Assembly: GCA_038496445.1 (NCBI GenBank)
Contig: JALMLS010000074.1
Span: 1 to 64,000, forward strand
DNA: 64,000 nucleotides
Direction of reading: 5' to 3'
Source of the DNA: Trichosphaerium sp. ATCC 40318
Taxonomy: Eukaryota > Protista > Tubulinea
The translations under genes and the position numbers were made by a program. Positions within the stretch are counted from its first letter, which is position 1; each line of letters begins with the position of its first letter. Shown here in pieces: positions 1 through 64,000 of the stretch. The notes under the pieces were generated by a model. That model was given only the letters and a program-made list of their open reading frames with translations. It searched no databases and had not been told where the DNA came from.

Positions 1-770
1 ATTAAGACTCATCAGGTTAATAGTGTGAACACCAGAAAGCGATTTCATACTTTTGTCTGATATGTTTCGACAACCATCAAGAGCAATGGTGTGTACACCT
101 TTTAGTTCTTCTATACCTTCATCTGTCACATAACTACCTTCAAGGTTAATTGTATGAACACCTTGAAGGGCATTAACATCGGTGACTTCGGTGTAACTAA
201 GATTAATGCTATGTACACCCTTTAGGTAGGCAATGCCTTGGTCTGTCACTTTAGTTTGCGAAAGATTAATTGTATGAACACCAGCAAGAGCTTTGATACC
301 GTAATCTGTTATTTGCGTACAACGTAGGAGGTCGATGGTATGTACACCCTTTAGGTAAGCAATGCCTTGGTCTGTCACTTTAGTTTGCGAAAGATTAATT
401 GTATGAACACCAGATAATGAATAAAGTCTTTGTCCTGTAATCATAAGGAAAGACAAGTTTCTTGCATCCTGACAACCAATGTGTTATATCGTTGTACATG
501 GCATCAACCTTTATGAGGGTATTGACATTACACCTAGAAAAAGGTAAATATCCAAGCTACTATTGAATACATGTCATTGCAAGCCAAAAAATGTACCTTA
601 TAGTGACGGATAGTAAGTGCATCATGTGGTTTAACTGTTGCAGAGACATAACCAATGACGTCATGTATAATATCTGCGAATGATCTACATGTATGTGCAG
701 CGATGTACCTTGCTTTTGACGTGTATTGTAGAATCAAGCACATAATCTCCGGTGTAGATCTAATAAACAT
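1..770 (-). pseudogene. F-box-like/leucine-rich-repeat gene (GVHTxxL-type LRRs), apparently frameshifted; runs off the window start
   Basis: Minus strand 420->1 is open and reads SLSGVHTINLSQTKVTDQGIAYLKGVHTIDLLRCTQITDYGIKALAGVHTINLSQTKVTD..., i.e. 21-22 aa LRRs. The upstream ORF 770->534 has F-box-like PEIMCLILQY...AAHTCRSF. The two parts cannot be joined in frame across the intron at about 533-596 without an indel. Confidence 0.6.
211..413. repeat. Near-perfect 74-bp direct repeat inside the LRR array (211-284 vs 340-413)
   Basis: atgtacaccctttaggta(g/a)gcaatgccttggtctgtcactttagtttgcgaaagattaattgtatgaacaccag occurs twice with one mismatch; spacing 129 bp = two LRR units. Confidence 0.9.
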
Positions 771-1089
771 GTTCTGGTTGCTTTAGGCCTAATCAAAGGT
801 CAGTACGTAACACAAGGATGTCACACTTTGAGGGTGTTAATACTGGCACAAATGCGAGTAATACACTGGATAGGGTGTACAAAGTAGCGGACCCACGTTT
901 TTTCCGAATTTTTGAAAGAAAAAATTCGAAAAAATAGAATTCGATACAAAAACTGAATGCCTAACCACCAATGATCACTATATGTGAGCGAAGTCGGGTT
1001 CTAGTTCCGAGCAGCGAGGACCCGACCGTAAGTGAACCAGGCGCTTTCTAGTTAAGTGGACGCCCTAGCTATGCATCTTTCTGCATCTT

Positions 1090-1464
1090 TCACACTTTGA
1101 ATTTTTGTTTTCGGAAAATGCGGAAACAACTATGGGTGTACAAAGTAGTGCAGCAGGGATAAGTTGATACGTACTGCGTGCGTAAGAGTTTTTTATGTCG
1201 TCCTTCAAGCGCTGTTGAGTCCTCGTAATTGGTAGCGCAAGGAAGCGCTTTAGCAAAGTTTATAAGTACTGTGTCTAACTTGCACTTCATTTCTGCTTCT
1301 GCCGATACAAGAACACTATTAATCGCTGCAGTGACATCCCTATCAAACATTTCGCGTTGTATTGGCGTTTCTTTTGATTTTACGTTTTGAAAGACGGTAT
1401 TGTGCTTTTGGAGATAGTAGTCATATGCTGCACGTAAATTTATTGGAAATGGAGGTCTTTCCAT
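1090..1464 (-). CDS. Intronless hypothetical protein (124 aa)
   Basis: Complete ATG-to-stop ORF with protein-like composition; no recognised family. Confidence 0.4.
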   Translation of the reverse strand: MERPPFPINLRAAYDYYLQKHNTVFQNVKSKETPIQREMFDRDVTAAINSVLVSAEAEMKCKLDTVLINFAKALPCATNYEDSTALEGRHKKLLRTQYVSTYPCCTTLYTHSCFRIFRKQKFKV

Positions 1465-2690
1465 TGCTGTTTGATCTTGAAAAAGTTTCAGAGTAAGATG
1501 GAGTCAATCGAAATCAAAATTGAACGAAAAAAAAAAATTACTGACTAACACTTTTTGTTGCTACAATGAGCGTGGCATGTACTTTCTCATCTCCTAACTT
1601 AAAGTTGTGATGGTCCTTAAATACATGAGTCGATACTGCTAAACTGGTTACTGTTCAGCTGCATTACAAGCGTAGAGTCTGAAATGGGTTCAGAATTTTA
1701 AAGTATTTATTGCCCAGCTTATTGTAGTATCCCGTTTTAGTAAATTATACATACACATGTTGAATGTTTGACACCATGACACTCTCATTCTTTTTGCCTC
1801 GCTGCCAAAGTTTAAGCGCATATGTCATAAATATAGTTGGATGTCATAAAAATGCTCGCTAAAAACATTGCTACCAAGAGTTTTAGATTAAACCAAGATA
1901 CTTTAGTTTTTTTCTTGTTTTGCTTACCTCTGAAAGGAACAGAGAAGAAATAACGCTTAGCGATTAGAGTGAACACAAAGCTTAGTCCTACGATCACAGG
2001 AGATATAACTGGATCAGAAATAACACCCTTGTTTTGCAAAGAAGACAAGTATATTGACCCGACACCAGACAATACCTAACGCAATTAGAAAGGACAAAAC
2101 TTTTTCAATCAATCAATGTCCCAATCACGTGATAGCAAGTTAAGTATAAAAAAAAATTGACATACAAGGCTTATAGAGTGCATGTAATTGAACCCAAGGA
2201 AGCCATGGTAAGCTGATTTCTCAAAACTCTTAGTGTTTTTCAATGTATCTTCTAGTGCTTTGTTTTTAGTAAAGAATTTTGGTCCTAGGCTAAACTCATC
2301 GCGAAATGTCAACCAACCGTGCCTAGTATAACGGTTTTTTTAGTATTTACGATAGTTTAGAGCGTTTAAGACCGTACATGCAACCCAAGAACGTATGAAT
2401 AACACCACCTGCTATGTAGCCAATGTTACCTGGTAGATCCATCTCTAATTATGCTAACAGACCGTTTTTAATTCAGAAAAAGTCAATTTCGAGTCTTGTG
2501 GTGTTTAACAATACAACGGACCGTTTATTTTATGTACTACAGTTGCAAAATTTATGCGTGGACAATAAAATTAGGGAGTGTATAACTTTCGGTTCGTTGC
2601 CAGTTGAATTAAACGACTTTTGTTGCCAAATATTCAAAAAAATTGTAATTTCCCTCAAATCCCACAGACCTTCAACTATTAAACAACCGC

Positions 2691-4723
2691 ATGTCTAAAA
2701 TACAATCCGCTGGCGATCTTTTTGCTGCTGCAAATGCTTCATTCGTAGACGAAGACTATGAAGATGCTTTACAACAATATACCGAAGCAATCGAATTAGA
2801 TGAAAAAATCTCTGACTACTACGTTAAGAGATCGTTTTGCCATTATAAACTGAAAAACTTCGCAAGTACGTGACCATCGTACCTAGAATTGTTCTAAATA
2901 CATTATAGAAGCAATTGCTGATGCCAACCAAGCATTAACCCTTGATAAAGGAAACTCTAAAGCTTATTTGCGGAAAGGGTACGCAAACACGCCTAGCCGT
3001 TGGCGTTAGATCACATTTTTGTACAACGAATCATCGCTAAACGAATCGTTGATAATCGTTCTTCAACACCTAACGTTGTTTTAGTATTGCACTCTTCGCT
3101 GAAGATGAGTACGAGAGCGCATTAGCAGCTTTCAATAAGGTAATTCAGCAAAATGGATCTGGCTTTTGTTCAAATAAGACTTGTAGAGCTTGCATTAACT
3201 CATTCAATAGGGATCAGAGCTTGATGCAGCTAACAGACAATTCAAAAAATGGATCAGGAAATGCAAGGCAGAAATCGCTGGTACGTTTTTGTTATAACGT
3301 TGTTTCGACCAGGAATTGACGCTGTGCCCCACAGCCACAGTGTCGCATACGAAAACTTTCAAAAAGAAGATTTAATACTTTTTTTTGACTTCTCGTTCTG
3401 ACTGTGATTTAGAGGACGAAGATGACCTTGATCTCCAAACTCCTGCTCCTACTCAAACAACACAACCTGAAAAACCTGTTAAAGAAGAAGCAGCAGCGTT
3501 CCCAGATGATATGCCTGGTACTGACGCGTGTTTTTAATTTATCTTGGCTTTTTGCATTTATTGTTGTAAAAAGTCTGAAGCCCACCTGTCAATCGCTTCT
3601 ACAACTTTCTGACGTTCTATTCAAGGTTTAGAACCAGATCCAGCCACAAAAGCAACAGAACCTGCTGATACACCAATGCCAGACGCTCCAGCTAAAAAGA
3701 AACGACCTCCACTCTTCAGACACGACTGGTACGGTTTTGTAGATCTGTTTACTCATATTTCGGCGGTTATGTTCAATCTGACCTTTTTTGCCTAGGTTTC
3801 AGACAACTCAGAAAATTACAGTTTCAGTATTTGCTAAGAATCAAAAAAAAGAGGATGTCAAAGTTGACATACAAAAAGGAGAACTTAGCGTCTGTATAAA
3901 GCTTCTTGAAGGTAAAGAGTTCATCCTAGACTTGGAGCTTTGTGATGAAGTAGTACCAGCAGAGAGCAAGGTAACATACGGTTTATTGATAAGCTTCTTT
4001 TGGAAACTTGTAAAAAAAAATTCAATTAGTTTTATTTCGTCAACCGCCGACTATATCTGACTGCTACTAATCTCAACCTTTAGTTCGTCGTACTCTCATC
4101 CAAAATTGAGATTTCATTGAAGAAAGCGACACCAAACCAATGGCCTACCTTGGAGAATACTGGACAATCAGCACGTGAGTGGGCCACTGTCTCTGACCCA
4201 AAGAATAAACCGAAGAGAAAGGATTGGGATAAAATCGCAGAAGATGTACGCCGTTTTGAGAAAAAGGAAACAAATCTAACAACCGATTAATATTGTTTAT
4301 TAGCTCTATGAAGAAGATAACACTGATGGAGACCATAAATTAAACAAGGTACACTATTTTGAAGTATTTAAAAGTCGAATTAGAGCGTAGAAAGACCAAA
4401 AATATTCTATTTTCGCATAGAAGGAAATTGAGTCTTCTTTGTGTTTTGTTCTAAGTTTTGCGTCTACGCCAAAACCTTTTTGTTTCATTTTTCGCATTGA
4501 TAGCACTGTATCGGCTTGCTCAAAATACAAACAGCGCCTTAAGGTATTCCGAGACATATTTGCGGGTGCCACTGATGACCAAAGACGTGCTATGCAGAAG
4601 TCTTTTCAAGAGTCTGGTGGTACAGTTCTCTCAACCAACTGGGACGAAATCTCCAAGAAAAAAACCGAAGTTACACCTCCAGATGGCCTAGAAGTAAAGA
4701 AATGGTCCGATCTGACCAACTAG
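2691..4723 (+). CDS. SGT1: SGT1 Hsp90 co-chaperone (TPR-CS-SGS), multi-exon
   Basis: N-terminal TPR (AANASFVDEDYEDALQQYTEAIELD), CS domain (RHDWFQTTQKITVSVFAKN...SKIEISLKK), SGS domain (KDWDKIAED...RRAMQKSFQESGGTVLSTNWDEI); exons join at GT-AG sites. Confidence 0.96.
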
Positions 4724-5109
4724 ATGAGGATAAAAGAATTCCTTTATCGAGTAACACCTTAATGCGCTTTCCTTTTTTGTGCTCTTTAGAGTGTTTATAA
4801 TAAAATATCAACACACCACAACAGTTTGTACACGCCCAAACACTAATTAATATTTCAGAAAATACCGAGTCTGGACTTGCTACGATGGAGTTTTCTCCGT
4901 TTCTGCGTCCAACCACCGGGGTTTACCATGTTAAAGCCTTAATATGTGCTGTAGCTACGTTTTAGGAGTAAAAATTGACTACCTCCCGTTTTAGTTTTCA
5001 AAACAAGCCAGATATTCAGTAGAAGGCAACTAAAGCACTCATATTCTTTTTTTTGTCATTTGAACGGCGTTGGAGAGAGTTTGACTGTCTTGACTAAATT
5101 TTTCGCCTT

Positions 5110-7482
5110 ATGGATGAACAGGGACATTTTGGCAGCAACAACATGGCAAATTACGGACCAATGCACGGCGCGCAATCAGTAAACATGCCTACTCATGGGC
5201 ACAACGGTAATAACCAGCCTGGTTTCGCGCACTTCGAGCAGGTAAAACTAGCTATACTCCGTGTGGTGTTTTCAGTAGCTTATGATAAATCAGTTTTCGG
5301 AGGAGGATAATAATTTGCTTATGAGCGTTTTACACACGCCCACAGACCCATCGACGTTAAAGGTTGAACCACCAGGACAAGGAGTGGTGTTTCATCCTTA
5401 CCAGCCAGTTGGGTAACGATGAAACCGTTGCAATATGTTTTAAAACATTCCTTGTAGGCAACCCCCTCATTATGGAGGCGGTCCAATGCTAGCACAACGT
5501 GACATGCAACGCGGCTTTCCTATGGGCCCACCACCTAGTACGTCGTACCTATGAAGCAACGATAACCTAATGAGCCGTAAAGCGATGAATTACCCTCCTC
5601 AAATGCGTGAACAGACGCAAATGCGAGTAGATCAAACGCACCAGTTCGCACAACAGCAACAGCATAAACAGCATGAAGAAGAACAGACTGACGTTAACCA
5701 AGCCGCTAAATCGCGGCGTAGAAGGTACATTACTTAGCTAATTACACTTGCGTGTCATTTACATCTATCGTGAATCAACAAAGATGATAGCTAGGCTATC
5801 TAGACACGCATATTTGGCGAAATTTGCCTTTTTGTCACGATTGCGCTTTTTATCCTCGAATTAACGCTAAAAGTCTCAAAACAACGCTAAATAATTCTGG
5901 AATTCTTTAATTTGTATTTAAATGGTATTTTCAAGGTAGCGTAGTAAACGCTAAAAGATTATTAACGTAACCAACGTTTAAATTTTTTATTCTTACCTGT
6001 TTTTACCTTTTTTTTTTATTTCCAACGTCAAAAATGGCGTCACCTTGAAACAATTAAAACAGGCGTTCAACAAAAAAAAGAAAATTAAAAAATACGTACT
6101 GTTCTCCTTTAATCTTATTCTCGTTTGCCTCTCTTGTCATTTGTAACTTTATCCATTAGGGAAAGCCAGAATAGAGCATCTAGAAACTATCGTCAAAGGA
6201 AAAAGGAATATATCAAAGATATTGAATCTAAACTAGCACAGCTTAGTCTTGAAAATGAACAGTTAAGAGCTGAAAATATGAAAAACAAAATTCTTGCTTC
6301 TCAACTCACAATTGAAAATGCTGAACTTAAAACTACCGCCAAAACCAATAGTAAGTATACCTCTAATATGCTAAAACAGTACCTTTTGTGATAGACTTGC
6401 TGACTTTTTTTTGTAGTTAGTGGAAAAACGCCACATCCTCTCTACAGATCATACAGTAATGAAATAGCAGTAATGGACAAAGAAATCGAGAAGATTATGA
6501 TCGCTCTACAAGAAGCATGTAAACGTGAAGACGAAGCTACTATTTCGAATCTACTCAAAGACTTTCATCAACACCAACGTCAACGTCAAGATATGCTTAC
6601 TAAAGAAGTACAACAGTTGGTTACACCTAAGATGCAAGAAAAGTTTGTTCGCTTGTCTGGTGTTCCACCTAAGATGACAGCTGATCAAGAGATTAACCGT
6701 TGGTTATCTGGTCTTGCTGATCAAGGTGTTTCAGTTGCACAAATTGAAGAATTAAAGAAACTTGAGAGTAGACACTACGCCGGTACGCGTTGTATTTTTT
6801 TTTTTTGTTGTGCCCAAAGCTTTTGATTAAAGGTTTACGTTGGGTGTATTAAGAAAAGGACTCTCATTTTTTTTACTTGATTTGATTTATTGCTTTTTAT
6901 TTACTCTTTTTCTCCTTATAGAATTGCGTGTGATTTATAGAGAGCGTGAGGATGTAAACGAGACCATTCGTGGTTTTTATCAAGATAAGATACTTAATAA
7001 CCCAACACAAGTCGTTAATAGTGCATTGCGACTTGATGATTCCAGCATTCTCGTACTATCGAACAAGTTAGAGCTATTAAAGAAAAATCTGCAGCGCGAG
7101 AACGAGCTAGTTAGTAGCACGTTAGATGACTTTGGAAACATTCTTAGCCCTGTTCAAGAAGCGTACGACATATCCGCGGACTTTATCCCTTTTCTTTTTT
7201 TGTAACTTGACAAGTTGGTAAAAAAAACTCCGCCATCAATACAGTTGTCCACTTTTCACCTTTGTTTTTCTTTTGGTTATACTCACTTCTATCTCTAGTA
7301 TTCTAAGCTTAAAGCATTACCACGTGTACAAGACAACGATATCTAGTATGCAAATGTTGAACAATGGTAAGCGAAGCATTTGAATTTTTTGATTTTTAAA
7401 AGACTCTTTCTCTTTGTCTATGTTATCTTTTATTTACATTTTTTTTAATTTAGTGTGGAAAGCTCTCAGCAGCGACGAGTAG
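5110..7482 (+). CDS. bZIP transcription factor, DimA/DimB-like basic region, multi-exon
   Basis: Q/P/G-rich N-terminus; spliced basic region KSRRR|[17 protein letters not shown] followed by a leucine heptad ([19 protein letters not shown]); helical C-terminal domain; last exon VWKALSSDE* ends at 7482. Confidence 0.88.
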
Positions 7483-8482
7483 CCCAGTCAACTATTTTGT
7501 AATTTGCTGTACATAACGCTACATAAAGTAATTTCCTTCAACGTCATTGGTTTTTTGGCTCTAGTACAACGCGTTTAAATACTATTTTCTTTGCTGATTT
7601 CGCTACGACATTAACTTTTCCAGCCTCTACAACTGGGTTTCAGTTTGTTGGCTTTTTTTTTGCCAAATATCAACGTTTAATGTACCTTGGTCCTCTAGGA
7701 ATAAGTTTGTACCAACCACAGCCTGATATTTACCTTGAAATACTAAACCGTCAATTGTGAGCATTGGCGTCGCTGTCTCTAAGCCTACTATGCTATGATT
7801 TCCTGTTATAACGTAATTATTGCTTTGCTCTATGCCTATAGTTGCTGCATGTATCCAAGAAGCCTTTGCCGAGCTCAGGAAGCTCTATGAGTATATGTTG
7901 CTCCATTCCCGAAAATTAGAAACAATAAAAACGAGGGATTGACAACCCAGTTTCAAGAAATTTCAAAATTGCCAGTACAATACAATGCAGTGACTGGTAG
8001 TATGTGATTTAGAAGTGTAGGAACTCGTAGTGTCAAAAAGTGGAACATAGGCTGAATATATAATTTATTAGATAGTTTATACGCGTGCTATGTCATACAT
8101 AGGTGGTTAACAGGCTACAAAAGCAAAAAAACTCCTTCCTGCCTCTTTTGACTTTCACGGCTTAAAAGCTCTGTCCCGAAAAGTAATCAGTTACACTACA
8201 TTTTTGGTCTCTAGGCCAACTCTCCGGCCTGTACAGCATTAATAGTTCAACGAGGTGCGTCTAAAAAACAATAGCTATTATTGAACGTATATCTTTATAA
8301 AACCAACTACAACGCATTCGGCACATAATTTAAGTACTATTTTGTGTACTCGCGCCGATGTGCTTTCTTTCCCGAAAACGCGCTTTTTCTTCATTTAGAA
8401 CTCACTGTGGCCTTATGTTCTCACTCTACCTTTACTACCAACCTCTTTTTTGATTAAATTTGAACTAGCTTGTAAAATAACT

Positions 8483-11400
8483 ATGGAACATTCGTCTCGT
8501 TGGCTCGTTTGTGTGTGCGCATTAGTGTTCCTCCAAAGCGTGGTTGCGCAACCATTTGAGACGCGGTGCTTGCGTTTCAACTCCCGTGATGTTGATTTCA
8601 CAGCAGCCAGTACGTTTATTAACTCGGAAGAATGGAGCCTCGTTTAATTGGCAGCAAACTTTTCTCATTGCACAAGCCATTAATTTGCTAGAAACAGCTC
8701 GCACTTCGTTTTACTTATTCTCGTAGCGCCTGTGGCAGACCCACCCGAGACATACATAATCCCAAAAACGCGGTTCGACTTCACCTTAAGATGCTCAACA
8801 GAACCTCTTTGTGTGAACCCTGGTCCTTTTAGCACGGATCCCGCTGATTGTTCAAATCTGCCTTCATTTGGCAGTAATATACAAATATTCAATTGCGCGC
8901 AGTTCGGTACAGTAGTGTTTTAAAAACATCACTAAAAAACCTCGATGGACCTTATTTTATTAAAATCCTTCCTTTTTTGCTCTTTTGTTCTAACTAGCGT
9001 TATCGTAGGTCCTTATGATGTAGATGGTGTCTCGTCAGAGTTATCATTCGATTTCGACCGTACAGATGGATTAGATGATCCAGAGGCACAAGAACAGTTT
9101 TACGTCAACAATGGGCGCATACCTATACTCGGTGGAGGATCAGACACTGATAGGCCAACTCCAAGAGTAATACGTGGTGTTAGTGCCACCGGACAAGAGA
9201 CGTGCGCTTTTTGGATCAAATAGCGCTAGTTGACGTTATTCACATTTTATTTAGATATTTTTTTAACGTGCGAGGCCTCTCAAGTGAATCAACTGACGGT
9301 TTCTTGGGCGAAGCACTTCAAACAATGGAAATCCGCGTAAACTACTTGCCAAACCTTGGTACTTTAATTTTGCAAGCAATGAGTGCTAAGATTGATTATA
9401 GGACCTTCTGGAACCGATACTACTACACTTAATGCACCTTTCCCACGAATGACATCTACAACTAATGATTTTGATCCAACCACGACAGAGACTAGTTTCT
9501 TTATTGTGCAACACTCAGTGATTTCTTTCTCACCATGGTATGCTTCTAGAACATTGTTACAAGTTGTTTTGAACCAATCCGCTAACTCCACCCAGTACTG
9601 GTGCCGAAGTCTTACAACGGATCCCGCGCTGGCAGAGCGGTGTTGAGCAGTGTGATTTCTCTCCTTTGACAGTTCAGCCACAATGCTGTGGATCATCTCA
9701 GACCCTGGACTCAGATGACTTTGATTTCAGTGATAATGAGATTATTATGGTTTCTAATGGTTCGTAAACGATAAATTGCTGTTCTTTTCTTTTTCTTATT
9801 CTTTCTGTAGCGTTTCTCGTTCAGGACGTGACAAATGACCCAACTCAATGTCCTCAACCTCCAGCTGCTCCAACCCCACCCACAACTGCACCAACGCAGG
9901 CTCCGACAACTGCATCACCTACCACAGTACATCCAACAACAATACCTCCATCAACAATGCCACCTACAACAGCAGCACCAACAACAGTAGCTCCAACTAC
10001 CTTACCACCAACTACGTTGCCGCCAACGACTCTCCCTCCGACAACTCTTCCTCCTACAACGTCGCCACCAACTACTTTACCACCAACGACATTGCCGCCA
10101 ACGACATTGCCACCAACGACAGCGCCTCCTACAACTGCACCACCAACAACTGTTCCACCAACCACTCAACCTCCAACACTTCCACCTGCCTTTCCAACAG
10201 TTGCACCAGCGCCAATAGCTCCAACAAGCTTACCACCAACAACAACACCGCCAACAACAGAGTCTCCAACATCTGCTCCAACTACTGTGATGCCTACAAG
10301 TACTCCAACAAAAGCACCACGTATTTGTCCTGGTAGAGGTTATTATGGTGACAACTGTGATTGCTACATTTTCGCTTTCCTAGATTGCTCTGATCGTCTA
10401 CCTTTGCCTGATACGTATATTGCTTGGTTTGGTTACAGCTTTCATTGCAAGAACGTGAGGTCACCAATACCAGAGTCTGTAGAGATTCCATTTGGAGAAC
10501 ATAACATGATTTCTCACTTCGTACGTGGTTATACATAACAAGTCAGACTTTTATTGACTGTTTTAGACTGATGATGTACCGACTACATTTGTGCCTGGTA
10601 AGCATAGATTTGTATATAACGTTACATACGTAAAGTACAACGAGTCTAGCCATGGACCAACATGGTCTGTTCATGGACGTGATGCTATTGATTGTGAGCC
10701 TCCAGATGCTTTCTGTGAGGTCAAGAAGACATTGTATGATGCTTCTCAAGCTGGTGAAGAGCCACCAGTAATAACAAGCGAAGAAACAAGGTACAAAAAC
10801 AATTAGCGTTGTGTTTGGCTTTTCTAATCAATTATTTCAGTGCGGCGAACTTCTCTAGCCGTTTTCCAGACGTAGACGACTACGCTTTACGGATGGTTTC
10901 AGTAGAAACTATTATGGAGCTCTCTCAAGAGCGTCAAGAGGCTGAAGCGCTTATTTTCACAGAACCTGTAGATGGTATTCCTTCATCACGTCATCACGCT
11001 ATTGGTCATCTACCTGAGCAACAGTATTCTGTTACCTCTGAACCTCTTTGTGATATATTAGCAGTTAGAGTAGAAGCATCTGATGCTATTTGCGTTGATA
11101 TTGTAGAAAACAAGTACGTAGCCAGCTCTTACAAAAATGGTCTTTTATTTTCTTTACTTACTCTTTTTTACCAGAGATACCACCAATTTACGAAATATCT
11201 CAGGATGTGCTCTCACTAAGTTTCATTATGAGCCACGTTACACTGCAGAGGTTAAAATGGATGTAGGATTTTCTCCTGTTCCTCAAATGTGGCTTGTTAC
11301 TGTTTCCACTACGAGTACTGAGCTAGTGTACTATGACATCAATGTAGAGTGCTATACGCAACAAGAATGGACTATCCACCTTGCTGAGAGCGCTCAAAAC

Positions 11401-11555
11401 CTAGAGGCAACGTGCGTAGCTGTATTTACAAAATCGTCTACTTACCTTTTTTTTTTTCCTTTAGAAAGAAGCTTTTGGGTTATCATGCATCCTCTGCGGA
11501 TAGAATAGTATTAGCTGGACTTACTTGCCTATTGGCAATGATACTATTACTTTAA
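8483..11555 (+). CDS. Secreted GPI-anchored mucin-like surface protein, multi-exon
   Basis: Signal peptide MEHSSRWLVCVCALVFLQSVVAQ; Cys-containing N-terminal domain; long Pro/Thr stalk; Cys-rich second domain; C-terminal ASSADRIVLAGLTCLLAMILLL* typical of a GPI signal. Confidence 0.8.
9850..10320 (+). repeat. Coding minisatellite, 15-bp/5-aa period (PPTT[L/A/S/V])
   Basis: PTTLPPTTLPPTTLPPTTLPPTTSPPTTL... in ORF 9828..10538, with synonymous divergence between units. Confidence 0.9.
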
Positions 11556-14500
11556 TTATTTCTAGGCAGCAAATCACACGCTTGATTGATTCTAATTATT
11601 ATAGTGATGTGAGTGTTGCAAATCTTACCCCGTTGTACTTTTACCGAAAAAAAAAAAAGAACTTAAAAAATTCCCAAACAAGCAAGATTTGGGCTTTGTA
11701 AACAAGTAAAAACACTGTTTTTTTTTAATACGAGCCTTTGTTATTATTTAGCATCAGTGTATCTTGGATATACTCTACTAACACGATGTGCGATTTATTA
11801 TGCCGAACCGTTTTAAGCGTTTGTGCTTGTTGATTATAAATGGCATCTCAAGTGTACAATGAGGGTAGTACAACAAGGGCTTCATTGTTCTTTGCGTTAT
11901 GGTTGAATGGCTTTCTAGTCACGTAAACTTAACATGGACATTAAAAAATTGTAGTATCCCTTCATACCTCGTACGGTTTAAAAAATGCTAGCTTGAGCAT
12001 GCTGAGCAGCAGTTAGTGACAAGTGATGCATATTGAGACAGATGGTATTTTACTTGCGTCTCATGATACCTTCTGCGTAAGCCTTTATGTGCTGCTATTG
12101 TGGGTGTGCGTTTCAATTTGCTTTGCATAAGGCAGGAGAATATCAAAGCCAACCAGGTACGCACCCTTGTTAGCGTGGTTTACGATATTAGTAGAATTGA
12201 AATTATGTTGCAAATATTCAAACGTTTTTTTGGTCAACTTAAAGCATTCGTCTTTAAGCTCACAGACATAGAGTCAACCTATAGTCGCTATTGAGTACCT
12301 TGTAAAGCTTGGCTACTTGCAACAACGAAATACATCTCCGGTCGGACTAGAAACCTCACGAAGTAGTAGATTTCGTCTAACAGCCATTGAAAAGGCGTCA
12401 ACGGTATCAAACGCCGGTTCGCACCAGAACTAGTCAGCAATTCTACTTTGCGTCTCTTGGTTGAACTGTAATAAATACAAATGTGTGCTAGCGCTACTGT
12501 TCTATAACAACGCCAATTTGCGTCGTTTGTCAAAATATTTGCAAGCGGAAAAAAGGAATAATCGTTTAGTTGCACGTTTTGAAACAAAACACCGCCCAGA
12601 CAGTTCTCACACGTGTAAGTAGGTTTAACAAGGCTTTAATAGCGTTTTGAAATATGCATTATCCATATTTGCGTATTTTATAATGATATTTCTGTGAAGT
12701 GTATCCACCGTAGTCCATATATCTATTGCACCAATGCGTTTATTGTACGTTACTATGACGTGTTTATGTGCGGTTTATAGCAGGAATATTACCAACCACA
12801 ATTTATTTATTGGATAGTTTGATCGGTATAAAAGTCATACAGTTTTTATTTCTAGTGGATCGCATCTGAGCGGTGCTGATCTGTCCTTCAATGGGCACTT
12901 AGCCGAGGACCGAAAAGCAGCCATTATTCTAGAACCTAATGTGCACTAGCTGAGTAGGTCTGTGTGCGGTGTCTAGTAAGGCGATGGGAGTTCAATGGGA
13001 TACATTGCAGGTATGTTTCTAGGGAGATTAGAGCTAAGATGGATGGATGTCACAATAAAAGTACGCCTGTATATAAATATCTAGTCCTGCAGACAAAGGC
13101 CATGGTGGCCGCGACTTTTTACAAGAAATGCCAATTATAGCAGTTTTTTTTTTTTCGAAGTGCTTCCAGCCATTTAGACTTCCATTGTTCCTAAGGTATG
13201 GATCATAGGAATAATAGTATCAGCGGTATTTTTTGTACCACAACTTTGAACAGCAACTCGCCATTGATCTAGAAAAACAGAGCTATTCCAAACATGTTTT
13301 CTACACGAAAAGAAACATGCTATGTTTCAAAGCAGTATTGATGAGCCTTTGTATTGTCCTGACTCCAAAAATACTCACCATTAATACCACACCAATTAAC
13401 ATTTCGATGTACATTCAAACAAACAACTGTCACCCAAATACAACAGCATACTCCCATTCATCCCGCATAAGATTTTCACTACCAACTAACAAAATCTGAA
13501 ATAGATGAAGATAAACAGCCTAGCTCTGCGTTTATTAAGGTCACCTTAACAAAAACATTCTTCATTGCCTCTGATGCTAATATTTGTGACATACAAGATA
13601 ATGTGACTTATGGTACAGCAGTGCAGTATCATTAAAAGGATTTAACTCTTGAAGCACGATACTTCTTATCAATTTAAAATCGAACTTTGACAGTCAACAA
13701 CTTGAGTCTTGGATAGAGCCATGACTACTAACCTACAAATTTGAACGTTTCTAAATATGTACAACAAAATTTACAACACAGTATCCAGTAATGTGCTGGT
13801 GTTTGAACGTACTATAATCACGTGTTTTAGATTTTTCTTGCTAAACTGACTGGTCAAATCCTTGCTACTGCCGAGATAGGGTTACCAAAACATTAACAAT
13901 GTGGTTCTTTAATCGAATTTCAACTTTATTTATTGGTAGTGAGTGTACCAGGATAAAACTCACCCCTTTTTGTTACTGTCACTAAATGTGTTGTTTTGAA
14001 TTGTGAACTTAACCATACAACAAGTACTCCTCTATTTCAGTATCTGTCATACGGAATCATATACTGTATCCACCATATCCATAAACTGATAACCTTTGAA
14101 CTTATCCCCATACTCAAGTACAAGCCTACGACACTTATCTTCATAAAGATTATTTAGCCAAGTTCCTTCATCTGGTTTTAAGTCATCCAACTGATGTTGA
14201 GCAAGCCTTCTGCACCACTCCTCGAAATACAAAGGTGTGGATGGTACGCTCTTTGAACTATTAGACCCAAGATTTCAGCTGTTCGCTGCTCCTTTAAACA
14301 AAAGTAAGGTGTTGTTATTGGGTACTGAGTATAGTTTGATCTACTTGCAACCCACCAAGCCATACTCCCGCAGTATGGCATTAATGTATGGAACATATGT
14401 GGGTCTTTTTTTTTCTGCAATGACGGTGAACAAATTCTGATTCAAGATTCTTGTTACACTGCACTGTTGGCCTAAATAGTCTTACATAAACACATACAAT

Positions 14501-15047
14501 CATATCCTTATTAATCTTGGCGTACCCACTTTAACTAGATTGGTTGATCTATCAGGTAAACAGGGCGTTCATAACGTTGAATTTAATCCATATCACGACT
14601 TGATTTAGGGTAAAACTTACCAGCTCTTTATAACGTTCTTCCTTTAGTGTAGATATGACAGTAAACATGTACTATTCTGCATGCAATGTTAATCCCAGTC
14701 GACAACGCTTCAGTTTGTCAGAACACCTTTTATAATTTGTATCACGTGGTATAGCTGTATCTCAGTCTAGACATTGCGCCATAAGTGTTTTTAAGAACAT
14801 ATCCAGGTTACTAGTAGAAAAACGATGCCGTGTTGTAGTACTACGTTTAGACGTACTGTAACTGATTATGGTGGCGGCAAAACACGCTATATAATCGTGT
14901 GGTGCTGAAGGGAGCGGGAAATGACGAGCGTGGCGGTATGTGTATGTGCTTCTTTCACAGAATTATGACGCAATAGTTAATCACGCCTCACAACAAAATA
15001 ATAAATATCAAACACAAACAACAAACAAATCAGAAACAACAACAACC

Positions 15048-15853
15048 ATGAGCGACCAAGAATACGATTCCAATGAATGCAGCGAAGAACAATCAGTATC
15101 GGATCAAGAATTAAATTCTGAAGAAGAAGAAATTTCAGAAGAAACCAGTAATTGTGAAGAAGAAAGTGATGAATGTCAAGACGATGATGATGACGGTGAT
15201 GACGACTGTGATGATGAAGATGAAGTGGAAGAAAGTGATTTGCGCGTTAGCGCTCCAGTCATTCAAGGACATTTCTACGGACCAGACAGGTTGTCTTCTA
15301 TCAGAGATGATACGAACAAGCTATTCAAGAACATTGAAGCACAATCATGGTCAACTATCGGTATTGGATATTGGCCATTTCATTTGTTTAAAAAACGAAG
15401 CACTGCAAAACCAAAAACTAGCTTCATGCAAGTATACGCTCAAAGACAAGGCGGGGAGTATGAATCCGCGTATCTTTTGATTTGGGAAGGTCAATGTGGT
15501 AAGTGAGAACAACTAAAACAATATTCCTGTATTTTTCTGGGTATTTAAGTTTGTTTTCTTATTTTTTTTAAGGACCTATTGGATTCCCTACACACGTGAT
15601 ATCTTTGATATCAGATTCAGAACATAGGTGGGTTATGGGTAGATCTAGTAAGAAAATGTCAAAAGACCAAGTTCGTTTGGTTGCGAGTGGTAGTGAAAAA
15701 GCGAAAATCCAAGTACCTTGCTTTGCCGTTGGCAAAGAGAAGCTTGTTTCTTTTGCTAGATTGCTAGCTCCTTTTGTTTCCATTACACCGCGTGATAAAA
15801 AGAAGGCTTTTGGGACAGACTTAAGAACGTTCAAAGCCGAAGAACTTGTATAA
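15048..15853 (+). CDS. Hypothetical protein with very acidic N-terminus, 2 exons
   Basis: MSDQEYDSNECSEEQ...DDDDDGDDDCDDEDE followed by a globular region; a phase-1 intron (gtaagt...ttaag) joins EGQC to GPIGFPTH...AEELV*. Confidence 0.7.
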
Positions 15854-16118
15854 AGAACCACTAATAAACTACTTTAATCTTTAATCATTTCTTTCAAATT
15901 ACTGTTTGATAACATACACGAATGGATGACAAGCATGTGCCTTGACGTATATGCTGTATAGCTAATATGACGTGACTTTAATGAAGGCTGAAAGTCCGTG
16001 TACAGATCACAGTACTTAAGCCATTGATTTTAAGTTGGCTTTTAACAAAATCGCCACAAATCATATTTATCACACCTTGTAAAGAATTCATTAAACAGCA
16101 CTACTGTTCGCTATCACA

Positions 16119-17263
16119 ATGCCTATAATATCCTTTGTCTTCATAAGTACTTTATTTATTCTATCGCAAGCAAGTCGACTACCACGTACGTTTTTACGCC
16201 AAAAACCGTTATAATCACGTGATATTACTCATAATTCCAAAATAACTAATTAAAAAAAACCACAGAGATTGGGGATAGTGGTGTTGTGGCACTTACGACG
16301 CGAATAATTGTACAAATCCCTGATGATGGCATGTTTACTCTTGGTAGTACACCAACTGTTTTTGTGTTATTAGATTCAGTCTCTGTTGAGATATCAACCA
16401 CAGGAACAAAGATAATATTTAGTAATCCTACTCCAACCTCGATGGAATTCGACCAGTTTAATTTAAACGTTGTATTTGATAGAACTGTATTTAGTAGTAC
16501 AGTGGGTGAGTCAAATCAAGAACTCGACGAGTTATCGAACTTTTGTCTTTGCTTATCACGTGATTTTTTGTAGTTATTGATATTTTTATATTATAACGCT
16601 TCATTCAAAGTTTATTCTTATACTGTAAATGCTGGCATATCGGCGTGTGTTTCCGTCACGTTGATACGTCATGTTGATACGTTGCACAACTTTTTTTTTC
16701 TTTGTTTTACTTTGCTGTTTCTACTGTTCTAAAGCTATTGTAGATATTGTAATAACAACTGATTTTCCTCCCGAACTTGGTGCACTTGATGCTTCTGTAG
16801 TGAGAGTTGACAATCGAGAATTCAGGTAGGTCTGCAATTGTCAACTTACAAAACCCCAAAAACATTTCACTTTTTTTATCAAAAACAAACTAAGGTATTA
16901 ACTATCACGGCTATAGCATTGTTACACAGCAAGAATTTGATCTTCCTGCAGGAGACAGTGTAGAACTAATAGTTGAGTATATTTACACGTGTGTTGGGTA
17001 CGCAAGCGTGGTAATAGCAATCCACAAACTTGAAATCTCCTAAGTTTATTTTTCTTGGAAAAATACTTCCGTTGCTGTCATGACAAAAAAAGAGTACTGT
17101 TTTTATGATGGCGCATTCCTAACTGAAAAACTCAATTGTGTTCATGTTTATGTGGGTTTTGGTCACTAATTGCATTGCATGTAGGAGTAGAAAAAGGTCT
17201 TTAAATCCTGAAATTGATGAACTTCGAAAGTCAATACTAAGAAAAGGACTTAGATTTAAGTAA
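16119..17263 (+). CDS. Small secreted hypothetical protein, multi-exon
   Basis: Signal-like MPIISFVFISTLFILSQASRLP then a gtacgt donor; beta-rich exons (RIIVQIPDDGMFTLGSTPTVFV; LDLPAGDSVELIVEY); ends LRKGLRFK*. Confidence 0.55.
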
Positions 17264-17792
17264 ATAAATGCGTGTCTACTTTATCATTTATCTACAATGT
17301 CACTTGACTGTTTCAGACTATGGCTCCACGTCTTGCTGTTTATTGTGTAACAAAGTTGTCCCTCCACCACCAACATAGAGCTGTCAATAAATATATACGG
17401 AAATCGTTTTCAGCACATGTTTAGTGGTTTAGTATCCAGGGTAGTAGCAAGGATTTGAGCTGAAATACCAGTCAGATTAAGGCAATAAAAACACTTCACA
17501 GTATAATTTTTAATAGGTGAAAGCGATTAAGTTTATTATTCTAGCCTGTTAATTAGCCGCTAAGACGCCATCAATAGAAACGATACAAGGGCGCACGAAA
17601 GATGAGAACACGTGTTGGAGAAACGTGGCCTTGGTTTGTAGGGTAAGTAGGATTCTAGCGAGGAGGTTGTAAGATTATAGCATTAGGTCCTTTATTAGTT
17701 CATAACTACTACATTTGGAGGATGCAATGTTGAAGTGAATTTTCTTCAAAGGTGAATATCTACGTGGAAATACTTGGAAGAAGGTTACGGTT

Positions 17793-18633
17793 ATGAAGTT
17801 GCGCATTACAAAGGCTTTGACTACTAGTAGTGAGCGTTTTTTGGTTTCTTGCAATTCGTATGGACACTTAAACTGGAATACGTTTAAGTTACCCGCCTTT
17901 CATAGTTACACTACAACAATGGCGCTTACAAGTAGGTTGGCTCCAGGGTTCAAGTACAGAGCTATTTTGGAAACATTAAAGCAGTATGGCCCTTTAGGGA
18001 GAAGCCAAGTACACGAATTGCTTCCACGATGGGCATTTCCAACGAAGTCGCACACTAAGGATCTTTTACAACACATGGTTAAAAAACAGCGTCTAAGGGT
18101 AGGAAATTGCTTAAATTACGCTTTAGTGGTCGAAATAACGAGCATCACGGCGAAATATTGAATTAAATGAGTCCAGTTGAAATAAATTCATTAATAACTG
18201 TATCTAGGTTTCTGCAGCAATTGGTGGGCGCGCAGGCGAAAATTGGATCTATCAACCAAATCCAACTAGACTCAACAAAAACTTTCCCCTAGCGACACAA
18301 CACTCAGCTAAGTCGCAACGTATGAGGGTACGCCACCTTTCAAGCTAATACAGAGTATTTCTACAAACTATTGCCTTAAAACCACTCACACTGCCTTTTA
18401 CCAATAGGCAGAGATGGAATTACGCATAGAGGCGTTAGGATACAATAAAGAAGAGTTTACTGGACTTTTCACAAAGAATCCTGGAGCCTGGAAGCAACCT
18501 CTTCCTTATCAACGATTGTTTCAAATAATGTACGGGTTTATCGCTTCCGAGCCACTCCACCATTGCTATGATGGTTAATCTGTTGTTTAGGGAGAAGAAA
18601 AACGCTCAAAAAATCCAAGTGTACAACCAGTAA
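17793..18633 (+). CDS. Probable mitochondrion-targeted winged-helix protein, mitoribosomal mL80-like, 4 exons
   Basis: Basic S/T-rich presequence-like N-terminus; AILETLKQYGPL...TKSHTKDLLQHMVKKQRLR resembles the IxxxxKExGPL...SKxHMKxxLxWMxxxQKL pattern I recall for mL80 (from memory, not searched); exons splice in frame to ...IQVYNQ*. Confidence 0.5.
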
Positions 18634-19779
18634 AGCAACCAACAGTATTTTTGCATTCTATCTACGTCGTTTATTGAACTATTGCGGTTTTTATTTTCCG
18701 AAGCCAAAAAATACAAAAAAAAAAATCTCGTTAATAGCAAAACGACCTAGTAAATGAAGATGGGTTTGCTTGTGGTCAAGAAGCTAAGGAATAGAAACAA
18801 AAAAAGAAAAAAGAAACGTGCGTGTAACGTGTAGTCGCTACTTGCATTTTCAAAAAAAATTAAAACATTAAACCAATTTGCCATGTAAATACTTGCGTTG
18901 TTATTATTGTGTTGCTACCTAGTCAGCCATACAATAACCTGCCAGTTTAATTTTTTTTAAAAACGCGTAACAACTTTTAACTGGGTCAACCGTTTTTTGT
19001 TTTATTGCTAACCAAACGCAGAGAAATGGTGCACATTGATCGTGATCACAAGCCTTTTAAGTTAACCCTAATTTCCGTTAAACTCCGTACTACCACGGAA
19101 ACCCTTTTCCGAATCTTCTACAGGTTGTACAAGTACAATCTAATCAAGTACAACAGACTTAGTACAAGAGACAAATAGGATGAAAACTGAGAAATTTGAA
19201 ACTTTTTAAAAAAAATCTAAACTCCTACGCGCTCCAAGAATTGTACGAAAGGCTTTAATACGTGTAGTTATACCATATAAATAACTTTTCGTCCTTCAGC
19301 GAGCAGTGACATGACACTTGTTGTGTAGTTCTCTAAAAACGCCCTGGAGTGCTTCGGAAGTTTTTGTTACTAATCTAGACATGGCTATGTGAGTCTTTAC
19401 TGCACAATCGCCATATTGTGCATTTGTACGTCTTGTGCTATGCCAATCAGTTTTTTTAGTTATTCTCAACATGTCCACACACGGGAGGAAAAGAGCAAAG
19501 CGTAAACAAAATCCACTTACACCTCTCATAGTACACTTCAAGATCGTAAAGGTACTTATATACATTAACAACAACCTCGTGTACCTGAATTGTGTGTCAG
19601 TTGCTCGAATCCCACAAGTGGGTAGATGACCAACAGTTTGTTCTTTTTTTTTTTTTTTCTTTTTTCTTTTTTGGTTTTGTCTCGTTTGCCGCCTCGTTCT
19701 TTATCATCTCGAAAGCGAGAAAGACACTATTAAATGTTAGTACCAACGCTAACGGTATTTTTTGTAGAGTGAGGTTTTC

Positions 19780-22700
19780 TTTACAGAGTGCGGATGGCAA
19801 ATAAAGAGCCCGAAGATGCTTACATTTGATCACTTTGATCCCAGTCATCTCAAAAAGTTTTGTAAGTCGCGGAATAACTATTTCAAAATGAAGTTTTCCC
19901 GAAGTTTTTTTTTTCTTTCCTTTTTGAAAGATTCGAAAAATATTCAGTTGGTGTTGACTTATTCGCATTATTAGACCCACAAAAACATGATAAACAAGGT
20001 GTTAATAGCGTTGCATCGATTGGATTAACAAAAGATAAACATCAAAGCGTGTTTTCACCACCTAAAGTTCACCCATTAAAAAAAATGAGTATGAACTTCT
20101 TGACTGCGGACCAGTAACCATGTGATGACTGTAGTTTTTTTGATTTTTTGGGTTTTAAAAACAACTTGCCTAGTAAGACCACGTTTATAATTGGTTTATA
20201 ATCACACAATGTAATAACAAACAACTGTATTTTTAATTGAAACAAAAACAAATAATAAAAAAAAAAAAATTCTTTCAAAAATTCTCCCCTTTGTGATCAC
20301 GAGATGTCGTTATATTACACGTGATAACACGCATATCTTATCATAAACACATTATGATGTTATAAAAACGCATCGAGTGTTACCATAACGAAAAAAAAAA
20401 CAAAACCTTTTGAAAATGTTCGCTTTTTAAGACCCTTAAAAACTGTCCTAATTTTCACAACTAAGCTCCCCCATGGGTCTTTTCTTCACTTATGTGCATG
20501 CGCTTTATCGAGGTATATGTTATAACAGTTATCATAATGCTATTAGGTCATTACAGGCGCGACATCTCGAGATTTTCTCGCTGAAGCACGCAGCTTTTTC
20601 ATGTATTAGTGTGTAATGGTCGTCCAAATAAAGACGAGACCGATTGGACTCTCCATAGTAAACAGGTACCAAAATAAATGGTTAAAATTTTATTACGACA
20701 AAGGCTATTGCTACAGTGGCGATATTCCCAGGTCGTGAGAGGCGATGAGTCGAAGGTACTTACCTGATACAGTAAACCAAAATATCATCTTTAGGAAATC
20801 CCAAAGAAAAATACTTCTAGTTAATGCAGGGACACTATAAGTTAAGGGCTGTGGGATTTTTAAACAAAAAGGAAGCGTTGGTTACGTTCAGAAGAAGAAG
20901 TTGTAGTTTATCCGTAAACTAAAAACGAGAGGATGTGATAAAGGCGTTAACATGATAAAGACTCTTCGGAAGAAAATTTCACGTGAGTGAGGACTTGGGT
21001 TGTTTGAGTTGATGTTACTTTAGAGTGAACATTATAAAGAGAACCAAGATATTATTTGCATGAGTATGACGATGTATGGCGATATGGAAGTACACCGCAA
21101 TCCGGATTTTTTTGTTTTAGTTTTTTTTTTTTGGTTTTTCCAATGAGGAACTTCCTTATTTTCTGTAGATTAGAACTGCTACAGGAGTTAATATTTACTC
21201 TCATTATAAATCATCAGGTAAGTACATTGTATAGTTTATATTGGTGAGGGTATATTTATGTAAAGCCGAAATAAGCATTTCGGTTATTTCGAAAATGGTT
21301 TTTATGAGCAAAAGATTTACTTCACTAGGAGTTAAACTTCTTTCTTTTTATCAGCACTACAAGAATGAAGGAGAACGAAAAGAGTTAAACCATCGTATAC
21401 AGGACCTTTGGTAGAGAGGTTTTTATGTTGTACGAAGAAGGGTGGAGCAGAAGCGAGAATGTGATTTACAAGCTACACCAGCCTGTTGCTAACTTTTTTA
21501 TTGTTGTATGTTGTGTATGACTTGTTTCGCATAACGTATACTGATTTATGTTGATGTCATTGACATCAACGATGATGTTGACGTTGATCAAAGATCGGTG
21601 GTCACGCAAACGAACACGAAAGTTTTTTTGTAGTTTTTGTTCTGTTTTTTAAATTGCGCTCACAAAGAACTCCACGGAGTTAATTTAGGTTGCTCTCCTG
21701 TAGTTTCAAGGTATTTAGAGTTCAAGTACGTCTTTTTTTAGTTTTTTTTTTTCGAGCTTACTCAAACAACAGTCATTTTGACCGGGCAATCACGTGATTT
21801 TTTTGTAAGAAAAAAGTTGTTTCGCGTTTTTTGGAGCGAAGTGTTCTTACAGAACTCTGTTTTTTTTCTGTTTTTGTGTTTTCTTGAATTCGCGAAGTAT
21901 CAAATACGTTTCAGAGTTCTTTATAGTATACTGAGGACTTACTATCATTTTCATGCAATGTATTGGTTCGCGAACCGCTTTTTTTAGTTTTTCTTTTTCT
22001 ATCCTTTTGTTTATCACGTGTATACCCTTAGACTCACTTATTATTTAGGTAGAATGTTTCCGCAGTTTTGGCTAGTGCTAGAGAAACCCCGCGGAGAATC
22101 GTAAAATGTGTACCAATCCAAAAAGAAGGCTAAAAATAAAAGAAAAACCAAAACCGAAGAAACAGTTGAAGATATTACTACACTGTTGCTTATAGTGTAA
22201 TTTTAATAACATTGGTACTTACTACAAACAAGAATTCTTTATTCAATTAATAAAAGTGGCTATCTAGTTCCTTTTTTAGGGTACGCCTAGCATTAAAAAC
22301 CAAATAGTTTATGTGTTTGTTTCTGACGTTTTATGGAAATGTTGTGTCAAATACTGCATCTAACAAGTGCTATTAATGGCATTTCGTAACTTTGAAGTTA
22401 TTTTTTTATTGATCGCAGCAACCACGGTAGGCCCACTATTTGATGATTTGTTCACGTTCTTTTCTGGTACCTGTCCAAACGTTTATTATTATGATTTTGA
22501 TACAAGCGTTTTCACAAGGTACTTCGTTCGTTGTACTACCATACTATGCTAGGAGAAAATGACATTACCGTTTTGTTCATTACCAGCAGTATGCAACTTT
22601 TTTGTTAAACAGACTACTTTCAATTTTAGTTAGGGAATAAATACAAGTTCCAAACCTTAGCACGGAACAGAGTTAGTCTGAGTAAGACTCACTCAAACTG

Positions 22701-23630
22701 GTAGCAAACTCTCCGCCTATTAAAGAGAGCTACATCGGACTGGGAGACGCAAAATATCGCTCCAAAACACAGTGAACTTTTAATTCAATTGTTTTAGAAG
22801 TTTCAGGCTGTCAACGTACCTAAGTGTACTGTAGCATAGTGCAGCGTTAATATAGTGTTTATGGATGTTAATGGCCACAGTTTCGTATTCTACAGTTGGT
22901 ACAGATGACATGTACGTCCGACGTTAGCAAGACGTGGGTATAGACGAGAAACACCATTTGTCGAGCTAATAAATAAGCAAGACATTGGTAGTATTTGTTT
23001 GTGGATACTCTTACATTCTGAAGACATGTAGGTTAGAATAACAGGTTTTTGCTTTAGCGTTCGTTCTAGGTTTACTTTTAGCATTTGGGGTTATGAGTAG
23101 TTCGAATAGAGCGGTAGTAGTGTTGTACTAACATTGTTTTATTTAGTATTGAAGTCAGATTTACGATGCTTCTATTTACTTGTGTTATCAATAAACCCAC
23201 GCCAAAAGCATATATACACACTCGCTGTAGGCATGAGGGGTAACTTTATATGACGCGCTAATGAAAAAAATATAGAGCTCTATATGTTATCATGATGAAC
23301 AAGTGAAGTTCATTACGTACGTTCTTTATGTTTTAACTTTGAACAATCTTGTAGAGGATGCATTTCAGGTGCTTCATCGCAACATGAATACGATAGATTT
23401 CTCTCTAGAAGGGACACGTCGCCACTATGTTCAGTTCTACAAGGGTTGGGAGGGCCAATATCGGAATTCTATTGCTTTGAAACATCCAAATGTTGCTTCT
23501 TAATAAAAACATTGATTTCTACCTTCAATGATGAAGGTTTCTACTTTGAAAGTAACGTGGCTAGTACAACTAAGATACGTTACTACACTTACAATAGAGA
23601 CCGAAGCTTAACAAAGAGATTTTAACTCAA
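19780..23630 (+). pseudogene. Degenerate multi-exon gene remnant(s), family unknown
   Basis: Exon-like blocks bounded by ag|...|gt (about 20557-20665, 20717-20755, 21024-21089, 21169-21217, 22419-22518) but carrying stops or frameshifts, e.g. ATSRDFLAEARSFF/HVLVCNGRPNKDETDW needs a one-base indel. Confidence 0.3.
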
Positions 23631-24477
23631 TACGTGTTAGCAACAAACTAATGTACAACTAAAACCAAAAAGAGTTTTTTTAACACTCCATGTGAGGTTT
23701 TATTCAATGGGAGATATTCCTAACAGTTATGATTTTGCAAGTCAATTCTAGCACCAATGCATGTTAGGTCATTCATCGCAACGCAGACAAACAGTGTTGG
23801 AAGAAGTCTATTTCTATACTATTCTGTCCACAACGAAGGTGGCAGAACCACTGCAAAGATGCCAATATGCTGTTAGAAACTGTGAACAACTTACTAATTG
23901 GAAGGAACTACATGGAGGAGCGCCATATAAAACAATTGCTTACATCCAATAAAAATGATAGCGCACAGATTAGGGTGGTTGTTTTCTTTCTCAATTTTTT
24001 CCGTCTTTGTCAATATATTTTGCAATTCAGTTCGTGAGGCCACTCCGCGTACGGCACGCAGCTTTCATTGTCTCATGAGTTCAAAGTTCAGCCATGTTGT
24101 TGTGATGAATCGATAAACACAAACTAGTACTTGAACATGGACAACTTCATACTTGAGAGCAATTTTTTTCTTTGCTTTCTCCTTTTTGGATGTTTGCCCG
24201 AAAAGACACAAAAACGCCGTGTAGTTATGTATGAGAGACATACAGATTGATATACGGCAACAAGTAACTCCGCTTTTAGTTTTCTAGTATACAATCATCC
24301 CAAACGGTAAATACCAAGCCCTGTAAATAAGTATCTTATGCCGATACAACTGCCTTATTTGTGGGACATTTATCACGAAGTATATCGCAAAAACTATTTC
24401 GCGGTTTTGACTAAAAAGCGTTTTGTTGGTGGACTTAATTGCTCAAGCGAATTCGTGTTAACTCTTGTATCAACACA

Positions 24478-26130
24478 ATGCGCTACTATTGTCCAGGAAA
24501 AAGCTTGTTGCTTACTATTCTATTACTAGCAACAACGCATTGTATGCCGAGCAGATGCGGAGAAGCTCTCGTTATTGTAAGTGTAAAGAATTATGCTGTT
24601 ATTGAGATAACTATCAAGGCTGATGATGACGGTTGTACGTTACAAAAGAGTGTGGATAAGGAAATAAGAGGCACGTTATAATTGGTTTTTTTGGTCATTC
24701 GTTTGGTGTTTTGTTTTTCTGTTTAATCACGTGCTGATGCAACAAAATCTTAGATATGTTGATACAAGAAGGCTTCAATATTGTAGTTAATTGTAGTACT
24801 GATATAACAGAACAAATTGCTGAGCAATTCGGTATAATGGCACGTTGATTGAACCTTCTTATTGTAAAAAAAACGATCACGTGATCGTTGTTAAATCAAA
24901 AAAAAACCTGTCCATTTTTGGAGTATCACGGCTCATTCATACATAAGGTTGTTACTCAAGCCGCACTTTCCACGTCAATGTCAGGATATCATTTAATGAA
25001 TGTGCCAACAGTTGTCTACGAAGAAAATGCTCTGGAAGTGTTTAAACTAGTAACCATCAAAGGTATATCTTTGTATAGTAACAACTAATTATTCGTTCAT
25101 ATATCTTTAGCGCCTTCACCAAGTTTAACAACAGTTATTGTCAAATCAAGTCATTTTCTAGCTAATGGAAAGAGTGGTATTGTTCAACTTGTAGAACCAG
25201 GATGTCAAAACGGTTGGTGTATAAATACGGCACTAACAGCAGGTGAGCCTGATATTATTGCAGCTAGTGGTGGTATGGCTCATATATTTTCATACGAAAA
25301 GGTACAGATACCTCTTCTGTGACAAAATGCACGCTTTTTTTTAACTATTTTTCGGCTAGGGTTCCATGCTTTCTGATCTATCAATTGCAGTTAATTTTCG
25401 AGTTGGTTTGTTTGTTATGGATACAGCTACATTATCTGAAAATGGTAGAGATTTAGTTCGGGCAGCAATTAAGTATACTTACTCCAAAAGCGGTTGCTCA
25501 CCACGTGAGTTGATCATTTTCTACTAGTATTAATTAAATCCTCTAGCAAGTGGTGCTCCAGTGAACCAACCTACCGGAGCGCCCGTATTCAAAAATAAGA
25601 GTCTAGCACCAACCACGCAACCTTCTGTATCAGCAAACCCAACAAGTGCTCCTAATGGTATACTCGTTGTACCAAAGCAAGTATTGATTGTAGACTCAAT
25701 CCTTAATGTCGCAGGTACCCTATGTAATATTAGCTTATATTAAAGAGTTTCTAGGCGATGTTATAGTGCGTCTCGAAGGTACACTGGTTATTGAAGATGG
25801 AGCTATATTGAATATCAACGGATGCTTGACAATTCTCGGAACACTACAGATCGAAGGCGTAACAGCAAATTTAAAGCTTATTGCGACCGTAGCATCTACG
25901 TGTGTTATTGATACAACAAATATTGTAGTCGAATCACCATCTGGATGTGTTCTTGAACTTAGACAAGGTACAGTCTGTAAAAACATGAAAATTGTTTAGG
26001 AAACTCAAAAAGAAATTTAGAGTTTAACAAAGTATTTGCAATCAAACCAATGACATGTGATGCTGCAAGAGGAAAGTATACTCACATTTTCATGATTTTA
26101 ATTTTAGTACCTTTTATTATCATACTGTAA
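24478..26130 (+). CDS. Secreted/GPI surface protein with a bacterial-type alpha/beta extracellular domain, Pro/Thr stalk and beta-rich C-terminal domain
   Basis: Signal MRYYCPGKSLLLTILLLATTHC; domain VDKEIRDMLIQEGFNIVV...SHFLANGKSGIVQLV...AHIFSYEKGSML...FRVGLFV...LSENGRDLVRAAIKY; stalk APTTQPSVSANPTSAP; hydrophobic C-terminus HIFMILILVPFIIIL*. Confidence 0.7.
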
Positions 26131-26589
26131 CAGCACATAAACAACAAAATAAAGTATTAATTCAAGAAAGGTATTTTTGTCAATTTTTTGGCCTGTGCCG
26201 TCTTCAGTGCCACAGTCAGTTTTAGATTATCTTTTTAGCTTTAAATATCATGATTAAGAGCAAAAGGTTCTTTTTTAACATCTATAAGGGTACTGCGAAG
26301 ATTCTTCTTCGCCCAAAGCCAAACGAACATACTTCCGAAATTACACAATTTCCATTTCATTTGTTCTGACCTTGTCCGTTTTTAGCTACATACAAAAAAG
26401 GTGGACTTTCTCTAGGCAATGTTTATTACAAGCCTGAAACTAATGATGATCATCTCGAGCCTAACAGCGAGTATAATAGGTCTATACCTTTCCTATTTCT
26501 ATCTCATAAAACCGCGCACGATTTTTGAATAAATTGCTCTTGGTTACCTTCGCCATCATGTATCATCTGTGTGAATACTGGCTAATTTA

Positions 26590-27260
26590 CTAATCCATAA
26601 AAATGACGATATTTTTCTCCCTCGTTGTACATCTGATGCTGATATCGAGGCCAAAGTTGAAACTTTGGGTAATAGAACAATTCATTTTCATCGCAACATT
26701 CCTGTTTTTTTCTGCTTCTTGCCGACCTTTGGCCATATTATCCTTCTTCAAAGCATTCCATGAGGGTTGAAAATTGTTATTAGCGCTTGGTGTTGATGTC
26801 AATAACGCCATTGTTATACTGTGAAGAAATGCTTGCTATCATTGATAAATCGAGTTTCTTGTTTCCGTACACTATTGCCACAGGTAGCAGTGTGTTGTTG
26901 GATTCTGGAATCACCCGAGGAGTGTAGAGTTTCCAAGTGGCACAGCAATTATAAATTCGTCTACTATATGCGTGGTTTTTGTACTTTAAGCGCTGTGGCC
27001 GTTTGTATGTGTTCTTCAAGAAATATTGGCCTCCTGTGTTGGAAAAAACCGACCCTTATAATCAGCTCAGACGAAACCCATAAAACCAAAATCGTTAAAA
27101 CACAGCTGTTTCCACAACCCAGAGCCTGTATTGAGCATATCTGAGCGAAACTTGGTTGACACGTTTGCAACTTAGCGAGAGATACACACTATTACAATCT
27201 GTTCCGGAGAGACCTAGTATCTCATAAAATACGTCGAAGTCAATTGTTTCATTGCTCTTG
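26590..27260 (-). pseudogene. Degenerate F-box-like gene
   Basis: ETIDFDVFYEILGLS...LSLSCKRVNQV in one frame and LWKQLCFNDFG in another; downstream ORF fragments (26780..27019, 26590..26811) lie in different frames. Confidence 0.35.
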
Positions 27261-27371
27261 TTAAGATATTACGAGAAACTGTTTCGTCGTTAAGTTGCAA
27301 ACTCAGCATTCAGTGATTGTACGTCAGTTTTTACCACAACGACGTTCTTATAGCATCAAGTCAGTTAGAAG

Positions 27372-27923
27372 ATGCAAAATACCATCAACATAGATACTAA
27401 AAGACTCAATTTACGAGAGTTAAGGCTTAACGACGCAGAGGCTCTACTATCGTATCGTACAAACCCCAGTGTATTAAAATATCAAGGTTGGAACCCTTCA
27501 GGCATAGAAGAAGTCAAAGACTTTATAAAAAAGAACAATATTAAACCAAACACTTCTAATACGTATCTACAGCTTGGTATAACTGAGAATACATCATATA
27601 ATACTTTGATTGGCGATTTCATGCTTCATTTTCTAGAAGATGGCAATCCACAGTGCGAAATAGGTTATACTATAGCTCCAGAGTATCAGGGTAAAGGATA
27701 TGCCACTGAAGCTATTATTGGTGTTGTAGAATACTTGTTTATTGTTTTGAAGAAGCACAGAGTTTTTGCTTCTGTAGACCCTAGAAATGGAGCGTCTATG
27801 CGTGTTTTGGAGAAGGCTGGGTTTAAAAAAGAAGCACACTTTAGGAAAAGTATGTTGTTCAAAGGTGAATGGGTTGATGATGTCATATTTGCAATTTTGT
27901 CAACTGACATTAAAACAACATGA
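27372..27923 (+). CDS. Intronless RimJ/RimL-family GNAT N-acetyltransferase
   Basis: IDTKRLNLREL, EIGYTIAPEYQGKGYATEA (acetyl-CoA motif A), NGASMRVLEKAGFKKEAHFRK, KGEWVDDVIFAIL. Confidence 0.93.
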   Translation: MQNTINIDTKRLNLRELRLNDAEALLSYRTNPSVLKYQGWNPSGIEEVKDFIKKNNIKPNTSNTYLQLGITENTSYNTLIGDFMLHFLEDGNPQCEIGYTIAPEYQGKGYATEAIIGVVEYLFIVLKKHRVFASVDPRNGASMRVLEKAGFKKEAHFRKSMLFKGEWVDDVIFAILSTDIKTT

Positions 27924-28125
27924 GAGCTCAACTCACGTGTAGTTTATTTTACTAACTTCACGTGACAAGAACATCAACACTTGTAAAGATATATGATGAG
28001 CATGTATTATCTCTATATTCTGCTATAGTAATACATGACACGAAAGCTATAGTGTCTACAAGCAGGAGACAAGATATGGGTTTTGTATGAAAAATAAAAT
28101 CAAAAAAATACACTAACAGTTTGGT

Positions 28126-30030
28126 TTATTTCTCAAAATTATGCTCCTTTAGGAATGCTGCAATCTCTAACTGAGCTCTGAGAGTAAGGCCAAGAGTATG
28201 ATATGAAGCTGAATAGTGTTAATACATGTGGTTTCGCAAAGAAAAAGAAAGTTCATAGTAAGTACCTTTCCAGAAGTCACCCTTGTTCGCTTCTACAGCC
28301 TTTGGTGTTGGATACCAAGCACCCAAACTTGGGTCAATGAAGTCAGATTCTATGAACGCCAATAACTTTTCTAATGCACTAAGAACTTGAGAAGACTGAT
28401 GCAGCTTATAGTACGTCCTGAACACGTGATTAGAAAAAACCCGCTCGACTTTACTTGAAGTTTCGAAGAAGAAATACGTACCACAGTCCGTACATGCACT
28501 CAGCTTGTACCCACCAGTTATAGTTTGTATCAATGGACTGTCCAGGTACTATTTCACTATCCCAACAACCTCCAGTCTTTGGATCGATACCACTAGGAGC
28601 GCAATTAGCAAAAACTGCTTGCTACAAATAAAATAACTTACTTTAGTAAAGTATAATTGGCAATATCAATTGCGCCCTGATGAATTTCTTTAATTTTCTC
28701 TTCGTCCAATTCATCATCAAGAGCTTCAACTGCACGTGACAAAATATGCACAGCAGCCATATTATTTCCAAACTTAACTAACGGTCTATCAAAGGGAGTC
28801 CAATCCAACTCAAAGAACTACAAAAACTGTCAAAAAAACCAGAGGAAAAACTCCATCTCAACTTGCTTTTACGAGCAATGGTTACGTACTTCTAATAGAT
28901 ACCCATTAGGCTGCTTGATTTTGTTAAGAATAATGTCAATGAGCTCTATCATTTTGAACTTTGCATTCACATTACGTGTAGCTCTGTATAGCGCAGTTAA
29001 ACTCTCCAAGAAATGAATATGAGTTGAAGCACTCTTAGCAGCACCCGGAGGAAGATTACCCGGATGAAGTCGCTCATCATAACCTAAGTTACAACCATTT
29101 AAAACCGATATCCAAGACGTTAAAAGGTCAAACTAATTTACCTCCATTTGTTGAATCGTTGTAGTTGCCATCAATAAAGTCGAAAACAGTTGTTGCAACT
29201 TCTGAAGCGGCAGTGTCTTCAAATGAAATGTAGTACTGTGATAAAGCTAGAATTACATATCCCTGAGTGTAGATGCTCTTGCTCCAAGGTTCTAGTTCAG
29301 GATAATTCGCCAAGTCCGTTATTAACTAAGAGTTGCTTTTTAAGTTTCTTGAATGTGAAATAAAGACGAATTCGTACTGATCCGTTTCTGAAAGCCAACA
29401 AGTTAAACTGACCGTCACTTGTGTCTCTATAACGCAGCAAGAATCTGTAAAGGTTTTCCGCTTTCCCTCTTATCTCTGAAGTATCTTCTTGTTCTCCTAA
29501 CGCAGAAAGAGACCATAAATGCCGGGCTTCTTGTAGAACACCTATTGAGTTAATCTTAGCAATGTTTATTGCTTTGACTTTGTTACCTTTGTAAGTAGGT
29601 TCTGCAGGTCTTCCGCGACTATCTAGAGTACCATAGAATCCGCCGAGAACGATATCAAACCCATTGTTTAACCAGAAACTGGATAACTTGTTACGCATTG
29701 CCAGTAATATGCCCGATACACTCTGTAGAGCGTCTTGAGCCTCATTAGGCTTATCAGGCGCTAATTGCCACGCTAAAAATATTGACAAGCCAATAATTGC
29801 AGCGCCAACAAGGACTATCACGTGTAAGCATAAATATCACGTGCGAAAACGCTGTCAAACCAAAAAATATTAGCCGCTCGTTTCTCCACTTTCAAAAATC
29901 AAATAGCCATTGTTTGAATATATAGCGGCGTAGCACGTGACGTACCCACAACGAGCGAGATCAGATCAAATGCTGTCAAGCACTTTTTTTTCTTTTTTGG
30001 CTTTTTCTCATCCTTCTTAGGTATGAGCAT
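28126..30030 (-). CDS. Type II membrane AGE/cellobiose 2-epimerase-family protein, multi-exon
   Basis: Basic N-tail MLIPKKDEKKPKKKKK then TM LISLVVVLVGAAIIGLSIFLAW; family motifs GGFYGTLD, EARHLWSLSAL, STHIHFLE, WWVQAE, WKASYH; stop at 28126. Confidence 0.85.
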
Positions 30031-30158
30031 GATGTAGAAAGGCGACTTTGGTAAAAATGTAACTGGCAAGTCAAAAAAAAAGTGGCTTAAAGTACGTGTT
30101 TAAGTATCCCGGGGATTGTTGCGTTTTTAACTTGTGCATGCGCTAGCACACGTTACGC
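30031..30158. promoter_or_regulatory. Compact bidirectional promoter region
   Basis: Only 128 bp separate the divergent ATGs of the AGE-fold gene (30030, minus) and the C2 gene (30159, plus). Confidence 0.45.
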
Positions 30159-31659
30159 ATGTACCACCTTTACTTGGAAGTTATAGAGGCAAAGGATATT
30201 CAGCACTCGGAATCTTCAGTGAGGGTTTACAAAAATAAATATAACAGGAATGAGTGGGATCCACAACGTACAGCATCAGTAAAAAAGACAAAGTTTCCTC
30301 AATACGAGCAAACGTTCAAATTGTACGTTTTATAAAAAACAAAAATTTGTAAATTAGCTTGCGACGTTGTACACAACCAACGTATTACTACGACAATTTT
30401 ATAAGCCGGCTAGATTTTGATTCAACAGCTTTTTTGTATAATTCTACGCGTTATATGTATATTTCGCTTATACGCGAGTGTATATGGCGATTTGGAGTAG
30501 CCATTTAATAACCTGCACGAGTTTCCTGCACAAAATAACACCAAATGGGTCACTTCAACAAATCGCCACATCTCTCCGATAGTACTTTAGACCGCAATAT
30601 GCTGCGGAACTAAATAATTACCCTTCATGCCCAAATTCTGACTAATAAATCAAAATAGCACCTTGAGCCCTTTAGACGAGCTCGTTTGCGAATTATGGAA
30701 TAAAAAACGACCAGTGTACGAAGCCTTTACCCGCAATTGTATTTTTGCTCTACAAAAACTAAACACTCACGTATTGTATTATAGAGGAAGAGTACGTTTC
30801 AAGGTGGGCCTTATGGGTGATAATTCCAAACAGTGGTTCGCCATTCATCCCATCCCAAAAAAATCTGGCAGTAAACCATGTACGAGCGCGTATTTTATTA
30901 CTAAACAATACCACAGAAGCGCTTTTTTTTTTTGGCCCAAAAAGAAATATTTCGATCTCGACAATCTTTTTTGGCGTTTTTTCAACAAAATCCTCCTTGT
31001 CTTCGGCTTCAGTTTTTTTTCTGACCTTCTGGTCTTAAGCATATAAGAATAACGCACAGTATGGTCAAATGCACCTTGGTTTCAAGTTCGAAAGAGCCAA
31101 AGAAGTGGAGAAAGAGGAGTCTGCAGAAAGAGCTTCAAGTTCAAATTCAAAGGAAGAACAACAACCACAGAAGCCAGAGAAAACAAAGAACAGTATATTA
31201 CGTCGATTCTCAATCCGTCATTCGAGAAAGAAGAGAAGAGCTTCAAAAATGAAGGAACAAAAAAGAGAGCCAAGACCATCAACTTCAGACGAAGATTCTT
31301 TTGAAACTGTACGTTTTAAAAAACTCTCGCGTAAAAATCATACATGCTCTACGCAACGCGTAAATCGAACACTCACTACGCGCTTGTGTCAGTTTTTTTT
31401 TTTTTTGCTTTTTTTGACCAATTCCGAAAACGCATCAGACTTTTATTTCTCACATGGTTTTGTTTAGAAAGAAATAATGATAGAACCAAAAGTAACAAAA
31501 GTAGCCTCTAAAAGAAAATCAAGAAGGAAATCGCCTCAAAAGAGGCCCAAAAAGCAACCAGTTAATGCAGAAGAGAGTAGCGATGAAGAAGAAGAGCTCA
31601 TCATAAGCAAGAACCCCAGATCAGCTGGAATTGATGCTTCAGTCACGACGATATCCTAG
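30159..31659 (+). CDS. C2-domain protein with K/E/S-rich tail, multi-exon
   Basis: MYHLYLEVIEAKDI...QRTASVKKTKFPQYEQTFKF|TLSPLDELVCELWNK...GRVRFKV...KQWFAI...GQMHLGFKF matches the C2 beta-sandwich pattern; low-complexity C-terminus. Confidence 0.75.
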
Positions 31660-32071
31660 TCGCTCTCCAATCACCTTTGAAAACCTCCCTACCGGTTGGT
31701 TTGCGAATACTATCAACTGATGTAATTTTTTTTTTTTGATAATTTGAAATCGTGAAACCAACCTAAAAACAAGTACTATAGTAATGCTTTTCTCTCATTT
31801 TAGAGAGATTGCGCTCGTAAACCCCTTTTTAAAAAAAAACCAAAAATTCCCCTTTGTACTCATACATTAAAAAAACCGTTGGGAAAACTACACCCCAACT
31901 CTCCTAAATACTGACAAACTGGTTATTTGTGATATTAAGTTTTTTTGTCGTAATTTCTTTTTTTTGCTTTTAGTGGCATTGATGAGAGCACTGTTGGTGT
32001 TAACGGAGTTTGAGGCAAAAGACAGAATGTGGTTTAATAGATGTTGTTAGCTATGACATCAACAAGTCTTC

Positions 32072-32102
<31 letters not shown>

Positions 32103-32143
32103 GAAAAAAACACGTGTGTTAGGGTTTACAGGTGAAGCAATTT

Positions 32144-35100
32144 TCACATTTTAATCTCAATATGTCTCTTGTGCATTGATGATTCTGGTTTTACTGCAGA
32201 CAGTCTTAGAGGACTTCCCTATTGAAAGGAATATTAGTTTGGGGGTTTTTTTGTTGCATTTTTTTGGTATGTTATTCGTACTTTGATGTGCTGTCCGTTG
32301 AGAGTGACATGGAATTGATATCCTCCAGGTGCTAGGACAGTGAAAGAAAGTACATATGTTCCATTATTCATATCCATTAGCATCAAATTTTGTGGTGGTT
32401 CTGGCCCACCGGCACTCACTTGGAATTGATCTCCACCGCTATTCGAATAAAGTTACAAAAAATTGAAGAACCAAGTGAAGTGTCTCACCTCTTGATTTCT
32501 TGGCCTGATCCATTTCTCGCTTGAATTGTTAACGAGCATTCCTGGCATACAACAATAGTTTCAGGAGCTATCAATTGGCACTGAGCAGCACTAGCAACTA
32601 AACAGGAATACAAAATTAAACACTTTGAAAACGCAGAACCAAAAACCAAGCAACAAACACATACCGCTACCCACGTGCAAATAATGTGTTCTGCCAAGTA
32701 CATTATAAGATTGCCATAATATCGTCATACCATATTTACCTACAACCACAGTGAGTTGAAAACAAGCTAAACTTCTTGATCTAAAAATTTTTTTATTGAA
32801 TAAAGTACCTTCCGATTGAATCGTATATGTCACTCTGTATTTTTCTCCAACAGATATCACAGTACCATAAAAGCGTATATTGCCATCTGTATCGTTTGTG
32901 AAAGTAACTTTAATATCCTCTGGATTGAGAGACTAAGGGAAGATTGTCAATACAAAACTCCATTTGGAATATCCTTTTTTTTTTCTTCGTACGATTATTT
33001 GCCCTGTCTTATCCAAGCAAGTAATAAAGAACTCGGCTTCTTCGCCTAGTTTAGCTCCATGCACACCACTACCAACGCATCTAAAGTTATAACCTTCTGT
33101 AAGAGCCAGACTTGCAGCTAAAAAAGATAAGCACGTGTGAACATTAGGTTAGTTGTTTATATTAGGCTTACTTTTTTTAGAATCTGCGATGACCTTTACA
33201 GGTAGCGTAGCCAACATGTCGTCCCCCTTTCCTTTATCCACAAGTTGTATGGTATAAGTTCCTGTTTTTCTAAATGTGAAAGTCAAAGTATACTTTCCTC
33301 CTGTTCGCTCAAGTGGCGCTTCAAGCTTTTGACCTAAAAGCAATTTAACCATTTACTGAGAATAAAATGAAGTTCTCACCTTCGCCCAGTGCAATGCCTT
33401 TGAACTGAACAATAGCTTTAAGACGCCACACCTCACCTTCTAGGACATAAATAGCCTTAAAAAAATACGTTAATAAAGAGACTAAGTCACTAGTTAAACA
33501 CGCACAGGTTGACCTTCTGTTACTTGTTTAGGTCCAAGCAAATCAAGTCCAACAACAGTCGATGTTTGTTGCTGAGGTGTATGTGTATAAGACGGCATTT
33601 TAGGAGGAAGGCCTGTGTAAGAAGGGCCTGAAGTACTAGCTTGTCCATGTAATTTCGCACCTGGTAGTTATTGAGTAAAAAACCCGTAAAAACGTTGCGT
33701 ACTGTGTCCTCCTGATTGTCCTGAATATCCTCCTGAGTATCCACCAGATCCTCCACCTGTTACCTTAGCGTCCGTTACAGTTGTTTCACCCAGTAATTCT
33801 CTTGACAATGCATCAAAGTCTTCATTGAATTGAGAAAATCTCTTAAAAGGTGTGAGTACTCGAAAATACATAAACAAAAAAAAGCACGTGATTTGTTCAA
33901 ACTCCGTACATGACTTGCTTCTCTCGTTTTCTTTCCAGATTCTGATGAAGAACTAGATGAAGACGAAGAAGATGAAGAGGATGATGAAGAAGATGAAGAT
34001 CCACTTCCTTTACCTCCACTACTCTTTTTCTTCTTGTGCTTCTTCGTCTTTGAATCACCAAGATCATCAGACATGAAAGAAGCCATAAACTCTTTATCAG
34101 TCTGCATAGGCTTACTAGTACCACCAGAGAAAGAAGCATTGTAAGATCCACTAGCTGATGGTTTATTATCTCCTGATGTGAACGAAGCCTTATAGCTTCC
34201 TTGAGCGGATCCAGAAGTACTTCCTGAAGCGTCTGGATCATAAGAAGACATGAAAGATCCTTGCTTGGATGGGTTGATCTCATGTGTATTAATCGAAGCG
34301 TTATAACTTCCTTGAGACGAAGGCTGATTGAATGACGCTTTGTAACTTCCTTGAGAAGAAGGCTGATTGAATGAAGCCTTGTAACTTCCTTGAGAAGAAG
34401 GCTGGTTTCCTTGAGATGAGAAAGAAGCTGTGTACGAACCTAGAGAATGACCAGGATTAATGTTATGAGAGCCTTAGTTTGTCACTTACCTTCGTTAGAT
34501 TTAGGTTCTGAAGTGCCCGATGTGAAAGAAGCCATGTATGATCCACGTGCAGGGTTCTGGTGTTTTTTCTTTGCGTATGAACTTGATGATTGTGGTTGAC
34601 TAAACGAAGCCTTGTAACTTCCTTGTGAAGACGGTTGTTGGTCGAAAGATGCTTTGTAGCTTCCTTGAGATGAAGGTTGGTTGAAAGAGGCTTTGTAGCT
34701 CCCTTGCGAAGAAGGTTGTTGATGTTCGTTTGTTGTAGTGAACGATGCATTGTATGATCCAGATTTTGGCTCGTTTTGGTTGTATGAAGCGGTGTAAGAC
34801 CCTTTAGCTTTTGGTTCGGCTGTGCTTGAGAAAGATGCTTTATATGATCCTTGGTGGGAAGGATTTGGTTCTTTAGACTCAAAGGAAGCGGTATATGAAC
34901 CTTGTGTGTTTGGTTTTTCTGAAGAGAAAGAGCCCATGAAGGTACTTCTTGGTTGTGAGTCTATTGGTGCTTCAAATTCTCCTTTAGGAAACTCTCCTGT
35001 TGGTGGACCAGAAGGTGGATCAAAAGGAGACTAAAATAGATTAGAACAAGTGTAAACAAAAGAAGTAGAACGGCTTTATGGAAAGATACCAAAAAAGAGA

Positions 35101-38100
35101 AAACAAGTTAGGACTTTGTTGCTTCTGTTAGAACTTTGGGATCTTCTTTGTACGTACATCAATCTCACCGTCTAAGTTCAGTTCACCCAGTAATTCATCA
35201 AGCATCTAACTAGTATTAGGAAGCTCACAAAAGACGGTTTCAGCGTACTCTTGTGTCAGCAGTTTGTGCAGATTGTGTTGTTTCCTTTCTTTTCTGTACT
35301 TTTAGATGACCTCCTTTATTTTTCTTTGATCCCTTACTACTCTTTGATGATGAAGAGGAAGAAGAAGATGAAGAAGAATCAGAGTCAGAGTGCGAATGAA
35401 ACTTAAATCTATCACTTGTACCAATACTAAAAAAATTATTAAGTTTAGGTAAAATTTAAACAAAAAGTCATCGAATGTCACTCCTAAGGAATTCCAAAAG
35501 GAAGGAATAAAAATAGCCTTAGAACACAACATAATAATATGGTGTCAGTGTACTAGAGAAATCGTTTAAAATACTAGCAACCACAAGAGGTTTCAAAGTT
35601 TTCAAAAAAAGAAAAGAAAAAGAGGAGTTGTTTGTATTGTTACCTTCCAAAACCAGTTCTGCTATCTTGCTTCTGCAAAGTTCTAAATGTTTCTCCATCG
35701 TCGTCAAGGTCATTAATGGAAAATCCTGTTCCAGCTGTTCCTTGAACTTTTGGCATATCATAAGCAGGTATTTTTGGTGGTTCTATCTCCATCTCCACGC
35801 TATGTGCAAAAGAATCTAAAAAAATCTTTTAGAAGGCAAGTGGATCAGTAAAACACGTTTCAAAAACGCTTAAACAGACGCAATGTATTTCGTCATAAAC
35901 AAGGTACGCTTATGGTACAATTAAGCAGTATGATACTTGCGAAAGTAGCGAAAAAATTTATTCGTAAGAAAAAAGTCACGTGCCGTCATCAGAATCAGGT
36001 AAATCAAACTTGGTGTAAGTTAAATCACCAGAAACAAACGCTTTGCGTTGAATATTACTTGGTGGCCTCGACGATGGCTTACTAAAAGATTTATAACGTT
36101 AGCTCTTAGTCATTAACAAATAAAAAAACCTTTGCGTTAGTCGTACTTTTTTTTATGATCTACTGTTACTGAAGCGCTTGGTGACTCAAAAGCAAAAGAA
36201 CTACCGGATAATTGTTTTCCGTGACCACGTGCAGATGAACCTTTAGATTCTCTATAATCGTAATCACCACCAATAGCACCCTTAGACTTTGATGAACCGC
36301 TGAAAGAAAAATCTGCATCAGCTTCTACTAAACCTCCACCGTAGTCTTCTTTCTTGTCCTGAAAACACTAGTAAGTCAAAGTCTAGACACGTGTTTCACT
36401 TTTAGACACTTACAACTACTGATGCTTGCGCTGAGAAGGATTTTTTAGGAGCTTCGTGGTGTTGAGCTTGAGCAGCATAGTCACCTCCATATCCCAAACT
36501 AAAAGATCCTTCTAAAAATAAACGAATGAGTCCTAAAGTAACCCACTGTTATACAGTACTTTGTGGTATAATCTTTGAATGTCTTATTTTAATTCCACTT
36601 CCCTTCGATGAAGAGTTTGATGATGAAGAACCAGAGGACGAAGACGACGAAGATGAAGACGAAGAAGAGGACGATGAAGAGCTACCACTACCTTTCTTCT
36701 TTTTATGTTTTTTTCCTCCGCTGCCTCCTGAACTCTTTGATTTCATCCCTTCAGCCTCAGTGAGTTGTAAAAGATTTTCTAACTCTTCCATGCCTAGAAT
36801 TCAATAAACACGTGAACAAAAACGAAAAAAGAAATTAGACAAAATACACCCATACCCGATAACCTCTGCTCTTTCTTTCCACTGTCTTTATTATTAATAG
36901 CTTCTAGATCAGCAACCAAAGCGTCAACATCAGCTAATACTGATGCAGTATTCCCACGTTCTTAAAATATCACGTGAGCTCAAACCTAACTCTTTTGTTG
37001 TTGTATAAAGAACGCACTTCTGTTGGTCTCCAAAAACCCTGATTCTCCTTTTTCTCCAGAAGCAGAAGCATCCATATCAAGTCCGCTCATAAACTCATCC
37101 AAATCACCCATGAATTCTGAAGTATCCTGTCTCTTATGCTTACTTCTCTTTTTCCTATTGAAAAATAAGGGAAAAAAGTTTCAGCACGTGAAAGTCACGT
37201 GCTTCGACTTTTTTTGTTTTAATGTGTACTTGTGGGATTTTTCCCTCTTATGAGACTTGTCTCGTTTGTGTGACTTTTTTTTAGAAGATACGCCAAGTTT
37301 CACGTTGAATTCTCCTGAAGCGCCTGATCTTGAATCCTATCAGGAAGAAGCTATTAGATATCACGCAAAGGTAATGAAAACTAGACTTTCGAAATCTTTC
37401 GAAGCATAAAAGTTTTTTTCCTCTGCGTACAAAGTGGTATAGAAGGCTTATGTATGCGATCATATTTTGTTCATCATCTGGGGTAAATCCGTCTTTTACA
37501 ACTTCTTTAGGTGATAATATATCTAAGAAGAAAAACGTAAGCTCGGGCCGTTAAACTAAACGAAAAGCAAGCAGCAAAACAACCATTTTTTTTAGTTCGT
37601 TGCCATAAACTTTATGTTGACTGAAACGTTGTCAAGCTGTTTTCCACTTCAGAAGCAAGCTGTTTTTTTATTTTGGCACGTGTATGTGCATGGTTGGATA
37701 GCTTTTGGGGTTTTTTTGGATAAAATTCAAAAACATTACCTGGTACGCCAAATGCGCTCTTCGCTTGGTCAAGAGCTAGTCGTACATTCTCTCTTGGAGA
37801 ACCAAGGTTATTTGTATTTATGATTCCAGGGCGCATAGCGTTTACTAGATGGCATAACGCTTTACCGTCTTGCCAGCTAAAATCATGTTATTTTAAGTAT
37901 GATTAGCGTAAAAAGAAAGAGGTCCACAAAGTTCGAAAAAAGATTCTTCTGTTGTTCATACCTTGTTGTAAAATTAGTTATACGTATACCAGTGACATAT
38001 AGTTGTGCCCATTCTATAAGCTCCCGTGGATCTGAGGCAATGATCAATCAAAATATCGATAAAATGTCTAAAACAAAAAAAGAAAAAAAGACAAAAAGAT

Positions 38101-38400
38101 AACCACGTTTTTGTTCCTTCCCACGTGTGTATTTGTTGTAAAAATAAACCAATTTTATTGCTTACCAACATCACCCAAATCTATTGTTTCGTTATTTAGC
38201 TCTAGCTTTAAACCACTGAAGTTTTCTGTTCTTCTCGTCTGGAAATTAGCGCGTTGTTGAAAACCCAAATGTTGAGAAGCTCGTGCACTATCAGATAAAT
38301 CGCTTATAGACCCTGTAGTTTCGCCAGAACCTCTATGATTACCTAGAACACGACTTCTACCGCGCTCTCGTTGATTTGTTTCTACACTCCATCCTTATGT
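32144..38400 (-). CDS. Filamin-like scaffold: single CH domain, LD motifs, Ser-rich/GSYxASF repeat region, C-terminal filamin Ig repeats; start uncertain
   Basis: CH: DPRELIEWAQLYVTGIRITNFTTSWQDGKALCHLVNAMRPG...ENVRLALDQAKSAFGVP...DEQNMIAYIS. Filamin repeats: CVGSGVHGAKLGEEAEFFI, SLTIQARNGSGQEIKRGGDQFQV...DMNNGTYVLSFTVLAPGGYQFHVTLNGQHIKGSP. Confidence 0.85.
34125..34940 (-). repeat. About 15 dispersed/tandem GSY[K/T/N/M]ASF peptide repeats
   Basis: Visible in ORFs 34482..34937 and 33775..34251, e.g. PSSQGSYKASFNQPSSQGSYKASFDQQPSSQGSYKASF. Confidence 0.9.
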
Positions 38401-38879
38401 CACGTGATTAAATCCACAAACCGCTAAAACCAAAAAAAAAAAAAACAAAACAAAACGCTGAAGGTTTTTTGGTTTGGGATTGAAAAAAACCAACAGCTTC
38501 TGTGTATATCAATGCGTTACCTGCGTCTTTTGACTAAATAGATGTTAAAAAGATCTAAAAACGTATACACAGTAGTTTGGTTATCTACGTACCATCGTGA
38601 GTACGACCGAGTTCAAAAGTTGTAAAAATAACAATAGACTGACTTGGACTTTTTGGCACGTGTTTTGCCTTACTTTGCTCTTTTCTACCCTGAAATATAG
38701 TGTAGAAAACCATGTTATACAAATTAACTAAGGTGCGTATCATTCATGTTAGACAAAATGCCACATTTGTTTGAAAATTACCCTTGTCACCCATTTTTGT
38801 TTTTCTGGCTAAAAGTCAAAGCGACAATAAAACAGTTTCATACTTCGTGCCCTATTGTTTTTATTGGTCTTGCGTTGAG

Positions 38880-38972
38880 ATGGGAAACAAACGGGTGTCA
38901 AGTTGTATTAATATTACAGATAAAGGCATAGAAACACTTAGAAAAGTAGGCGTAAAAGTACAGGTGTTGTGA
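38880..38972 (+). pseudogene. Isolated C-terminal LRR fragment
   Basis: SSCINITDKGIETLRKVGVKVQVL* resembles the terminal unit of the LRR type at 1-420; no intact upstream frame. Confidence 0.35.
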
Positions 38973-39266
38973 GTGACTGTTAGTGCACAAATGACTCAAC
39001 CCAGTTTGTCTTGCCTTTTCAAAAAAATAACAGTTTAAAGTTGACATTTCGCATAAATGAGCACACTATTCAGGTGGTAGTTAATAAGGAGTGTGTATTT
39101 GGTTTGACTTCAACGTTAAACATATATTTATGATGAACAATTGTTTGTCAAATAGGTTTATAGATAATTGTTTACGACTTCAAGTTGACTAAAGTCGAGT
39201 CATATACAGCACTGCTATTGTTAGGACACTACAACATCAAAATGCAACTCTTCATTAACGTTTTAG

Positions 39267-40416
39267 TTACAGCATAGTGCATCGCTTCTTATTACTTTCC
39301 ATTACAAATGATTCTTCTGGACGACAGGAACCCCTACAGCGTTGATTTTGTATTTCTTGAAGAGCTGCAATAAAAACGCAATCAACATTTGTTTTTGCAG
39401 ATGACTCAATGAATCTGGTGCTATAATGCTCACCTAGTTTTTCTCCTTCTTGTTTACTCACTTTTCTTTGTCTGTCCAAGTCCGATTTGTTGCCTACAAG
39501 GACTGTGTATGAATAAGACTCATAATCATCTTCAACACCCTTCATTCTAAGCAATAAAATAGTTAGTCTATTTCGAATACCAAATAGTTTGCAATGATCA
39601 CCATACAGCAGAGTACCCAACTCACAACTTAACTAAAATCGCACAGCAAGTGTCACATAACGTACTATGCATATGAGGTACATCTATAAGGTTCTTGCCG
39701 ACCCCCTTTGAGTTACAGCCAGGAACCTAATTGATGTACCTCCTCAGATACTGAAGTGGACGACGATGCCAAGTTTTCACAAGTTAGGTTATGAGTCAGC
39801 ATCCTCTGCTGTATGTAGTGATTATTCTAGGTTAGTTACTTTTCATACTTGAAAACATAATCAAAGAATGATGGTATCATATCAAATGAATGTCTATCCA
39901 CAATGCTATACATTAACACAAAAACGTCATTCCGTGCAATACTCTTGGTAAAAAATTAAGTCAAATAATGGCTAACAACCACGTGCTAAACTACTTACAT
40001 CAAATCTCATAGTTGCAAATTCATCTGGTACTGCTGTATCTAAAATGTCCAACAAGTACGGCTGGCAATCTTTATCAACATATTTACTGTACCTGGTGTG
40101 CGTGTGGGTGTGAGTACAAGTTCTTGAAACAACAATTTGTTGTTTTGGTTGATCGCTGATGCAAAACGTTTTTCATGAGTTCAAGGCCTCTGATAGCGAA
40201 GTAGATGGTTTTTAAATGTAATATATGGTAGTTTGTCGAGTAAGTAAGCAATTGTAAACGATTTTGCTTCTTCTTGCGTAAAATCGTTTAGAAAACCTAC
40301 CTATCTTCAATCGTTGGGTTATAGTCTTCTACAAATACATTTATCATAAATTGAACAACAGTTGAAGATTTTCCTACTCCCTCTGCTCCTAAGATAGCTA
40401 TTTTATACTGCTTCAT
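39267..40416 (-). CDS. Divergent Ras/Rap-family small GTPase, 4 exons
   Basis: MKQYKIAILGAEGVGKSS, YNPTIED, LLDILDTAVPDEF, VLVGNKSD, IESSAK, CaaX CTML*; all exons splice in frame. Confidence 0.9.
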
Positions 40417-41036
40417 GTTATATAGTACGATGGGTCTAAATGTGCTTGTAAAGAGAACTAGAAACTGAGTCAAGGAAAGCCAAACAAGTTTTGGTTAAGT
40501 GAATGATGTAATCAAGTTATTGTCTCACTGGAACGTCTCAGATGACGCTCAGTTGACAACAGACCAGTTTATTACCATATTGGTAGTAGCAATGCACTCA
40601 TGTGACAGTTGAACGTGTGAAATTGCTACATAGTGCATTATGAAATTAATCTACGTGGGCTGGATTAGTTAGTTTCTTTCTTATGTTGCCCTTTGGTCTT
40701 GGCCGTGCAAGTCTTTTTCATAGTTAGATGCTGTAATGTTCTCTGGGCGCTTGTGTACACATAGTGCTTTCCATTTCAAATATCTAGTAGCTGATAAGAA
40801 AAGATTAGAGATGTTCCAACTAGGACACATGATGTTGGCCCAGCTTTGTATTTAATTACCCATCCGCACCTTACACTTGAGATATCTAACGTTGTATTTG
40901 TTGGCGTTAACAAAAACTTGATGTTCTTTATTACACCAGGCCTGAGGTGCATTTTCTTTCTTTTTTCTGTTGTCACTTATTTAGAGCTGTTAAGTTATGG
41001 TGCGATGATGTTTCGTTGTCAATTTGTTATGGCAGT

Positions 41037-42767
41037 ATGGATATAAACATATCTAGCAAAAGTAAGCCCTTGTACGAATGTTTTGACGATCTCAATCTAC
41101 AAGATACAGTTATAAGGTAATAATAGTCATAAAACACATTAAACGCGTAACAAGCTACAGGGGAATATACAGCTATGGCTATGAAAAACCTACTGACATT
41201 CAACAGCAAGTAATAGTTCCCATTAGCTCTGGTACGCACAAATACCATCTACAGAGTTCTCTCACGTCCTTTATTTAATGCGCAATTCAGTTTTTCAAAA
41301 AAACATAACTGACGGTGCGAAACCACCTGTATTTGCACAAAATACACGAAAAATGGTGGATTCGCTCGCTTTTAAAACGTTTAAGCCAGTTTCAACCTTC
41401 TTTTTTCTCAACTTCCTCAAAACTCACTTCGTTTAGGCTCGGATGTCATTATAGAAAAGGAATTCTCAGGTGAATCCGTTGGTTCTTATCTAATTGGTAT
41501 TCTAAATAGTATTGATACTAAAAAAAAACACGTGCAAGCAGTCATCATATGTCCTGTTCGTGAGCATGTATACAACGTTGCTGGTTTGTTTTTGAAGTTA
41601 GCTCAGTTTACAGATGTTAAAACAGCTCGTTGTTGTGGAGGATCGTCAATACGAAAGGATTTTGAAGCACTTAAAGATACAGTCCACGTGATCTTTGGTA
41701 CACCTGGAAGGATAAACGATCTTTCGTCTAAGGTACTTTTTTTGGAAAAATGACAATTTGTTACAACTGAATGATTCTTTTAGGTATTGGACCTTTCACA
41801 GCTTAAAATATTTTGTATTGGTTCTTTGGATAGAGTATTAGATATGGGATTTGAGAGTACTGTAATAGATATTATTTCAAAGCTTCCACCTCACATACAA
41901 GTTGTCATAAGATATGATAAAATATCACTTGAAATTGAAGCTTTTTCTGAAAAGTACACACGAAATGCTGTTAAGTGTGGATCTCCACCTCATTTAGAAT
42001 TATCCCTTGAGGTACGTTTATTAGTGTTGTCATTGTTTAAACAACATTTGATGTTGCTTGTATGACTAATGTTGAGAAAGGGGATAAAGCAATTTTATGT
42101 CAAAGTTCAGAATGATAATGACAAGCTTGATATTCTGCTTGATTTATTGGAATGCTCAGTTTCTACATCGGCTCAAGTTATTATATATTTTACCTCTCAA
42201 AGGCGTCTAAACCATGTTGCTCAACAGCTTGAAAAAGAGTACCCAGTAAGTTCCTACTTTTAGCGCAAGTCTTCTTTCACATTTTTTCTAAAATTTTATA
42301 TAACAGATTTCTTGTGTTCATCACGGTATGATGGCAGACGAAAAGAAAGTGCCACTAGAGGTAAATTAAAACGCATTTTTATAAAAACCATCACTGTGCC
42401 TATTTATTGAAACAAGCTATTTTAAACTGATACGCAAAGGCTGAAAGAAAAATATCCAGAAACTTGTGCAATTTAAACTAATATTACTTTTTTACAGAAG
42501 TTCAGAAGAGGTGATACACGGTTTTTGCTTGCCACTGATTATGTATTGAGAGATGGTATGGATGTATCTATAGTATCATTGGTTATAAACTATAGTATGT
42601 CTTATGGCCTTGATACATATATAGCACGTGTTGGCAGAAGTGGTCATTATGGTAAGGTCGGTTATGTTATTAATTTTCTAGCAAGTTCCACCCTTGTTGA
42701 TGAATTAAGACAATACTATAACACTACAATAGATGAATTACCAAGCAACTTTTTTGATTTGTTGTAG
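41037..42767 (+). CDS. Divergent eIF4A-like DEAD-box protein with degenerate ATPase motifs, 7 exons
   Basis: FDDLNL...GIYSYGYEKPTDIQQ (Q motif), CPVRE, GG, GTPGR, LDMGF, LEGIKQFYV, YNTTIDELPSNFFDLL* are all eIF4A hallmarks; the frame is intact across six GT-AG introns. Confidence 0.9.
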
Positions 42768-43291
42768 TAACTTATTAAAGAACTTTTTGTATTTGTTTGC
42801 CTTGATGATTGTGCTTTGTTATTGTACTAGCTTGGTGGCAGTGTAATGTTGTTGATGGACTACAAACAAAAACTGTGCTTTCAGCGCTGTTATACCCAAA
42901 GAAACTATGTAGAACAATGCATTGTGAGCCGCAGGCGTGTGCTCCAGGAGGTATTTTTGATACAATAAAAAAGCTGGCTGAAGAGAAACAGCTTTTTTTA
43001 CCTTTCGAGACAAAGATGTCAACAAGACGTTCTTTTTAAGGTTCATGCTGCCAAAGTAAAGATTCACGTGTGAAGTAAGCTTAGCAGTGCTTTTCAACCT
43101 GCCATCACCTCGGCTTCAGTCGCACACAACCTTGCCATCTGCAACATCAACGCGTTAGGGTACAACAATCATCTATACAGTAATGCAAGCTATCGGTGTT
43201 TAGCGAATTGTTCCCGAAAAGCGACTTAAACGGGTATGAATAAAACAAGAGAATTCTGCAAGACATGATTTATTGTTTAAGTGCTTGATGT

Positions 43292-43717
43292 TTAAATAAA
43301 GTCATAGTAGATATCACAATGCTTGTAGCATACTTGACCATCTTCAATTTCAATCTTAGCAACAATATAGTCAGAGGTTGCAACCTGTCCTCCTTTGTAC
43401 TGATAGATGATGTACTTCAATGTCATTGTTTCTTCACAAAAATTCATGTCTCCAAGAATGTAAACTCCTTCGACATACGTGGACTTCATCTTATCATCTA
43501 CAGTATCTACCCACTCTTTGAGGTTCTTGTACTCATGTTTCGAAGATCCGTTGATGTAAAACGTGAATGAATGCTCCTTTGTGTAGATAAAGTGAAGAGC
43601 TTCCATTAACGCTTCAAATGTCTTCGCTCGCGAAGCCTTAAGAGTATATTCTCTTGCTGTTAGTATAACGCGTTCACGCAATGTAGTAGGTATTGGTTTG
43701 AAAGATTCTGTGGACAT
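43292..43717 (-). CDS. Intronless hypothetical protein, possibly NTF2/SnoaL-like fold
   Basis: Complete 141-aa ORF; helical N-terminus followed by alternating beta strands ending ...KIEIEDGQVCYKHCDIY. Fold is inferred. Confidence 0.6.
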   Translation of the reverse strand: MSTESFKPIPTTLRERVILTAREYTLKASRAKTFEALMEALHFIYTKEHSFTFYINGSSKHEYKNLKEWVDTVDDKMKSTYVEGVYILGDMNFCEETMTLKYIIYQYKGGQVATSDYIVAKIEIEDGQVCYKHCDIYYDFI

Positions 43718-44154
43718 GAGCTGTTGATGTGATGAACTTGAGTGGTTTTGTTGGATTGATAAGATTGTGAGAAAGAATGAATTCGTGTCAATCGGCGGGC
43801 TATTATTTTAACCGCAACTCCTTCAATTGAAGGACAAGCCCTAGGAACTATATTGGCCACGTGATTAATGATCACATTATATCGGTGTGAATGGGCGGAC
43901 AAACACGTGGAGGTTGCTTACGCAAAGGATAACAAGGCGCAATTACTTGTACAGTTTAATGAGTAATGAGAGAAAGTACCATTTACAAATCATTTTCTGA
44001 ATGTGCATTGGGCTAACTAAGATGTATACAATGCTTAGCTTCTCTTTTACAACAATTGCTTATTTTCGTACAATAATAACAGAGCAGGCGTTTGGGGGAA
44101 AGGGTTTATTCTAGAAATACAATTAAGGCCACAACAGGCAGGTACTTAAAGTTT

Positions 44155-47100
44155 TTATGATTTTGTTGTTGTCTTTTTAAGTTTTTTCTTTGGTCTTGTT
44201 TCGTTCTTTACTACAGCTGAACGCTTCTTACTATTCTTCTTAGAAGCAGAAGGCTTCTCACTAGTCTTATACTTGCTTAGCTCTTTCTTTAATTTAATAT
44301 CTTTCTTTCTATTCTTTTCACGTTCTTCCCGCTCACGTTTTTCCTTTCTCTTCTGTCTCTGTATCTTTCTAGCTTCCATTTCTGCTTCTGCATGAAGGAG
44401 TACTTCCATGTTACCTTTATCAATCACAATACCATCAAACTGAGGTGCAATATAACGACCATGTGTCCAACCAATCTGAAAAATAAAAATTAGTTTCTTT
44501 CTACCTCAAAAATCAACACAAATCTCATGCTGAATTACTTGTGTTACTTTCTACTATAGTAGATAAATATGCTTACCATGGCCATACCAAAATCTATATT
44601 ATTTTTTTCACATATTCGTTTAAGCCTCCATTGGCGACCTTACAAAAAATCAGCCAATCCAAGAAAAAACAAACAAACAAAAAGTAACGTTACCTTTGTA
44701 CTCATTCTTGACGTGTACAGCGCCAGGTGGTAAAAATTGTTGAGGTATAAACATATAAACATTACCGTGTTCGTTCTTTGGTACAATACCCTACGCTCAA
44801 AGATAAGAATCAACAGAAAAAAAAAAAAGGAAAACAAAATGGTATCTTCTTCAAAAAAAATACTCACGTCTTTAGTAGGCTTTGGCTTGAATAACTCCAT
44901 TTGCCATAAACCATAGTACTTATAATCATACTTTGCATCAGGATCAACTCCTTTCTTCTTCCTGGTCATCTTTCTCTTTATTATGTAAGCTTTCTCTCCC
45001 TTCTAAAAAGCGTACACATTAGACTTGTTTAAAGAAAAAAATGAGAAAAAAGCGAAACAAGCTAAGGACGGCCTCCAAGAATTTACCTTTGGTACACGGC
45101 CTATTTGAAGCCAGTACATCTCACTATGAAGCTTTTGCATATTTCTTCTTGGGTATATATGCCAATCCTTCTTTGTATAATCAGTAAACGTTCCAAGAGA
45201 ATCTTTTGGAAAAACATCAAAATAAGTCGAAATATGCTTCTCCAAAACAAACCTAAAGAACAACACGTTACAAACAAAATTACGTACAAATATACTAAGG
45301 ACAAAACCAATACAACAACCAAGTATCATAACAGTTTTTGTCTCAAAAAATAAAGAACAAAGACGTACTGAGGGCTTTTCTTCCAAGCTGCTTCTGTTCT
45401 TGGAAAAGGTTGTTTAATTATTTTCTGATAAATTTGCTCATCCTCTTCTTTAAGTATAGCCTAAATTTATCTTATTACTAATACGCCTCAATAAAATAAA
45501 TCTATTCTTAACGTAATAACGATCCAACATACCAAGTAGTTAAAGCATCTATCATAAGGTGTATTTATTTCTTCCAAAAACTTCTTGACAGAATCTTGAT
45601 TAATATGTCGTCTCCTGTTCACCAATGTATTAACAAAAAAGGTATAATCGATACCAAAGTACTGAATTAATCAACGTACAAACAGACTTGCTCCCAATTA
45701 TCAACATAGCGTGGTGTAATATCTTTGACTTCAAAAGGCGAAAATCCCAAAATATATCTCACAGATGTTGATGGTTGTATCATGCATATATCATCTGGGT
45801 CACCAACCTTCTTCGACCCAAAATGAACACCTAAAATAAAAAAGCCATTAATAAAGTCTAACACTCAATCAAAACTAACAATTCAAAGAAAACATGACAA
45901 GACTGACTTCAAAAGTCAAACAAAAATAAAATCACGAAAACTTGTCACGTACAATTCCATTTCCTCTGTTTTGGAATCCAAATCTCACACCAGCATTCTA
46001 ATTCTATACAATGTAAGATGAATAAAACAAAACTATTGAATAGTAAAAGAACAAAAGTAACAACAAAGCTTACCTTTAAATACAGTAGTATCAGCAACTG
46101 CCCGTTGTTGTGTTTCTAATCCAGCAGGTTCCCAAGGATCCATCACAACACAAAACCGAGTGTACAACCCTACACTACGACACAACGCAGTGAATAACTA
46201 AACACAAACATTAAAGAGAGAACATTCACTTATAATAGACACGCACAATGCAAGCAACCTTGTTTGTCACTGCGTCACATGAAATGAGATCCATAAGTTC
46301 GGAAATGTTCATTAAGGACTTATAGTCTTTAAAAGTTTCCTAATGGATAATAAATACTAACGCACGTGATTTGAAATGACAAACGTGATAATCAAATGTG
46401 TTCTTTTTATAAACACTGTGTAACGTACGGGATCATCAATGACAAGTGGTGAAAAGCCTGAGGCTTTTGCATTTGTTCTATCAATATCGTATTGTTCAAC
46501 AAACCATTTTGTAAGAGCTGTTACCTTTGCACTTATTTTAGTGTTTCTCTCGAATAACTTTGTTATTCGTTTTGGTAGTAGTGAATACATAGAACACTAT
46601 AAAAGTAGGTAAGTACACAATTAAAGCGAACAGGAACGTTCAGTGTAATTTACTGACAAAAACAGTGAACAAACGAAATTAGTTACCTGAACTAAAGAGT
46701 CATCAGCCCAACCGCTACACTTTTGACAGTATTGAATAATCATTCTCATATGAATCATATGTAAAGCACGTGAACTTTGCCAAGATACAATACGTTTTTT
46801 CCAATATTTATTGATATTTTGTCGTTTAATGTCTTTCTTTGTTTGTTGCTCACTATTATCAAAAAAAAAGTTAACATTCAAGTACTCCAAGCCAAGAACA
46901 GTGTTTAATGAAGTACTTCAAACATCAATTGAATGAAAAAAATCGCAAGCAACAAAATAAGTAAAAAAACCATAAATCACGTGACGATCACGTGTACACC
47001 GTTTGACCTTTACGTACATTTTATCGAGTGTTTTATCATCAACATCAACAGCATCTTCACCTGAGCAACGTTAGATAAAGCAGAAAAGAGACTTAACAGA

Positions 47101-47635
47101 AGATTTTTTTAAGCTAACATAACTTAACTCAGTAATCGCGCGTAAAATTTTTAAAACCCGCGTAACATTCTAGTTTACATACCTTCCCAGTCGTTCACCT
47201 CTTTCTTCTCAGTCTTAACGTCCGTATCCTCGAACAAAGAATCGCCTTCAAAAAAAGAATCATCTACAAACTCCAAGGATGTCTGAGACTTTGTTTTAGA
47301 GTAGCTCAGATGAGCTTTATGTTTACGGGCGCTTGTCTTGGAAACTTTCGTTTTAGCTTTCTTTTTGGGCGTGAAACTCACATCCTTGACATCTAAAATA
47401 GCGTTTAGGATAACTTTAAACGCAATCGATGTAATTGCTGCAGTTTTTTTTGAAGTGTGAACGAAAGAATGCCCCTACCTTCTTCCTCCTGGCGTCTGCG
47501 TTTCTTCTTTGACTTCACACGCGGTGTTACAGTATTCTTGGTCGCTTCCGCTTTAATAAGCGTTTTTGTCTTGGCTTTACGTGGTATACTTCTACGCCTA
47601 GCGCGTGGTATCTCTGGTTCTACTTCTCCACTCAT
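44155..47635 (-). CDS. XPC: XPC/Rad4 nucleotide-excision-repair damage sensor, multi-exon
   Basis: KDITPRY; PFPRTEAAWKKSP..FVLEKH (BHD1); IYPRRNMQKLHSEMYWLQIGR; YGLWQMELFKP; GIVPKNEHGNVYMF..FLPPGAVH; PQFDGIVV (BHD3); basic coiled-coil tail. Confidence 0.9.
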
Positions 47636-48065
47636 TTGTCCGATCGCGGGGATTTAAAAAAGCGAAGTGACAAAAAGTTTGAATTAAATCTATTGACCAT
47701 CTGCGATGAGATGACTTGTTTGAGCTAGTTTAGTTGTACAGCGTACGGCTTCATATAGTAGTGGTAAATGCATGCATAAATACGGTTTAAAACTACAGTA
47801 GACGAAAAGTTTACAACTTTCAAAAAAAACAATTGTGAAACAACTACAGCGCAGCTGTCGCGGCTGTTGTTATGCAGAACATCGATTCAAAACGTTGACA
47901 CGTTGGTCAAGATTTGGCGCTATCTCGAACAAAATCAATGCTTTAAGCTTGCTCGCTCGTTATCTTAAACGCGCATACACCTTACTTTTAATCCACGTGT
48001 AGCGTCTAAGTTCATTTTTTTGCGTGGAGGAAATGATAGACTATTTCAAAAAAAAAACTTGTTTT

Positions 48066-50590
48066 TTACTCTTTGTTTTCTTCTTTGGCCTTTTTTGCTT
48101 CGACAATCTTATCGTACATTGTCCTCAATAGCTTATTCTTTGGATGTGCTCTGATTGCTTTTACAATAGTCTTCTTAGCATCAACTAAGTTACCCAAGTT
48201 GAACTGTGCTTGGCTCTTTCTGTACAGACCTAAAAAACAGTAAAAAAAAACATTCGCGAAAACCTCTTGTCCTGAAGCTTACCTTTCAAATTCTTTGGTT
48301 CTGTCAATAACACTTGTTCACTCGATGTTAAAGCACCTTCATTATCACCTAGAAAACAAGAGTGAGACGAGAAAAAAAACGAAAGAAGATCAAAAAAAGA
48401 AGAAGAAATACTTCATACCTGTAAGCAAACAAGCCTGAGCAATGTTATTGAAACACGATAATTTAAGGCCTCTAAGAGTATCTTTTTGAGGTTTAGTCAA
48501 GTTCCATGTCACACGTAGAAGAATAAGAGCCTAAACAGAGAATCACTTCATGAGAAATCTAGACATAAAGAAAATACTAGTACATACCTCAGAATACGAG
48601 TTCACAGCTGACTGGTAATTCTTTGTTTTAAAAAATACGTTACCCTCATCTTTAAGGTCTGAAGATCTCTCTAGCTTTTCAGACATTGATTTATACTCGC
48701 TATTCATCATAAGAACAATAGGTTCCATCTCCTCCTAACAAAGAAAAGTTAACCAAAAAAAACTAGCGAAGAAAAAGAACTCACTTTTTCTGCGATTTCT
48801 TTGGCAGATATAGGCTCTTCGTCATTAGTTTTAAAATCTACATTAGCACCAGCTTCGAGAAGGTAGCCTATTGTTTGTATTCTACCAGAAGTAACCTAAA
48901 AAAATTCCTTAAGAAAACAAGGCGCAAGAACATCTTGTAGCTTACTGCATGGAAAATAGCATAGGTGCCATCTGGCGCTTGATAATTGACTTCTGCTCCA
49001 CGATCAACAAGAAACTTACAACACTCTGTATATCCTTCCGAAGCAGCCATGAATAGAGGTGTGTAACCTTAAGACAAAGACGTGAGTTGTTTTTAATGAT
49101 AAAAAACCCTGAAAATGAAAAAAAAAAAAAAGGAGTGCTCCCACATACCACGTTTGTCCTTGCAGTTAACTTCAGCGCCTTTATTGTGAAGGAGTCTAAT
49201 GATTTGCATTAAGTTATTAGATACAGCAATATGCATTGGAGAGCATTGCATATCCTAAACTATGAGTTAGGTTTCAGAAACAAAATCTTTTTAAAAAAAA
49301 CCATACGTCGTCTTTGATGTTAGGATTTGCACCATGGCTGAGAAGCAAGTCGGCTGTTTCAGTCATACCATGCTGAACCAAAAGAAATAATGCAGTATAG
49401 CTCGTTTTATGATCAATATCAGCACCTGAAAGAAAAAGTTAATACGTGTGAACAACACGAATAGTTGTTCTGTTCGTTAAAACAAATTACCATAATCTTC
49501 GATGAGCATTCTTACAATCTCGTCTTTGTGTCTGTGACGCGACAAACAAGCTGCCGTGAGAGGCGTGTATCCCTAAATGGTATCAGAGACATCATCGTTA
49601 TTAACTAGTTAATAGACATTGCAAAAAAGAAAACATACTTGAGCATCTGAAGCATTTACAAGAGATTTAGCGCCATGATCCAAAAGAAATTTAACAACTT
49701 CAGGAGCGCATTTTCCAGCAGCCTTATGCAAAGCTGAACTCTTTTCACCGATAGTAGAGTGAATAGAAGGATCAGCGCCTATAAACATTCCATTAACAAA
49801 CACAACAAAGCTTCAATGAGAAATCAAAAAAATCAGTCCCAAAAAAAAAAAAGAACAAAGGAGTACCGAACTCTGTGATCATCCATTTCGCAAAGTCGTT
49901 CGATTTACCATCGTGTAACGCAAGCATAAGTGGTGTACCAAGTATATCATCAACTTTATTAATATCACAACCTCTTTCTATTAGATAACGGAACATCTAA
50001 GGCGTTTTAGCTGTGATGCTAAAAAAAAAAGATTTGACGGTTTTCGTTCATCGTCTCTTTGGTTTATCGTACGTTTTTATGTTTAATCTCTGCCATTGCA
50101 GCCAGATGCATAACACGCTCATCCTTTGATGGGTCTACTCCAGCTTGTTCAATAAGAAACCTTGCAATACCAAAGAATGCACGTAATACTGCATATCGAA
50201 GCGGGTTGTGCTTTCCTAGGGAGGTTTTAGTAATTTGGTAAACTGAAACATGTCACAATCAGTTAAAAAATTGTTTAACATGCGTGAGAGGTGTTAATAG
50301 TAGATTCTTAGGTGCTTCAATTGACAATAAGAGCAGTTGGAACAAAGTAGGTGGCAGGAGCTTTACGCCATATAAAGATTGGCGTAGCGAGCGTACCTGA
50401 TACGTAGTTTGGGTCAGCGCCCTTTTTTTTAATCAAATCTTCAACTACAATTTGATTTCCTAGTTGAACTGCCTACAAGGGAACATAAGGAATCAGTGAG
50501 TATAAATCTAACAATCACCTCAATAAGTTGCTCATTTTTAGTTAGCGGCTTCTTTGGTTGGTCTGATTTTTGGTTAGCTTGGCTGGCCAT
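48066..50590 (-). CDS. Ankyrin-repeat protein with C-terminal TPR domain, multi-exon
   Basis: Ankyrin motifs GTPLMLA, SALHKAA, YTPLTAA, YTPLFMAASEGYTECCKFLVDRGAEVN; TPR SDLKDEGNVFFKTKNYQSAVNSYSEAL...FNNIAQACLL...GLYRKSQAQ. Confidence 0.9.
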
Positions 50591-51542
50591 TGCGAAGGTG
50601 CGGTTATTAGCGCAAATACACAAAGAAATAAAATTTCCGTCAAATCTCGTCGTTTTTTCACTCAACTACAAGACCATACTATCGCATGGAATTGAACATA
50701 CCGGAACCAGATAAGGTGCTCGCGTGAATACAATACTTGTACTGATTTTTCTAACCGAAAACAGGCCAAACTGCCAATATTAACGGATAAGGAGTTAGCG
50801 GACCTATGTGAGCAACTCGATAAGTTAGTTGTATTAATTATTAGCGGTTGATAACGATTTTTGTAGCCAACACAATGACAAGGATAGATTGCGCTTAATT
50901 AACGCCGCTTCGAGAGCCCACAGCGTTTACTGTGTACGAATTAAATATAATTTGACATCACGCAAACAAAACACCTAAAACCAACCCTCAACGCTATTTT
51001 AATGCAATCCGAGAGTAAAATAACCGTTTTTCTTAGGAGCAAGTCGCAGAACTAATTCGTGTTCAACGTTACGGTAACGTCTCATTACGCATTAACGAGT
51101 GCTAAATCTACTATTACCTAGGTGGTTCTACAGTTGACACTGCTATCAAACTACACCCACGTCTGATGGACCCAGAGAACTTTAAAGAGTATGTTATACC
51201 TGAGTTTCAATTCCAAGAGGATAAAGATAATGTTCTAAAAGCTTTGAAGCTTTCATGAAGGCTTGAAAATCAATAAATTTTCGACTTTTTTTTTATCACG
51301 TTTTCCACGTTTTAGATACAACCAATTACGCGTTTATGACACTCAAGTTCGGTTTTGGTACTGTACATTCCTACTTTGAGGTGTTATATGAACATACACT
51401 GATTAGAAACGGTGAATTGTTAAAATGGTGTTTAAAATATGTTCACTACGTGTTATAGGATTATTTGACGCAGTCTTAAGGCTTTCTTCTTTTTATAAAC
51501 GGAAAGTTCCTTTTGTAGTCAAACAAACACAAAACACTAACA

Positions 51543-52642
51543 ATGCGTGCAACAACTGTTGTTTTGGTTTTACTATGCATTACTGTATGCATAAGCGCAC
51601 GCCCTTGGAAAAAATACTCCTACGGCCAAAAACGTCTAAGCGCCTGCGCTCGCTACCTCAAATCAAGAATTAAGACATGGGCAGTTGCTGCAATTACAAG
51701 GGACAACACAAACTTGGTGGCTTCATCCCGCTTTGCGAAGCTAGAGACTAGTATAACTATCAACAAGTGTACACTAGATTCCGAATACAAAATCGAAGTA
51801 GAAGGCGTGTATAGACAATACACCGATTACACCAAGACTTGCCAAAAGAATGCAGGCTTCGAAGCAACGCTACAAGGTTCAAAAGGCGACAGGGGTCTTA
51901 TTGCACTAGTCAATGGTGGAACTATTGAAAAAAGCTCTCTGGGCTATACAGATGCTGCCGAAGAATGTCGTAGAGATGCTGCCAGCCAGCAAACCCGCTT
52001 TAACAATCGTACGCAGCTACACCGGTCTTTTTATGTTTTTTTTTTAAAGAACTACTTTTCCAACAAAATAGTACTAAGTCCAAAGCCCTTAGTGATAGCA
52101 CAAAGCGATAGAGCAATCGCTGCTAACCCTCGCACTTATACTTCACGTGTCAGTCGTAAGATTCAAAATAGACCACAGTATACAGGTACATACTTGTTTT
52201 AACAGAAAGTGCTAAAAGCACGATACAATAATTTTTGGATTGTGTTTTGTGAGGTTTCCTCATTTAATATGTAGCTTCCACATCTTCCTCATCTTTTGAA
52301 GATCAGTACTGTAGTATTCAATGGAACGCAAACGATATAAACAGGATTATAAGAGTGGCATCCAATTACGTGAGGGGAACTCTTGATAGAAGAAATTATG
52401 TTGGTGCAGGTGGTAGCCAACACAGACAGCCTACACGTGCCAATCAACTCGCTTGTAAAGTGGCTTATGGAAAAATTGCTAGAGTGACTCTTCGCACTTA
52501 CGGTCTTTGTAATAACTATAGATACAAAACTCCTGACAAAGCTTTGCAAAAAGTGTGTAAGGTACAAGTAAATACTAACACTTGGGCTGTTAGTGGACAT
52601 TGTTACGCTGTTACACCTCAAAAGGTGTCCTGCAGTGCTTAA
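51543..52642 (+). CDS. Secreted basic Cys-containing hypothetical protein, 3 exons
   Basis: Signal MRATTVVLVLLCITVCISA; ORFs 51543.. and 52355..52642 are joined by short GT-AG introns; ends ...PQKVSCSA*. Confidence 0.7.
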
Positions 52643-53309
52643 TTGCATAAAGTAACCTCTAATAAACACATACTCGTTTATCGAAGTCAAGGCTTTGTCT
52701 GGAACCCTTTAGCTTTCTGTACTACGTTGTAAGAACGGCAGGGTGCATAAATTTTGACCTATTGGTTGTTTACTTATGACGTCATAAGATTTTGCCCAGG
52801 CAACGTGCCAACTGTTTTATTTGTTTCACATTTTAGCCCAGTTTGCTGCTAGCTAAAGGCCCTGAATACAGTAGACCGTCCATAATTTGTTGCGTTTCCT
52901 CCACAGTTGGTAAGCGTGTTTGCAGTTTTTTTTGGAGGTATTAATAGTAAACTAGTTTAAAGTCACAAGCGGTTTACGGAGTAAACTCCGCTGGTTATAA
53001 ACCGTTTTTTTTTGAAGGTTTTCAATTCTTTCAATTAGAGTTTGAAAGGGCTTGGCGTCATGGTAGCACGTGTTCGTGATTTATGTTTTAAATAGTATGG
53101 ACTTTATTTTCTGACATATTTTGAAACCCGACGATATTACGACAAGACTGAAATAGAATGGAAATTAAAACCCATTGTTATTGATTGTATTTATTGTTGT
53201 ACGTATATTTTCTGTACAAATGTATGTACCATTGCGAAACGAAGTATTATTTTGAATTAAACTCAATGTAATTTTTAGTTTAAAGTTGTTACGAAACAGG
53301 AAGCAACAC

Positions 53310-55386
53310 ATGCGTCCTTATGATACTACAAAAGAGTGGGAATCGTTCGAGAGCTATGCTATTGCCCAATACCCAGACCTGGCGTCTATGAAGGAAAGCA
53401 TGCTGGTGACAGGTACGTAGATAACCTTCAGACTACAAGAGCGAACTAGTGTCATTTATCGGCTAATGTTGTCGATGTTTAGATTTTCGGCTACCTGACA
53501 ACCCGATCGTTTATTCAAACCGTGAGTATTCTCTAGGCTTTTAATTACGTGCCATCACGTGATATTAATGATCTAAATCGTCAGCTAATATATTCTAATT
53601 ACAATTAGCGGCATTCGAAAAACTCACGTTGTATACTAATGAAGAGATTGTTGGGAAGAATTGTAGGTTCTTACAAGGTCCAAGTACAAATGATAAAGAT
53701 GTACAGAAGATAAGAGATGCGCTTGTTACAGGAGAAAGAATAACAGTGGTACGTGTTTATTTGATAATCATTATTAACTAGACGAACAAGTTTCAAAATT
53801 CTCTAATTGTGTTCTTTTTTTTTGAAGGAGTTGTTGAATTACAGGAAGGATGGCGTACCTTTCTGGAATAAGTTTGAGATGATGGGTATCCGAGCTGATC
53901 CGGAGGATGATACAACAATCACTCATTTTGTTGGAATACAGCTAGATATTACTCTTGTAAAGCAAACTATAAACAAACCAAAGCTGTGGTCAACTGAAGA
54001 TGTTGCAATGTGGGTTGGTGCTAGAGATCCGGGGATGTACTCTCCGACTTTTCTGGGTGCTAACATTAACGGTCGTACTCTTTGTAAAATGAGTACGTTG
54101 TTATATCAAAACAACCTTGCCGGAGTAACACGACAGTCAAATCACTTGTTTTTTCTTTTTGCTACAACCAAATTTTCTTACGACATTAATGAAGGGGCTG
54201 ACAACATTTAGGAAAAAAGGAGCTTCGAAAACGTGTTGGTATGGACAAACAATCAGCAAAGGTTATGGAAGTACACATTAAGAATCTAAAAAAGCAGCCA
54301 AGTAAGACTTTAAATGCAAGAGCCTGCTCAAGCCGTTTAATGTTAACAACAAAATCTGATGCTTCTTTTTTTAGACAAGAGGAAAACACCACGGAGTTTA
54401 TGTACACTTTTCGAAAAAACAAGAAAATGAGAAGCTTATATTTCCTTCTAGCTCGTTTTGTTGTTAAAGTACACTATGGAGAAGATACAATGATGGTATA
54501 TATTCTTGGTACTGATACAAGAGAAACAATGCTTACGAGGTATAAAGCTCAATGTGCTTTCTTCTTTTTTTTTTTCTTGCTCTTATTGATGTTTTTAGAG
54601 CTGTCACGTTCTTTCCTGAACAAGAACAACTTGATCCTATCGAACTTAGTCTAGTAGCCGATTCAATGTCAGGTGCTGTTTTCAATGCCGACGATCAAAA
54701 AGAATTTGGACTCGTGTTGTACGTTGGAGCTCTGTTGCTTGTTTCCGATTTATTTATTGGTTTTTTTTTAGAGGTCACTTGAAAGCTGGTAAAGTTTTTG
54801 AGTTCCGTATAAGCGCCGTTTCGGATCAGTTTATGTTAACAGAGCAGAGTAACTCAGATGTGGCGATATGTCTAATCTCTCGCGCAGGATTAATTGTCTA
54901 CACTAATGAAACTCTTAAAAAACTTGTCGAGTAAGTCTTCACCCCTAACTTGCTGTTATTATATAGTAACACGTAATTCAAGCCGTCAATTGATTGGGCG
55001 TCCCTTTAATAAGCTTGCGAACATGACACTGTGCACTGACATGAAGAGCGAAGGTGAGTTGTACATGTACAAGATAAGATGTTTGCACGTGTCTCACTTC
55101 TTTTTAGAGCAACTCTGTCAGCTGAAAACATCTACAACATTTCGTCCGTATGTTGTTGCGACTTGTTCTTGGATAAAAAAGAGGAACATGTATTTATGGA
55201 CAGCACACTTGGCTGATTCAGATCCAAAACGAACAACTTCAAGCAGGAAACTTAAACGAGAAAGACGTACCAAAGATAAATATACATCTACCTCAAAATC
55301 TAGTTCACGTGCGTACTGTTTAACTTGAAGAGAGTACGAACAAGCTGATAATTATTACATAGGTCATCGTCGTCATCGAGACTAAA
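53310..55386 (+). CDS. LOV-domain blue-light photoreceptor with SAM, PB1-like and PAS domains; about 11 exons, 3' end approximate
   Basis: Spliced LOV: SMLVTD|FRLPDNPIVYSN|PAFEKLTLYTNEEIVGKNCRFLQGPSTN...|ELLNYRKDGVPFWN...HFVGIQLDIT. SAM: KLWSTEDVAMWV...YSPTFLGANINGRTLCKM|RKKELRKRVGM. PB1-like: FVVKVHYGEDTMMVYI...NADDQKEFGLVL. PAS: DVAICLISRAGLIVYTNETLKKLVDRQLIGRPFNKL. Confidence 0.9.
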
Positions 55387-55821
55387 CTGGTTCAGCTTTA
55401 TTGTCTAAAAAAAAACTTGTAAATAAACATTGTAAACTGAAGCATTCACGTGATAAAACGTTTCTGGGCGAGAGAAACATGCTGAAAAACGGTTAAATCA
55501 GAGAAGGGTATTTGCTTTAGAGGGGGGGTACTCTGTACGCTTTGTAACGGTGGGCTGGGACTATCCAGCTAGTTTCGAATTATTTTACCTTCATTCATGT
55601 CATACTGCATTGCTCCAACACCTATTGGTATGCAAGCTCTGACGTGTATACGATTGCAAAAGCGCAACCGGATAAATACTTCAACTAAGAAAATTACGAA
55701 ATTATTATGAAAGAAGATCACGAGAAACGTAATTTGAGAAAGAATGCTGAGGCATTCATTGAATCATTCAAAGCTATTACTCAGTTTAAGACCCTTAACA
55801 AGTATTCATAAACCCAAAACA

Positions 55822-56313
55822 ATGGTGCGTATTACTACTAGTCTACTCAACAAAAAAGTCGTTAACTGTACCCGCAGGTAAACCATCCAAAGCAAAAAAG
55901 ACTATACTGTCAGAAAAAGTGTAAAAAACATACCGTCCATAAGGTATCTGTCTACAAGGGTAGGAAAGCAAGACCAAAAGCTCAAGGTACAAATTCCACA
56001 CTCTGAGGTTTCTAGATCTGATATTCTTTGTACAGGCGAGCGCAGATACAAGAAGAAAAAGTCTGGATACGGCGGAAGATGTAAACCAAAGCAAGCTGCG
56101 AACAAAAAAGCTAAAGTTAACAAGTTGGTTCTTCTAAACTACGAGTGTTCAGAATGCAAGTGTATCCACAAGCAAAGACTACCAAGGTACTTGCTAATGA
56201 ATTAAATACCGGAACCATTGCCTCTTGTCGCTTTGACCTGACTCCTTTCTAGATGTAACAAGTTCGAGCTTGGTGGTACTAAGCGCCAAAAGAACCAAGT
56301 GGTGCAGTTCTGA
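55822..56313 (+). CDS. RPL36A: 60S ribosomal protein eL42 (L36a/L44), divergent, 4 exons
   Basis: M|VNHPKQKRLYCQKKCKKHTVHKVSVYKGRKARPKAQ|GERRYKKKKSGYGGRCKP...KKAK...ECSECK...R|CNKFELGG...QF*; ATG-only first exon; both zinc-ribbon Cys pairs present. Missed by the ORF track. Confidence 0.95.
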
Positions 56314-56690
56314 GACACAATCTCCCTCATGTTTGTTGTGCACGCACTGTCGCAATATTACAGACTAAATTACGCTACCTTCTGGTCCCAATAAAGTAGG
56401 TGGCTTCGTTCCAAAACGCGAAGAGTTTTTTCTGATTTTTTTATCGCAAAGAAATCGCGTTTTATTTAACTTATTAAACGTTTAAACACTTTGCTACTCT
56501 TGCATGTTGACTAAAAATAATAAACTACATGTCAACAATTATTGCAGTTACATTCGCCATAGTGTATCACAGTGTGTATGCCTTGACTTCACACTGGTGT
56601 GGTTAGTACTTAATCTAGTTACCTCACTTTCTACTTTTTTTGTTATTTTCAAATCACGTGTTTGGAAGTTCCGGTAATTATTGACAAGCT

Positions 56691-59383
56691 ATGACTTTTT
56701 CTGTTTGGCCCGTGCCTATGTCAATATCTCCTGGCCATCTCGTAATTATTTTACTGCTTTTTGGCGTAAATCACTATGTTTACGCTAATATTACGCCATA
56801 CTTCGCCGCACGCAGTTCAGGTTCAAGTTTAATATCTTTTTTCGATATAGACGAAAGCGTATATCCTCCACAAGTCTATTGGAACCAACAATACCGTATG
56901 TTACGCCCGTAGAATTGCAATTTTCATTTTGTAAAACCAAATTACCAGTATACCTTTTTTCTCCGTTTTGTCATAATATTCCTCGCGTGGCGTGCAGTAT
57001 TGCGCTTGTGATTTTAAATAGGAGTGGTTAGCCATTTTAATGCTATGTTAAGGGGATCCAAACCAAGACCAAACAATAGATGAAGTCTGGAGCGTTCCTT
57101 CGGATAATTCAGAAGAGGCAACATTACTTTATAGCTTTAGAACACAAGGTGACGTAGAAGAGAGCGTATCATCTTTCTGTGCTACACGCGGTGGTGTTTT
57201 TGTTCTTTATAAGCCAGGTATAATGGGTAGCGAGGCACGTGACTCTAAGAAAGGAAGGTTGAGTCAAATCTTGATGGCCAACTTTTCTTTCCTTTTTTAT
57301 ATGCACATTTAACTTACCCTTTTGAACAGTTGTGGCATGTTACCGAGAGTGGTGGCGCTACTTTGGTAGATGCCACTTACCGTCCCTCAAATGCTTATGC
57401 TTTTTCACCTTTATCTGATACTGTAGTATTCGTTGCGTTTCAAATGACGATGGACTCTTATTTTCTTTTGCAATCAGATTTTCCACCAACTGGAACTATG
57501 CAAGTCTTAAAACAACTTACTAGCCGGACAGACGAGAGCGATCAGAAACGTGTCAATGTAGGTGACAACACAGCTGGTACGTAGCAGTATATTTTCCACT
57601 TTTATCCAAAAAAATATCACGTGATTTTTACCAACATTGCACGTGCGTTAGAACTGTTTTCAAAAGAGGTTTTTTGAAGAGAACTTAATTAAAAAATCTT
57701 ACTTAGGATTCACATACTTTCCTTTGGATCACATTGCGAAAACAGAGAATTAGTAAGTGCTCTGGAGATTATATTCTATTTTAACTCTTATTATTTAATA
57801 GCTATTTTGTATTTGGTTTCAATATGGTTTCCGATGAAACAATGGCTGATAACCAAGTTGTTTTTGGAAGATGGGATGATACTTCTAATGTTCAATTTTG
57901 TGATATTTTTGATGATAAGTTTGTTGACGGTTTTGCTGTTGATGCAGATAACGATATTGTTGTTGTTACTGCGTTTAGCAAAGATGATTTAATACCTTAC
58001 TTATTAATGATTGCAAACGGTAATTGTCACGTGGTACAAAAGTATGATGTGGGTCACATGCAACCGCTTGTAACAACAGTAAAACAAAAACCAAACGGCA
58101 ATATCGAAATTGTTGCTGCTGTTCGTGATGATGATCTTAAGAATCAAACTCTTGTTCTATACGTACTAGACGAATCAGGTAATGAAGTAAGACCAGAAGA
58201 AGTAATATTCGCAGTTGAGGAAGAATACGACATTTACGAGCTTGGAGTGCGTTGAAGCGATTCTGACTTGTTTTTAACATTTTTTTCTCCTACAGAGCTT
58301 CGAAGATTACTGGCTTGTTGCATACCGTGAGGTTGTTGGTAGACAACATCTTGTTATATCTATCAAAGGAGACGGATCAATAACAAACATCACATCCGTA
58401 GAGCTATTCCCAACCTTCTTTTTTGATCCATTAATTTCAATTGAAATACGAAACGACTTTTTTACTTTTAGCTTTGTATCAATGACACAAGCAGGCACGT
58501 GCCTTCAATAATTTCTTACATACAATAACTTACTATTAATATAGAGGTTATTGGTGGTTACAGTATCGATAGTGTAATGCCTATTGATAGTACACCATTC
58601 GAAGGCGAACCATTAATTCCTTCAGTTCGTATTGCTTCAGGAAGAAATATTTTTGCTTTACTTGGTTCTGCTGGTCAGAGTGATGTCTATCAGCAGAATA
58701 TATTCGGGTATAATGCTTCTCAAATTGTGGTTCCAACTTCAGCGCCAACGACTTCAGTTCCACCTACATCAACACCAACAGCTTCAACTCCACCACCATC
58801 AAATCCACCAACCAGTGCGCCTCCTTCTATGGCATCCACAACGCAATCTCCAAGCCGTTCTGTACGTTATTTTTTATCAAAGCAACGAAAGTTGCTTTTG
58901 CAGTTGAACGTTTTCTCAGTTTCTTATGTAGCCTTTTTCTGTATTGTGTGATGGAGGATCTATTACTAGTGATGACTGCGCGTACGCCTATTCAAGCTTG
59001 TTTCTTTTTCTTATGGGTGAAGCGTTACAAGCCTTTCTAATTTTTTTACAATAGATGCACAACAGATGTTTGTCAGTGCTATAATCCTAATGGAGATTGT
59101 GACTGTAGATCTTCAACACACTGTTCCGGATCGACCTCACAGAATGCTTATGGCGGATCGAACGGTATTTTCGCTGCGTCATGGGTAAATAACGGAGAGG
59201 TAGGTCAACTTGAAAAACCAGAAACTAAACTGATTTTTTATTTAGGTTTTTTGTGGTAGTGTAGAATCTTGTATTTGCTCTCCTATGGACTTTTCGAGTA
59301 CCCAAGGGAGATGCCATAGGCAACAAGCAAGATATTTTTTGTGTTGGGCGCCTGATCCGGAACGTCAGTGCATCGAAGGATAA
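56691..59383 (+). CDS. Secreted multi-exon protein: beta-rich (propeller-like) body, Pro/Thr/Ser stalk, C-terminal Cys-rich module
   Basis: Hydrophobic N-terminus (HLVIILLLFGVNHYVYA); acidic beta-rich exons; stalk VPTSAPTTSVPPTSTPTASTPPP; final exons CTTDVCQCYNPNGDCDCRSSTHC...CICSP...CWAPDPERQCIEG*. Confidence 0.7.
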
Positions 59384-59808
59384 GAAAAAAAAAGACCATA
59401 AAGGTAGAAGGAAAAAAAAAAAGAATAAAGTTGTAATTGAGATCCAAAAGTTCTTATATTTGGAGGTTACGGAGTTCTTAAAGTATAAGAATAATACAGC
59501 GCAATGGAGCCATTGGTTACCCTACCCTGTTAAAAAAAAAACCTGTTCATCGTATTTCGGTGAAGGCTTCATGATGGTCTCCAATAAGTTGATCCAAGTA
59601 AAGGATAGTAAGCTGTGCGAGGCGTATGTTGTGTATCTGAAGTTGTACAAATAGCTCGCCTGTACCAGGCTCTATTTAGAACTTTTGCGGCAATGCATGC
59701 AAGTTACAGAATTTATTACATAAAGCAGTTGCAATGAGGAAAGAACAACATATTCTAGCGAAGGAAAATGAAAACACTGAGTATGTATAAATCATCCAAG
59801 ACAATTTA

Positions 59809-60900
59809 TCAGAACAATGCGATAAAGCAGTTGACAGCTAGCAAGAGAATGATAGACAACCTCCACTTAGATGCTACACTACACTCAATGCGGTTGCTGT
59901 CATCTCCAATTTCACCAAACCGTAGCAATAGGGCTGTTCTTCCAAAATTGGTTTTGTACAACTCTACATGGAGGTGTGATTACGAGCGGATTTACTTCAA
60001 CGCAACTTGAGCTATAAGATGTGACGGTTTCTGTCTAGACAGAAACAAAGTCAGCCTATAAATCCAAACACGTGGATGAAAAACAAACATCTTGTTTCGT
60101 ACATCTTTAGTAGCTTCAATTGTAAGATTCCAAGCAATTACTTATATTTAAAGCGATCTCACCTTGTCCGAAACATAGTAGCCTCTTCAGGAAGCTCAAG
60201 GTTTCCTAAAAATGAAACAAAAGGTGTAAGTAATATCACTTTTTAGTGTAGGTTCATGCCTTCAATATCCACATTGTCAAGTAATTCTAACTTCCTATCT
60301 TTATCCTTTACAGTGGCATTCCATACATTTGATATAGGTGACCTAAAAGGTTGGGGAGGGAAAGGTGTAGAATTTGGTGCTATGGTCGTTGGAGCTGTTG
60401 TTTTAGGAGATGGTGGCGTTATATCAAATTCACAAACTGGAAAAAGTGAATTGTTATCGAATACTTGAGCATTTGAAACTGAACCACCTTGTTTCTTTTG
60501 TGCTACAAATAAATAATGAGGTCAAACGGATACTGTGACAAAAAACCCATACCCAAGTCCGTTGTTAATGAACACGCATTTGTCTGAGGCTTTTGGATAA
60601 TCGCTAAACCAAGGGTCTATGCCCAAGTCAGATGAGTACACCCAAGGTCTTCGAGGTGAAGGGCTTGTTTGCTACAATAAACATGAGAGAAGTGGAATTG
60701 AACTACGAAAAGAAAAAAAAGAGATTAAGAAACTGGAAATGTCACTTTCTCTACAGAACAGTCATTCCAAAAAAACTGTACTTCGCGTACCCAAGAGAAG
60801 TCTGATTAATTAGATCTACCAAAGGAAGAAAACCCAATAACATAGTTGGTATTGTTTGGAAGGAAAGATAGCAAATGTTGCTCTTAGAAAAGAAAATTGA
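59809..60900 (-). CDS. GPI-type surface protein with possible C-type-lectin-like domain and Pro/Thr stalk; 5' part unresolved or degenerate
   Basis: PWFSDYPKASDKCVFINNG...FPVCEF, stalk TPPSPKTTAPTTIAPNSTP, C-terminus ASKWRLSIILLLAVNCFIALF*; upstream exons do not join cleanly in frame. Confidence 0.5.
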
Positions 60901-61800
60901 CTTTGTATCTCTTCGTGAATAGTTTAAGTCTGTGGACACTTATTCTCAGCTTGTAAAACTTCCGTCAGGTAATTGCATATTTTTACACGTTAAAAGAATG
61001 GATTCTATCCTGTTGGTTATCTAGTTGAGCATTGCTGTTGAGACAGTTCGAAATAGTACAGTTTTTTGATTTTTGGTATTTAATGGATTTCGAGAATCTT
61101 TGAGACGTTTGTACTCACCTCAGAACCATCTTACATTTCGATTGCTATTTTTCCTATGTAGCTATGGTGTTATAATTATAGTCACTGAAACCATTTTGCG
61201 ATTCGTTTATGCAGTACCGAGGATAAACTGACAGTCCAAGCAATTTTTTCATAACTTTCGGAATTTCTGAAACTGTCTCAAAAGCGTTGTAACTATTTGA
61301 CATCGTACCCTCAAATATACGCTCGTAGTAGCCATCTTCGCTCATACGTTGCAATATTTGTGGCATACAATTGAAATTGTAGCTTAGTGTAGCCTTGGCT
61401 TTTGAGAAACTCTTGAACTATGATAAAAGGACCAAGGAGTATGCGAACTGGTATTCATGAAACTATCAGATTTAAGGCTGTTTATTGATGAATCGGGAGT
61501 ACAAAGCTATTATAGCCATGTATAATGCCTGGCAAGAAGAGTGGTATTCTATTTAAAGGCAACATAGACTTGTGCCAATAATTAGTTCAAAAAGGCCTTG
61601 CATTATCGCTAATTAAGTATTAGTTGTGTGTAATATTCAACAAACACCCTCACGAAAAACAAAAAGCTATCCCGATAAGAACACTACAATTCTTCTTCAA
61701 AGTTCTATTTTTACCTTCCGGAGTTTTATCACGTTTTTGTGTTAATTCAAACGTTATTAAACAGTAACAGTACAACAAACGGTAACAACTCCTCCGTAAA

Positions 61801-62373
61801 ATGACTGAATACAAGCTAGTAATTGTTGGCGGAGGCGGTGTAGGCAAATCAGCTCTAACAATCCAGCTAATGCAAAACCATTTCATTGACGAATACGACC
61901 CCACAATTGAGGATTCTTATCGTAAACAAGTTGTTATAGACGAAGAAGTAGCGGTTTTGGATATTTTGGATACAGCTGGACAGGAAGAATTCTCCGCGAT
62001 GAGAGACCAGTATATGAGAACAGGAACAGGGTTTATACTTACTTACGACATCACGAACTCACACTCCCTTGATGAGCTCCATCAGTTCAAGAATCAGATC
62101 ATAAGGGTTAAAGACGACGATAATGTGCCTATGGTACTTGTTGGAAATAAAGCTGACCTTGAAGACAAACGACAAGTCTCAACAAGTCAAGGCGAAGCAA
62201 GAGCAAGAGAATTTCGCTGTCCTTTTTTTGAAGCGTCAGCGATGACTCGGATGAACGTTGAAGAATCATTTTTTGAACTTGTTAGGTTAATACGTAAAAG
62301 GACTGTACCTGAGAAGAAGGGGAAGAAATCAAAAAAGGATAAGAAGGGAAGGAAGAAGTGTAGTATTCTCTGA
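61801..62373 (+). CDS. ras: Canonical Ras GTPase (Dictyostelium RasG/RasD-like), intronless
   Basis: [46 protein letters not shown], polybasic tail and CaaX CSIL*. Confidence 0.97.
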
Positions 62374-62973
62374 AACAAAAAAAACGGTTAAAAAAACCAC
62401 TTGTAAATAACAAAGAAATACCAGCGTAGCAGTGTACCTATATACATAATACCAATCAAAGAACCGCTAAAAATAATAAATTAAATTATAAACCAGATCA
62501 ATGTGATGTAAAAATACTCACTGAGAAAAAAAAGTTTTTTTGTTGCTGTGATTAAACAAGTATCGAAAAACAATTCTAGTTTGAAGTCAGTACTACAAGG
62601 CTTTAGATATTTTCGGACCAAATTAGTGCTCAATCCAAACCTTGCACGTGATTTGGACCCGTCCGACTCAGTTTATTAAGTTAAGCACTAACCCGGGTCT
62701 CTACGACTAAGCTGCGTTCTCAAATGTCGAGTAATAAGACGTTTATGGTTGCAACTAGCCATCAACAAATGTAATACTTAGATTAGTCTGGTTGGCAAGA
62801 CCGCAGATTTGGATGAGAACCTGTACCATCTACGGCTTGACATTCTGGACTCGTGACGTATAACAATACAAATAAAAACTAAAAAACTGTATTCTGCCAT
62901 TTTTTAGAACTTGTACACTCAGAGGTTAATCCTTACAACAATTTTAAACCTTGAACTAGCTGTACTAATTTAT

Positions 62974-64000
62974 CTATTTCTTTGCAATACCACCCTTTTT
63001 CAAAGGCATGTACTTCTTCATTTCAGTCACTTCACGTTCCATCCACTAAACAAGAAGAAATATTAAAACACATAAAACGAAAATAAAATATTGTTTCAGG
63101 TTATCAGGTACTGTAAACACAAGCTTGTGCTTTTTGCAAAAAAAAGCGTATATATACAACTAAGAAGCAATATGGAAACTTACCCAGATATTACCAGCAC
63201 CTGCTCCAGCGTCTTTGAGCTCTTGGAATTTTACCTAAAAATCACGTCAGGCAAAAACAGCGGGATTTGATATTTCAAGGATTCCTCACCTCAGCCTCTT
63301 TGAATTTTTCTTGAGCTTCATCTACAGCCGCATCAGCGGCTACAGCAGCAGCGTCAGCAGCTTCACGAGCAGCAATTGCTTTAGCGTGAGCGACTTCAAA
63401 TGGTTCTTTGGCTTTCTCGGCACGTTTTCTTGCAGCCTCAGTTGTGATCTTGGCTGTACGGAGTGGTAGTGGATCCTCTGTTATAATGGTAAGACAAAGG
63501 GCCATGTACAATTGTAGTTAACTAACAAGAAATACGTACCAGCAAGGAGTTGAGCCAAGTCAGCTTTTGCTCTGCCTCTCGAAACGACACCTCCTTCTTC
63601 GGATTTTTTTTTGAGAGCCTCTTTCTTGTTATTGTACGCATCTTCTTGTGCCTATCAGTACGGATTAGTTGTATGTACCAATAAATAAAGTATATTGTGC
63701 CTGTAGCTCAGCTAATGCAGTGGCGAGTTCAGCTTCAGCAGCTCTAAATGGAGCAGCGGCTTCATCAGCTTCTTTTTCTTTTTGCTAGAAATGTGCGTTT
63801 TAGACTAACGTTGATACAAGGCGCGTGTACCTTTGCCTCATCAGCTCTAGCTTTTGCTTCTTGAGCCTTTGACTGAGCTTCTTCAACAAGTCTTTGTACA
63901 GCTGCCAACATCTCTTCAGCTTTACGTAGTTGTTCAGGATCACCCTTGGAAGAATAAATACAAAACTTATAAACAATAGAGTTACCTTTGGACGAGCAAC
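62974..64000 (-). CDS. Calcium-regulated actin-bundling protein (ABP34-like) C-terminal part; 5' end beyond the window
   Basis: KGDPEQLRKAEEML, Ala-rich coiled coil, GGVVSRGRAKADLAQLLAEDPLPLRTAKIT, GNIWWMEREVTEMKKYMP match the ABP34 C-terminal pattern. Confidence 0.8.

Follow-up and report, generated by a model that had tools for sequence, protein, structure and literature searches.

The window (the whole 64,000-nucleotide stretch of DNA that was analyzed) contains a real and expressed amoebozoan gene for a LOV-type blue-light sensor at 53310..55385 of the + strand. The coding region consists of 12 exons with 441 codons and a stop codon: 53310-53412 (exon 1), 53483-53521 (exon 2), 53609-53748 (exon 3), 53828-54092 (exon 4), 54212-54301 (exon 5), 54375-54401 (exon 6), 54452-54539 (exon 7), 54599-54718 (exon 8), 54772-54930 (exon 9), 54983-55053 (exon 10), 55108-55308 (exon 11), and 55363-55385 (exon 12), all on the + strand. 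The 11 introns are all of the GT..AG type and range from 50 to 119 nt. Evidence for the gene model comes from a 1236-nt spliced transcript contig of the public run X1, which covers exons 3-12 with zero differences in the five pieces listed and spans each of introns 3-11 (nine of the 11). At intron 2 (53522-53608), a 9-nt overhang of the contig, ATTCAAACC, is identical to the last bases of exon 2. Intron 1 (53413-53482) was placed by homology, and its junction restores ESMLVTD, a motif found family-wide. Spliced with the joints of the transcript contig, the exons read through without interruption for 441 aa, starting at the ATG at 53310 and closing with a stop codon that ends at 55385. A preliminary description of this DNA had recognized the gene and set its end at 55386, one base too far. 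It had also remarked that the ORF track lacks the exon encoding NCRFLQ, which is trivially so, because the ORF containing this exon is 50 aa long and the default cut is 60 aa. The transcript passes through the SAM and PB1 exons and leads into no catalytic domain; its coverage ends ~100 nt beyond the stop codon, and no further domain follows the PAS domain and the tail.

The protein was absent from the protein collections searched, where its best match was P0001 (48% identity). Because of this absence, P0001 was used as a stand-in for the fold work. The 441-aa protein is co-linear with P0001 over residues 7-404 (48% identity) and with P0241 over residues 6-400 (35% identity), and these end-to-end alignments bear out the proposed domain order of LOV-SAM-PB1-PAS. 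When Pfam was run on single exons, it detected the LOV domain, half of the SAM domain, and a weak PAS domain. A Foldseek search with the whole four-domain model of P0001 was dominated by LOV and PAS matches and left the other domains uninformed.

The protein begins with a helical cap (residues 6-28; 53325..53393, + strand) that carries a conserved YP(x)L motif and lies directly before the LOV core. Residue P21 of the cap is near-invariant in the family alignment A1. In the P0001 model, the cap is formed by helices 7-19 and 21-25 with a pLDDT of about 90. The LOV domain that follows (residues 29-136; 53394..53953, + strand) is spread over four exons. Its PAS_9 match came in two halves from the window exons (22.3 and 20.2 bits), and the exons matched the solved phototropin-2 LOV2 domain with an E-value of 1.3e-11 and other LOV structures with an E-value of 3e-7. 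The best single-domain Foldseek matches of the P0001 model were LOV structures, with a TM score by target of 0.85-0.93. As the preliminary description had it, the domain is complete. The motif GKNCRFLQG is found at 53653-53679 (residues 63-71), and the TGT codon of the adduct cysteine, Cys66, lies at 53662-53664, exactly where it had been placed. The other motifs it had named are conserved as well: NYRKDG at 53837-53854, FWN at 53861-53869, and FVGIQ at 53927-53941. Thus all the flavin-pocket motifs (NCRFLQ, IRDA, NYRKDG, FWN, and GIQ) are present. The Arg of IRDA, the Asn of NYRKDG, the Asn of FWN, and the Gln of GIQ align with the same residues of solved LOV domains. With this full set of photochemistry residues, the LOV domain is predicted to bind flavin.

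The SAM domain (residues 144-214; 53975..54379, + strand) begins at residue 144, ~8 residues past the end of the LOV core near residue 136, and no J-alpha-like helix lies between the two. This close spacing had been pointed out before. The window SAM scored 44.8 bits (conditional E-value 6e-16) against a SAM model of the family from which its own clade had been left out, while the exon-4 half alone reached 18 bits with Pfam SAM_2, under the cut-off of 20.5. The family SAM profile matched solved SAM domains (liprin-beta, SHANK, caskin, DGK-delta, and SARM1) with E-values down to 3e-16. The SAM domain of the P0001 model consists of five helices spanning residues 149-209.

A beta-grasp domain comes next (residues 222-304; 54401..54811, + strand), with VKVHYGED at 54463-54486 and DDQKEF at 54690-54707. 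It is best read as a divergent PB1 domain of the basic type. The Pfam PB1 model found no match on the window exon pieces, and the window sequence scored -2 bits against a PB1 model of the family that excluded its own clade, which is not significant and made a profile-profile comparison necessary. In that comparison (hhalign), the clade aligned full length with the family PB1 profile over 70 columns (probability 88%, E-value 3e-6). The family profile in turn matched solved PB1 domains with an E-value of 6e-7. Pfam PB1 exceeds its cut-off in the relatives P0003 and P0018 and matches at an E-value of up to 0.01 in 15 of 38 family members. The domain model of P0001 has a PB1 topology, the ubiquitin-like beta-grasp order beta-beta-alpha-beta-beta-alpha-beta (pLDDT 81.8). 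Its best Foldseek match was the aPKC-iota PB1 (TM 0.74/0.77), and TM scores against the PB1 domains of aPKC, NBR1, and p62 ranged from 0.74 to 0.78; Ras-association domains (Rgl2, TM 0.69) and ubiquitin matched as well. The position and the motifs claimed earlier for a PB1-like domain are in place. The assignment depends on comparing profiles and on the fold of P0001 (48% identity), and it is less certain than had been implied.

Which PB1 surfaces does this domain retain? The beta1 lysine, K226, is present in VKVHYGED, at a column that is Lys in 28 of 28 relatives. The acidic OPCA face has mostly been lost: among the seven columns that carry D/E in 50% or more of 27-28 relatives, the window protein is acidic in two. 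This count depends on how so divergent a domain (9-19% identity) is aligned, and a shift could regain 1-2 acidic positions. The first acidic cluster reads A/S/A. P0001 and P0241, the two closest relatives, likewise lack most of the acidic face. Head-to-tail PB1 homopolymers need an acidic OPCA motif (type I/A) plus a basic lysine (type II/B). With two of the seven acidic columns left next to the invariant lysine, a canonical head-to-tail PB1 homopolymer of the window protein is therefore unlikely, and a one-sided, basic-type PB1 that would bind acidic-face PB1 partners fits the sequence better.

The C-terminal PAS domain (residues about 314-404; 54839..55217, + strand) lacks the LOV cysteine motif. 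Its own scores are weak: Pfam PAS gave 15.5 bits on exon 9 (E-value 0.018), and the family model built without its own clade gave 9.8 bits at residues 319-359. The co-linear relative P0241 scores above the cut-offs of Pfam PAS (49.4 bits), PAS_8 (26.9 bits), and PAS_12 (27.6 bits), the family PAS profile matched solved PAS domains with an E-value of 1e-10, and residues 320-402 of the P0001 model form PAS-like strands and helices. A second PAS domain is present, as proposed. Look-alikes of the post-LOV part in the ESM Atlas were generic bacterial PAS clusters only, all below 0.9. The protein ends in a polybasic Ser/Thr-rich tail (residues 405-441; 55218..55382, + strand) that is predicted to be disordered and has 15 K/R and 4 D/E in its last 36 residues. 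The tail of P0001 is comparable, with a net charge of +14 in the last 40 residues and a pLDDT below 50.

In agreement with the preliminary description, Pfam on all exons revealed no kinase, cyclase, GAP, or DNA-binding domain in the window protein, whose frame closes at 55385. Pfam likewise found no Ser/Thr kinase, bZIP, or GATA zinc finger together with LOV on the exons, in the close homologues, or among 38 family members. Inspection of the ORF translations between 46000 and 53400 for upstream RasGAP or N-terminal PB1 exons revealed nothing RasGAP-like. A gene of the LovA type, which carries these domains, was rejected on this inspection, and the window protein has 28 residues ahead of its LOV core. 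The upstream region (46000-53400) has a separate + strand ORF at 51543-52202 and ankyrin-like exons on the minus strand. Elsewhere in the window, an intronless Ras ORF is present at 61801-62373; its named best matches are amoebozoan (Balamuthia, Mayorella, Physarum, and dictyostelids), and an MMETSP transcript matches it at 87% identity. An Rfam scan of the window gave no matches.

The protein belongs to a populated family. Members are found in Acanthamoeba, Balamuthia, Thecamoeba, Filamoeba, and Protostelium. The order LOV-SAM-PB1-PAS is shared by at least 29 of 246 fetched proteins; other forms in this set include LOV-SAM-PB1 (13 proteins) and LOV-SAM (20 proteins). In Protostelium and Planoprotostelium, a RasGAP domain follows LOV-SAM, and P0021 has a partial RasGAP-PB1-LOV-SAM-PB1 arrangement. 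The window protein has the family pattern of cap, LOV, SAM, PB1, and PAS in this order within about 400-500 aa, and it is nested in the family tree: it groups with P0001 (support 100/99), then with P0241 (99/94), and then with the LovA-type P0021 (95/89). It differs from most members at its N-terminus. A myristoylation-like MGxxxS/T start is present in 30 of 38 relatives, and the window protein lacks one. Its predicted start is MRPYD, and the gene model, of which the transcript covers exons 3-12, has no in-frame MG; an upstream exon may restore an MG start. Overhangs of contigs in run X1 indicate that a second LOV gene is expressed.

How might light act through such a protein? The explanation we favor, with moderate confidence, is that it is a short-form amoebozoan LOV-SAM-PB1 photoreceptor, ending in PAS and not in RasGAP, that functions as a soluble, flavin-binding, light-regulated adaptor in hetero-oligomers. 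Because the set of LOV pocket residues is complete, blue light would be expected to form an adduct between FMN and Cys66. The resulting change in the LOV beta-sheet would pass to the conserved N-terminal cap and to the directly joined SAM domain, a route suggested by the ~8-residue linker without a J-alpha helix. This shift would then alter the choice of partners bound by the SAM, PB1, and PAS modules. Likely partners are proteins with acidic-face PB1 or SAM domains, above all paralogues of the protein and those relatives of the LovA type that carry RasGAP. The polybasic tail may direct the protein to anionic membranes or to the nucleus, and most relatives appear to use a myristoylation-like N-terminus for such a role. 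A more specific version, possible if rather unlikely, is that short forms co-assemble at membranes with RasGAP paralogues via SAM and the one-sided PB1, so that light would set local Ras activity by recruitment or release of the GAP. The link to RasGAP paralogues comes from family association; no such gene was seen in the window.

The preliminary description had proposed a different mechanism, in which blue light gates homopolymerization of the protein via two head-to-tail interfaces, SAM and PB1, yielding filaments, networks, or condensates of the protein alone. The family as a whole lends this some credit. The consensus PB1 combines the invariant lysine with an OPCA-like DxDG...DxD motif, so canonical members could be two-faced, and among solved SAM domains, those closest to the family profile (SHANK, caskin, DGK-delta, SARM1, and ETV6) oligomerize. 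Furthermore, the window protein has no other output domain. However, one of the two proposed interfaces appears to be incomplete: the basic lysine of PB1 stands, but the first OPCA acidic cluster is gone in the window protein, P0001, and P0241, with only two of seven columns left. As for the other interface, sequence does not reveal the polymer surfaces of SAM domains, many of which occur as monomers or heterodimers. The four-domain model of P0001 has a pTM of 0.67, which suggests that the domains pack compactly within one molecule, although this is still compatible with polymers. We consider such a double polymer unlikely. Because the basic lysine is kept and the acidic face is mostly lost, an adaptor is the likelier reading.

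Two other readings start from the tail and from the beta-grasp fold. If the tail is a nuclear localization signal, as its bipartite-NLS-like K/R runs allow, the protein could be a nuclear light-dependent co-regulator, lacking its own DNA-binding domain, whose LOV and C-terminal PAS domains pair with transcription factors, PAS-containing or otherwise, much as in WC-1/WC-2 or VVD. The LOV ... PAS order is WC-1-like, several white-collar-1 models were among the AlphaFold DB matches to P0001, and the membrane-directing MG start of the relatives is missing. These white-collar matches, however, do not exceed a TM score of 0.25, and only the PAS folds account for them. The myristoylation-like start of most relatives points to membranes, and the RasGAP of related forms is a cytoplasmic or membrane signaling output. 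This reading seems improbable to a similar degree as the double polymer. Alternatively, the beta-grasp could be a Ras-association or Ras-binding domain and the protein a light-modulated binder or scaffold for Ras-GTP. The Ras-binding domain of Rgl2 ranked second in the Foldseek search (TM 0.69), the RalGDS RA and Raf RBD domains also matched, relatives are fused to RasGAP, and the acidic PB1 face is lost in the window clade. Yet beta-grasp folds all cross-match at such a level, and PB1 domains had the best E-values and the top TM scores (0.74-0.78). The clade profile aligns full length with a family PB1 profile that itself matches Pfam PB1 and solved PB1 domains, and the lysine that defines the basic type is invariant. 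A Ras-binding role is very improbable, the least likely of the readings considered here.

What the locus adds should be seen against a family that was already known in outline. To our knowledge, the LOV receptors that have been studied signal to a kinase, a DNA-binding domain, an F-box, an RGS-type module, or a short helix. The searched literature names only once the widespread amoebozoan family that pairs LOV with only SAM, PB1, and PAS (or RasGAP), and it contained no bench characterization of the LOV-SAM-PB1 family, LovA included. Searches for functional studies on LovA or Physarum, on LOV with RasGAP, and on Acanthamoeba LOV proteins found none, and the papers found on LOV with sterile alpha motifs dealt with engineered STIM1 tools or unrelated work. 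The suggestion that the family is known in outline and uncharacterized in amoebozoans thus holds. The suggestion of a new signaling logic does not, as the window protein is one more member of an architecture that is already known. The genome finding is a solid annotation and not the discovery of a new kind. It contributes a gene model that a transcript verifies over most of its length. It also provides evidence for a sub-clade in which the PB1 is one-sided and a polybasic tail replaces the myristoylation-like start, and for a genome that carries two or more paralogues. If light alters the assembly state, the family would explain blue-light behavior of amoebae and would supply compact parts for optogenetic recruitment. 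If co-assembly with a GAP is true, the photoreceptor logic would lie purely in regulated oligomer composition, and the two proteins would be a ready-made optogenetic pair for clustering or recruitment.

Among other LOV receptors, phototropin, aureochrome, WC-1, and VVD have the same LOV photochemistry residues as the window protein, and the best solved-structure matches of the window LOV are phototropin LOV2 domains. In contrast to these receptors, the window protein lacks a kinase, a bZIP, and a zinc finger, contains only one LOV domain, and has a SAM domain where the J-alpha helix would be. Its conserved cap recalls the N-terminal helices through which VVD and aureochrome dimerize in the light. 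Fungal proteins of the BcLOV4 type consist of RGS-DUF-LOV with a polybasic membrane-binding element. They resemble the family in LOV, in the theme of a G-protein regulator (in the wider family), and in the polybasic element; the domains and the lineage differ, and homology is claimed for LOV alone.

The closest parallels are amoebozoan. Short amoebozoan relatives, such as an annotated 'SAM domain containing protein' of Acanthamoeba castellanii Neff (P0212) and transcripts of Thecamoeba, Filamoeba, and Soliformovum, share the four-domain order, a similar length (about 440-500 aa), and the conserved cap. They differ from the window protein in having a SAM-PB1 linker of 40-80 residues, an OPCA-like acidic motif, and an MG start, none of which it has, and most of them lack its polybasic tail. 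The named member of the family is LovA of Physarum polycephalum, predicted as RasGAP-PB1-PAS_9-SAM-PB1 (Schaap et al. 2016, PMC4758236). P0021, which has the LovA architecture, is the sister of the window clade (95/89) on a long branch. LovA and the window protein share a core of LOV (NCRFLQ), SAM, and PB1 in the same order. Compared with LovA, the window protein lacks the RasGAP and the N-terminal PB1, has a SAM-PB1 linker of only about 10 residues, and has a C-terminal PAS domain followed by a polybasic tail.

The window, which has a GC content of 37.5% and is eukaryotic with short introns in this region, carries an expressed gene on the plus strand (53310-55385, 12 exons). Its 441-residue product has the domain order LOV-SAM-PB1-PAS, PB1 being the most probable reading of the third domain. 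A 1236-nt spliced transcript contig in a public sequencing run (X1) matched plus-strand positions 53609-55308 with zero differences across the listed pieces, and coverage in the depth table of this run extended to ~55495. The contig skipped nine GT..AG introns. Its opening nine letters (ATTCAAACC) do not adjoin 53609 and repeat the 3' end of the exon assigned to 53483-53521, evidence for a tenth intron. Joining the exons to the ATG at 53310 gave 441 open codons with a stop codon at 55383-55385. The first intron (53413-53482) had no read support, and its junction restores ESMLVTD, which is conserved family-wide; the start codon lies outside all X1 coverage. The coordinates and motifs in the preliminary description proved exact, with the Cys codon TGT at 53662-53664 and with NYRKDG, FWN, FVGIQ, VKVHYGED, and DDQKEF all present.

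Domains were scanned on individual exons in frame, and the spliced protein served only in locally run comparisons. Exons 3 and 4 matched Pfam PAS_9 in two halves (22.3 and 20.2 bits). Compared with solved structures, the same exons matched LOV domains with the flavin-pocket residues in register: E was 1.3e-11 for phototropin-2 LOV2 and 3e-7 for others. The LOV domain is complete, as had been claimed. The SAM domain read directly after it was also borne out: the second half of exon 4 matched the first half of SAM_2 (18 bits), and residues 144-214 of the spliced protein scored 44.8 bits with a SAM model of the relatives from which its own clade had been left out. The second PAS domain was found in its correct place, though weakly on the protein's own sequence (15.5 bits with Pfam PAS and 9.8 bits with the family model). 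Family profiles for the three regions after LOV were also compared with every solved structure. The SAM profile matched liprin-beta, SHANK, caskin, DGK-delta, and SARM1 (E 3e-16), the PB1 profile matched aPKC iota/zeta, TFG, Bem1, MEKK2/3, Cdc24, NBR1, and p62 (E 6e-7), and the C-terminal profile matched solved PAS domains (E 1e-10).

With exon 4 (the end of LOV and the start of SAM) as the query, a complete HMMER search of 1.84 billion representatives gave 428 matches at E <= 0.001. LOV-SAM fusions are common because, on our reading of the table, about 50 of the 150 listed matches span both halves. A 452-residue protein from a JGI assembly (P0001) aligned with residues 7-404 of the window protein at 48% identity, and a 420-residue MMETSP transcript product (P0241) aligned with residues 6-400 at 35% identity. 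PAS_9, SAM_2, PB1, and PAS all exceeded Pfam cut-offs in two other relatives, P0003 and P0018; a C-terminal PAS stretch of P0018 (PAS_8, PAS_4) was slightly under. Across the 38 aligned members, Pfam at E <= 0.01 found PAS_9 in 37, SAM_1 in 30, SAM_2 in 29, PB1 in 15, and PAS in 30. The proposed architecture recurred in 29 of 246 fetched proteins, alongside LOV-SAM-PB1 (13), LOV-SAM (20), and PB1-LOV-SAM-PB1 (1), a census that shows spread and not independent proof, as its family models contain many of the counted sequences. Named members were exclusively amoebozoan (Acanthamoeba castellanii, Balamuthia, Thecamoeba, Filamoeba, Soliformovum, Protostelium, and Planoprotostelium).

A maximum-likelihood tree joined the window protein to P0001 (100/99), then to P0241 (99/94), and next to the LovA-type P0021 (95/89), whose long branch makes its placement uncertain. 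The SAM-PB1 linker has ~10 residues in the clade of the first three proteins versus 40-80 in other members. A second X1 contig overlapped the window only at 53641-53675, a 35-nt NCRFLQ stretch of 90-95% identity. The flanks of this contig translate to DFERLTLYPK ... GRHTSKDSVE, a peptide of the MMETSP proteins P0002 and P0241 (overhangs compared with the P0241 alignment), so the organism also expresses a paralogue of the LOV gene.

The claimed PB1-like domain was undetectable from the window protein's own sequence (-2 bits with the family PB1 model, the beta1 strand alone aligned), but the profile of its clade matched, over 70 columns, a PB1 profile made from the remaining relatives (probability 88%, E 3e-6). 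In an AlphaFold2 model of P0001 from the 38-row alignment (pLDDT 80.8, pTM 0.67), the LOV core was accompanied by five SAM helices at residues 149-209, a unit with beta-beta-alpha-beta-beta-alpha-beta topology at 220-304, and a PAS-like unit at 320-402; the tail was disordered. The 86-residue beta-grasp unit was also modelled separately (pLDDT 81.8). Its top Foldseek PDB matches were PB1 domains (aPKC iota 1wmh_A, TM 0.74/0.77; also NBR1 and p62), and Ras-association domains (Rgl2, TM 0.69) and ubiquitin came close behind. Because of this ranking, the predicted fold is a beta-grasp with PB1 as its best reading, and a Ras-binding beta-grasp in place of PB1 is a minor and very improbable rival. 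Comparison with 27-28 relatives outside the clade gives a strong hint that this PB1 is one-sided, with a basic face only. The beta1 lysine is invariant in these relatives and is kept by the window protein. Seven columns of the OPCA region, the acidic-face motif, are at least half D/E among the relatives, and the window protein is acidic in two of the seven, a count that depends on aligning a very divergent domain. The first acidic cluster reads A/S/A in the window protein, T/A/T in P0001, and N/K/K in P0241. A PB1 with a basic face only cannot form canonical head-to-tail self-chains and can bind an acidic-face PB1. This argues against the autonomous double polymer, built through SAM and PB1, of the preliminary description. 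The strong hint against a PB1 self-polymer interface is the chief correction to that mechanism, which we now consider unlikely.

An MG start was present in 30 of the 38 family members (alignment A1, P0001-P0242), mostly as MGxxxS/T followed by K, the usual N-myristoylation pattern. Since this start predominates, the family looks membrane-directed. The LovA passages of the Physarum genome paper (PMC4758236) make no mention of such a start. The window protein begins with MRPYD, not MG, and its final 36 residues contain 15 K/R versus 4 D/E. P0001 combines a similar basic tail (net +14 over 40 residues) with an MG start; most other members lack the tail. Judged from its composition, the tail may serve membrane targeting or be a nuclear signal. 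The latter would suit a nuclear co-regulator pairing with PAS partners, but the membrane-directed look of the family argues against this role, which seems as unlikely as the double polymer. We lean, by somewhat more than an even chance, towards an adaptor: a predicted flavin LOV sensor whose light signal would shift the contacts of SAM, the one-sided PB1, and PAS. Such an adaptor would work within hetero-oligomers together with paralogues, possibly RasGAP-bearing ones; photocycle, partners, and localisation are all predictions of this reading. The remaining weight goes to an explanation beyond these four.

Directly upstream of the LOV gene lies a separate plus-strand ORF of 219 residues (51543-52202) with a hydrophobic, signal-peptide-like N-terminus and no transcript cover in X1. 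Inspection of the ORF translations for 46000-53400 showed no RasGAP-like sequence upstream of the gene on the plus strand. An intronless Ras ORF of 190 residues lies at 61801-62373 on the plus strand. Its top match is an MMETSP transcript (87% identity), and its named matches are amoebozoan, among them Balamuthia rasG-like, Mayorella, and Physarum Ras2. An X1 contig skips 95 nt on the plus strand at 57235-57329, with ends reported as AG..AC and a two-letter slack. Moved by 2, the skipped segment opens with GCACGT and closes with AACAG; it is probably a GC-AG intron in a neighbouring gene (~56712-57500). Two further plus-strand ORFs encode 183 residues resembling, by eye, a GNAT-type N-acetyltransferase (27372-27923; intronless, which is unusual amid the window's intron-rich genes) and 236 residues of mostly PTT/PPTT repeats, mucin-like, before a Cys-containing end (9828-10538).

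The preliminary description guessed rightly that the family was known in outline but uncharacterised. The architecture is already in public databases, the LovA passages of the 2016 Physarum genome paper (PMC4758236) describe the LOV-SAM-PB1 core, and no functional study of the LOV-SAM-PB1 family was found in the searchable literature. The window locus is a further member of this known family and not a new category. It offers a useful starting point for work on a LOV receptor with interaction domains as its sole outputs. Protostelium and Planoprotostelium relatives differ in carrying a RasGAP after LOV-SAM, with a PB1-like stretch between them (family model). The partial protein P0021 has the order RasGAP-PB1-LOV-SAM-PB1, the same as that published for Physarum LovA in those passages (PMC4758236).
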